Positions 1 to 30,013 of a stretch of DNA of 30,013 bases are shown here, piece after piece. Below the pieces are notes generated by a model. The model had not been told where the DNA came from. It worked only from the letters and a program-made list of their open reading frames with translations, and did not search any database. A program made the translations under genes and the position numbers. Numbering within the stretch: the first letter of the stretch is position 1; the number at the start of each line of letters is the position of its first letter. Source of the DNA: Patescibacteria group bacterium (GTDB taxonomy: Bacteria; Patescibacteriota; Minisyncoccia; Minisyncoccales; GWA2-46-15); NCBI GenBank assembly GCA_018895125.1, contig JAHIOR010000032.1, positions 1-30,013 on the forward strand, read 5' to 3'.

Positions 1-45
1 AGTGTCATCGCAAGCTTAAAAGCCAATTCAGCGGATAAGTTATAG
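1..45 (+). CDS. Possible 3' end of an upstream gene (SVIASLKANSADKL*), truncated by the window edge
   Basis: Frame 1 is open from base 1 to TAG at 43-45 and is followed directly by a terminator-like hairpin. Too short to identify. Confidence 0.35.
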   Translation, partial: SVIASLKANSADKL

Positions 46-52
46 GCGGCAA

Positions 53-89
53 AAAGAGATAACGGGCATTTTAAGCCCGTTTTCTCTTT
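53..89. terminator. Intrinsic terminator-like hairpin, possibly bidirectional
   Basis: AAAGAGATAACGGGC-attttaa-GCCCGTTTTCTCTTT: 15-bp arms with one T-T mismatch, A-rich left flank and T-rich right flank. Confidence 0.75.
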
Positions 90-149
90 GACCATTGACT
101 CTACACCTCTTTTGTTTTAGCATAACTTAAGTTTTCGATTAACTAGATA

Positions 150-177
150 TTGACACCTCCTCGTTTGAGGGTAGAAT
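150..177 (+). promoter_or_regulatory. Sigma70-type promoter for greA-HD (possibly extending to polX)
   Basis: TTGACA (150-155), 16-bp spacer, TAGAAT (172-177), 18 nt upstream of the ATG at 196. The spacer contains CCTC-gttt-GAGG. Confidence 0.7.
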
Positions 178-195
178 ACTATTGTTAATATAACC

Positions 196-663
196 ATGAC
201 TGGCTCTAAAAAGTTTTTCTTGACAAAAAGCGGGCTTTCCAGGGTAGAGAGAGAATATCAGGAACTTCTAAAGCTCAAGGCTTTTAAAACAACAGGTGAA
301 TCACCTCGGATTTTCCATTCGGAAGAGATTGATCCTGAGTTTCTTGCCTTTCAGGAAGATTTAGAATTATTAGAAACCAGAATTATAGAATTAGAAGACG
401 TTTTAAAGAATTCACAAGTGATTTCATCGCCTCCGAAAGAAAGAAGAAATGTTGTTGCCCTTGGAGCAACCGTGACCATTGAAGTTGATGGCGAAAAAGA
501 CGAGTTTGAAATTGTCGGCACCTTAGAGGCCGATCCGAGACTGGGTAGAATCTCCGATGAATCTATGGTTGGTAGGGCATTGATTGGTCTTCGGGTTGGA
601 GAGGAAGTAACGGTCCAGTCTCCGGTAAAAACAACCTATAAAATTAAAGCTATAAGATACTGA
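196..663 (+). CDS. greA: GreA/GreB-family transcription factor with divergent coiled-coil tip
   Basis: LTKSGL N-terminus, coiled coil, C-terminal VALGATVTI...FEIVGTLEADPRLGRISDESMVGRALIG...GEEVTV matches the Gre C-domain. The tip reads HSEEIDPEF rather than HGDLSENAEY. Confidence 0.8.
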   Translation: MTGSKKFFLTKSGLSRVEREYQELLKLKAFKTTGESPRIFHSEEIDPEFLAFQEDLELLETRIIELEDVLKNSQVISSPPKERRNVVALGATVTIEVDGEKDEFEIVGTLEADPRLGRISDESMVGRALIGLRVGEEVTVQSPVKTTYKIKAIRY

Positions 664-1280
664 TGATGAAAGAGATCGTCAATTTTCTTTCTGAAGTCGG
701 CAAACTTAAAGACATAAAAAGGAGGGGCTGGATTTTGAGGAATGTCAAAAATCCGGAGACAATCGCTGACCACACTTTCCGCTTAGCTATTATGGCCTGG
801 ATTCTGGGGGAGAAAAAAGGCCTTGATATTAAAAAGACGATGAAAATCGCTCTTGCCCATGATCTGTGCGAAGTTTATGCTGGAGATGTCACCCCTTATG
901 AAAAGTTCATAGGCGGAGACAAGGCCGAGCTTGCGCGAGCATTAAAAAAATGGCCCAGATTCTCAAAGAAAGAAAAGATAGATACCGCCAGAAAAAAGCA
1001 CAAAAAAGAACTGGCTTCTCTGAAAAAACTGACTGCTAAATTGCCGGAAAAAATCAAAAGGGAGATTATTAGACTTTGGTTTGAATACGAAAACGGTTCC
1101 AGCGCCGAAGCCCGCTTTATCAGGCAAATTGATAAACTAGAAAATCTTTTACAGGCGTTTGAGTACAATAAGAGAGACAAGAAATTCCCCATTGATGCCT
1201 GGTACGTTGAAATCAGGGAAAAAATTGATGATCCGCTTCTCATCGAATTCATAAAGCTTTTAGGAAAAAAGAAAAAATAG
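663..1280 (+). CDS. HD-domain phosphohydrolase (YfbR/HDDC2-like 5'-deoxynucleotidase family)
   Basis: LKDIKRRGW, ETIADHTFR, ALAHDLCE and IDKLE motifs are typical of the HD_3/HDDC2 family. Confidence 0.85.
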   Translation: MMKEIVNFLSEVGKLKDIKRRGWILRNVKNPETIADHTFRLAIMAWILGEKKGLDIKKTMKIALAHDLCEVYAGDVTPYEKFIGGDKAELARALKKWPRFSKKEKIDTARKKHKKELASLKKLTAKLPEKIKREIIRLWFEYENGSSAEARFIRQIDKLENLLQAFEYNKRDKKFPIDAWYVEIREKIDDPLLIEFIKLLGKKKK

Positions 1281-1353
1281 AGAATAGATTCTTTGAGGAA
1301 AACTTTCGCTTCCAAGAGCGGATTTTCTTTTTTTAGGCTACAATGAAGCTAAG

Positions 1354-3084
1354 ATGGTTAATCGAGAGCTTGCCAAAATCTTTTCAGAAATGGCGATCTT
1401 CCTCAGAATGAAGGAAGTTCCCTTTAAACCTCAGGCTTATGAAAGGGCAGTTTTGGGATTAGAAACTCTTAATAAAGAAGCCAGCGAAATTTACCAACAG
1501 AAGGGGATTGAGGGGCTCAAGGAAATCCCCGGGATTGGGGAAAATCTGGCAGATAAGATCAAAGAATACTTAGAAACAGGCAAGATCAGGTCCTATCAGA
1601 AGCTGAAGCAAGAAATGCCAATTAATCTTGAAGAACTGACAGCGGTTGAGGGCATTGGTCCAAAAGCTATAAAATTGCTTTGGTCGAAACTGAAGATAAA
1701 AAACCTAAAAGATTTAGAAAAGGCGGCTCGGGCCAAAAAACTCAGATTATTGCCTGGTTTTGGCGAAAAGTCAGAAAAGAACATCTTAACAGGGATCGGG
1801 TTTTTAAAGAAAAGTCAGGGGAGGTTCCTTCTGAGCGAAATACTGCCGGAAACCCAGAAAATTGTTTCAAATCTTGAAAAACTTAAAGAGGTAGAAGAAA
1901 TAAGCTTGGCCGGGTCTTTGCGTCGAGGCAAAGATACCATTGGCGACGCTGATATTTTAGTTATTAGCCAGGATCCTGGTAAAGTTATTAAAAGCTTTAT
2001 TTCTTCCCCTGGCATTCTCAAGGTTTGGGGGCAGGGGTTAAAAAAGGCTTCGATCAGGACCAAGCAGGGATTTGATATTGATCTGAGAATCGTGCCAAGA
2101 AAAAGCTATGGTTCGGCTTTACAATATTTTACCGGCTCAAAAGAGCATAATATCTTTCTTCGAAAAATGGCAATGGGAAAGGGATTGAAACTTAATGAAT
2201 ACGGGGTTTTCCATGGCAAAAAAATGATTGCCGGGACAACTGAATCAGGCATTTATCAGGCCATTAATTTGCCTTTTATTGAGCCGGAATTAAGAGAAAA
2301 TCGAGGTGAGATTGAAGCAGCCAGGGCAAAAAGATTGCCAAGGCTAATTACCCTCAAAAACATTTTCGGGGATCTGCATTGCCACTCTTCCTGGAATGGC
2401 GGCCAAAATACGATTTCAGAAATGGCCCAGACTGCCCGAGCCAGGGGTTATCGTTATCTAGGGATTGCCGATCATACCAAGTTTTTAAGAATCGAAAACG
2501 GCTTGGATGAAAAACAGCTTTTAAATCAGCGTCGGGAAATCGATAAATTAAATGAGAAATTTATTAAACAGGGCATTGATCTCAAAATTTTGCAAGGCTG
2601 TGAAGCTAATATTTTAGAAAACGGCTCGATCGACATCAATAACCAGGCATTGGAAGGCCTTGATTTTGTCATTGCCGGGATCCATTCCCAAATGAAGATG
2701 ACTAAAGCTAAAATGACAGCTAGAATAATTCGCGCCATGGAAAATCCTAATGTTGATATCATTTCCCATCCGACCGGAAGAATACTGAAGAAAAGAGATG
2801 AGTTTCAGATTGATTTCGAAAGAGTTTTAAAGGTTGCCAAGGAGACAGGTACAATTCTGGAAATAAGCTCGTCGCCATCCAGACTAGACCTGAAAGATCT
2901 TAACATCAAGCTTGCCAAGGAGGCAGGAGTTAAGATGGTTATTAACACAGACTCTCACTCCGCTAGCCAATTGGAGCTTATGGATTACGGCGTTATTCAG
3001 GCCAGGAGAGGCTGGGCTGAAAAAAAAGACATTATTAACTGTTGGTCCTTAGAAAAACTGCTGACTTTTTTAAAAACTAATTAA
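1354..3084 (+). CDS. polX: DNA polymerase X with C-terminal PHP (3'-5' exonuclease) domain
   Basis: HhH motifs (IPGIG, VEGIGPK, LPGFGEK), AGSLRR..TIGDADIL, IDLR, YFTGSKEHN; PHP motifs DLHCHS, ADH, E, HS and NTDSH. Confidence 0.95.
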   Translation: MVNRELAKIFSEMAIFLRMKEVPFKPQAYERAVLGLETLNKEASEIYQQKGIEGLKEIPGIGENLADKIKEYLETGKIRSYQKLKQEMPINLEELTAVEGIGPKAIKLLWSKLKIKNLKDLEKAARAKKLRLLPGFGEKSEKNILTGIGFLKKSQGRFLLSEILPETQKIVSNLEKLKEVEEISLAGSLRRGKDTIGDADILVISQDPGKVIKSFISSPGILKVWGQGLKKASIRTKQGFDIDLRIVPRKSYGSALQYFTGSKEHNIFLRKMAMGKGLKLNEYGVFHGKKMIAGTTESGIYQAINLPFIEPELRENRGEIEAARAKRLPRLITLKNIFGDLHCHSSWNGGQNTISEMAQTARARGYRYLGIADHTKFLRIENGLDEKQLLNQRREIDKLNEKFIKQGIDLKILQGCEANILENGSIDINNQALEGLDFVIAGIHSQMKMTKAKMTARIIRAMENPNVDIISHPTGRILKKRDEFQIDFERVLKVAKETGTILEISSSPSRLDLKDLNIKLAKEAGVKMVINTDSHSASQLELMDYGVIQARRGWAEKKDIINCWSLEKLLTFLKTN

Positions 3085-3090
3085 AACCTG

Positions 3091-3435
3091 CTATTTGCTG
3101 TTTTCTACAATTTCTTTAAAGATTTCTGGATAGTTTTCCGCCAGATCAGCTAAAACTTTTCTGTCCAGAGTAATATTTTTTTCTTTAAGATTGTGGATTA
3201 ATTGGCTATAAGAAACGCCCAATTCCTTGGCCGAGGCGCCAATCTTAATTTGCCAAAGGCCCCGAAAATCCCGTTTCTTATTGCGACGATCCCGATAAGC
3301 ATTACGACTAGCATGCAAAATAGCTTCTTTTGCCAGCTTTAATTTTGATTTTCTGCCCCAGCGATAACCTTTTGTATCTTTAAGGATATTTTTTCTTCTT
3401 TTTAATCTTGCTTTTCCAGATTTAACCCTAGCCAT
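3091..3435 (-). CDS. rplT: 50S ribosomal protein L20
   Basis: MARVKSG...KGYRWGR...AYRDRRNKKRDFRGLWQIKI...LDRKVLADLA. Confidence 0.98.
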   Translation of the reverse strand: MARVKSGKARLKRRKNILKDTKGYRWGRKSKLKLAKEAILHASRNAYRDRRNKKRDFRGLWQIKIGASAKELGVSYSQLIHNLKEKNITLDRKVLADLAENYPEIFKEIVENSK

Positions 3436-3440
3436 ATGTT

Positions 3441-3620
3441 TTAAGCGTTGATTAGCTTTTTAATCCTTTTAAATTCACCTTTAGAAAGAGGCACCATCTT
3501 TCTTTTTCTTCTTTTTGCCTGACCAGACTTTTTTGCTAGATAATGATTGATACCTGATTGTCGCCTCAAAACTTTGCCGGTCTTGGTGATCTTTAATCTC
3601 TTTTTAATTGATTTTCTCAT
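3441..3620 (-). CDS. rpmI: 50S ribosomal protein L35 (59 aa, absent from ORF track)
   Basis: Manual translation: MRKSIKKRLKITKTGKVLRRQSGINHYLAKKSGQAKRRKRKMVPLSKGEFKRIKKLINA*. KR.KITKTGK and H.LAKKS motifs; canonical infC-rpmI-rplT order. Confidence 0.95.
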   Translation of the reverse strand: MRKSIKKRLKITKTGKVLRRQSGINHYLAKKSGQAKRRKRKMVPLSKGEFKRIKKLINA

Positions 3621-3630
3621 GTTTCTAAAT

Positions 3631-4137
3631 TCATTTCTTTGAAATAATCATGGTAAATCCTCTGGGACCTCTTTTAAAATCTGTTTCAAGTTTGACCGGG
3701 ACAGTTTTTCCAAGGATTTCCAGGAACTTACTGACTTTATCTTTAGCAATATTAGCTAAAGCCTTTTCTCTGCCCCTTAAAACCATTTGAATCAAAACCT
3801 TATTATTATCATTTAAGAACTTTTCTGCCTGTTTAGCTCTTATTTCCAGATCATGGACAGAAATGCCGAAAGAAAGTCTAATGCCTTTTAACTGGCCGCC
3901 TTTTTGTTTTCTCATTTCTTTCTGTTTTTTCTCTTGCCAATAAATATGCTTGCCATAATCGCCAATTTTACAAACAGGCGGAATCAGCTTACCAGTAACC
4001 TGAATTAAATCTAAATGGCGCTCCTTAGCTAATCGGAGCGCGTCGGTTATACTGACAACCCCTAGTTGCTTTCCAGTTTCGTCAATCAGCCTGACTTCAG
4101 CTGCCCTTATTTGATTGTTTGCTGGTGATTTTAAAAT
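3631..4137 (-). CDS. infC: Translation initiation factor IF-3, full length with probable ATT start (ORF track has only the C-domain)
   Basis: The frame stays open upstream of 3915 and reads ILKSPANNQIRAAEVRLIDETGKQLGVVSITDALRLAKERHLDLIQV...PPVCKIGDYGK, the IF-3 N-domain. There is no ATG/GTG/TTG between the upstream in-frame TAA and the N-domain. ATT lies at 4137-4135. Confidence 0.93.
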   Translation of the reverse strand: MLKSPANNQIRAAEVRLIDETGKQLGVVSITDALRLAKERHLDLIQVTGKLIPPVCKIGDYGKHIYWQEKKQKEMRKQKGGQLKGIRLSFGISVHDLEIRAKQAEKFLNDNNKVLIQMVLRGREKALANIAKDKVSKFLEILGKTVPVKLETDFKRGPRGFTMIISKK

Positions 4138-4170
4138 ATTTAAAAATTATTTTGATTATTATACTAAAAG

Positions 4171-4525
4171 TGGAGGCGCCGAGAGTTGCACCCGGATCCA
4201 GGAGATTTTCTCAAAGAAGATCTACAAGCTTGTCCCAATTAAAGGTTTGAAGCAGAGGATTCTAATCGGGAGAAAATCCGGCTGCCAATGTGGTTGGTTG
4301 GCTTTCGCCAATGCCAACCCGATAAAAGAACACTTTTCTCGATAAATGACACCAACCTTAATCATCGAGAATCTTTAAGGTCGATGCTGCCTTAGGTTGT
4401 TAGACAACAGCTAGAGCAGGTTGTGAAAATGAGTTGGCACTTATGTTTCCTGAAAGTTTAACGAGATTTCAGAAGACTCGGCTTGCCTTTCTTGAGAGTA
4501 ATCGCTGTCAAAGCTTGTCACCCCC
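4171..4525 (-). ncRNA. ssrA: tmRNA, one-piece, 355 nt; predicted tag (A)ANSFSQPALAVV*
   Basis: 5' GGGGGTG pairs with 3' CGCCTCC-A including G3:U70. T-arm CCGGG-TGCAACT-CTCGG; AAGCTTGTAG near the 3' end; ATAAGT precedes resume codon GCC at 4438 with TAA at 4402-4400. Lies 44 nt downstream of smpB. Confidence 0.95.
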
Positions 4526-4569
4526 GTAACACGTAACGATATATTGGGTTATATTTTTAAAAAGCTGGC

Positions 4570-5010
4570 TTAGCTGAGAAACTCTCCCATTTCTCTTTTT
4601 GCCTCCCGTTTTTTAATCACCTGCCTTTGATCAATCTTTTTGATTAGCCGCGCCAATGCAAACTCCAGCTTTATCTTACCGCTCTTAGTATATATTTTTA
4701 AGGGTACAAATGTCAATCCTTTTTGAGAGGATTTGCCCTTAAGATAAAGAAGCTCTTTTTTAGTTAAAAGCAGTTTTTTTTCTCTTTCGGAGATATGATC
4801 AGGAGCGTTTTTGGGTTGGTAAGGGGGAACATGGCAGCCGACTAGATAAAGTTCGCTGCTACCTTTAAAAATAACATAGCTGCCGGCTAAACCAACCATA
4901 CCCATTTTTATTGATTTGACCTCCTGACCCAAAAGCACCAGGCCAGCCTGATATTTTTCCAGGATTTCATAGCTGAAATTGGCTTTTCTGTTGTCAGCGA
5001 AAATCTGCAT
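4570..5010 (-). CDS. smpB: SsrA-binding protein SmpB
   Basis: NRKANFSYEILEKYQAGLVLLGQEVKSIK...R.KKLLL.KKE...GLTFVPLKIY...KLEFALAR..KK.DQR..IKKRE. Confidence 0.97.
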   Translation of the reverse strand: MQIFADNRKANFSYEILEKYQAGLVLLGQEVKSIKMGMVGLAGSYVIFKGSSELYLVGCHVPPYQPKNAPDHISEREKKLLLTKKELLYLKGKSSQKGLTFVPLKIYTKSGKIKLEFALARLIKKIDQRQVIKKREAKREMGEFLS

Positions 5011-5014
5011 GGCT

Positions 5015-5085
5015 TTATAGCGGGCGTCCCGCCCGGTATACTTTTAATTATAGCGGTTAGTAAACCGATATATCGTACTCGCTAT
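5015..5085. repeat. Structured palindromic element: partial copy 5015-5040 plus full copy 5048-5085; second full copy at 24069-24107
   Basis: TTATAGCGG-[hairpin]-CCGATATATCGTACTCGCTAT. The 21-mer at 5065-5085 is identical to 24087-24107. Confidence 0.85.
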
Positions 5086-5121
5086 TAGATATTCTAGCAG
5101 AATTGTGTTAAATTGTAAGTG

Positions 5122-6846
5122 ATGATCGGGCAAAAAACCAAAAAAATATTCAGCGAACTATTGAAAAAGCAAGCTAAGAAAGCCTTATCTGACAAAATTG
5201 ATTTGTTAAATATTGTTGTTGAATTTCCTTTGCCTGAGTTTGGCGATTATAGCCTTAATCTTGCCCTTAAGTTTTGGCAGGATTTCGGCTTCAAAAACCC
5301 TCATGAATTTGCAGTTAAAATTAAAGAGGACTTAGATCAAAACAAGCAGTTGATGAAGGTAATTTCTAAAATCCAGGTTGAAGAACCGGGATTTATCAAT
5401 TTTTGGCTTAAACCAGAGTATCTTTTAGACGTAGTCAAGGAAATAAACAAGGCTGGATCTAGGTTTGGCAGGACCAGAGAAATGAGCCAAAAGATTATGG
5501 TTGAATATGCTCATCCCAATACCCACAAAGAAATGCACATCGGCCACATGAGAACCCTAATTACCGGTGAGGCTTTGTCTAGGATTTTTGAAACAGCCGG
5601 TGCCAAGGTTTTCAGGGCAAATTACCAGGGAGATATTGGCCCTCATGTTGCTAAATCAATTTGGGGCACAATCCAGCTTTTAAAAGAGAGAAGCCAGACT
5701 TGGGAGCAATGGGAAGCAGAATCGTCATTTAAAAAGGCTCATTTGTTAGGAGAAGGATATGTCAGGGGCAACCAGGATTACGAGAGCCATAAAGAAGAGA
5801 TTGATGATTTAAATGCTGATCTTTATCAGAACAACCCCAAGGTGATGCCAATATATTTCCGAACAAGAAAATGGTGTTTAGATTATTATGATAATTTTTA
5901 CAAGAGATTTGGAACTCATTTTGACCGGCTTTTTTTCGAAAGCGAAGTGGCCGAGGAGGGCAAAAAACTGGTTTTGGCAAATCTTGGCAAAATTTTTGAA
6001 AAGAGTGACGGAGCAATTATCTTTGACGGGACAAAATATGGCTTGCACAAAAGAGTTTTTGTCACTGCCGAAGGCTATCCGACTTATGAGGGCAAGGAAA
6101 TGTATTTGGCTCAGAAGCAGCGGCAAACTTTTAAGTTTGACAAGAACGTGCACGTGGTTGCCAATGAGCAAGCGGAATATTTCAAGGTTGTTTTCAAAGC
6201 CATTGAATTGCTTGATCCTTGGTTTAAAAATAGGGAGCGTCATTTATCAATGGGCATGGTTAATTTGGTTAACCAAAAAATATCTTCAAGGCGCGGCATT
6301 GTTATTACTGTTGACGGTTTATTAGATGAAGTTAAGACCATGGCCAGGCAGTTAACAAGTTCAAGTAAAGAACTTGGTTCAGAGACAGAGGATATTATTG
6401 AAAAAATAACCTTGGCCGCAGTTAAATACTCGGTTTTAAAAGCCCATCCTACTTTAAATGTAGAATTTGATTTAAAGCGATCAGTAGACATGGATGGCAG
6501 TTCCGGACCCTATATTCAATACGTATTTGCCAGGTGCAAGAGCGTACTTGAGAAGGCGAAAGGTTCTGCTATGGTGGGTCGGGTTTTGAGCGATGAAGAA
6601 CTGGTTGTTGCCAGGTGGCTGACAAAGTTCCCAGAAATAATTTTAAGGTCAGCCGAACAAATGGCGCCAAATTTAATTTGCAGCTATCTTTTTGAGCTGT
6701 GTCAAAAGTTTAATAATTTTTATCAGAAAAATCGCATTATTGGTTCCAAAGAGGAGAGTTCCAGATTGGCATTGACCAAGGCTGTGGCTCAAGTGATTGA
6801 AAATGGGCTTTGGCTTCTTGGCATTGAGGCGCCCTCGAGAATGTAG
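5122..6846 (+). CDS. argS: Arginyl-tRNA synthetase
   Basis: FGDYS N-domain, VEYAHPNTHKEMHIGH (HIGH motif), KISSRRG, GSSGPYIQYVFARCKS, and C-terminal APSRM. ATG at 5122 is preferred over GTG at 5119. Confidence 0.97.
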   Translation: MIGQKTKKIFSELLKKQAKKALSDKIDLLNIVVEFPLPEFGDYSLNLALKFWQDFGFKNPHEFAVKIKEDLDQNKQLMKVISKIQVEEPGFINFWLKPEYLLDVVKEINKAGSRFGRTREMSQKIMVEYAHPNTHKEMHIGHMRTLITGEALSRIFETAGAKVFRANYQGDIGPHVAKSIWGTIQLLKERSQTWEQWEAESSFKKAHLLGEGYVRGNQDYESHKEEIDDLNADLYQNNPKVMPIYFRTRKWCLDYYDNFYKRFGTHFDRLFFESEVAEEGKKLVLANLGKIFEKSDGAIIFDGTKYGLHKRVFVTAEGYPTYEGKEMYLAQKQRQTFKFDKNVHVVANEQAEYFKVVFKAIELLDPWFKNRERHLSMGMVNLVNQKISSRRGIVITVDGLLDEVKTMARQLTSSSKELGSETEDIIEKITLAAVKYSVLKAHPTLNVEFDLKRSVDMDGSSGPYIQYVFARCKSVLEKAKGSAMVGRVLSDEELVVARWLTKFPEIILRSAEQMAPNLICSYLFELCQKFNNFYQKNRIIGSKEESSRLALTKAVAQVIENGLWLLGIEAPSRM

Positions 6847-6921
6847 TACGTGGCTATGAGATATAGTAGAGTAATACGGAATAATTATAGTAGTCACGAA
6901 GTAATACAGTATAATATCGCA

Positions 6922-6956
6922 TCCTCGTTAATTATTCATATGCAATATTAGCGAGG
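6922..6956. repeat. 35-bp palindromic direct repeat, left copy flanking the PaaX/Cas2-like gene
   Basis: TCCTCGTTAATTATTCATATGCAATATTAGCGAGG; 28/35 identical to 7598-7632. Confidence 0.85.
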
Positions 6957-6982
6957 ACGAGTAAGGACGAGTAAACGAGTAA
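6955..6982 (+). repeat. Short tandem repeat GGACGAGTAA x2 + ACGAGTAA
   Basis: Read directly at 6955-6964, 6965-6974 and 6975-6982. Confidence 0.85.
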
Positions 6983-7003
6983 AAGCGATATAATAGATGC
7001 AAG

Positions 7004-7588
7004 GTGAGCCAATACAAATATTATTTTAGAAAACCAAGGCTGGAGATAATCAAAGATATTTTAACGGTTTTAATGCTGACCGGGGCAGTTTGTATCGCCG
7101 CTACTTCACCTTATTTCGGCGTTAATTTAATGCGCTATTTCAAACGCGCAAGAAAGTATAAAAAAAGTGAAAGGAAAAATATTTATAATGCTTTTTATCG
7201 TCTTCGAAAAAATGGTTGCCTGGAACTTAATTTAAAAAATCATCAACTTTATATTTCTTTAACTGAAAAAGGGAAAAAGATGGCTGGCAGATTCCAGATA
7301 AACTTTTTAAAAATCAAAAAACCGTTGAAATGGGATGCAAAATGGCGCCTGGTGATTTTTGATATTCCTAATTTTCATGGAATTAAAAGATCTGTTTTTC
7401 GGGGAAAGCTTAAAGAACTAGGATTTTATCAGTTGCAAAAGAGTGTTTGGGTCCATCCTTATAACTGTCGCGATGAAATTAATTTGTTAAGAGAATTCTT
7501 TGGTTTAAGCAGGAAAGAAATCCGTTTGATTATCGCAAACGATATTGAGGATAGCGCCTCTATCAAAAAAGCGTTTCAGTTAAAGTAA
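7004..7588 (+). CDS. PaaX-like protein: N-terminal helix, winged HTH, and Cas2/VapD-like ferredoxin-fold domain
   Basis: AFYRLRKNGCL...LYISLTEKG (wHTH) followed by WDAKWRLVIFDIP...RSVFRGKLKELGFYQLQKSVWVHPY, the PaaX central/Cas2-like signature. GTG start. No paa or cas genes nearby. Confidence 0.8.
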   Translation: MSQYKYYFRKPRLEIIKDILTVLMLTGAVCIAATSPYFGVNLMRYFKRARKYKKSERKNIYNAFYRLRKNGCLELNLKNHQLYISLTEKGKKMAGRFQINFLKIKKPLKWDAKWRLVIFDIPNFHGIKRSVFRGKLKELGFYQLQKSVWVHPYNCRDEINLLREFFGLSRKEIRLIIANDIEDSASIKKAFQLK

Positions 7589-7597
7589 TTTTCATTG

Positions 7598-7632
7598 TCC
7601 TTGTTAACTATCTGTATGCAATGTTAACGAGG
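7598..7632. repeat. 35-bp palindromic direct repeat, right copy
   Basis: TCCTTGTTAACTATCTGTATGCAATGTTAACGAGG, starting 9 nt after the stop codon of the PaaX-like gene. Confidence 0.85.
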
Positions 7633-7647
7633 GGGTATATTTTATCG

Positions 7648-7677
7648 AGAGAATCAAATTTAAGAGAATCAAATTTA
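7648..7677 (+). repeat. Exact 15-bp tandem duplication AGAGAATCAAATTTA x2, with a degenerate third copy at about 7681-7696
   Basis: Read directly at 7648-7662 and 7663-7677. Confidence 0.9.
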
Positions 7678-7698
7678 TATGGAGAAAATCTAATTTGG

Positions 7699-7727
7699 TT
7701 GAAATAAAGCAAAAATAATGCTATTTT
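7699..7727 (+). promoter_or_regulatory. Putative extended -10 promoter giving a leaderless transcript
   Basis: TTGAAA, 17-bp spacer ending in TGc, then TATTTT, 7 nt before the ATG at 7735. Confidence 0.55.
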
Positions 7728-7734
7728 AGATAAT

Positions 7735-8313
7735 ATGATGAATCTTAAAAATCATTATTTTATTCTTAGGCACGGGCAAACAACCTGGCCCCATACTGAG
7801 ATTTGTTATCCTTCTGATAACAAAGAATCAGTGGGTTTGAGTCAGGATGGTATTTCTCAAATAAAGCTTGTTGCCGAAAGCTTAAAAAAAGAAAATATCA
7901 GCTTGATTTTTTGCTCTGAATATTTACGAGTTAGACTAACAGCTGAAATAGTAGCTTCAGCCTTAGGGTTAAAACCAGTGATTGATGCCAGACTTAACGA
8001 CACTGAGCTGGGAGATTATTACGGTAAGCCCAAGGCTAGTTTTTACCAAGAGTTTCCAGATCCTGCCAAAAGATTTGAGACGAAGTCTCCTATGGGCGGG
8101 GAAAGCTGGGATGAAGTTAAGGTTAGACAAATCAGCTTTTTAAAAGAAACCGAGCAAAAATATGATGGCCAGAATATTTTAGTTGTTGGCCACGGTGATA
8201 GCCTTTGGCTCTTAGAGGGCTTAATCAGACAAATGACAAATAAAGAGCTTTTAGAGGCTATCTTCGAGAAAAAAGAGTTTATTAAAAAAGGAGAGTTAAG
8301 AAAAATTAACTAA
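7735..8313 (+). CDS. Histidine phosphatase superfamily protein (PGM-like)
   Basis: ILRHGQT catalytic motif, S...R..TA, GGESW, LVVGHG. Confidence 0.9.
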   Translation: MMNLKNHYFILRHGQTTWPHTEICYPSDNKESVGLSQDGISQIKLVAESLKKENISLIFCSEYLRVRLTAEIVASALGLKPVIDARLNDTELGDYYGKPKASFYQEFPDPAKRFETKSPMGGESWDEVKVRQISFLKETEQKYDGQNILVVGHGDSLWLLEGLIRQMTNKELLEAIFEKKEFIKKGELRKIN

Positions 8314-8317
8314 ACTT

Positions 8318-11200
8318 ATGCCAGAGGCTATTAGCTTCCCAGAAAAAGAAGAAAAGATATTAAAGTTCTGGAAAAAGAACAAGATTTTTGAAAAATCAAT
8401 TGAACAACGGTCTGAAAATAACCCAGCTTCTTTTTATGACGGACCGCCTTTTGTAACCGGCGTGCCTCATTACGGTCATTTATTGGGAAGCATTGCTAAA
8501 GATATTATTCCCAGATATCTGGCCATGAAGGGTAAAAGAGTCAGGAGGGTTTGGGGTTGGGATTGTCATGGTTTGCCGATTGAAAACAAGGTTGAGCAAA
8601 AACTAGGGTTAAAAGACAGACGCGATATTGAAAAGATCGGACTTTTGAAGTTCATTAATGAATGCAAGGATTATGTTTCTCAAACCTCGGCAGAATGGAA
8701 TTGGTATATTGATAGGATTGGTCGCTGGGTAGATATGGATAATGCTTATAAAACCATGGATCTGACCTATATGGAGTCAGTCATTTGGGTTTTCAAAAAG
8801 CTTTACGACCAAGATTTGATTTATAAAGGAATGAGGATTTCCTTATTCTGTCCCCGTTGCTCGACCCCGATCTCTAATTTCGAGATTGCTATGGATAACT
8901 CTTACCAGGACAGGGAAGACACGGCCGTCACTCTTAAATTTAAGATTATTAATCAGGAATTTTTAAATAAATATAAGCTTAAAAAACCCTGTTATTTATT
9001 AGCTTGGACAACCACCCCTTGGAGCTGTGTTAGCGTTATGGGGCTGGCAGTTGGCGAGGGTTTTAATTATCAGATTATTGAAACAGATGAAGAGTGTTAT
9101 TTAATCGCTAAAAACGCGGTTGAAAAAACAATGACTGACTTGGAGTATAAAATAATCGGCGATTTGACCGGCAAAGAAATAGCAGGCTTAAGCTACGAGC
9201 ATTTATTTGATTATTATAATAGCCAATTTACAGGCTTTAAAACCTATTCGACCAGCTATGTTTCACAAGAAGAAGGCACTGGTATTGTGACCATTAATGG
9301 TGCTTTTGGTGACGTTGATATGGACTCAAGTAAAAAATACAATCTGCCGATTATTGTCAATGTTGACGAAGAGGGTAAGTTTACCCCAGAAGTAAAGGTT
9401 TGTCCTGGAATTTATGTCAAAGATGCGCAGAAATTAATCATTGATGACCTTAAAGAGCGTAATTTACTTTTCAAAGAAGAAAAGATTATTCACTCTTATC
9501 CTTTTTGTTATCGTTGTGAAACGCCTTTGATTTACCGGGCTCAGGATAGTTGGTTTATTAGCATTGAAAAGTTAAGACAAAAACTTTTAGATAAAAACCA
9601 AGATGTTCATTGGGTTCCGAAACATTTTAAAGAGGGTCGGTTTAGCGAGGGAATTAAAACAGCTCCAGACTGGTGTATTTCCAGGACCCGTTATTGGGCC
9701 ACGGCCATGCCAGTTTGGGAATGTCAGCAATGTGAAAATAGGGAGGTTTTCGGTTCAATTGCTGATATTGAGAAAAGGAGCGGTCAAAAAGTAAAAGACC
9801 TGCATCGTCCTTTTATTGATGAAATAGTTTTTAAATGTTTGAAATGCGACAATGAAATGAAAAGGGTTAAAGAAGTTTTGGATTGCTGGTTGGATTCAGG
9901 TTCAATGCCTTATGCTGAAAGACATTATCCTTTTGAGAATAAAGAAGACTTTGAAAAAAGTTTTCCAGCTGATTATATCTCAGAATACACAGGACAGGTT
10001 CGGGCTTGGTTTTATGTTTTACACGTTTTAGGCGTTGCTTTATTTGATTCCAATTGTTTTAAGAATGTGGTTGTTTCCGGAGTTATCATGGGTACTGACG
10101 GCCGGAAGATGAGTAAAAGCTTTCATAATTATCCAGATCCCAAGGGAGTTCTTGAAAAGTATGGCGGCGATGCCCTCAGGCTTTATTTAATGGGCAGTCC
10201 GACTATGTCTGGCCAGGATATGAATATTTCAGAGGAAGGAATTAAAGAACAGGTTAAAAAGATAAACTTAATCTATTGGAACTGCTATAATTATTTCAAA
10301 ACTTTTGCTGACTTTAATGCTTTTGACTTTAAGAAAGAATTGATAACCTCGGTTGATAATCTTCTTGATCTTTGGATTCTAAGCCGAGCCAATAGATTCC
10401 TTAAGGATTTTGCCTCTTATATGGATAACTATCATATTCCCGAATCAGTCAGGCTGGTGCCCGAGTTTTTGGACGATCTTTCGAGGTGGTACATTAGGAG
10501 AAGCAGAGACAGACTTAGGGCTGGTGATAAAAAGGCGCTGAGCACTCTTTACCGAGTTTTAATTCTTTTTACCAAGACCGCAGCCCCGCTAATTCCTTTT
10601 TTAACTGAAGAAATTTATAAGAGCCTAAGCGATGATAAAGAATCGGTTCATTTAGAAGACTGGCCAGAGTTTTTAGAGAAATTAATTAATAGCGATCTTG
10701 AAGAAAAGATGGCTATAGTCAGAAGTATTTCCACCCAGGCGTTAGCTGAGAGGGCCAAAATGGGTATTAAGATCAGGCAACCATTATCAGAACTAAAAAT
10801 AAAAGACGAAAGAATCCGGCACGATCAGGATTTTTTAAATCTAATTAAAGAAGAAGTTAACGTTAAGGAGGTTATTTTTGATGACAATCTTAAAGAGGAG
10901 CTTTGGTTAAACCCAGAAATTGACAAGAAATTGAAGCAAGAAGGCTTATTAAGAGAGTTAATTCGAAATATCCAACAGATGAGGAAATTGGCTGATTTAA
11001 AGCCTGGCGATAAAATTACAATTGGTTATTCGGCCTCAGAAGATGATGAGCTAGCGATTGAGAAAGACAGACCAGTTATTTTAAAAGAAACTTTTGCCAA
11101 ATCTTTAGAAGCAGTTGCCAAAAACTCGTCTGGATTTGATTGTCAGAAAGAAATGGATTTTGATAAGGGGAAACTTTGGCTGGGTATCAAAAAAGTTTAA
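8318..11200 (+). CDS. ileS: Isoleucyl-tRNA synthetase, type 2
   Basis: YDGPPF..G.PHYGH, WGWDCHGLP, WTTTPW, PDWCISRTRYW, GRKMSKS; C-terminal EGLLRELIRNIQQMRK extension with no type-1 zinc finger. Confidence 0.97.
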   Translation: MPEAISFPEKEEKILKFWKKNKIFEKSIEQRSENNPASFYDGPPFVTGVPHYGHLLGSIAKDIIPRYLAMKGKRVRRVWGWDCHGLPIENKVEQKLGLKDRRDIEKIGLLKFINECKDYVSQTSAEWNWYIDRIGRWVDMDNAYKTMDLTYMESVIWVFKKLYDQDLIYKGMRISLFCPRCSTPISNFEIAMDNSYQDREDTAVTLKFKIINQEFLNKYKLKKPCYLLAWTTTPWSCVSVMGLAVGEGFNYQIIETDEECYLIAKNAVEKTMTDLEYKIIGDLTGKEIAGLSYEHLFDYYNSQFTGFKTYSTSYVSQEEGTGIVTINGAFGDVDMDSSKKYNLPIIVNVDEEGKFTPEVKVCPGIYVKDAQKLIIDDLKERNLLFKEEKIIHSYPFCYRCETPLIYRAQDSWFISIEKLRQKLLDKNQDVHWVPKHFKEGRFSEGIKTAPDWCISRTRYWATAMPVWECQQCENREVFGSIADIEKRSGQKVKDLHRPFIDEIVFKCLKCDNEMKRVKEVLDCWLDSGSMPYAERHYPFENKEDFEKSFPADYISEYTGQVRAWFYVLHVLGVALFDSNCFKNVVVSGVIMGTDGRKMSKSFHNYPDPKGVLEKYGGDALRLYLMGSPTMSGQDMNISEEGIKEQVKKINLIYWNCYNYFKTFADFNAFDFKKELITSVDNLLDLWILSRANRFLKDFASYMDNYHIPESVRLVPEFLDDLSRWYIRRSRDRLRAGDKKALSTLYRVLILFTKTAAPLIPFLTEEIYKSLSDDKESVHLEDWPEFLEKLINSDLEEKMAIVRSISTQALAERAKMGIKIRQPLSELKIKDERIRHDQDFLNLIKEEVNVKEVIFDDNLKEELWLNPEIDKKLKQEGLLRELIRNIQQMRKLADLKPGDKITIGYSASEDDELAIEKDRPVILKETFAKSLEAVAKNSSGFDCQKEMDFDKGKLWLGIKKV

Positions 11201-11207
11201 TTATTGT

Positions 11208-11936
11208 ATGTTTGTTCGTCATCGTAGCCAGGGCTACGTTTTAAAAAGAGAGAATGTTAACGAGGCCGATCAAGTTTTTTCAATCTATACCAAGGATTTT
11301 GGTGAAATTAGGGTTTTAGCCAAGGCTAGTCGTCGTTTAAATTCAAAATTAAGAAGTTTTATTCAGGTCCTTACCCTAGTTGAGATAGAATTTGTTCAGG
11401 GAAAAACGATTAAGACGTTAACAGATGCTGTTTTAATTGAGAGATTTAGTAGTATTAAGAAAAATCTTCTAAAATTACGACTGACCTATAATTTTGGCAG
11501 AACTTTTAATTCCTTAGTTAAAATCCAGGAAACCGATGATAATCTTTGGAGATTGCTTGATAGATTTTTCCATATTTTAGATTTAGAAAAAGAGGATGCG
11601 AATAAGTTGGAAATACTTTATTATTACTTTTTTTGGAATCTTTTAGACGTTTTAGGATACCGGCCGGAGTTAAAATCATGCACTTCTTGTCGTCAGAAAC
11701 CGCTTCCTGATAAATTCTTTTGGATCAGCCATCAGGGCGGTCTAGTTTGTAAAAACTGCGTTAATAAGGTAAAAACAAAGGTAGATAAGATTGATATCCA
11801 GACTTTAAAGATTTTAAGGATTATTCTCGATTATGATTGGAAAGTTTCCAGAAGGCTGAAAATTGATCCAGAGATAAGACGAGGTTTAAAAATAATTAGT
11901 AAAAAATATTTTAACCACATTTACGAAAAAAGATGA
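11208..11936 (+). CDS. recO: DNA repair protein RecO (start corrected from 11115)
   Basis: GYVLKR.NVNEADQVFSIYTKDFG.I..LAK..R; zinc finger CTSC...GGLVCKNC. The ATG at 11208 follows the ileS stop by 7 nt. Confidence 0.93.
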   Translation: MFVRHRSQGYVLKRENVNEADQVFSIYTKDFGEIRVLAKASRRLNSKLRSFIQVLTLVEIEFVQGKTIKTLTDAVLIERFSSIKKNLLKLRLTYNFGRTFNSLVKIQETDDNLWRLLDRFFHILDLEKEDANKLEILYYYFFWNLLDVLGYRPELKSCTSCRQKPLPDKFFWISHQGGLVCKNCVNKVKTKVDKIDIQTLKILRIILDYDWKVSRRLKIDPEIRRGLKIISKKYFNHIYEKR

Positions 11937-13594
11937 ATAAAAAAACTGTCCGTTATATTATTATTTTTATCCTAATTTTAGCTGTTGCTGGTTTTTGGTA
12001 TTTTCAGAGAAACTCTTTTTCTAAAGAAATAATGAAGTTAGAAATACTGGGACCGGAAACAACCGAAGTTGGTCAGAAAGTTGATTATGTTCTAAAATAC
12101 AAAAATAACGGGGATATAACTTTAATTAATGCCAAACTTAGCTTTGAGTTTCCTGAGAATTCTCTAACCGAAGACAATAAAATCAGAATCGAACAGAATT
12201 TGGAAGATATTTATCCAGGAGAAGAAAAAACCATCACTCTTTCGGGCCGTATTTTAGGACAGGAGAATGAATTAAAAAAAGCCCAGGCATGGCTGTCATT
12301 CCAACCTAAAAATCTTAAAGCCAGGTATGAAGTTTCCACGACTCAGACCACGGTAATTAAGTTCTCGCCGTTGACCTTTGAGTTTGATTTGCCGTCAAAG
12401 ATTGAAGCGGAAAAAGACTTTAGTTTTTCCCTAAATTATTTCTCTAACGTTGATTATCCATTATCTCAACTCAGAGTTAAGATTGAATACCCGGCTGGCT
12501 TTGAATTTGTCGACAGTACCCCTAAAGCCTTAGAAAAAGATGAATGGCAAGTGCCAATTCTTAATAAGGCTGATGGTGGTCGGATCAAGATTTTCGGCAG
12601 GATTAATGGCAATATTGGCGAGCAGAAAATGTTTAGGGCCAGTTTTGGCATGTGGCAGGATGGAAATTTCATTCTACTCAAGGAGGCGTCTCGGGGAGCA
12701 GAGATTATCAGACCAACGATCTATCTTTCCCAATTAGTTAACGGCGCCTCTGATTACGTGGCTAGTTCCGGAGACACTCTTCATTACGAAATCTTTTTTA
12801 GGAATATTGGCAGCTCTCCTTTTGAAAATCTTTTTCTAGTGGTTAATCTAGAAGGTTCTTTATTTGATTTAACCAGCCTTCAGTCTCCGAATGCCAACTA
12901 TCATCAAGGCAACAGCTCAATGATTTGGGATTGGAAGAAGAATCCACAGCTTAGGTTTCTAGACGAAGACGAAGAGGGTAAAGTAGAATTTTGGATCGCT
13001 CTTAAGAAGGAAGTAGCTACAGTTGGTCCTAGGGATAAAAATTTAATTTTAAAGAATAGTGTTAACTTATCCCCAGCCAAAGAAGAGTTTTCCTTAAAAG
13101 TTAATTCAAAATTAGATTTAGATCAGCAAGTATTTTTCAACAGCGATCTTTTCCAAGCCTCCGGCAGTTTGCCATTAAGGGTTGGCCAGCCAACAGCTTT
13201 AACCGTAACTTGGAAATTAAAGAATTTCTATAACGACTTAAGAAATACTAAAGTTAAGGCAACTTTGCCTAGCTGGGTGAGTTTGACCGGCCAGTTGTTG
13301 CCGCGAAATTCTTCATTTGTTTTTGATTCTCAATCCCGAGAGATAATTTGGGATTTAGGGGAGATAAAGGCGGGCCAAGGCGCTAACGGCACTGATAGTC
13401 CCAGCCTTTCTTTCCAAATATTATTAACCCCTAATTCTTCTCAATTAGGGCAAACACCCGGAATTATAAATAGGGCTCAGGCTTTCGGAGACGATACTTG
13501 GACCCAAGAACCAATTGAATCAGAAATTAAAACAGCTAGCAGTGGCTCTTTAAGCGATCCGGGGTTTGATTATTCCCAAGGAATTGTTCAGTAA
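11933..13594 (+). CDS. Membrane-anchored beta-rich extracytoplasmic protein (Ig-like/DUF11-like repeats), function unknown
   Basis: N-terminal hydrophobic helix YIIIFILILAVAGFWYF; repeated Y.L.Y.N.G / Y.I.F.N.G / V..TLP and IIWDLG-type strands. Confidence 0.6.
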   Translation: MNKKTVRYIIIFILILAVAGFWYFQRNSFSKEIMKLEILGPETTEVGQKVDYVLKYKNNGDITLINAKLSFEFPENSLTEDNKIRIEQNLEDIYPGEEKTITLSGRILGQENELKKAQAWLSFQPKNLKARYEVSTTQTTVIKFSPLTFEFDLPSKIEAEKDFSFSLNYFSNVDYPLSQLRVKIEYPAGFEFVDSTPKALEKDEWQVPILNKADGGRIKIFGRINGNIGEQKMFRASFGMWQDGNFILLKEASRGAEIIRPTIYLSQLVNGASDYVASSGDTLHYEIFFRNIGSSPFENLFLVVNLEGSLFDLTSLQSPNANYHQGNSSMIWDWKKNPQLRFLDEDEEGKVEFWIALKKEVATVGPRDKNLILKNSVNLSPAKEEFSLKVNSKLDLDQQVFFNSDLFQASGSLPLRVGQPTALTVTWKLKNFYNDLRNTKVKATLPSWVSLTGQLLPRNSSFVFDSQSREIIWDLGEIKAGQGANGTDSPSLSFQILLTPNSSQLGQTPGIINRAQAFGDDTWTQEPIESEIKTASSGSLSDPGFDYSQGIVQ

Positions 13595-13596
13595 AT

Positions 13597-14907
13597 ATGC
13601 CAGAAGAAAAAACAAAGGATAATCTAATGGAAAAAATTGTTTCTCTTTGCAAGCGTCGGGGTTTTGTTTTTCCCGGCAGTGATATTTATGGAGGTTTGCA
13701 GGGTTTTTATGATTACGGCCCATTAGGTTCAGAGGTTAAAAATAATCTCAAACAATTATGGTGGCGCTGGATGACGAGAGAACACGAAAGCATTGTTGGT
13801 ATTGATGGCAGTATTATTACTCATCCTAAGGTTTGGGAGGCGAGCGGCCACGTTAAGAGTTTTGTTGATCCTTTGTCAGAATGTAAAAAATGCCACCATC
13901 GTTTTAAGGCAGACGACTTAGATGGCAATGATTGTCCCGATTGTGACGGCAAGCTGACTGAGCCTAGGAATTATAATATCTTAATGCCAACTGAACTGGG
14001 CGTAATTGAAGGAGAAAAAACAAAAACTTATTTGCGAGGCGAAGCCTGCCAGAATATTTATTTGAATTTTAAGAATGTTTTAAATTCCAGTCGTTTGCAA
14101 ATTCCTTTTGGTATTTGCCAGATTGGTAAAGCTTTTAGAAATGAGGTTACTCCGGGAAATTTTCTTTATCGGCAGAGAGAATTCGAGCAATGGGATTTAC
14201 AATGGTTTGTTGATCCCAAAGAGGCTGATAAGTGGTTTGAATTTTGGAAGGAAGAAAGAATGAATTGGTATAAGAAATTATTCACTCATCCGGAAAATCT
14301 TGGTTTCTTTGAGCATACGAAGTTGGCTCATTATGCCAAGAAAGCTTTTGATATTGAATATTTAAAATCGCCATTCGGTAATAAAGAAATGGAGGGAATC
14401 CATTGGCGCGGAGACTGGGATCTTTCCGGCCATAGTAAGTATTCTGGTCAGGATTTGAGTTATACTAATCCTGTCACTAATGAAAGATTTATTCCTTGGA
14501 TTATTGAAACTTCAGGCGGAGTTGATCGAACCTTTTTATTCTTAATGATTGATGCTTACACTGAAGAAAAAGACAGAATTGTTTTAAAATTAGATCCAAG
14601 GATTGCCCCCTATAAAGCAGCTGTCTTCCCGCTTCTGGCCAATAAACCGGAATTAGTCAGTAAAGCTCGGGAAATTTTTGAGGCTTTAAGGCTAGATTTT
14701 TCCGTTGTTTGGGATGACAGAGGTAATATTGGAAAAAGATATTATTCTCAAGATGAGGTGGGAACAAAATGGTGCATTACTTGCGATTTTCAGACCTTGG
14801 AGGACAAAACTGTAACCATTAGAGATCGAGACACAACCAAACAAGAAAGGATTAAAATTAATGAGCTGTCGGGATTTTTAGAAGATAAATTAAAGCCAAA
14901 TGCTTAA
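13597..14907 (+). CDS. glyS: Glycyl-tRNA synthetase, alpha2 homodimeric type
   Basis: RRGFVFPGSDIYGG...YDYGPLG, YLRGE, GKAFRNE.TP..F..RQREFEQ, IETSGG.DR, and anticodon domain IGKRY..QDE.GT..CIT.D. Confidence 0.96.
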   Translation: MPEEKTKDNLMEKIVSLCKRRGFVFPGSDIYGGLQGFYDYGPLGSEVKNNLKQLWWRWMTREHESIVGIDGSIITHPKVWEASGHVKSFVDPLSECKKCHHRFKADDLDGNDCPDCDGKLTEPRNYNILMPTELGVIEGEKTKTYLRGEACQNIYLNFKNVLNSSRLQIPFGICQIGKAFRNEVTPGNFLYRQREFEQWDLQWFVDPKEADKWFEFWKEERMNWYKKLFTHPENLGFFEHTKLAHYAKKAFDIEYLKSPFGNKEMEGIHWRGDWDLSGHSKYSGQDLSYTNPVTNERFIPWIIETSGGVDRTFLFLMIDAYTEEKDRIVLKLDPRIAPYKAAVFPLLANKPELVSKAREIFEALRLDFSVVWDDRGNIGKRYYSQDEVGTKWCITCDFQTLEDKTVTIRDRDTTKQERIKINELSGFLEDKLKPNA

Positions 14908-16171
14908 AAAGTTTATTCTCAATAATGGCCTGAGGGTTCTTCTTTTCCCGATGGAGAATACTGAAGCAGTTACTTTATTGTTTTTAGCTGCTACTGGTTC
15001 TAAATATGAGACCAAGAATATTAGCGGCATTTCCCATTTACTTGAACACCTTCTTTTTAGGGGTATAAAAAGCTATCCTGAGCCAGGCAGCATTTCTAGG
15101 GCTTTAGACGAAATCGGTGGTTTTTATAATGCCTTCACTGACAAGGAGGTTCTGGGAATTATCTTTAAAGCCGGTGTTGAAAATTTAAGTTTGATTTCAA
15201 AGATCTTAACTGAAATGGTTACCGTACCTCTTTTAGATAAAAAAGAACTGATCAAAGAAAAAAAAGTAGTGGTTGAAGAAATTAGTATGAGAGAGGATAA
15301 TCCTCAAATACTAATTCTTGATCTTTGGGAAACTCTTTTATACGGTGATCAGCCAGCTGGCTGGCTGGTAATCGGTTCTAGAAAAACTGTCAGCAGTATT
15401 TCCCAGAAGAATCTTTCTGATCATTTAAAAAGCTCTTTTACGGCCAAAAATTCAGTCTTGGCCATAGCCGGGAATATTAAAGAAAAGGATGTTATTAAGA
15501 TGGTTAAAAGAGATTTTTCTGTTTTACCCGGCAAAAAACGCTTTCAAAAGAAATCAGTTAAAGAAAATCAAAATAAGCCAGAGATCATGCTTCATTTTAA
15601 GAAAACTGATCAAACTCATCTTTGCCTTGGAGTCAGGACAGTTGGCATCAGCGCTTTTTCTGAGAAAAAATATGTTCTGGCAGTCATCGCTTCTTTATTA
15701 GGAGGGATGATGAGTTCCAGGCTTTTTGTCGAAGTCAGGGAGAGAAGGGGTTTGGCTTATTATATCAGGACTTCTTGCGAACATTATACTGATAGCGGTT
15801 ACTTGGTAACCCATGCCGGTTTGAATAACGAAAAAGTTATGGAAGCAATCGAGATTATTTGTCGTGAGTATCAAAGATTAAAGATGGAAAGGGTTGGTGA
15901 TCAGGAATTGGCCAAAGCTAAGGAAAATTTAAGGGGTCGGTTAAGACTGGGATTAGAAACTTCTGACAGTTTTGCTTCTTTCTTTGGACTTCAGGAATTG
16001 ATTGACGGGAAAGTTTTAACACCGTCTCAGCAATGGCAAAAGATTGCCAAAATTACTCCAGATGATATTCTAAAAGTGGCCAAGGAGGTTTTTAGGGCGG
16101 AAAACCTTAATGTTGCTTTAATCGGGCCTCAGCGCCAAGAGAAAGAAATCAGAAACATTTTAAAGATTTAG
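14900..16171 (+). CDS. M16 family zinc peptidase (insulinase/pitrilysin-like)
   Basis: GSKYE....GISHLLEHLLF (HxxEH), YNAFT, E..VV.EE, LGG.MSSRLF..VRERRGLAY. Confidence 0.93.
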   Translation: MLKKFILNNGLRVLLFPMENTEAVTLLFLAATGSKYETKNISGISHLLEHLLFRGIKSYPEPGSISRALDEIGGFYNAFTDKEVLGIIFKAGVENLSLISKILTEMVTVPLLDKKELIKEKKVVVEEISMREDNPQILILDLWETLLYGDQPAGWLVIGSRKTVSSISQKNLSDHLKSSFTAKNSVLAIAGNIKEKDVIKMVKRDFSVLPGKKRFQKKSVKENQNKPEIMLHFKKTDQTHLCLGVRTVGISAFSEKKYVLAVIASLLGGMMSSRLFVEVRERRGLAYYIRTSCEHYTDSGYLVTHAGLNNEKVMEAIEIICREYQRLKMERVGDQELAKAKENLRGRLRLGLETSDSFASFFGLQELIDGKVLTPSQQWQKIAKITPDDILKVAKEVFRAENLNVALIGPQRQEKEIRNILKI

Positions 16172-16172
16172 A

Positions 16173-17195
16173 ATGGAAAAAGTAACTTTTGATTTTTCAT
16201 GGGAGACAATTACTAAAATAGGGGTTTTAGTTGCTTCTCTCTATGTCCTTTATCAATTAAAAGAGATTTTAATTTGGGTTGTTTTTGCCCTGGTCATTTC
16301 TTTTCTATTTAACCCTTTGATCAATTATTTTCAAAAGAAAAAAATGCCAAGGTTCTTGGCCGCTGGCCTGGTCTATTTTTTGTTCTTTAGCATTTTAGCG
16401 ATCCTGATCTATATTTTTATCCCCTTGTTAGTAATCGAGGTTAGTAATTTTTCTCAGAGTTTTTCAGAGTATTTTGACCAAGTGTCTCCGCCCTTGAGAA
16501 ATCTGGGGATTGAAGGTTTTGAAAGTTTAGATAAATTTGTTGGTTTAATTGAGAACACTCTTTTTGATATAACCAGAAATATTTTCAGTGGTTTATTTGC
16601 TATTTTTGGCGGTATTTTTACCACCTTTTTTATCGTTTCTCTAGCTTTTTTCTTATCTTTGGAAGAAAAATTTGTTCAAAAATCATTTGCGATTGCTTTT
16701 CCAGCTGAATATGAAGACATTGCTCTTGATCTCTGGAAAAGATGTCAAGGAAAGGTTAGCGGCTGGTTTCTAAGCCGAGTGGCCAGTTCTTTATTTGTCG
16801 GTGTTTTAACCTATATTGCTCTCTTGGTTTTGGGGGCAAGCTATCCTTTTTCTCTCGGAATTTTAGCTATGGTTTCTAATTTTGTTCCCATAGTCGGACC
16901 ATTTATAGCCGGCATTTTTATTTTCATTGTTTTGATTTTAACCAGTCCGGTTAAAGCAGTCCTGGCAGTCGGCATCTTCGTTTTAATCCAGCAGATTGAA
17001 AACAATATTATCACTCCGGTATTGAGTAAAAAATTTATTGGTTTATCACCATCTTTAGTTTTAGTGTCCTTAGTGGTTGGCGCCAAACTAGGTGGGGTTT
17101 GGGGAGCGATTCTGGGGATTCCCTTGCTCGGAATTTTTCTAGAGTTCGTGAAAGATTTTCTTAAAGAAAAAAAGGGAACAGAAGACTCCTCTTAA
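16173..17195 (+). CDS. AI-2E (PerM/YhhT) family membrane protein
   Basis: Multiple TM helices; NFVPIVGP, IQQIENNIITP, LGG.WGAILGIP. Confidence 0.9.
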   Translation: MEKVTFDFSWETITKIGVLVASLYVLYQLKEILIWVVFALVISFLFNPLINYFQKKKMPRFLAAGLVYFLFFSILAILIYIFIPLLVIEVSNFSQSFSEYFDQVSPPLRNLGIEGFESLDKFVGLIENTLFDITRNIFSGLFAIFGGIFTTFFIVSLAFFLSLEEKFVQKSFAIAFPAEYEDIALDLWKRCQGKVSGWFLSRVASSLFVGVLTYIALLVLGASYPFSLGILAMVSNFVPIVGPFIAGIFIFIVLILTSPVKAVLAVGIFVLIQQIENNIITPVLSKKFIGLSPSLVLVSLVVGAKLGGVWGAILGIPLLGIFLEFVKDFLKEKKGTEDSS

Positions 17196-17200
17196 TATTC

Positions 17201-17911
17201 ATGGCAGTTCTATATATCGTTGCTACTCCTATTGGTAATCTTCAAGATATCAGCTCCCGCGCCATTGAGGTATTGAAGGGAGTTGATTTGATTTTAGCTG
17301 AAGATACCAGGGTTACAAAAAAGCTTTTGGCTCGCTATCAAATCAGAACCAAAACAATCAGCTATCATCAACATAGCCGTTTGGAAAAAATAGATTATTT
17401 TCTAGATTTATTGAAAAGAGGAAAAGATTTAGCCTTGGTTTCAGATGCTGGCACGCCCGGGGTTTCTGATCCCGGCAACATGCTGATAAAAAAAGTGGTT
17501 GAGGTTTTAGGAGATAAAATAGTTTTTATTCCTATTCCTGGCCCTTCGGCATTGGCAGCCGCAGCCAGCATTTCTGGTTTTCCAATGGAAAGATTTTTAT
17601 TCTTGGGCTTTCCCCCGCAAAAGAAAAAAAGAAAAAGATTCTTTGAAGAAATTATTGCCTCAAAATATCCAGTAATTTTTTACGAATCCCGTTACCGGCT
17701 TTTAAAAACCCTAGAGGAGTTGAATAGTATACTAAATACCAAATACCAAATACTAAATACTCGTTTGGTGATTTGCCAGGAGCTGACAAAAATGTTCGAA
17801 AAAACTTATCGAGGGACAATTTCAGAAGTTCTTGATAAAATAAAAGACCAGGATTTAAGAGGAGAGTTCGTGATCATTCTTAGCAATCAAAAAGTTAGAA
17901 AAGATGAGTAA
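17201..17911 (+). CDS. rsmI: 16S rRNA C1402 2'-O-methyltransferase
   Basis: LYIVATPIGNLQDIS.RA, AEDTR, ALVSDAGTPGVSDPG, IPGPSA, YES, ELTK..E, RGEFVII. Confidence 0.96.
   Translation: MAVLYIVATPIGNLQDISSRAIEVLKGVDLILAEDTRVTKKLLARYQIRTKTISYHQHSRLEKIDYFLDLLKRGKDLALVSDAGTPGVSDPGNMLIKKVVEVLGDKIVFIPIPGPSALAAAASISGFPMERFLFLGFPPQKKKRKRFFEEIIASKYPVIFYESRYRLLKTLEELNSILNTKYQILNTRLVICQELTKMFEKTYRGTISEVLDKIKDQDLRGEFVIILSNQKVRKDE
17729..17760 (+). repeat. Intragenic heptamer array (AATACYA)n encoding ILNTKYQILNT
   Basis: ATACTAAATACCAAATACCAAATACTAAATAC; 30/32 identical to 20315-20346. Confidence 0.9.
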
Positions 17912-19469
17912 ATTTTATATCACCGCTGCTATACCCTATGTTAATGCTAAGCCCCATTGCGGCCACGTTTTAGAATTTGTCCAAGTAGATGCGCTTAAAA
18001 GGTATCACCAACTCTTAGGCGAGGAATCATTGTCTCTTTCCGGGGGTGACGAAAATGCTTTGAAGAACGTCCAGGCGGCGGAGAAATCTGGTCGGCCGCT
18101 CAAAGAATTCATTGACGAAAACACGGAAGCTTTCCGGCAACTAGCGATAAAGTTAAACGGCGGATTTGATGTTTGGCAAAGGGGCAGCGACCAGAAACAT
18201 CATTTTCCTTCCAGCCAGAAACTTTGGAAACTCTGCGCCCAAAACGGGGATATCTATAAGAAACCGTATAAAGGGCTTTATTGCGTCGGCTGCGAGGCTT
18301 TTTACACCCGCGAGGAGTTGAACGAAAACGGAGAGTGTTTTGAGCATAGTGGCAAGAAACTTGAAGAAATACAAGAAGAAAATTACTTTTTTGCTCTTTC
18401 AAAATATCAAGATAAGATTATTCAGATTATTGAGGATGGAACTTTTAAGATTGTACCCGAGTTCAGAAAAAACGAAGTTTTAAGTTTTCTCAAAGGCGGG
18501 TTGGTTGATATTTCTATTTCCAGATCGAATGAACGAGCTAAGAATTGGGGCGTGCCCGTGCCGAATGATTCAACACAAAGAATTTATGTTTGGTTTGATG
18601 CTTTGAATATTTATCAAAGCGGCATTGGTTTTGGTTGGGATGAAGAAACGTATAAAAAATGGTGGCCGGCAGATCTTCATATTATTGGCAAGGGAATAAG
18701 CAGGTTTCACGCTATTTACTGGCCAGCTTTTCTTCTTTCGGCCGGGCTTTCTCTGCCTAAGGAACTTTTAGTTCATGGTTATTTGACAGTTGACGGTAAA
18801 AAGATAAGCAAGTCTGATCCTTCGACGATTATAGATCCTGTTCCGATCATTGAAAAATATGGCGTTGACGTTATCCGATATTATCTTTTAGCTAAGGTTT
18901 CTCCTTTTGAAGATGGAGATTTTTCCGAAAGCAAACTAGCAGAGGTTTATAATGCGGATTTAGCCAATGGCTTGGGAAATCTAGTATCTAGGGTTTTAAC
19001 CATGGTGGAAAACTATTGTGAAGGAAAAGTTCCTGAGATTTCTCAAGACCCAGACAGCCATCCTTTAAGAATTGACGAGAATATTTACAACTGGAAAAAA
19101 GCTTGGGTTGACATTGATAAAAACATGGAGGATTTCCACTTTAATGATGCTTTAGCTTCTGTTTGGCGCTTTATCAGCGAAGCGGATAAATATATCGATA
19201 TTCACAAACCATGGGAAATGGCAAAACAGGGCAAAACAGAAGAGCTAAATTGGGTCTTATACGGGCTTTTGGATTCCTTGCATCAGGTTGCCTGGCAGAT
19301 TTATCCTTTTTTACCCGAGACCAGTCAGAAAATAGCTAAGTCTTTAGGGATTAAAGGATTATTAGTTGAAAACCCTTTAAGTAAAAACAGCTGGGTTAAT
19401 ATCAAGTCTGGAACAGCGATTAAGAAGCCAGCTGCGCTTTTTCCCAAGATTGAAGACAAAATCGCTTGA
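17904..19469 (+). CDS. metG: Methionyl-tRNA synthetase (short form without C-terminal tRNA-binding domain)
   Basis: FYITAAIPYVNAKPHCGH, YCVGCE, SISR...WGVPVP, YVWFDAL, IGKGI.RFHAIYWP, KISKS, N.LANGLGNLVSR. Confidence 0.96.
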   Translation: MSKFYITAAIPYVNAKPHCGHVLEFVQVDALKRYHQLLGEESLSLSGGDENALKNVQAAEKSGRPLKEFIDENTEAFRQLAIKLNGGFDVWQRGSDQKHHFPSSQKLWKLCAQNGDIYKKPYKGLYCVGCEAFYTREELNENGECFEHSGKKLEEIQEENYFFALSKYQDKIIQIIEDGTFKIVPEFRKNEVLSFLKGGLVDISISRSNERAKNWGVPVPNDSTQRIYVWFDALNIYQSGIGFGWDEETYKKWWPADLHIIGKGISRFHAIYWPAFLLSAGLSLPKELLVHGYLTVDGKKISKSDPSTIIDPVPIIEKYGVDVIRYYLLAKVSPFEDGDFSESKLAEVYNADLANGLGNLVSRVLTMVENYCEGKVPEISQDPDSHPLRIDENIYNWKKAWVDIDKNMEDFHFNDALASVWRFISEADKYIDIHKPWEMAKQGKTEELNWVLYGLLDSLHQVAWQIYPFLPETSQKIAKSLGIKGLLVENPLSKNSWVNIKSGTAIKKPAALFPKIEDKIA

Positions 19470-19578
19470 CAAGTTAGCTTACTTTTATTCTTTTGGCTTG
19501 AATATTGGCCATCAGCGCGGTGGTCAATCTCAGGTCAAAAAGACCCGAGCCGTTCTTTATACAAAAAGGAGAAAAGCG

Positions 19579-19722
19579 ATGAAAGATCTCTCAAAACTTA
19601 GTTTTAGTGAGCTCCAAGAACTGTTTCTGGAGCTCTCCGAAAAAAAAGAGCTAAACCAAAAAAAGAAAGATCTTTTGGCGCGTGTTCGCGCTGAACTTCA
19701 GCGTATCGCGGATACGCATTAA
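19579..19722 (+). CDS. Small 47-aa helical protein MKDLSKLSFSELQELFLELSEKKELNQKKKDLLARVRAELQRIADTH
   Basis: AAGGAG SD 7 nt before the ATG at 19579 and a terminator just downstream. The track start at 19450 (TTG inside metG) is unlikely. Confidence 0.6.
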   Translation: MKDLSKLSFSELQELFLELSEKKELNQKKKDLLARVRAELQRIADTH

Positions 19723-19729
19723 TGTATTG

Positions 19730-19763
19730 GGGCTCGTGAGAAGATTCGCGAGCCCTTCTTTTT
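19730..19763 (+). terminator. Intrinsic terminator
   Basis: GGGCTCGTGA-gaagat-TCGCGAGCCC (10 bp, one G:U) followed by TTCTTTTT. Confidence 0.85.
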
Positions 19764-19819
19764 AATCGATTAAAATTAGTTTTTAACAGTACAACTTCAT
19801 AAATTTTAATCTAAATATA

Positions 19820-20707
19820 ATGATTATCGATACCCATTGCCATTTGAATTTTAACGCTTTTAAAAACGACATTGATCAAGTTATCAGCCGGTCTTTAGCT
19901 GATAATGTTTGGATAATTAATGTTGGCTCTCAACTGGAAACGAGCAAAAAAGCGGTAGATCTTGCGGAAAAATATCCCCAGGGCGTTTTTGCCTCAGTTG
20001 GTTTACATCCGATCCATGTTACCGGCCATCTAATGAAAAAAGGACTGGATGCGGAAGAATTGGCGGCTCAAGAGAAAATAGGGGAGTTTGATATTGATGA
20101 GTATAGGCAGCTTGTTCTAAATTCGCCAAAAGGGAAAATCGTCGCTATCGGCGAAATCGGCCTGGACTATTACTGGAAACCAAAATCAAAAGCAAAGTTA
20201 GAAGAATTCAAGCAGCTTCAAGAAAAGGCATTGTTGGCGCAAATAGATTTAGCTAAAGAGTTAAACCTACCAGTGATTTTTCATTGCCGCTCCGCCCACG
20301 ATAATCTTATAGAAATACTAAATACCAGATACAAAATACTAAATACAAGCTTGCACGGAGTGATCCATTGTTTTACGGGAAATATAGAACAAATGCAACA
20401 ATATTTGGATATCGGGTTATATCTGGGCTTTAACGGAATTATTTTTAAGCAGATTGCGGGAATTAACTGGCAGGAAATTATTTCAAACACGCCCTTGGAT
20501 AGAATTTTGGTAGAAACCGACGCCCCTTATTTAATTCCTCCAATCAGCGAAGATCAGCATTTGGATCAGCGTCAATCAGCGAACCCGCGGAACGAACCTT
20601 TGTTCGTGAAGCGGGTTGTTCAGGAAATTGCGAAAATCAAAAAATTAAGCTATCAAGAAGTATTAGAAATTACGGTTCAGAACGCCAGAAAACTTTTCAA
20701 AATATGA
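19820..20707 (+). CDS. tatD: TatD family nuclease/hydrolase
   Basis: IDTHCHL, VGLHP, AIGEIGLDYY, IFHCR, GVIHCF, LVETDAPYL, N.R.LF. Confidence 0.95.
   Translation: MIIDTHCHLNFNAFKNDIDQVISRSLADNVWIINVGSQLETSKKAVDLAEKYPQGVFASVGLHPIHVTGHLMKKGLDAEELAAQEKIGEFDIDEYRQLVLNSPKGKIVAIGEIGLDYYWKPKSKAKLEEFKQLQEKALLAQIDLAKELNLPVIFHCRSAHDNLIEILNTRYKILNTSLHGVIHCFTGNIEQMQQYLDIGLYLGFNGIIFKQIAGINWQEIISNTPLDRILVETDAPYLIPPISEDQHLDQRQSANPRNEPLFVKRVVQEIAKIKKLSYQEVLEITVQNARKLFKI
20315..20346 (+). repeat. Second intragenic heptamer array encoding ILNTRYKILNT
   Basis: ATACTAAATACCAGATACAAAATACTAAATAC. Confidence 0.9.
20543..20581 (+). repeat. Four ATCAGC units at 10/12/10-nt spacing inside tatD
   Basis: ATCAGC at 20543, 20553, 20565 and 20575; encodes ISEDQHLDQRQSA. 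Confidence 0.75.
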
Positions 20708-23559
20708 TACCCTACGAACCAGAGAAAATAGAGACAAAATGGCAAGATAAATGGGAGGAACAAAAGATTTATCAAGCCATTGATGGTTCTAAAAAACAGA
20801 AGTTTTACGCCTTAATTGAATTTCCTTATCCGTCAGGGGCTGGCTTTCATGTCGGAAATGCGAGATCTTGGTTAGCCATGGACGCTTATTCTCGCAAAAA
20901 GCGGATGAATGGATTTAATGTTTTATACCCAATGGGTTGGGACGCTTTTGGCTTGCCCGCGGAAAATTATGCCCTAAAGAATAAACTCCATCCTTCTATA
21001 ACCACGGCCCAGAACATCGCCACGTTTAAGAGGCAGATTAAATCATTGGGTCTTTCTTTTGACTGGTCGCGGGAAATCAACACTACCGATCCAAAGTATT
21101 ATAAATGGACCCAGTGGATTTTTCTGAAACTATTGGAAAAAGGTTTGGCATATCGGGCGGAAACTTCGGTTAATTGGTGTCCCATTTGCAAAACTACCTT
21201 GGCCGATGAAGAGGTCTTAGCCGACGGCAGCCACGAAAGATGCGGCAAGCCGACTGAAAAACGTTTTCAAAAACAGTGGCTACTTAAAATAACTGATTAT
21301 GCCCAAAGGCTTTTGGATGATCTTAATTTAGTTGATTATTCTCAGAAAATCAGAGTCCAGCAAGAAAACTGGATCGGTAGAAGCGAAGGAGCTGAACTTA
21401 AATTTGGAATTAAAGGGACTGAATCACAAATCAATGTTTTTACAACAAGGATAGATACTATTTTTGGTGCAAGCGCTTTAGTGGTGGCGCCAGAGCATAA
21501 AATTATTAATCAATTAGAGGATCGGATAAAAAATATTGATGAAGTTAGGGGATATCAAAAAAAAGCAAAGGACAAGTCAGAACTGGAAAGAACCGATCTG
21601 GCAAAAGAAAAAACAGGAGTAAGATTAGAAGGGATAATAGCAGTTAATCCATTTAGCGAAGAAGAAATTCCAGTCTTTGCTGCTGACTATATTATGGAGA
21701 GTTATGGCACGGGCGCTATTATGATGGTGCCAGCTCACGATAATCGTGATTACGGGTTTGCTCAAAAATACAATTTGCCGATCAAAGAAGTTATTGCGCC
21801 CTATTGGCTTGATTCAAAATATCCTCCCAGGCCAGATAAGCAAACAGAGAAGCGGGAAGTGGTTACTATTATTGTCAGGAATCCGAAAGATAAAAAGTTA
21901 CTTTGTCTTAAGTGGAAGAAAGCTGATTGGCAATCATTCCCAACCGGCGGTGTTGAAAATGATGATCCAAAGACTGCCGCTAGAAGAGAGACATTAGAAG
22001 AAACCGGCTACAAAAATCTGAAATTTATTGCTCAAATTCCCGGTTCAACTTATGTGGAATTTTATCGACCTCATAAAGATTCCAATGTGTATGCCCATTT
22101 TCAATATCTTGTATTTGAATTAGAAAACGAGGAGAAAATTGATATTGAAAAAAATGAAATAAATAATCATGAGCCAGTTTGGATTTCGGAAAATGAAATA
22201 GAAAGTTTTATCAACGTAGAAAATCAATTGTTTATGTGGAGGCGTTTTAAAACTCCTGATTTGATTTATACGGGTTATGGTGTATTAATTGATTCGGGAA
22301 AATATTCAGGACTTTTCTCAGAAGATGCTTGCAATAAAATGGTTTCTTGGCTTCAGGAAAAGAATTTGGGTAATGCCACGATAAATTATAAGATGCGAGA
22401 TTGGATTTTTTCCAGGCAGCATTATTGGGGCGAACCCATTCCAGTTATTCATTGTCAGAAATGCGGAGCTGTGCCGGTCCCGGAGACAGATTTACCAGTT
22501 GAGCTTCCTTATGTTGAAAATTACGAACCTTCAGGAACAGGGGAATCTCCTTTAGCTAATATTACAGATTGGGTCAATACTAAATGTCCTCAGTGCCAAG
22601 GGGAAGCTAGAAGAGAAACAGATACTATGCCTAACTGGGCTGGATCAAACTGGTATTTTTTGCGCTATTTAGATCCGGATAACTCCCGGGAAATAGCTGC
22701 TAAGGATAAAATGAAATATTGGATGCCAGTTGATATTTATCAGGGCGGTTTTGAGCACACCACTCTGCATCTCCTTTACTCAAGATTCATCTATAAATTC
22801 CTTTATGACATTGGCGTAGTTCCCGGCCCAGAGCCTTATGCCAAAAGAAGATCGCATGGCATTGTTTTGGGTCCGGATAACAGGAAAATGTCAAAGAGCT
22901 TTGGTAATGTTGTCAATCCTGATGATATTGTCAAAAAACATGGCGCCGACACCTTAAGGCTTTACGAAATGTTTATCGGGCCGTTTGATCAGGCCGTTTC
23001 TTGGAATGAAGACAGTCTTCAAGGATGCTTTAGATTTTTGAACAGGGTCTGGAAATTGTTCCAGGAAAAGGTAAAAGAAGAGGAGACTTCCAAAGATATT
23101 TTAAGAAAACTTCACCAAACAGCGCGCAAAGTTGGTGAAGATATAGAGAATCTGAAATTCAATACCATGGTAGCTTCTTTAATGAAGTTTATTAATGAAT
23201 GGGAAAAGTCATTTCTTTCAAAAGAAGATGCTGAGCTGTTTGTAAAAATAATAGCTCCTTTGGCACCGCATTTAGCTGAAGAAGCCTGGGTTGAAATATT
23301 AAAGAACAAATTTTCAGTTCATCAGCAGCCCTGGCCTAAGTTTGACGAAAAGCTAATTATCGAAGATAAGGTTATTATGGTAATTCAGATTAATGGTAAA
23401 GTTAGGGGACAATTTGAAATGGATAATCAAGACAGTCAAGATCAGGCTAAGGTTACAGACCAGGCAAGAAAACACCCTCAGATCATTAAGTATCTTGAGG
23501 GTAAAGAAGCTAGCAAGAATATTTTCGTACCCGGAAAGCTGATTAATTTCGTTATTTAA
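20704..23559 (+). CDS. leuS: Leucyl-tRNA synthetase with a NUDIX domain inserted in the CP1 editing region
   Basis: EFPYPSG.GFHVGN, GWDAFGLPAEN, TTRIDT, GTGAIMMVPAHD, RDW.FSRQHYWGEPIP, KMSKS; insert contains GGVENDDPKTAARRETLEETGY. Confidence 0.97.
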   Translation: MIPYEPEKIETKWQDKWEEQKIYQAIDGSKKQKFYALIEFPYPSGAGFHVGNARSWLAMDAYSRKKRMNGFNVLYPMGWDAFGLPAENYALKNKLHPSITTAQNIATFKRQIKSLGLSFDWSREINTTDPKYYKWTQWIFLKLLEKGLAYRAETSVNWCPICKTTLADEEVLADGSHERCGKPTEKRFQKQWLLKITDYAQRLLDDLNLVDYSQKIRVQQENWIGRSEGAELKFGIKGTESQINVFTTRIDTIFGASALVVAPEHKIINQLEDRIKNIDEVRGYQKKAKDKSELERTDLAKEKTGVRLEGIIAVNPFSEEEIPVFAADYIMESYGTGAIMMVPAHDNRDYGFAQKYNLPIKEVIAPYWLDSKYPPRPDKQTEKREVVTIIVRNPKDKKLLCLKWKKADWQSFPTGGVENDDPKTAARRETLEETGYKNLKFIAQIPGSTYVEFYRPHKDSNVYAHFQYLVFELENEEKIDIEKNEINNHEPVWISENEIESFINVENQLFMWRRFKTPDLIYTGYGVLIDSGKYSGLFSEDACNKMVSWLQEKNLGNATINYKMRDWIFSRQHYWGEPIPVIHCQKCGAVPVPETDLPVELPYVENYEPSGTGESPLANITDWVNTKCPQCQGEARRETDTMPNWAGSNWYFLRYLDPDNSREIAAKDKMKYWMPVDIYQGGFEHTTLHLLYSRFIYKFLYDIGVVPGPEPYAKRRSHGIVLGPDNRKMSKSFGNVVNPDDIVKKHGADTLRLYEMFIGPFDQAVSWNEDSLQGCFRFLNRVWKLFQEKVKEEETSKDILRKLHQTARKVGEDIENLKFNTMVASLMKFINEWEKSFLSKEDAELFVKIIAPLAPHLAEEAWVEILKNKFSVHQQPWPKFDEKLIIEDKVIMVIQINGKVRGQFEMDNQDSQDQAKVTDQARKHPQIIKYLEGKEASKNIFVPGKLINFVI

Positions 23560-24042
23560 GCGATAACGAGTTCTATTTTAGCTCCAAGAGATTTTAATTT
23601 TTCTTCGATTTTTTCATAGCCACGATCAACTTGTTCGGCTCCAAAGACAATAGTTTTGCCTTTGGCGATGAGTCCGGCCAAGATTAGGGTAACGGTAGAT
23701 CTGATATCAGTGCCGTCAACCTTGGTGCCAAGGAGATTAGTTTTGCAGAAAATCATGGCCCGATGAGGATCAGTAATTTCAATGTCAGCTCCTATTTTAC
23801 GGAGTTCGTGTAAATGGGAAAACCGGTTTTCGTATAAGGGATCGTGAATCAAGCTTTTGCCCGTTGCTTGCGTCAAAAGCAAACAAGTCTGCGGCTGCAG
23901 ATCAGTCGGGAAGCCCGGATGAGGGATTTTAAAGCTGGAAAACCGACCCAAAAGCGGATCAGCAGCATTCTTTGATCCAGAGATCCTGACTTCTCCTTTA
24001 AGGCGCGCGCGTCCCGCCTTTAATAATGAATTTTTCCGGCAT
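23556..24042 (-). pseudogene. murA: murA remnant: N-terminus plus frameshift plus large in-frame internal deletion joined to the C-terminal ~125 codons
   Basis: ATG at 24042 gives MPEKFIIKGGTR. After 4 extra nt in a (GC)n run the sequence reads LKGEVRISGSKNAADPLL, joined in frame to PHPGFPTDLQP...YENRF...DIRS...DRGYE.IEEKL..LGA.IE. Confidence 0.88.
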
Positions 24043-24068
24043 TTACCAGGATTAATGTAAAAAATATC

Positions 24069-24107
24069 TTATAGCGGGCAGGATGCCCGATATATCGTAC
24101 TCGCTAT
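24069..24107. repeat. Second full copy of the structured palindromic element
   Basis: TTATAGCGGGCAGGATGCCCGATATATCGTACTCGCTAT. Confidence 0.85.
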
Positions 24108-24153
24108 GGGAAGATAAGAGATCTTCACCTTGTCGTAAATTCAGTTTATGATA

Positions 24154-24174
24154 TATTGGACAAAGTGTCCAATA
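24154..24174. promoter_or_regulatory. Perfect 9-bp inverted repeat, candidate operator
   Basis: TATTGGACA-aag-TGTCCAATA, 25 nt upstream of the yvcK ATG. Confidence 0.55.
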
Positions 24175-24199
24175 CTCTTTTTAAGAGTTAAGATTAAGG

Positions 24200-25165
24200 A
24201 TGTCAAAGATTCAACCCTCTAGTAAACATATTGTTTGTCTTGGCGGAGGGAATGCCATGCCAAGAGCTGTTCTCACTGGTTTAAAGAAATATCCAGTGAG
24301 TCTTTCGGTTATCTGCGCCATGCTTGATACCGGAGGGTCAACCGGTCGTCTTAAGCACGATTACAAAATTACTTCTCCGGGAGATATTAAATGGGCCTTA
24401 CTGGCTTTATCCAATACCTCTCCGGCAATAAAGGATTTATTCTCTTTTAGATTTGAAAATGGTCAGTTTAAAGGCCATAACTTTGCCAATCTTTTGATCA
24501 TGGCTCTTGAACTGACTACTAACAATTACAGCAAGGCAATCAAGGAAATGAAAAAACTTCTTAACGTTTCTCATCAGGTTTTTCCAGCCACTTTAGATAA
24601 ATCAAATATTTTTGCTATTTTAGAAAATGGCAAGATAATTTCCGGAGAAACTAATATTGATAGACCCAAGCATAATGGCCGTCTTAAAATTAAAAAAGTC
24701 TTTTTAAGACCCAAAGCCAAAGCTTATAAGCCAGCCCTAAAGGCAATCAAGGAAGCAGATTTGATTGTAATTGGTCCTGGAGATTTATATTCCTCTCTAG
24801 CTCAAATCCTCTTAGTTAAAGGCATGTCAGAGGCAATTAAAAAGAGCCAAGCTAAAAAGGTTTACATTGCTAATTTGATGACAAAATACGGTGAAACTAA
24901 TAATTTTTCAGTTAAAGATTTTGCCCTTGAAGTTGAAAAATATCTTGGCAGTTCTTTGGACTATGTTATTTATAATAATTCTATTCCCTTGGCAAAAGAG
25001 CGCCGAATCTATCTTAAAAGTCATCCGGAATTATTAACCTTAGTTAGAGTAGATAAAAATTTACCTATTGATAAATTTATTGGTTCTGACTTGCTTGAAA
25101 AGGGATTTATTGAACATGATCCAAGCAAGCTTTCAAAAGTTATTATTAAGCTTTTAAAAAACTAA
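24200..25165 (+). CDS. yvcK: YvcK/GlmR (CofD-related, UPF0052) UDP-GlcNAc-binding protein
   Basis: IVCLGGG, DTGGSTGRL, PGDI, GHNFANL, GETNID, AIKEADLIVIGPG.LYSS, NLMTKYGET. Confidence 0.88.
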   Translation: MSKIQPSSKHIVCLGGGNAMPRAVLTGLKKYPVSLSVICAMLDTGGSTGRLKHDYKITSPGDIKWALLALSNTSPAIKDLFSFRFENGQFKGHNFANLLIMALELTTNNYSKAIKEMKKLLNVSHQVFPATLDKSNIFAILENGKIISGETNIDRPKHNGRLKIKKVFLRPKAKAYKPALKAIKEADLIVIGPGDLYSSLAQILLVKGMSEAIKKSQAKKVYIANLMTKYGETNNFSVKDFALEVEKYLGSSLDYVIYNNSIPLAKERRIYLKSHPELLTLVRVDKNLPIDKFIGSDLLEKGFIEHDPSKLSKVIIKLLKN

Positions 25166-25166
25166 T

Positions 25167-26411
25167 ATGCAAGCTGTTATTATCGCTGCTGGCGAGTCTT
25201 CAAGGTTTTGGCCCTTGAACCAAAAGCACAAGGGATTGACTAAAATTATGGGTAAATCTCTGATTGCTTGCCTTGTAGAAGATTTGAAAAAATCCGGTAT
25301 TAAAAACATTATTATTGTCCAATCTTCAAAAAAAGATATTGAAAATGACCTTAAAGATGATTTCATTCAATATGTTATTCAGAAAAAGCCGACTGGAACC
25401 GGTGATGCCTTGCTTTGTGCCGCTAAATTAATAAAAGACAGCCACTTTTTCCTTATTAATGCTGACGAGATAGATGCAAAAGAGGCAATCAGTTTGATGC
25501 TTGCCAAGGTTAAAAAGAATAAGAAGGGTTTGTTAATGCTTGCCAGTGAAACAGAAACTCCTTGGTTTTTTGGCGTTATTAAAGTTAAGGGCAATAAGGT
25601 TTTAGAGATTGTTGAAAAGCCCAAACAGGGGAAAGAGCTCTCTAATTTAAAGAACGACAATCTCTTTTTGATGCCTAAAGATTTTCTAGATTATCTTAAG
25701 AAAATTCCCTCTCACCCTTTTTCTTTAATTTATGCTTTGAATATTTATGCCCAAAAGCAAAAAGCAGAAATTGTTGTTTTTCCAAATCAAACTTTATCTT
25801 TAAAATATCCTTGGAATATATTGCCCATTTTATGGAAGAAGCTGGCAGAGTTAAAAAGCTTCAAACATAAAACAGCAATTATTGGCAAAAATGTAGTCAT
25901 TCATGGTAAAGTTTTTATTGGTTCTGGAACAAAGATTGGAGATAATACTGTCATTCACGGTCCTTGCTATATCGGTAAAAACTGTGAGATAGGGGCCAGT
26001 AATGTTTTTAGGGGCCCGGTTAATCTTGAAGATAATGTTAAAACCGGATCTTTTTTTGAAATAAAATCCAGTTTAGTACAGACCGGAACACATTTTCATT
26101 CTGGATATTTGGGCGATTCTTCAGTTGGCAGCGATTGTCGGTTTGGCGGCGGTTTTATGTCTGCCAATCGCAGAATTGACCGGAATCATATTTTTTCAAG
26201 CGTTAAGGGTGATAAAATAAATAGCGGTTTGACATATTTGGGGGTTTGCATCGGAGATAGAACCATGATTAGTGTTGGGGTTAAAATTATGCCCGGAGTA
26301 TTTATCGGTTCTAATTGTGTAGTTGGTCCTGCCACGGTAGTTTTTCAGAATATTAACGACGACACGATTTTTTATCAGGAATTTAAAAACATTGTTAGTA
26401 AGAAAAAGTGA
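25167..26411 (+). CDS. Bifunctional sugar-1-phosphate nucleotidylyltransferase/acetyltransferase (archaeal GlmU-like)
   Basis: AVIIAAG.SSRFWPL, GTGDAL, FGV...IVEKP N-domain; left-handed beta-helix hexapeptide repeats; YLGDS.VG..C.FG, N.RID. Confidence 0.85.
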   Translation: MQAVIIAAGESSRFWPLNQKHKGLTKIMGKSLIACLVEDLKKSGIKNIIIVQSSKKDIENDLKDDFIQYVIQKKPTGTGDALLCAAKLIKDSHFFLINADEIDAKEAISLMLAKVKKNKKGLLMLASETETPWFFGVIKVKGNKVLEIVEKPKQGKELSNLKNDNLFLMPKDFLDYLKKIPSHPFSLIYALNIYAQKQKAEIVVFPNQTLSLKYPWNILPILWKKLAELKSFKHKTAIIGKNVVIHGKVFIGSGTKIGDNTVIHGPCYIGKNCEIGASNVFRGPVNLEDNVKTGSFFEIKSSLVQTGTHFHSGYLGDSSVGSDCRFGGGFMSANRRIDRNHIFSSVKGDKINSGLTYLGVCIGDRTMISVGVKIMPGVFIGSNCVVGPATVVFQNINDDTIFYQEFKNIVSKKK

Positions 26412-27529
26412 AAGTCATTAAAGTAGGCAATCAAAGTCAGGCAATCAGACAGGCTACAATTAAAAAAGCAATTGCTGTCTTGAAGAAAGGCGGTCTTGTC
26501 ATTTATCCAACAGAGACTTGTTATGGCATTGGCGCTGATGCCACTAACTTAAAAGCTGTTGAAAAAGTTTTGCAGTTTAAGGGCAGTCGGGGGAATAAGC
26601 CAGTTTCAATAGCAGTGGCAAATAAAGAAATGGCTGAGAAATATGTTCTTATTAATAGTACGGCTGCTAATTTGTATAAGGAGTTTCTGCCTGGCCCCTT
26701 GACCGTAGTTTCCAAGAGCAGACAAAAGACAGCTAGGCTTTTAGAAGCGGGCCAGGAAACTTTGGGTATCAGGATTCCTGATTATGATTTAATTATTAAA
26801 ATAATCAAAGAATTCAATCGTCCTATTACTTCAACTTCAGCTAATACTTCGGGAAAGAAAACCCCATACTGCTTAAATGACGTTTTAAAATACACGACTC
26901 CAAAACGCCTTGGTTTAGTTGACTTGTTTTTAGACGCGGGCCGTTTGCCCTTTCATTTACCCACAACCGTGGTTGACACAACTCTGAACGAGCCCAAGGC
27001 TTTGCGCCAGGGGGAGATAAAGATTAAAGCGACTTCAAAAAACACTTTTATATCAGGCTCTGAAGAAGAAACTAAAAAGATTGCCCAGGATATTTTTAAG
27101 AAGTATGAAAAAGTTCTAGTTAAGAAGAGTTTGATCTTTGCTCTTCAGGGAGAATTGGGTTCTGGCAAAACCCAGTTTGCCAAGGGGTTGGGATTGTTTT
27201 TAAATATAAAGAATAATATTACTTCGCCAACCTTTACCATCATCCGCGAATACCCGTTCAGTTTAAGCCCACAAAGGCTACAGAGGCCCGGCCTCTGTAA
27301 ATCTGGAGTGTTTTACCATTTGGATACCTGGCGGCTTGAGAAAGGAGAAGAATTATTGACCCTGGGTCTGGAAAAAATGCTTTCTTCAAAAAATGTTGTT
27401 GCCATCGAGTGGATGCAAAAAATCAGACCAATTTTAAAACAGCTTCAATCCAAAAAGAAAACCCAGATTATCTGGGTTATGATTGAGTTTTTATCTGAAA
27501 ACCAGCGGCGGATTACTTATCGTGGTTAA
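26408..27529 (+). CDS. tsaC-tsaE: Fused TsaC (YrdC/Sua5-N) and TsaE t6A biosynthesis protein
   Basis: YPTETCYGIG, PGPLT, GIRIP, STSAN, TTVVD...LRQG, then SEEET, GELGSGKT (Walker A), SPTF, YHLD.WRL, IEW, in one uninterrupted ORF. Confidence 0.9.
   Translation: MKVIKVGNQSQAIRQATIKKAIAVLKKGGLVIYPTETCYGIGADATNLKAVEKVLQFKGSRGNKPVSIAVANKEMAEKYVLINSTAANLYKEFLPGPLTVVSKSRQKTARLLEAGQETLGIRIPDYDLIIKIIKEFNRPITSTSANTSGKKTPYCLNDVLKYTTPKRLGLVDLFLDAGRLPFHLPTTVVDTTLNEPKALRQGEIKIKATSKNTFISGSEEETKKIAQDIFKKYEKVLVKKSLIFALQGELGSGKTQFAKGLGLFLNIKNNITSPTFTIIREYPFSLSPQRLQRPGLCKSGVFYHLDTWRLEKGEELLTLGLEKMLSSKNVVAIEWMQKIRPILKQLQSKKKTQIIWVMIEFLSENQRRITYRG
27279..27299. repeat. Perfect REP-like palindrome inside the TsaE coding region
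   Basis: TACAGAGGCC-C-GGCCTCTGTA; encodes QRPGLC within an apparent loop insertion. Confidence 0.8.
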
Positions 27530-27631
27530 ATAAGTTGTTGTTTAATTTTCTTAAGAGTCTAGTCATTATTAAGTTAGAATGAAAATTCTTTCAGAATTTA
27601 CAGACAATATTCATTTTAATCAAGGTATAAA

Positions 27632-28678
27632 ATGAAAAAGCATTATTTAATTTTATCAATTGATACTTCTTGCGACGATACCGCAGCTTCAGTTACTGAT
27701 GGAGATTTAGTTTTGTCTAATATTATTTCTTCTCAAGTTGAATTTCACAAAGAGTATGGCGGGGTGGTACCTAATCTGGCTAAAAGAATGCATCAGCAGC
27801 TAATTAATCCAGTCATTGCCAGAGCCCTGGCAACAGCCAGAGTAAGCTTAAAAGAAATTAATGCTATTGCTGTTACAGTTGGTCCTGGCTTAGCGCCAGC
27901 TTTGGAAGTTGGGGTTGCCAAAGCAAAAGAACTGGCTAAAAAGTTTAATAAGCCATTGATTAGTGTCAATCACATGGAGGGGCATTTGCTGTCTTCTTTT
28001 GCCTGCAATTCTCAAGGACAAGGAGCTTTTTCTAAGACCGGGCCGCGTTTTCCCATCCTTGGCCTTTTGGTTTCCGGCGGCCATACTCAGTTGGTTTTGA
28101 TGATGGATTTTGGCAAGTACCAATTGTTCGGGGAAACTTTAGATGACGCTGCCGGTGAAGCTTTTGATAAAGTAGCTAAGATGCTTGGCCTTGGTTATCC
28201 GGGCGGCCCAATTATGTCTGAATTGGCTAAAACAGGTATTTCTAAATATGAATTGCCGGTACCAATGATTGGCTCTAAGGATCTAAATTTTAGCTTTTCA
28301 GGATTAAAAACAGCTTGCCTTTATAAGCTGCAAAAACTAGCTAAGCCCTGGGATAAGCAATTTTATTGTGATTTTGCCGCTTCCTTTGAAAAAGTCGCTA
28401 TTGAATCCTTGATGATAAAATTAAAGAAAGCTATTGAGATTTATCATCCTAAACAAATTGTTTTGGGAGGGGGAGTAATTAATAATTTGAAGTTGAGAAA
28501 AGAAGCTAGAAGAACAGCTAAGCAATTTGGTTTAAGAATATTTATTCCATATAGCGAAAAGCTTTTCAGTGATAACGCTGCTATGATTGGAATTTGTGCT
28601 TTTCATCAAGCTCAGAGAAACGATTTCGTTAAAAAGATTGATTTACTTGATCGTCAGCCTAGTCTTAATTTTAAATAA
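27632..28678 (+). CDS. tsaD: tRNA N6-threonylcarbamoyltransferase
   Basis: DTSCDDT, YGGVVP.LA.R.H, GPGL, NHMEGH, VSGGHT, DDAAGEAFDK, FSFSGLKT, DNAAMI. Confidence 0.97.
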   Translation: MKKHYLILSIDTSCDDTAASVTDGDLVLSNIISSQVEFHKEYGGVVPNLAKRMHQQLINPVIARALATARVSLKEINAIAVTVGPGLAPALEVGVAKAKELAKKFNKPLISVNHMEGHLLSSFACNSQGQGAFSKTGPRFPILGLLVSGGHTQLVLMMDFGKYQLFGETLDDAAGEAFDKVAKMLGLGYPGGPIMSELAKTGISKYELPVPMIGSKDLNFSFSGLKTACLYKLQKLAKPWDKQFYCDFAASFEKVAIESLMIKLKKAIEIYHPKQIVLGGGVINNLKLRKEARRTAKQFGLRIFIPYSEKLFSDNAAMIGICAFHQAQRNDFVKKIDLLDRQPSLNFK

Positions 28679-28706
28679 TTTAATTTTAGGGTATAGTTAT
28701 AATATA

Positions 28707-30013
28707 ATGATGTCTTTAGAAAAAACAGATCCGGAAATAGCTGAATTGATTCTGGGTGAAGAAAATCGCCAGCAGGATTCCTTAATAATGATCCCTTCGG
28801 AAAACTATACTTCTTTGGCTGTCAGGGAGGCCTTAGGATCTGTTTTGACTGATAAATATAGCGAAGGCTATCCGGGCAAAAGATATTATCAGGGCAATGA
28901 AATGGTAGATCAGATTGAAAAGCTTGCCATTGCCAGAGCTAAGAAATTATTTGAAGTTGCTCATGTTAATGTTCAGCCGCATTCCGGTTGCGAAGCTAAT
29001 CTGGCTATTCTAACAGCTCTTTGCCGGATTAATGACCCTATTTTGTCCCAGCATCTTTATATGGGCGGACATTTATCAATGGGTCAGGAAGCCTCAATAA
29101 CTTCTAAAATTTATCAGCCCCATTATTACGGACTAACCAAGGATGGAGATATTAATTGGTTAGAATTAGAGAGTCAGGCTAAAAAATATCGTCCTAAGAT
29201 TATTTTCTGTGGTGGCACTGGTTTTACTAAGGTTTTTAATTTTTCCCGTTTTGCTAAAATTGCCGATAAAATTAATGCTTACTTTATTGCTGATGTTTCC
29301 CATATTGGCGGCCTGATAGTTGGAGGGGCTCATCCATCTCCCAAGAACCATGCCCATGTTATTATGACCACGACCCATAAAACTTTGAGAGGGCCAAGAG
29401 GAGCCATGATTATGATAACTAAAAAAGGGCTTAAAAAAGATCCTGATTTGCCAGTCAAGATTGATAAAGCAGTTTTTCCAGGCCTTCAGGGCGGGCCCCA
29501 CAATAATAATATTACCGCTTTGGCAGTGGCCTTGAATGAAGCTTCAATTCCTAGTTTTCAGCGTTATTCAAAACAGACTGTTGAAAACAGTCAGGTCCTA
29601 GCTGCTAAATTGATTAAATATGATTTTAAACTTATTGGTGGCGGCAGCCAGAATCATATGATTTGGATTGATTTAAATAATAAAAGGGTTGATGGTTGGA
29701 CCATGGCTTGGGCTTGCGAAGCAGCTGGCATTATTTGTAACCGTCAGACCATTCCTTTTGACAAGAAGTCTCCATATTATCCTTCAGGATTAAGATTGGG
29801 AACGCCAGCTTTAACAACCAGGGGCATGAAAGAAAAAGAAATGGTTTTAATCGCTGGTTGGTTGAATGAAATTATCGAGCGTTTGAAAAATATCGATTTA
29901 AAAGACATTGGTAGCCACGATAAGGAAAAAGACCAGCAAGCCAGAAAGATATTCAAGCAGCAGATTTTTAAAGATAAACGCCTTTTGGATATTAAAAAAC
30001 AAGTCCGAGAACT
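28707..30013 (+). CDS. glyA: Serine hydroxymethyltransferase, 3'-truncated by the window edge (absent from ORF track)
   Basis: DPEI...E..RQ...L.MIPSEN, KYSEGYPGKRYYQG, TTTHKTLRGPRG (PLP lysine), FPGLQGGP; the frame is open at the window end. Confidence 0.96.
   Translation, partial: MMSLEKTDPEIAELILGEENRQQDSLIMIPSENYTSLAVREALGSVLTDKYSEGYPGKRYYQGNEMVDQIEKLAIARAKKLFEVAHVNVQPHSGCEANLAILTALCRINDPILSQHLYMGGHLSMGQEASITSKIYQPHYYGLTKDGDINWLELESQAKKYRPKIIFCGGTGFTKVFNFSRFAKIADKINAYFIADVSHIGGLIVGGAHPSPKNHAHVIMTTTHKTLRGPRGAMIMITKKGLKKDPDLPVKIDKAVFPGLQGGPHNNNITALAVALNEASIPSFQRYSKQTVENSQVLAAKLIKYDFKLIGGGSQNHMIWIDLNNKRVDGWTMAWACEAAGIICNRQTIPFDKKSPYYPSGLRLGTPALTTRGMKEKEMVLIAGWLNEIIERLKNIDLKDIGSHDKEKDQQARKIFKQQIFKDKRLLDIKKQVRE

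Follow-up and report, generated by a model that had tools for sequence, protein, structure and literature searches.

The structured motif that occurs twice in the window (the whole 30,013-nt stretch of DNA analysed here) very probably belongs to a family of non-autonomous mobile DNA elements that are ultra-small and confined to one genus. The original prediction had left a choice between a cis-regulatory RNA and a REP/MITE-like DNA element. The second reading was borne out: the motif is dispersed, is confined to one genus, varies in copy number, and is seen as a 36-nt insertion with AT duplication at three sites. The host genome (G000), from groundwater, comprises 632 kb in 90 contigs with 39% GC.

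As shown in Table 1, both full copies in the window lie on the plus strand. They begin with ATAGCG and end with the exact 21-mer CCGATATATCGTACTCGCTAT, and their inner hairpins differ in sequence yet still pair (GGTT-AGTA-AACC and GGGCA-GGA-TGCCC), as first described. Two exact occurrences of the 20-mer CGATATATCGTACTCGCTAT were counted in the window, compared with 0.00 expected from 100 shuffles. A partial third copy had been placed at 5015-5040; it exists, and is better read as a truncated minus-strand copy without the GATATATCG box. It consists of an end repeat, the hairpin GGGCG-GGA-CGCCC and a second end repeat (ATACC-GGGCG-GGA-CGCCC-GCTAT), ends 6 nt before the smpB ATG, and on the plus strand resembles a promoter (TTTATA-17-TATACT). 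The full copies were said to lie 27-38 nt upstream of minus-strand genes. The distances are close to this (39 nt from copy 1 to the smpB ATG at 5010; 28 nt from copy 2 to the ATG at 24042), and the second gene, murA, is a remnant. The ORF from 5122 was identified as ArgRS and the gene beyond copy 2 as a member of the CofD family. Rfam returned no match at either copy at gathering or relaxed thresholds, in agreement with the original prediction, which did not recognise the motif as a known riboswitch or T-box; the sole Rfam family above threshold in the window was tmRNA (4168-4525). The matches to RNA runs were to the tmRNA of relatives only, with zero coverage over 4540-5400.

Table 1. Positions of the element copies, their parts and the neighbouring promoters in the window
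Feature	Position	Strand	Sequence	Remarks
Full copy 1	5050..5085	+	ATAGCG-GTTAGTAAAC-CGATATATCG-TACT-CGCTAT	model R1, 41.4 bits, E 1.8e-11
Copy 1, left end	5050-51 (AT)	+	AT, AGC	
Copy 1, hairpin	5055-5066	+	GGTT-AGTA-AACC	
Copy 1, box	5067-5075	+	GATATATCG	followed by TACT
Copy 1, right end	5080-5085	+	CGCT-AT	
Full copy 2	24071..24107	+	ATAGCG-GGCAGGATGCC-CGATATATCG-TACT-CGCTAT	model R1, 65 bits, E 2.3e-20
Copy 2, left end		+	AT, AGC	
Copy 2, hairpin	24076-24088	+	GGGCA-GGA-TGCCC	
Copy 2, box	24089-24097	+	GATATATCG	followed by TACT
Copy 2, right end	24102-24107	+	CGCT-AT	
Truncated copy	5017..5041	-		no GATATATCG box; model match 5017-5039, 21 bits, E 0.0009
Ancestral smpB promoter	5091..5119	-	CTTACA-17-TG-n-TAGAAT	
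argS promoter and start	5106..5124	+	TG-T-TAAATT, 7 nt, ATG at 5122	conserved
Native promoter of the cofD-like gene	24130..24157	+	TTGTCG-16-TATATT with TG	

Two further features were noted near copy 2. The MurA remnant occupies 23556-24042 on the minus strand: the ATG at 24042 gives MPEKFIIKGGTRAP followed by a stop, and a frame-shifted ORF retains approximately residues 300-420 of the intact 423-aa MurA of the relative G003 (86% identity). A distant MurA paralogue (33% identity) is encoded on contig C64 (4890-6179). Just past the promoter of the cofD-like gene, G000, G001 and G003 share the conserved palindrome TTGGACA-AAG-TGTCCAA (24154-24174), which could serve as an operator or form a 5' stem-loop and which the scan called terminator-like.

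The supposed pair proved to be 2 of about 35 copies in the genome. The 20-mer with up to three mismatches was found at 11 places in G000. A covariance model (R1) built from 11 gap-free copies detected 70 copies in G005, 35 in G000, 28 in G002, 26 in G007, 22 in G003, 6 in G001, and 1 each in G004 and G006. The copies are dispersed (1-70 per genome) and polymorphic at five orthologous loci, as expected of a MITE. The model found no copies in three genomes of two sister genera of the same family, and an exact-pattern search gave no matches in all 33 searched genomes from other genera of the order. In a search of 185,579 species representatives, multiple copies were confined to three genomes, all of the host genus (labelled Candidatus Nealsonbacteria, Candidatus Wildermuthbacteria and 'bacterium'); the remaining matches were singletons, and their count was within the range calculated for chance. 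Viral contigs contained no copies.

Looser pattern searches, which recovered about 30 copies in G000, gave the family plan AT-AGC, variable hairpin, GATATATCG, 4-5 nt and CG(C/T)T-AT. The core is 34 nt long and comprises AGC(G), a hairpin of 4-7 bp that is free in sequence, the invariant box GATATATCG, 4-5 nt and CG(C/T)T. Over 72 copies, the net element length was 33-43 nt, and multiples of three were not favoured. The best-conserved part is the perfect 10-bp palindrome CGATATATCG, which lies near promoters. Terminal inversion is restricted to AGCG/CGCT (ATAGCG/CGCTAT with the duplicated AT), and the fourth position is often mismatched. Head-to-tail tandem arrays with a period of 35-37 nt were also found, with 2-3 units before some genes; in these arrays the TAT-A at the end of one unit is the start of the next. 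Hairpin-less copies placed back to back with the CGATATATCG palindrome in common were found as well.

Some copies depart from this plan. A composite variant of 64-74 nt (G000, C14 8084-8147 and C80 5056-5130) contains an additional hairpin segment, inserted after the first hairpin and before the ATATATCG box. In several G005 copies (L052, L060), a GACCTCGCTCTAGCGAGG-CTAAGCTCTGCT module upstream of TATATATCG...CGCTAT takes the place of the usual hairpin, which suggests modular exchange between repeat families.

Comparison of filled and empty sites showed the motif to be an insertion. Three copies in G000 lie in frame within genes confirmed by Pfam, antisense to the gene. In the gene of an IscS-like cysteine desulfurase, the empty site GCCA-AT-AAAG is present in G003, whose protein is 86% identical, and in G001; in G000 it is filled as GCCA-AT-AGCG...(34 nt)...CGCT-AT-AAAG. 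A NUDIX gene is empty in G005 and G002 and reads TCT-AT-[34 nt]-AT-GAA in G000, and in the gene of an FmrO-like methyltransferase, ATT-AT-TAA of G003 corresponds to ATT-AT-[34 nt]-AT-TAA in G000. The gain at all three sites is exactly 36 nt, or 12 codons. Since an AT remains on both flanks after insertion, the AT has been duplicated, and AT was taken as the duplicated dinucleotide because only this reading gives identical ends (AGCG...CGCT) in all three cases. The AT is therefore doubled in each of the three filled/empty pairs, as in the target-site duplications of MITEs.

Both full copies in the window are lineage-specific. Copy 2 has no counterpart in the orthologous murA-cofD spacer of six relatives (G001-G006); the cofD promoter block is kept in G001, G003 and G000, and the element is present in G000 only. 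The cofD promoter lies outside copy 2, on its downstream side. Of the four relatives in which smpB and argS are still arranged in this way, three (G002, G005 and G007) lack copy 1, and the fourth, G003, has a degenerate orthologous copy. The smpB-argS spacer measures no more than 40-60 nt in G002, G007 and G005, where the smpB box TGTTAGAAT and a TGTTAAAGT-like argS box, both conserved and of the extended -10 type, lie 7-9 nt from their ATGs; in G002 and G007 the distance from TGTTAGAAT to the smpB ATG is 8 nt, which is a leaderless arrangement. In G000 the conserved block is intact (5086-5124), and one and a half elements lie between it and the smpB ATG. Through these insertions the smpB promoter is now about 80 nt from its ATG. 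The argS promoter block lies downstream of copy 1, is independent of it, and is kept in G002, G003, G005 and G007. Presence is likewise patchy at rplN-rplX, upstream of rpmE and upstream of cysS, where other species have unrelated insertions or nothing. The cysS locus of G005 reads TAAGAT-AATTCT-AT[element]ATG; without the element it is a textbook leaderless promoter (-10, 6 nt, ATG), as in four of five other species.

The tight junctions at rplN-rplX and upstream of rpmE, which contain the element in G000 or G005, carry unrelated species-specific insertions in G001, G002 and G003 (L099, L100, L102, L104), among them three tandem units of about 31 nt in G003 and GCGTCAG-type repeats in G001. 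The rplN-rplX spacer of G007 is 1 nt. G003 is the closest relative of G000, with 82-98% identity over the five proteins compared. It has 2 exact-pattern copies against 22 model matches, and lacks the element at four of five compared G000 sites. Judged from these two genomes, turnover or decay of the element would be rapid.

The original prediction had taken the covariation of the motif as a sign of selection on structure. For the inner hairpin this covariation is real. Between ATAGC and GATATATCG, 72/82 copies form a stem of 4 bp or more that is anchored at either end, compared with 2.3% of shuffles, and there were 59 distinct hairpin sequences. In a model-based alignment of 97 distinct copies, 97.6% of the cells of the 5-bp helix were paired, and double changes occurred at 5/5 pairs (66 cells), a result matched by 0/500 shuffles. 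The 97-copy alignment was fitted to the hairpin helix and favours it; the anchor-based count of 72/82 is free of such bias. The proposed terminal stem does not covary: its pair 4-99 comprised 45 G-C, 20 G-U, 4 A-U and 25 unpaired cells (94 cells in all), with A-U no more frequent than by chance. By inspection, the unpaired cells are expected to be A.C (ATAAC with CGCTAT). The CGA/TCG mini-hairpin showed no double changes in the same alignment. Single-sequence folds of the full copies were no better than those of shuffles (z -1.0 and -1.9) and did not form a three-way junction; only the truncated copy folded better than shuffles (z -3.3).

On the sense strand, hairpin imperfections were G.U (G.T) in 11 cases and A.C in about 5 (hand count), a difference that was not significant, and the hairpin may act either in RNA or in single-stranded DNA. 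Template-switch correction of quasi-palindromes is a process able to keep complementarity, and it could maintain the hairpin with no need for selection. A role as an intrinsic terminator was rejected: the stems are short and have no T-run, canonical T-run terminators occur elsewhere, and among the three copies in the window only the truncated one was called terminator-like by the scan.

The target was examined by removing each of 72 elements in silico with one AT kept. In the resulting flanks, position L-2 was a pyrimidine and R+2 a purine in 65/72 cases each, L-1 was T in 43/72 and R+1 was A in 34/72, and we infer that the target would be a palindromic Y-T-AT-A-R. Sites of this kind occur often in TATAAT -10 boxes and at T-ATG starts, and many copies therefore recreate TATAAT or ATG at their right end. 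Insertion in T-AT-AAT recreates TATAAT at the right junction and so accounts for the many ...CGCTATAAT ends, and insertion in the AT of ATG recreates CGCT-ATG. Surviving copies are mostly sense-oriented and lie 0-114 nt upstream of ORF starts, often as CGCT-ATG fusions. In G005, a long ORF starts exactly at CGCT-ATG in 17/59 copies, compared with 5 ORFs at the hairpin-side end; at five further G005 copies, rpmE and glmS included, the ORF starts 0-3 nt past the element. Fused genes recognisable by their N-termini were alaS, cysS and an apgM-like gene in G005, and rplX in G000.

In 14/72 copies a TANNNT was located 6-7 nt before the left AT, compared with 0-5 copies at other distances, and this peak fits insertion into leaderless starts. 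In G000 as a whole, TANNNT-6/7-ATG was about twice as frequent as other spacings; the excess suggests that leaderless mRNAs may be widespread in this genome. Shine-Dalgarno-like motifs before starts showed no enrichment in crude gene calls. The canonical 16S rRNA 3' end is ...CCTCCTTA; the tails of G001, G007 and G004 (L042, L043 and L045) are GGATCACTTCTTT, GGATCACCTCATT and GGATCATTACTTT, respectively, and have no CCUCC. Pairing of the conserved arm with this altered tail was considered and rejected, since the tails vary by species and complementarity by eye is at most 5 nt.

No transposase was consistently paired with the element when the RAYT and DDE families were searched in the genomes of the genus. 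Genes matching PF01797 (Y1 HUH transposase; RAYT-like), about 240 aa long and with HUH-like and YIHTNP-like motifs by inspection, are present in 7/8 genomes; G005, with the most copies (70) in an assembly that is 87% complete, has no PF01797 match. With the NCBIfam RAYT model, the RAYT-like genes of G000 scored 41.7 against a cut-off of 80. REP/RAYT systems would have the repeat beside these genes, and in G000 (C70 3098-3820, C89 6407-7141) they are flanked instead by CGTGGGAGGTC-CGA-CCTCCCACG-type and GCGGAGGAGACC-type palindromes. DDE_3, rve and DDE_Tnp_1 turn up sporadically in the genus and are absent from copy-rich G005. The autonomous partner or trans-acting transposase expected for a MITE was thus missing from these assemblies, which are 64-100% complete across the genus. 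The symmetry of the target and the 2-bp duplication point to a dimer that makes a staggered cut in both strands; the single hairpin with strand-specific arms is closer to single-strand chemistry of the REP/IS200 type.

The RAYT-like genes of G000 have repeats of their own. Each (C70 3072-3870 and C89 6377-7210) has a private palindrome, perfect and about 23 nt long, on either side, with a third copy in frame within the gene. Additional copies of the private palindromes are scattered in G000, with A-run/T-run flanks like those of bidirectional terminators.

Among known repeats, those of the MITE/REP-like kinds (Correia elements, Rickettsia palindromic elements or RPEs, and the small dispersed repeats or SDRs of cyanobacteria) are closest. 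Correia elements are about 100-200 bp long with inverted ends of about 26 bp and duplicate TA, whereas the present element has a 34-nt core, inverted ends of 4-6 nt, an AT duplication and a free-sequence hairpin. Like it, Correia/NEMIS elements, which are MITEs of Neisseria, are short and non-autonomous, with inverted ends and a 2-bp duplication; most lie immediately upstream of genes, with promoter-like junctions, and are co-transcribed into mRNAs (PMC10969869). RPEs are selfish palindromic repeats inserted in frame in housekeeping protein genes of Rickettsia, a reduced genome (PMC10969869). The three in-frame insertions in G000 genes recall them, but RPEs are about 100-150 bp long, and the present element adds 12 codons and is mostly intergenic. 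Cyanobacterial SDRs (Elhai et al. 2008, cited in PMC3116915) are reportedly imperfect palindromes of about 21-27 nt with clean intergenic and sometimes genic insertions, moved by a mechanism that is not known. Compared with SDRs, the element belongs to another phylum and has another sequence, and its AT duplication and long conserved non-palindromic arm (GATATATCG...CGCT) are its own.

REP/REPIN sequences resemble the element in being palindromic, 20-40 nt long, abundant and lineage-specific, with copy numbers that vary among relatives (PMC3733652, PMC3116915). RAYT-like genes also exist in the element's genus, as in REP/RAYT systems. However, the GTAG or CGTC tag of those systems is missing, as every aligned copy has ATAGC and GATATATCG on the two sides of its hairpin, and REPs lie mostly at gene 3' ends, whereas the copies described here lie at 5' ends. 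No target duplication is known for REPs. The element has neither the tag nor a cognate RAYT of REP/RAYT systems; with MITEs it has duplication and dispersal in common, but its inverted ends are tiny and no autonomous partner was found, and it is therefore best regarded as an unusually small form of a known kind of repeat.

Besides the missing transposase, the size of the core (34 nt) and of its inverted repeat (4-6 nt), both well under those of typical MITEs, speak against mobility. Bursts of identical copies were not seen; as nearly all hairpins differ, recent activity is deduced from species differences only. Other explanations were weighed against a mobile element. Positive selection for a function, rather than tolerance, could underlie the strong bias toward gene 5' ends and start codons. 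One such function, that of a portable promoter or leader module, is compatible with mobility and seems to us rather unlikely as the reason for the element's persistence. The element would then supply transcription-start or translation-start signals in a host without Shine-Dalgarno pairing, through the GATATATC box as a possibly bidirectional -10, the TATAAT formed at the junction and an AU-rich unstructured leader. The sense orientation of most copies 0-114 nt before ORF starts, the many ...CGCTATAAT ends and the tandem arrays before genes all agree with this, and Correia elements are a precedent for promoters on small repeats (PMC10969869). Moreover, in G005 two divergent spacers consist of a single element between two start codons (L061, and the hairpin-less L058 of 31 nt), and GATATATC is the only AT-rich -10-like sequence in them. 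On the other hand, a consensus scan found no sigma-70-like site (-35 and -10 hexamers 16-18 nt apart, the -10 having A as its second and T as its sixth base) within either full window copy; it called sites in the flanking conserved DNA, where the genus-conserved native promoters lie, and over the truncated copy. In TATATC the important T at -7 is missing, and 9-10 nt separate this hexamer from the fused ATG; variants with a 4-nt and a 5-nt spacer are fused to ATG about equally (own count), indicating that fusion is independent of -10 geometry. Copies also occur antisense within genes and at the rplN-rplX operon junction. A likeness of ACTC(G)CTATA to T7-type promoters, noted by eye, was dropped because the copies are insertions and some are inside genes; a PF00940 search of G000 gave no matches, as did the control searches.

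That the motif is a cis-regulatory RNA, a riboswitch-like three-way junction common to the smpB/argS and murA/cofD 5' regions, now seems very improbable. The compensatory changes in the inner hairpin would fit an RNA, as would the excess of G.U (11) over A.C (about 5, hand count) in the sense strand, which is not significant. But the outer helix shows no covariation and is often mismatched, the folds are not beyond shuffles and lack the junction, and no Rfam family matches. The approximately 35 copies lie before unrelated housekeeping genes and within ORFs, and the same loci in most sister species have no element while the native promoters are conserved there; the junction proposed in the original prediction was abandoned on these grounds. 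We give still less weight to the idea that the copies are operator sites of one transcription factor bound at CGATATATCG, to which hardly any probability attaches. This palindrome is perfect over 10 bp, is the most conserved part and is near promoters, as an operator would be. Against a regulon, the associated genes have no functional theme (ArgRS, CofD-like, L24, L31, a ParB-like ORF, LigA-like, AlaRS, CysRS and GlmS, several of them named by N-terminal motifs only), and the conserved unit far exceeds operator length, arrives as a 36-nt insertion and is also found in coding regions. The NrdR, Zur and CIRCE boxes do not seem to fit.

The mobile-element reading suggests how the copies could have come to be distributed as they are. 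The copying machinery would recognise structure in a single-stranded nucleic acid, and the hairpin would be kept for this reason. Selection would then retain harmless insertions: those upstream of intact promoters (as both window copies are), those in frame in protein loops, and those in sense orientation before starts. The orientation bias would in this case be a selection filter. A sense copy would place about 19 unstructured, AU-rich nt, and not the hairpin, before the AUG, which would matter for genes without Shine-Dalgarno pairing, whereas in an antisense copy the hairpin would abut the AUG. Insertion in the AT of a leaderless start codon would yield an mRNA with a 36-nt leader beginning at the element. 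A bolder form of the same reading is conceivable, if doubtful: an undescribed class of ultra-small transposons whose core is 34 nt, whose single hairpin is conserved in structure only and which duplicate AT at a palindromic YTATAR site. They would be moved by a newly linked enzyme (for example, a divergent RAYT-like HUH protein) and co-opted as a leader or start module that turns leaderless genes into leadered ones in a lineage whose anti-Shine-Dalgarno sequence is lost.

CPR/Patescibacteria genomes are usually called streamlined, yet G000, at 0.63 Mb, carries a 36-nt insertion element in about 35 copies. Insertions fall in -10 boxes, in start codons and in the loops of proteins, and turnover of the element is fast enough to differ among species whose sampled proteins are 82-98% identical, making the element a ready marker of recent genome dynamics. 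Because it resembles a covarying regulatory RNA, it also confounds the discovery of motifs and RNAs. How an element this small, with a clear target duplication, is mobilised is a mechanistic puzzle. Finally, the element offers a natural experiment on the tolerance of conversion from leaderless to leadered mRNA in genes without Shine-Dalgarno pairing.

Follow-up and report, generated by a model that had tools for sequence, protein, structure and literature searches.

A self-bracketed mini-PaaX gene in a patescibacterial genome: a probable self-repressor whose palindrome is also found copied elsewhere

Introduction

Why does a single small gene lie between two copies of the same palindrome, and does the arrangement serve regulation, mobility or something else? 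The question is raised by a locus in the window, by which we mean the whole stretch of DNA analysed here, 30,013 nucleotides long, which is contig C23 of a genome of 631,906 bp (0.63 Mb) that is 90% complete. The host is an ultra-small groundwater bacterium. Members of the CPR/Patescibacteria carry tiny genomes in which few regulators can be recognised, and genetics in these bacteria is almost non-existent. The original prediction, made from the sequence of the window, described a lone gene with a PaaX central domain enclosed by two 35-bp palindromic direct repeats, proposed that gene and palindromes form a module, and offered three readings of it: a mobile or excisable cassette, an autoregulator with twin operators, or a nuclease acting on hairpin RNA or single-stranded DNA.

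Results

A single gene enclosed by two copies of a palindrome

The two repeats were compared directly, and it was found that positions 6922-6956 and 7598-7632 are identical at 28 of 35 positions, with all seven differences being transitions, as predicted. A degenerate pattern representing the pair matched the 30-kb window at these two places only and had no match in 100 shuffles, by which a chance repeat is ruled out. When folded, both copies gave an identical 10-bp outer stem (energies of -10.7 and -10.9 kcal/mol), and the predicted compensatory changes were present, namely a T-A to C-G double change at pair 11/26 between the upstream palindrome (U) and the downstream palindrome (D), and two G.T swaps. 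The copies are 641 nt apart and have as their sole content the open reading frame at 7004-7588, and the tandem duplications that had been noted after each copy are also there, the two full 10-mers beside U spanning 6954-6973. The features of the locus are given in Table 1.

Table 1. Coordinates of the features of the mini-PaaX module, in positions of the window
Feature	Position	Strand	Basis or remark
Accessory segment	6847..7697	+	Present here, in G001 and in G004; missing from the spacer of five relatives
Two 16-nt direct repeats, 30 nt apart	6870-6885 and 6900-6915 (6870..6915)	+	Repeat search; each with a terminal -10-like hexamer
Candidate -10 TATAAT	6910-6915	+	End of the second 16-nt repeat
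Upstream palindrome U	6920..6959; core 6922-6957	.	Dyad centre between 6939/6940
Tandem 10-mers, AGGACGAGTA twice plus a partial third copy	6954..6983	+	Repeat search; partly coincide with the right arm of U
Second -10-like box, TATAAT at 6989-6994	6985..6994	+	9 nt 5' of the GTG start
Mini-PaaX gene, 194 aa, GTG start	7004..7588	+	ORF and Pfam PaaX_M
Downstream palindrome D	7596..7635; core 7598-7633	.	Dyad centre between 7615/7616
Perfect tandem 15-mers, two copies	7648..7677	+	Repeat search; 3' of D

U is symmetric at 12 of its 16 inner position pairs, has its centre 64 nt 5' of the start codon, and shows 4 mismatches to the consensus of ten copies of this palindrome type (here called the C23 type) from three genomes. 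D is symmetric at 10 of 16 inner pairs, and its first base is 10 nt past the stop codon. D repeats U in direct orientation, with 29 of 40 positions identical, against 25 of 40 as the reverse complement. In the two window copies, 14 and 11 of 18 pairs are symmetric, which places them among the most degenerate of the C23 type.

The 16-nt direct repeats that lie just 5' of U are candidate tandem promoters. The TATAAT at 6910-6915 had been put forward as a promoter element; the hexamer is present, but a promoter scan of the window did not call it and returned fewer promoter-like sites than in shuffles. The second -10-like box would give a nearly leaderless transcript. A terminator scan found none at either palindrome of the window, and no T-run follows either copy. 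Plain intrinsic terminators are ruled out because of this missing T-run and because palindrome type is tied to gene type (see below). The sole Rfam match in the window was the tmRNA, the palindromes being without a match, and ARAGORN found no tRNA gene there. The gene neighbourhood comprises smpB, the tmRNA, argS, a histidine phosphatase gene (His_Phos) and ileS, and, as had been stated, there are no paa or cas genes among these neighbours.

The gene encodes a truncated PaaX-family protein

The 194-aa protein matched Pfam PaaX_M with E=3.3e-18 and 66 bits, relative to a cut-off of 24, in agreement with the predicted PaaX central domain. A winged helix occupies about residues 11-100 and a Cas2-like central domain about residues 108-181. 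An AF2 model (pLDDT 77) has a helix-helix-helix-strand-strand unit at residues 11-86, and in a Foldseek search with this model the sole strong fold match was 8a39, the PaaX of E. coli (188 aligned columns, E=7.5e-6). Further fold matches were the PaaX-like structures 3kfw and 3l09, the winged helices of AspA, PadR and MarR, and Cas2 chains, the last of which matched the central domain with a probability of 0.99. The model and the fold matches both place a DNA-binding winged helix at the N terminus, for which Pfam gave a weak PadR match only.

No match to PaaX_C (PF08223) was found by Pfam in the 194-aa protein. The chain stops after the Cas2-like domain, and therefore the effector-binding PaaX_C is absent; a paralog of 257 aa on contig C55 retains it. 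The NCBIfam model TIGR02277 (PaaX) scored 38.7 bits, below its cut-off of 264.55. Because the protein is below this equivalog cut-off, is without PaaX_C and has no paa context, it is a truncated member of the PaaX family and not PaaX proper, and we call it mini-PaaX.

The protein is not Cas2 either. Two Cas2 models scored below their cut-offs (TIGR01573, 20.0 relative to 24.5; PF09827, 13.3 relative to 23.8), PADLOC returned sub-threshold Cas2 matches only, and a search for Cas1 (PF01867) that was positive in 7 control genomes gave nothing in the host genome, which is 90% complete. Five residues are invariant in 24 family members, namely D120 (in the FDIP motif), R129, F141, Q145 and S147, of which D120 aligns with the beta1 Asp of Cas2 and has Ser at the equivalent position in E. 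coli PaaX. The named public records for a close paralog cluster read 'hypothetical protein' and come from a Parcubacteria-group MAG.

The module is accessory and occupies a variable site

The gene order argS-His_Phos-ileS is conserved across the order, and the module is found between argS and His_Phos only in the host genome (G000) and in G001 and G004, whose orthologues at the same site are 70% and 72% identical, respectively. Five relatives (G002, G005, G006, G007 and G011) have a gene-less spacer of 57-117 nt instead, and homology to the 68-nt spacer of G006 restarts at about position 7698. At the same site G003 has a MORN-repeat membrane protein and G010 an AbrB-PIN toxin-antitoxin pair. 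This presence and absence, together with the other inserts, marks the module as accessory and the spot as variable. An empty site with a single remaining repeat had been named as a thing to look for in relatives. The site is indeed empty in five of them, but G005, G006 and G011 have no repeat there, and the palindrome in the spacers of G002 and G007 is a decayed solo copy of another type.

The filled locus was unchanged in the contigs of three groundwater runs from three studies. Neither a repeat-to-repeat joint nor an excision or circle was found in the assembled contigs of four groundwater runs, and so the circle junction that had been suggested as a sign of excision was not seen there; contigs drop rare variants, and rare excision may escape them. 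The cassette reading is thus borne out in part: presence and absence at a conserved site speak for it, as do the palindrome copies with shared quirks described below, but excision was not seen in these contigs.

Each paralog has its own palindrome pair

The predicted 'lone' gene has company. A protein search of the genome found ten paralogs on nine contigs, at 34-57% identity, and a palindrome pair brackets 9 of the 10, each with a different palindrome. Twins were scored by one fixed rule: both flanks had to contain a dyad, and the two had to agree at 24 or more of 40 positions. It was found that 29 of 36 modules in 12 genomes of the same order have twins, as compared to 9 of 181 cross-locus flank pairs in the control; in 28 other genomes of the phylum, 19 of 28 modules have twins and several more have one palindrome left. 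The paired palindromes that the original prediction would look for in homologues are therefore present, and the gene-plus-cognate-palindrome module generalises. Of 401 genomes sampled from the phylum, 102 contain the family by profile search, with a patchy distribution and from 1 to at least 8 copies in each.

Half-site identity between modules was 0.40 where the proteins are less than 40% identical, 0.70 at 60-80% and 0.99 above 80%. Protein type and palindrome type have diverged in step, giving private gene-palindrome pairs in this genome. When the mutual information between residues and bases was calculated over 48 modules, the top pairs were scattered (R163, G134, V22 and others), shared ancestry dominated, and no specificity residue emerged from the covariation. 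At ±1-5, the palindrome centre varies more closely with the Cas2-like domain than with the winged helix (regression 0.75 compared to 0.08, Spearman 0.34), which is only suggestive.

The palindromes resemble double-stranded sites for a symmetric dimer

In the ±20 nt around the dyad, the identity between upstream and downstream copies was 0.74-0.92, compared to 0.26-0.40 beyond; the repeated unit is therefore the palindrome of about 40 bp alone. Counting outward from the centre, dyad symmetry was 97%, 76%, 98% and 93% at ±1, ±2, ±3 and ±4, then 50-72% at ±5-8 and 72-97% at ±9-17. Most centres read GC-NN|NN-GC, the middle being self-complementary, and the outer arms vary among paralogs. The two putative contact blocks are about one helical turn apart, and the symmetry continues across the would-be hairpin loop. 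The all-transition pattern of differences holds for the pair in the window but not in general, since the upstream and downstream copies of 29 modules differ by 85 transitions and 95 transversions.

These properties bear on the reading in which the repeats act as hairpins, of RNA or of single-stranded DNA, in the 5' and 3' UTRs, either bound or cut by the Cas2-like domain or acting as stabilisers or terminators. The two window copies fold alike, with the one double change and the two G.T swaps, and the downstream copy is directly 3' of the stop codon, as such a reading would have it. Among 226 mismatched pairs there is also a weak excess on the sense strand of G.T (54) over A.C (33), with p=0.03 on data that are not independent, chiefly in the downstream copies (33 as opposed to 15), and this leaves room for a single-strand role. 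However, the remaining 139 mismatched pairs are neither G.T nor A.C, the differences between copies are not enriched in transitions, and symmetry is 97% at the innermost position, although a loop would require none there, and is lowest at ±5-8, inside the would-be stem. An RNA hairpin is disfavoured because the symmetry spans the centre, where the loop would be, and the mismatches are mostly of non-wobble kinds; the predicted nuclease on hairpin RNA or single-stranded DNA is disfavoured for the same reasons. Furthermore, the window copies have neither T-run nor Rfam match, and copies away from the genes occur on either strand, between convergent genes and inside coding sequence. We therefore regard the hairpin reading as very unlikely.

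Instead, because the loop region is symmetric, the would-be stem is relaxed on its inside and the mismatches are mostly non-wobble, the palindromes have the appearance of duplex DNA sites that a symmetric dimer would read. In most modules the upstream copy lies 18-88 nt 5' of the start codon, the dyad having a median distance of 42-43 nt, and the downstream dyad is at a median of 33 nt past the stop codon, with the copy often abutting the stop. Of the three options originally offered, the autoregulator with twin operators is the best fit to the symmetry profile and to the placement of the upstream copy. Where asymmetry permits a call, the twins are direct in 20 modules and inverted in 4, with 24 ties (p=0.0015). 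The next downstream gene is convergent in 18 of 47 modules; therefore, the downstream copy belongs to the module and not to the neighbour, and the reading of it as simply the operator of the next gene is rejected.

Palindrome copies away from the genes

A census of long dyads gave 43 in the genome compared to 2 in the shuffled genome. At least 15 of the 43 are orphan palindromes of the module type, none of which adjoins a paralog, and they mostly match one of the paralog types of the same genome. About 12 are intergenic, 4 of these between convergent genes, two or three are inside coding sequence, and their strand relative to neighbouring genes may be either. Orphans between convergent genes or inside coding sequence are in unexpected places for operators, which counts against an operator model.

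Two orphans are translated in frame, within peptidyl-tRNA hydrolase (Pth) and RNase HII. The Pth segment is present in 4 of 6 genomes of the genus and absent in G001 and G002; the RNase HII segment also occurs in G003 and is decayed in the remaining genomes. There are two C23-type orphans in the host genome, at C46:9219-9254 and C57:2940-2975. G003 and G006 lack the first in their orthologous spacers. The second is at the same site in G001 and one spacer over in G004, and G003 has a palindrome of a different type instead.

Palindrome type was compared with gene type in eight genomes of the genus. The C23-type pattern was found only in the host, G001 and G004, the three genomes with a C23-type gene, and the C66 type only in the host and G006, the two with a C66-type gene, G006 having four identical perfect 36-mers of that type. 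The C71 type was found in the host, G004 and G006, all with the gene, and as one degenerate in-frame Pth copy in G003. Among C23-type copies, asymmetries at ±6-8 and a T.G at ±12 are common to U of the host, the C57 orphan and all four copies of G004, and the copies of G001 and the C46 orphan are symmetric at ±6-8 and ±12. The shared asymmetries indicate descent by copying and not independent evolution of binding sites, and the four identical 36-mers of G006 also speak for a copy-paste origin.

What carries out the copying may be sought in the gene itself or elsewhere. It is possible, though unlikely, that mini-PaaX mobilises the palindrome, as a functional analogue of REP/RAYT that has a winged helix and a Cas2-fold nuclease and not an HUH enzyme, the direct copies being a duplicated target or end comparable to the repeat duplication by Cas1-Cas2. 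The host genome has two RAYT-like Y1_Tnp genes on other contigs, each between two GC-rich REPs of its own and with orphans elsewhere, and a mini-PaaX gene between cognate palindromes with orphans has the same layout. The co-occurrence of palindrome type with gene type, the derived asymmetries common to copies across loci and species, the in-frame copies in Pth and RNase HII, the excess of direct over inverted twins and the invariant Asp120, which is the Cas2 beta1 Asp replaced by Ser in E. coli PaaX, would all suit such an activity. On the other hand, we know of no nuclease or recombinase activity in PaaX-type proteins, and Cas2 is the non-catalytic subunit of the CRISPR integrase, whose Cas1 was not found in the host genome. 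The contigs of the four runs contain no excision, circle or deletion joint, copy numbers are low at 2-5 per type, and some orphans are old, with the same site conserved across species. In its most specific form, the proposal would be that mini-PaaX is the recognition-and-cleavage component of new self-propagating palindromic elements in CPR bacteria, in which a Cas2-fold, non-HUH protein would carry its own 36-40-bp palindrome (sometimes with the gene between two copies) to new sites, the palindrome being duplicated through staggered cuts. Such a mechanism would have more in common with the duplication of CRISPR repeats than with REP/RAYT transposition; this we consider rather improbable.

The RAYT-like genes are an internal comparator of the same architecture and a candidate alternative mobiliser as well. 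The palindromes could have been spread by such Y1 transposases, or by host replication or recombination, with mini-PaaX only binding them as a regulator or as an element-encoded or host-encoded tamer. Besides the two Y1_Tnp genes with flanking REPs in this genome, it was found that Y1_Tnp is present in 11 of 12 relatives that have mini-PaaX, compared to 4 of 9 that do not. However, the REPs that flank the RAYT-like genes differ in kind, being GC-rich with 14-bp stems and loops of 1-5 nt, and palindrome type follows mini-PaaX type and not the mere presence of a Y1 gene: G002, G003 and G007 have Y1_Tnp without C23-type and C66-type palindromes, and G009 has a mini-PaaX module with no Y1_Tnp found, in a genome that is only 85% complete. 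We consider spread by these agents, with a purely binding mini-PaaX, unlikely.

Discussion

The explanation that we favour, and hold to be probable with moderate confidence on sequence comparisons, is a self-bracketed, self-repressing mini-PaaX that would bind its own palindrome, the palindrome being one that is also spread by copy-paste. That the same palindromes are copied elsewhere, at intergenic and in-frame genic sites, is observed. Self-repression is probable. In the proposed mechanism, a mini-PaaX homodimer would bind its own palindrome of about 36-40 bp as double-stranded DNA, reading the conserved core at ±1-4 (usually GC-NN|NN-GC) and the two variable outer blocks at ±9-17. U, in the promoter or leader region of its own gene, would be the site of self-repression, much as PaaX hinders RNA polymerase at Px. 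A comparable span is found in the operator of E. coli PaaX, TGATTC-N27-GAATCA, and Px, the promoter of PaaX itself, is repressed by this protein (PMC9493321). D, a direct copy just 3' of the stop codon, may act as a roadblock, an insulator or a looping partner for U, and the palindromes would multiply by copy-paste to intergenic sites and in frame within genes.

Members of the mini-PaaX family occur in 102 of the 401 genomes sampled, and at ten loci in 0.63 Mb here, despite the scarcity of regulators in CPR bacteria. If the modules are private repressor-operator pairs, they would provide a ready set of orthogonal DNA-binding parts and a natural experiment in the co-evolution of protein-DNA specificity. 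If the proteins drive the spread of the palindromes, they would represent a second, non-HUH route to the REP/RAYT lifestyle and would tie the Cas2 fold to repeat duplication outside CRISPR. On either reading, the palindromes account for small in-frame insertions in essential genes and mark variable sites that are relevant to annotation.

Comparison with known systems

We searched the literature on PaaX in Patescibacteria, on PaaX with Cas2-like and winged-helix domains, and on palindromic elements in CPR bacteria, and found no description of this layout. PaaX itself (8a39, 3l09; PF20803; TIGR02277), a repressor in E. coli and Pseudomonas that responds to phenylacetyl-CoA, has the same N-terminal winged helix and Cas2-like central domain, and a long inverted-repeat operator and repression of its own promoter are features of PaaX (PMC9493321). 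In contrast to PaaX, mini-PaaX is without the C-terminal effector (phenylacetyl-CoA) domain and without paa genes nearby, has ten paralogs per 0.63 Mb, has its sites on both sides of the gene and as orphan copies elsewhere, and has an invariant Asp where E. coli PaaX has Ser.

With Cas2/VapD, the central domain of mini-PaaX shares the ferredoxin-like fold and the beta1 Asp, but this domain is fused to a winged helix and scores below the Cas2 cut-offs, in a genome where no Cas1 was found.

In Rickettsia, whose genome is reduced, palindromic elements about 100-150 bp in length occur in frame in protein-coding genes and come without a protein gene of their own. They resemble the palindromes described here in that small palindromes are tolerated in frame in essential genes (here Pth and RNase HII), and differ from them in being longer and in that the mini-PaaX palindromes do have an associated protein gene.

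The nearest system-level analogue is REP/RAYT, in which a single gene is likewise flanked by cognate palindromes, with a repeat family for each gene type and dispersed orphans (PMC3116915, PMC3337134). Compared to REP/RAYT, the bracketed gene is of the PaaX_M family and not an HUH/Y1 transposase, the flanking copies are direct and not inverted, and the palindromes number 2-5 per type, whereas REPs number tens to hundreds, and are perfect through the centre.

Mini-PaaX Paralogs and Dispersed Palindromes

The argS|His_Phos spacer, which holds the mini-PaaX module of the window, is a small variable site within a conserved aminoacyl-tRNA synthetase block, and it is occupied by other genes in the relatives G003 and G010 (listed below). 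Twin palindromes were also present at the larger of two paralogs of the mini-PaaX gene on contig C55 of the source genome G000; the smaller, in which the FDIP region is shortened, lacks palindromes.

Module-type palindromes were found translated in frame within two essential genes of G000, those for Pth and RNase HII. The Pth orthologues of relatives G001 and G002 are without the insert, and the RNase HII palindrome is similar to the module type of G003.

Locations of features in the window, in G000 and at relatives' loci (L)
Feature	Location	Strand	Details
Palindrome in Pth	G000:C79:27309-27342		C71 type
Palindrome in RNase HII	G000:C17:~1720-1756
AbrB-PIN toxin-antitoxin pair	L076:741-1404		G010 spacer
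MORN-repeat membrane protein	L067:293-1417		G003 spacer; 374 aa
Three-domain PaaX-like paralog	G000:C55:8073-8843	(-)	257 aa; PaaX_M + PaaX_C
Paralog	G000:C55:5200-5739	(-)	180 aa
Terminator-like hairpin	G000:C84:~1307-1346; also L025, L035, L023		arms cacaacacgtc / gacgtgtt
Perfect GC-rich palindrome	window 27274-27293		acagaggcc/ggcctctgt; TsaE part of TsaC-TsaE fusion gene
GC hairpin/core element	window 5015-5085, 24071-24107; G000:C80:4371; also C7, C14, C51, C54, C61, C81
RAYT-like Y1 transposase	G000:C70:3101-3820	(-)	Y1_Tnp (Pfam)
RAYT-like Y1 transposase	G000:C89:6410-7267	(-)	Y1_Tnp (Pfam)

Several genomes within the genus conserve the terminator-like hairpin, placed 115-205 nt 5′ of their C84-type modules. 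A third dispersed element type in G000, in which the core ATATATCGTACTCGCTAT comes after a GC hairpin, is present in about 10 copies, often immediately 5′ of genes, and may include a -10 box; one copy adjoins the C80 mini-PaaX paralog.

Comparison with REP/RAYT Systems

Each Y1 transposase gene is flanked on both sides by its own GC-rich REP palindrome (two copies), and 3-5 orphan copies of each REP lie elsewhere in G000, one of them within a gene (C46:9645). The palindrome in the TsaC-TsaE fusion gene matched neither of these two REP types nor any mini-PaaX type. The Y1 genes with their REPs have the classical REP/RAYT layout, here within a 0.63-Mb CPR genome.

Follow-up and report, generated by a model that had tools for sequence, protein, structure and literature searches.

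The window analysed here, a stretch of 30,013 nucleotides from a Patescibacteria group genome sampled from groundwater (G000; 0.63 Mb, 38.8% GC, 90% complete in 90 contigs), carries two short heptamer arrays inside two housekeeping genes. The first host gene is rsmI at 17201..17911 on the plus strand, which encodes the 16S rRNA C1402 2'-O-methyltransferase (TIGR00096: 236.9 bits, over the cut-off; Pfam: PF00590). The second, at 19820..20707 and also on the plus strand, encodes a metal-dependent hydrolase of the TatD/YchF family (TIGR00010: 222.5 bits; Pfam: PF01026, E-value 8e-71). The rsmI array consists of 4.7 units of AAATACY (17729..17761, plus strand) and reads in frame as ILNTKYQILNT, residues 177-187 of RsmI. 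Five units of the RATACN family make up the tatD array (20313..20347, plus strand), which reads (E)ILNTRYKILNT, residues 165-176 of the hydrolase. Each array sits in frame within one long ORF. They share their orientation and are 2.6 kb apart, with metG between them and without a further ORF inside or between.

Both arrays are imperfect: TRF reported period 7 at 17729-17761 with 4.7 copies and 92% matches, and at 20313-20346 with 4.9 copies and 81% matches. The segments 17729-17760 and 20315-20346 are identical at 30 of 32 positions, and the 32-nucleotide pattern matches the window exactly twice, with 0 and 2 mismatches respectively; none is expected in the shuffled window (100 shuffles). The pattern scan and the ORF translation thus agree with the initial annotation, which had described this identity, the shared frame and the two peptides. 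A pure AAATACT array in this frame would hold a TAA stop codon, and at that position the RsmI copy has CAA and the TatD copy AAA, so that the stop is avoided by two different substitutions. A third copy of the repeat in G000 lies upstream of fmt, where it is one arm of a hairpin (G000:C41).

The variable loops in which the arrays had been placed from the DNA alone were recovered in the AlphaFold models, where both peptides map to a helix end and the adjoining loop. In RsmI, residues 177-187 are predicted to cover the end of helix 167-182 and the loop ahead of strand 188-194. In the TatD-family protein, residues 165-176 cover the end of helix 160-169 and the loop before strand 180-182, which is modelled with lower confidence (pLDDT about 69). 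In the orthologue alignment, the RsmI loop is exactly 7 residues (21 nucleotides) longer than the commonest short form; most orthologues have this loop 7 residues shorter, and other genera carry different repeat units at the same spot. The peptide is thus not a functional motif conserved across orthologues; such conservation would have refuted the initial reading. Because the first 1-1.5 units of both arrays fall on native I-(I/L)-N-(D/T)-like codons, each enzyme gains about 7 residues net rather than 11; the proposal that the arrays add new peptide holds for the gain itself and has to be reduced in size. The extra residues are most likely neutral passengers rather than functional parts of either enzyme.

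In an independent sample from another study (X2), a contig covers 17654-17907, including the RsmI array, with 0 differences. Both arrays are present at the orthologous sites of the near-complete sister genome G001, where the RsmI array is identical, and another sister genome, G003, carries the TatD array. The window arrays are therefore not mis-assemblies, which removes the local assembly error named at the outset as the other possible refutation. No indels or alternative joints at either array were seen in the contigs of four runs, although contigs hide rare length variants, and the unit number of both arrays is equal between G000 and G001. Slippage cannot be excluded, because only contigs were available for the four runs and the TatD array is spanned only by contigs of the likely source sample.

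Period-7 arrays of at least 3.5 copies are common in these genomes, with 26 in G000 and 83 in G001 compared to about 1.5 expected from third-order Markov simulations; any period other than 7 gave at most 16 arrays. In G001, 42 arrays have at least three NRATACN units, 23 of them with exactly five units and none longer. Inside ORFs there are 24 of these 42 arrays, 21 internal, in sense orientation and in frame, and 3 antisense. The hosts of the in-frame sense arrays include Mfd, DnaX, RsmH, KsgA, the CCA-adding enzyme, LigA, RecG and Mur ligases, and the peptide cycle of the window arrays recurs in at least 20 unrelated G001 proteins. RATACN pattern matches number 106 in G001, 63 in G004 and 38 in G003, with at most 11 in controls. 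The commonest heptamer family of G000 is AATTTCT.

The majority of the in-gene arrays of G001 correspond to gaps at the orthologous G000 sites, and the fmt-upstream hairpin of G000 corresponds to a 17-nucleotide spacer in G001, so filled and empty sites run both ways. We define the RATACN family by tandem 7-nucleotide units with an ATAC core, 3-5 per array, as seen in both window arrays, and by occurrence at loci that are not orthologous, with sites filled in one sister genome and empty in another, which holds as well. The genome-wide search, with the fmt copy in G000 and the 42 arrays in G001, bears out the initial suggestion of a repeat family, and the 21 in-frame sense arrays, most of whose sites are empty in the G000 orthologues, that of a family colonising coding loops. 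Several G001 arrays replace a G000 loop of similar length without adding length. Such length-neutral swaps fit the rewriting or decay of old arrays as well as they fit new insertion. No target-site duplications were evident at filled versus empty sites, where the junctions are blurred at about 70-75% nucleotide identity. In the literature we found no paper that joins heptanucleotide repeats with the Candidate Phyla Radiation or Patescibacteria.

Selection is visible on the copies inside genes, both in a depletion of T at the stop-making codon phase and in the dominance of the hydrophilic sense orientation. Position 7 of the unit is T in 3 of 26 cases at the phase where it would make TAA or TAG, compared to 15 of 29 and 23 of 36 at the other phases and 39 of 65 in intergenic arrays (Fisher p = 2e-5), and the depletion is confined to the stop-making phase. 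Hydropathy of the encoded peptides lies at about -0.7 to -1.5 in sense and about +0.9 to +1.8 in antisense orientation. As a pattern seen in these data, selection retains in genes only copies with a multiple of three bases, free of stops, in hydrophilic sense orientation and at tolerant helix-end or loop sites.

The 3' end of rsmI shows how a resident copy can travel. A tract at 17705..17911 (plus strand) has 92-98% identity to G001 against a background of 70-80%; it starts about 22 nucleotides upstream of the array, is about 200 nucleotides long and includes synonymous sites. Downstream of the array, G000 is 94% identical to G001 and 68% to G003, whereas upstream it is 80% identical to G003 and 73% to G001, and a two-gene tree groups G000 with G003. 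Judged by these identities, the array-bearing 3' end of rsmI was swapped between lineages via homologous recombination. Three of the four differences between the TatD arrays of G000 and G001 bring the G000 array closer to the RsmI array; the sites are too few to claim that these two G000 arrays have undergone gene conversion with each other.

In other genera, the same RsmI and TatD loops hold different units, each fitting the dispersed family of its own genome. The units found in one or the other loop are CAATCAT in G010 (29 genome matches compared to 4 in the control), AACTACY in G009 (45 compared to 0), CTAAATT in G012 (18 compared to 2) and KTCTAGC in G004 (8 compared to 0). TTMAAGT in G040 was dropped as an own-family example, with 17 matches compared to 21 in the reversed-pattern control. 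The AGTTATA family of G023 was found at 2 loci only.

The initial annotation had proposed a look at neighbouring genes such as those for four-helix bundles, and this provided the key lead, that arrays of this kind are arms of cassettes built around a gene of the 23S_rRNA_IVP or S23p four-helix-bundle family (Pfam: PF05635; here IVP), which is related to Avd of diversity-generating retroelements (DGRs). We located IVP cassettes in G000 (G000:C16), G001 (four), G003 (gene at L137:546-860), G004 and G009. Inverted period-7 arrays bracket all four IVP genes of G001 and the one in G000:C16. In G001, four of 889 ORFs have arrays at both ends, and three of these four are IVP genes. The arms of the G003 and G004 cassettes are RATAC arrays: the right arm in G003 (L137:877-911) agrees with the TatD array at 34 of 35 positions, so that this array shares its sequence with a cassette arm, and the units of the G004 arms are of the same family. 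The IVP arms of G009 match the dominant family of that genome, and those of G000 match AATTTCT. Across phyla, a search with a five-member IVP alignment gave 75 IVP loci, with a period-7 array upstream in 43, downstream in 48 and on both sides in 33. The arm pairs are inverted in 32 of these 33, and distal control windows give 2-3. In the papers searched we found no statement that IVP genes are generally flanked by heptamer arms. The window arrays themselves lack the cassette layout, in which inverted terminal repeats enclose a PF05635 ORF. Neither G000 (90% complete, 90 contigs) nor G001, the genome richest in RATACY arrays, yielded an IVP gene with RATACY arms, and a cognate RATACY cassette in the same cell as RATACY arrays is not shown.

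We consider it probable that the window arrays are gene-less solo copies of the array of about 35 nucleotides and five units that forms the inverted arms of IVP cassettes. In this genus, such an array serves as the arms of a small selfish PF05635 cassette. Arms are also present without the gene, either singly, or combined with GC-rich palindromic modules, or as inverted pairs whose hairpins fill intergenic spacers. New sites may be reached via templated copying, for example by ectopic gene conversion or template switching, possibly favoured where the native sequence already resembles one or two units. This copying step is an inference, because neither an intermediate of transposition nor a target-site duplication nor an enzyme activity is known. 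Once in a gene, a copy and its flanks spread among related species by ordinary homologous recombination, as seen for rsmI. The spreading mechanism, called unknown in the initial annotation, remains so for the route to new sites.

An origin in place, by replication slippage that expanded a native 7-nucleotide proto-unit at each locus, would explain the likeness of RsmI and TatD by similar I-L-N-T codons. TatD orthologues do read (E)IL(K/N)T, and RsmI orthologues of other genera read E(I/L)(I/L)N(D/Q), overlapping the first 1-1.5 units; TatD arrays of other genera start on the same native codons with a unit that resembles them, the G000 Mur-ligase site holds a single AGATACC unit where G001 has four, and the surplus of exactly 7 residues in the RsmI loop also fits. 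Against this, the unit recurs at 42 loci of G001, in genes and spacers that are unrelated, and empty G000 sites such as those in DnaX, PCMT and RsmH have no similar native sequence. Unit variants follow one another in the TatD array as they do in the G003 IVP arm, at 34 of 35 positions, array length stops at five units without a tail, and slippage by single units would frameshift the host genes. We therefore regard slippage in place as unlikely. Slippage is also at the heart of the contingency switch, in which changes by 7 nucleotides would turn rsmI and tatD off and on. Simple repeats that shift the reading frame are classically built from units whose length is not divisible by three, and a Mur ligase gene contains a perfect array of 4.3 units (G000:C87), but the window arrays are imperfect with equal unit number in G000 and G001, the contigs of four runs have no indels (rare variants being hidden), and the hosts are housekeeping rather than surface or restriction genes, which leaves such a switch barely tenable.

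It would equally be very improbable that the shared peptide is a selected functional motif, such as a binding or localisation tag gained convergently by both enzymes. Both peptides extend a helix, and the DNA surrounding the RsmI array shows unusual conservation between G000 and G001, yet this conservation is that of the 200-nucleotide recombination tract with its synonymous sites, most orthologues lack the peptide, others have unrelated repeat peptides in its place, and its cycle occurs in at least 20 unrelated G001 proteins. Movement in trans of a REP- or MITE-like element by a tyrosine HUH transposase (Y1, RAYT-like) would account for the intergenic heptamer copies, which form hairpins resembling REP doublets, and Y1_Tnp (Pfam: PF01797) is above the cut-off in all five genomes searched for it (two genes in G000, four in G001, one in G003, seven in G004 and three in G010). 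However, none of the four Y1 genes of G001 is flanked by heptamer arrays, IVP genes are the only class systematically flanked by them, a GTAG-type REP head is lacking and many copies lie inside genes, so that we rate this source as highly unlikely.

The preferred origin from IVP cassette arms is a concrete lead on the source of bacterial heptamer repeats. To our knowledge, S23p/IVP proteins are common and have had no known role since the 1990s. The locus and its relatives tie heptamer repeats, which lack a mechanism, to these proteins, which lack a role, and the association of IVP genes with heptamer arms makes a long-standing question testable, namely whether IVP proteins bind their own arrays or mobilise them. 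A more general proposal, which we offer only tentatively, is that IVP/S23p proteins are the trans-acting partners of widespread mini-elements with tandem-heptamer arms, each paralogue reading its own 7-nucleotide unit, perhaps as pentamers. The pentamer idea is based on arrays that peak at exactly five units and on the five chains of the nearest solved structure entry. If true, the IVP system would generate the unexplained excess of bacterial heptamers (STRR, GGGAATC and others) and would, time after time, rewrite the same permissive loops in essential proteins and rRNAs. The locus also shows ultra-small genomes gaining loop residues in essential enzymes, with inserts that cross species by recombination.

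The cassette gene shares fold and family with Avd, as the DGR accessory protein (PDB: 4DWL) is homologous to PF05635 proteins (PDB: 2GSC) (PMC10053308); 2GSC is also the nearest solved structure to the G003 IVP (E-value 2.6e-23). A DGR combines Avd with a reverse transcriptase and a template/variable repeat pair. No such pair was seen, and reverse transcriptase (RVT_1) was found only in G004 and not in G000, G001, G003 or G009, so the IVP cassettes are not canonical DGRs. A DGR-like mechanism was likewise rejected, given that no RVT_1 was found in G001, the genome richest in arrays. The REP/BIME/REPIN repeats with their RAYT gene are similar in being short multi-copy hairpin repeats whose cognate gene has inverted copies of them on either side, a master-and-satellite arrangement comparable to the IVP cassettes and their gene-less arms. 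In contrast, the flanked gene here encodes a four-helix bundle without a known catalytic motif instead of an HUH transposase, tandem heptamers make up the arms, copies lie in genes and no Y1 gene of G001 is flanked by inverted repeat copies.

The initial annotation had drawn analogies to Rickettsia palindromic elements (RPEs) and to STRR repeats; the behaviour is alike, and there is no evidence of membership in either. In summary form (PMC10969869), RPEs are described as selfish in-frame inserts in conserved genes that add a surface peptide while function is kept, but they are palindromic, about 100-150 bp long and without a known gene cassette, whereas the window arrays, though in frame, are 33-35 nucleotides long, tandem and non-palindromic. 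Heptamer repeats have been known since STRR and were noted in genome surveys without a mechanism (PMC4692102, PMC4679880), and over-represented examples are GGGAATC in Xanthomonas and GGGGAYT in Nostoc (PMC4692102) and TAACTGA in Beggiatoaceae (PMC4679880). Like the arrays described here, they consist of few tandem 7-nucleotide units per site, are dispersed over the genome, often directly upstream of start codons and often arranged as inverted pairs that converge (70 such pairs in Xanthomonas campestris), and spread by an unknown mechanism. The window arrays are dispersed heptanucleotide tandem repeats in the same sense, but their host is CPR-like rather than cyanobacterial, their units (AAATACY) are not those of STRR, and about half of the members of their family lie inside housekeeping enzymes, while the known heptamers are reported mainly as intergenic and as peripheral in ORFs.

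In Coxiella burnetii, the intervening sequence (IVS) of the 23S rRNA is a selfish S23p element that ends in inverted repeats and contains tandem GACAGAT heptamers whose number differs between strains (PMC4990558), and IVP ORFs were found in rRNA-gene insertions of CPR bacteria (10.1101/2024.02.27.582315). Such elements lie in a 23S or 16S rRNA helix and are excised by RNase III, whereas the window arrays are single arms without an ORF, located in protein-coding genes and open for translation. Both occupy tolerant loops of essential genes, and the PF05635 ORF between terminal inverted repeats has its counterpart here in the inverted heptamer arrays that bracket the IVP genes.

The 32-nt string that the initial annotation had reported twice in the window is indeed found at 17729-17760 and again at 20315-20346 with two mismatches, where no recurrence is expected by chance. 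TRF assigns period 7 to both arrays, with 4.7 units in RsmI and 4.9 in TatD. Each is enclosed by one unbroken ORF, rsmI (17201-17911; TIGR00096 above its cut-off) and a TatD/YchF-family hydrolase gene (19820-20707; TIGR00010 above its cut-off, and PF01026), and our translations agree with the peptides proposed earlier, ILNTKYQILNT and ILNTRYKILNT. A pure AAATACT array in this frame would read K-Y-stop-I-L-N-T; the codon at the stop position is CAA in RsmI and AAA in TatD, so the stop was escaped by two different routes. The arrays are no artefact. Zero differences are seen over 17654-17907 in a contig that comes from another sample and another study, and the near-complete sister genome G001 carries both arrays on the same codons, while G003, of the same genus, carries the TatD array. 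Other contigs from the same metagenomes match the array alone and diverge in the flanks, thus the array is present in further contexts there. Two other features lie nearby. A second TatD insertion (20545-20585) looks repeat-derived: the word ATCAGCG returns at intervals of ~10-12 nt, and the translation, roughly ISEDQHLDQRQSA, falls in a low-confidence part of the model. G001 and G004 share this insertion, and most orthologues are without it. A 90-aa ORF between metG and tatD (19450-19722) has no Pfam match.

The window arrays belong to a dispersed family. With a threshold of at least 3.5 units and third-order Markov simulations as null, we counted 26 period-7 arrays in the window's own genome G000 (groundwater; 0.63 Mb in 90 contigs, 38.8% GC) compared to ~1.4 simulated, with at most 10 for every other period, and 83 in G001 (849 kb, 5 contigs, examined whole) compared to ~1.6. 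Further in-frame arrays in G000 lie in a radical-SAM protein, in a CDC48-like ATPase and in a pair of Mur ligases. One perfect 4.3-unit TTGGTAC array (G000:C87:6913-6942, L134), in frame inside a Mur_ligase_M domain with the peptide KYQVPSTKYQ, is the only one here with a slippage-prone look; its G001 orthologue holds AGATACC units at that position. An inverted pair (G000:C41:6177-6256, L136:678-757) consists of TAGTATC units followed by AATACWA units, and its right arm is the third AAATACW array of G000. The pair fills the entire 82-nt spacer, from stop codon to fmt start, that separates an unknown 154-aa ORF from fmt with its GTG start codon, and has an MFE of -19 kcal/mol; the orthologous G001 spacer is empty, at 17 nt.

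With a minimum of three NRATACN units per array, we found 42 arrays in G001: 24 sense and three antisense inside ORFs, 11 intergenic, mostly as inverted pairs, i.e. hairpins, and four at ORF edges. Exactly five units are present in 23 of the 42, and none has more. Some in-gene copies are composite, with a GC-rich palindromic module between two arrays, as in KsgA (G001:C5:48580-48760), RsmH (C3:158800-158920), the CCA-adding enzyme (C5:62800-62910), a PHP/PolX-like protein (C1:89130-89240) and Mfd (C1:37590-37700). The RsmH and KsgA modules are near-identical and encode PSTSSGLSR.

Most array-bearing G001 genes, among them Mfd, the PHP/PolX-like protein, DnaX, RsmH, PCMT, KsgA, the CCA-adding enzyme, LigA, RecG and Mur ligases, have G000 orthologues in which a gap or a loop without repeats stands in place of the array; only the RsmI and TatD sites are common to both genomes. 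At one Mur-ligase site the units differ: G001 has AGATACC, and G000 a perfect AAGTACC array. In sense coding arrays, T occupies unit position 7 in only 3 of 26 cases at the codon phase where it would yield TAA or TAG; the remaining two phases have 15/29 and 23/36, and intergenic arrays 39/65 (p = 2e-5). In G001, the 21 internal arrays in sense orientation give hydrophilic peptides, and the three in the rare antisense orientation hydrophobic ones, one of the three in a membrane protein. Together, the depletion of T and the orientation pattern demonstrate that the arrays undergo translation and selective filtering.

AlphaFold models, based on orthologue alignments, place both window arrays in predicted loops: RsmI residues 177-187 span the end of helix 167-182 and the loop preceding strand 188-194, and TatD residues 165-176 the end of helix 160-169 and a lower-confidence loop preceding strand 180-182. 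In most orthologues the RsmI loop is shorter by exactly seven residues, and many RsmI and TatD orthologues have a loop without repeats. Elsewhere in the order, the identical loops hold arrays of different units. Where tested, such a unit was a family dispersed in its own genome and absent from the other genomes tested: KTCTAGC in G004 (8 genome matches, 0 in the control), CAATCAT in G010 (29 and 4), AACTACY in G009 (45 and 0) and CTAAATT in G012 (18 and 2). The G023 family has two loci only, and for G040 the genome matches of the loop unit were not above control. The sites therefore endure and their content turns over, which points to either strongly preferred targets or old arrays that were rewritten.

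The filled rsmI allele has spread by recombination. In the two-gene tree G000 pairs with G003, as G001 does with G004, and the 5' two-thirds of rsmI are concordant with it (G000-G003 80%, G000-G001 73% identity). Between a point ~22 nt upstream of the array and the end of the gene at its stop codon the identities are reversed (G000-G001 94%, G000-G003 68%), so the array-bearing end was swapped between lineages by homologous recombination. This exchange explains why G000 and G001 have an identical RsmI array and G003 has none. The rsmI genes of G002 and G005 (L012, L007) form a second mosaic, with 88% identity in the 3' part vs 72% in the 5' part; recombination at this end may, as this suggests, be recurrent.

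Following the suggestion in the initial annotation to look at four-helix-bundle neighbours, we searched for the S23p family 23S_rRNA_IVP (PF05635) and found IVP genes bracketed by inverted period-7 arrays. Such arms lie less than 100 nt either side of all four IVP genes in G001 and of one in G000, each pair with its own unit. Among the 889 ORFs of G001, just four carry a period-7 array at each end, and IVP genes account for three of the four. One right arm, at G001:C4:55692-55813, has grown to 17 GTTAGTT-like units vs the usual 4-5, hence arm length is not strictly fixed. The G000 arms match AATTTCT, the commonest family there (five loci), and the G009 arms match its dominant family AACTACY. 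In G001, G003 and G004, IVP cassettes with differing arms sit at a single orthologous intergenic position; in G000 this position (G000:C7:8722-8865) contains no more than a gene-less mini-hairpin of 42 nt, each arm having two GAATTAC-like units, and this hairpin may be a remnant after gene loss. In a cross-phyla survey of 75 IVP loci for which both flanks were available, period-7 arrays were found just upstream in 43, just downstream in 48 and on both sides in 33, of which 32 were inverted; distal control windows gave 2-3 matches.

The IVP arms of G003 and G004 are themselves RATAC arrays, and the G003 right arm is identical to the window TatD array at 34 of 35 positions, unit-variant order included. 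At the level of sequence, the identity of window arrays with cassette arms is thereby shown; that the IVP protein has a role of any kind is inferred. Both window arrays start on native I-(I/L)-N-(D/T) codons, with a net gain of about three units. We favour, by inference, placement at a new site through templated copying, which would be seeded by short similarity. Expansion in place from native proto-units is a real rival at individual sites. Most of these genomes yielded no reverse transcriptase. Y1_Tnp (RAYT/IS200-like) genes of ~240 aa occur at 1-7 per genome in these 0.5-0.8-Mb genomes (G000:C89:6662-6982, G000:C70:3356-3598 and relatives); these RAYT-like genes show no association with the arrays, judged from G001, where heptamer arrays do not flank them. 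Phase variation of the rsmI and tatD arrays is unsupported.

We found no paper on in-frame heptamer arrays in genes of CPR bacteria, nor on S23p cassettes with 7-base arms in these bacteria. The closest solved structure to the G003 IVP is 2GSC from Xanthomonas campestris, a species known for abundant convergent heptamer arrays (PMC4692102). The 23S rRNA IVS of Coxiella, a selfish S23p element, has terminal inverted repeats and GACAGAT heptamers varying by strain (PMC4990558), IVP ORFs are known from insertions in the rRNA genes of CPR bacteria (10.1101/2024.02.27.582315), and the DGR protein Avd is homologous to PF05635 (PMC10053308). Compared with the published literature, the window case is a variation on known kinds, namely heptamer simple repeats, IVS/S23p elements and RPE-like in-frame repeats.
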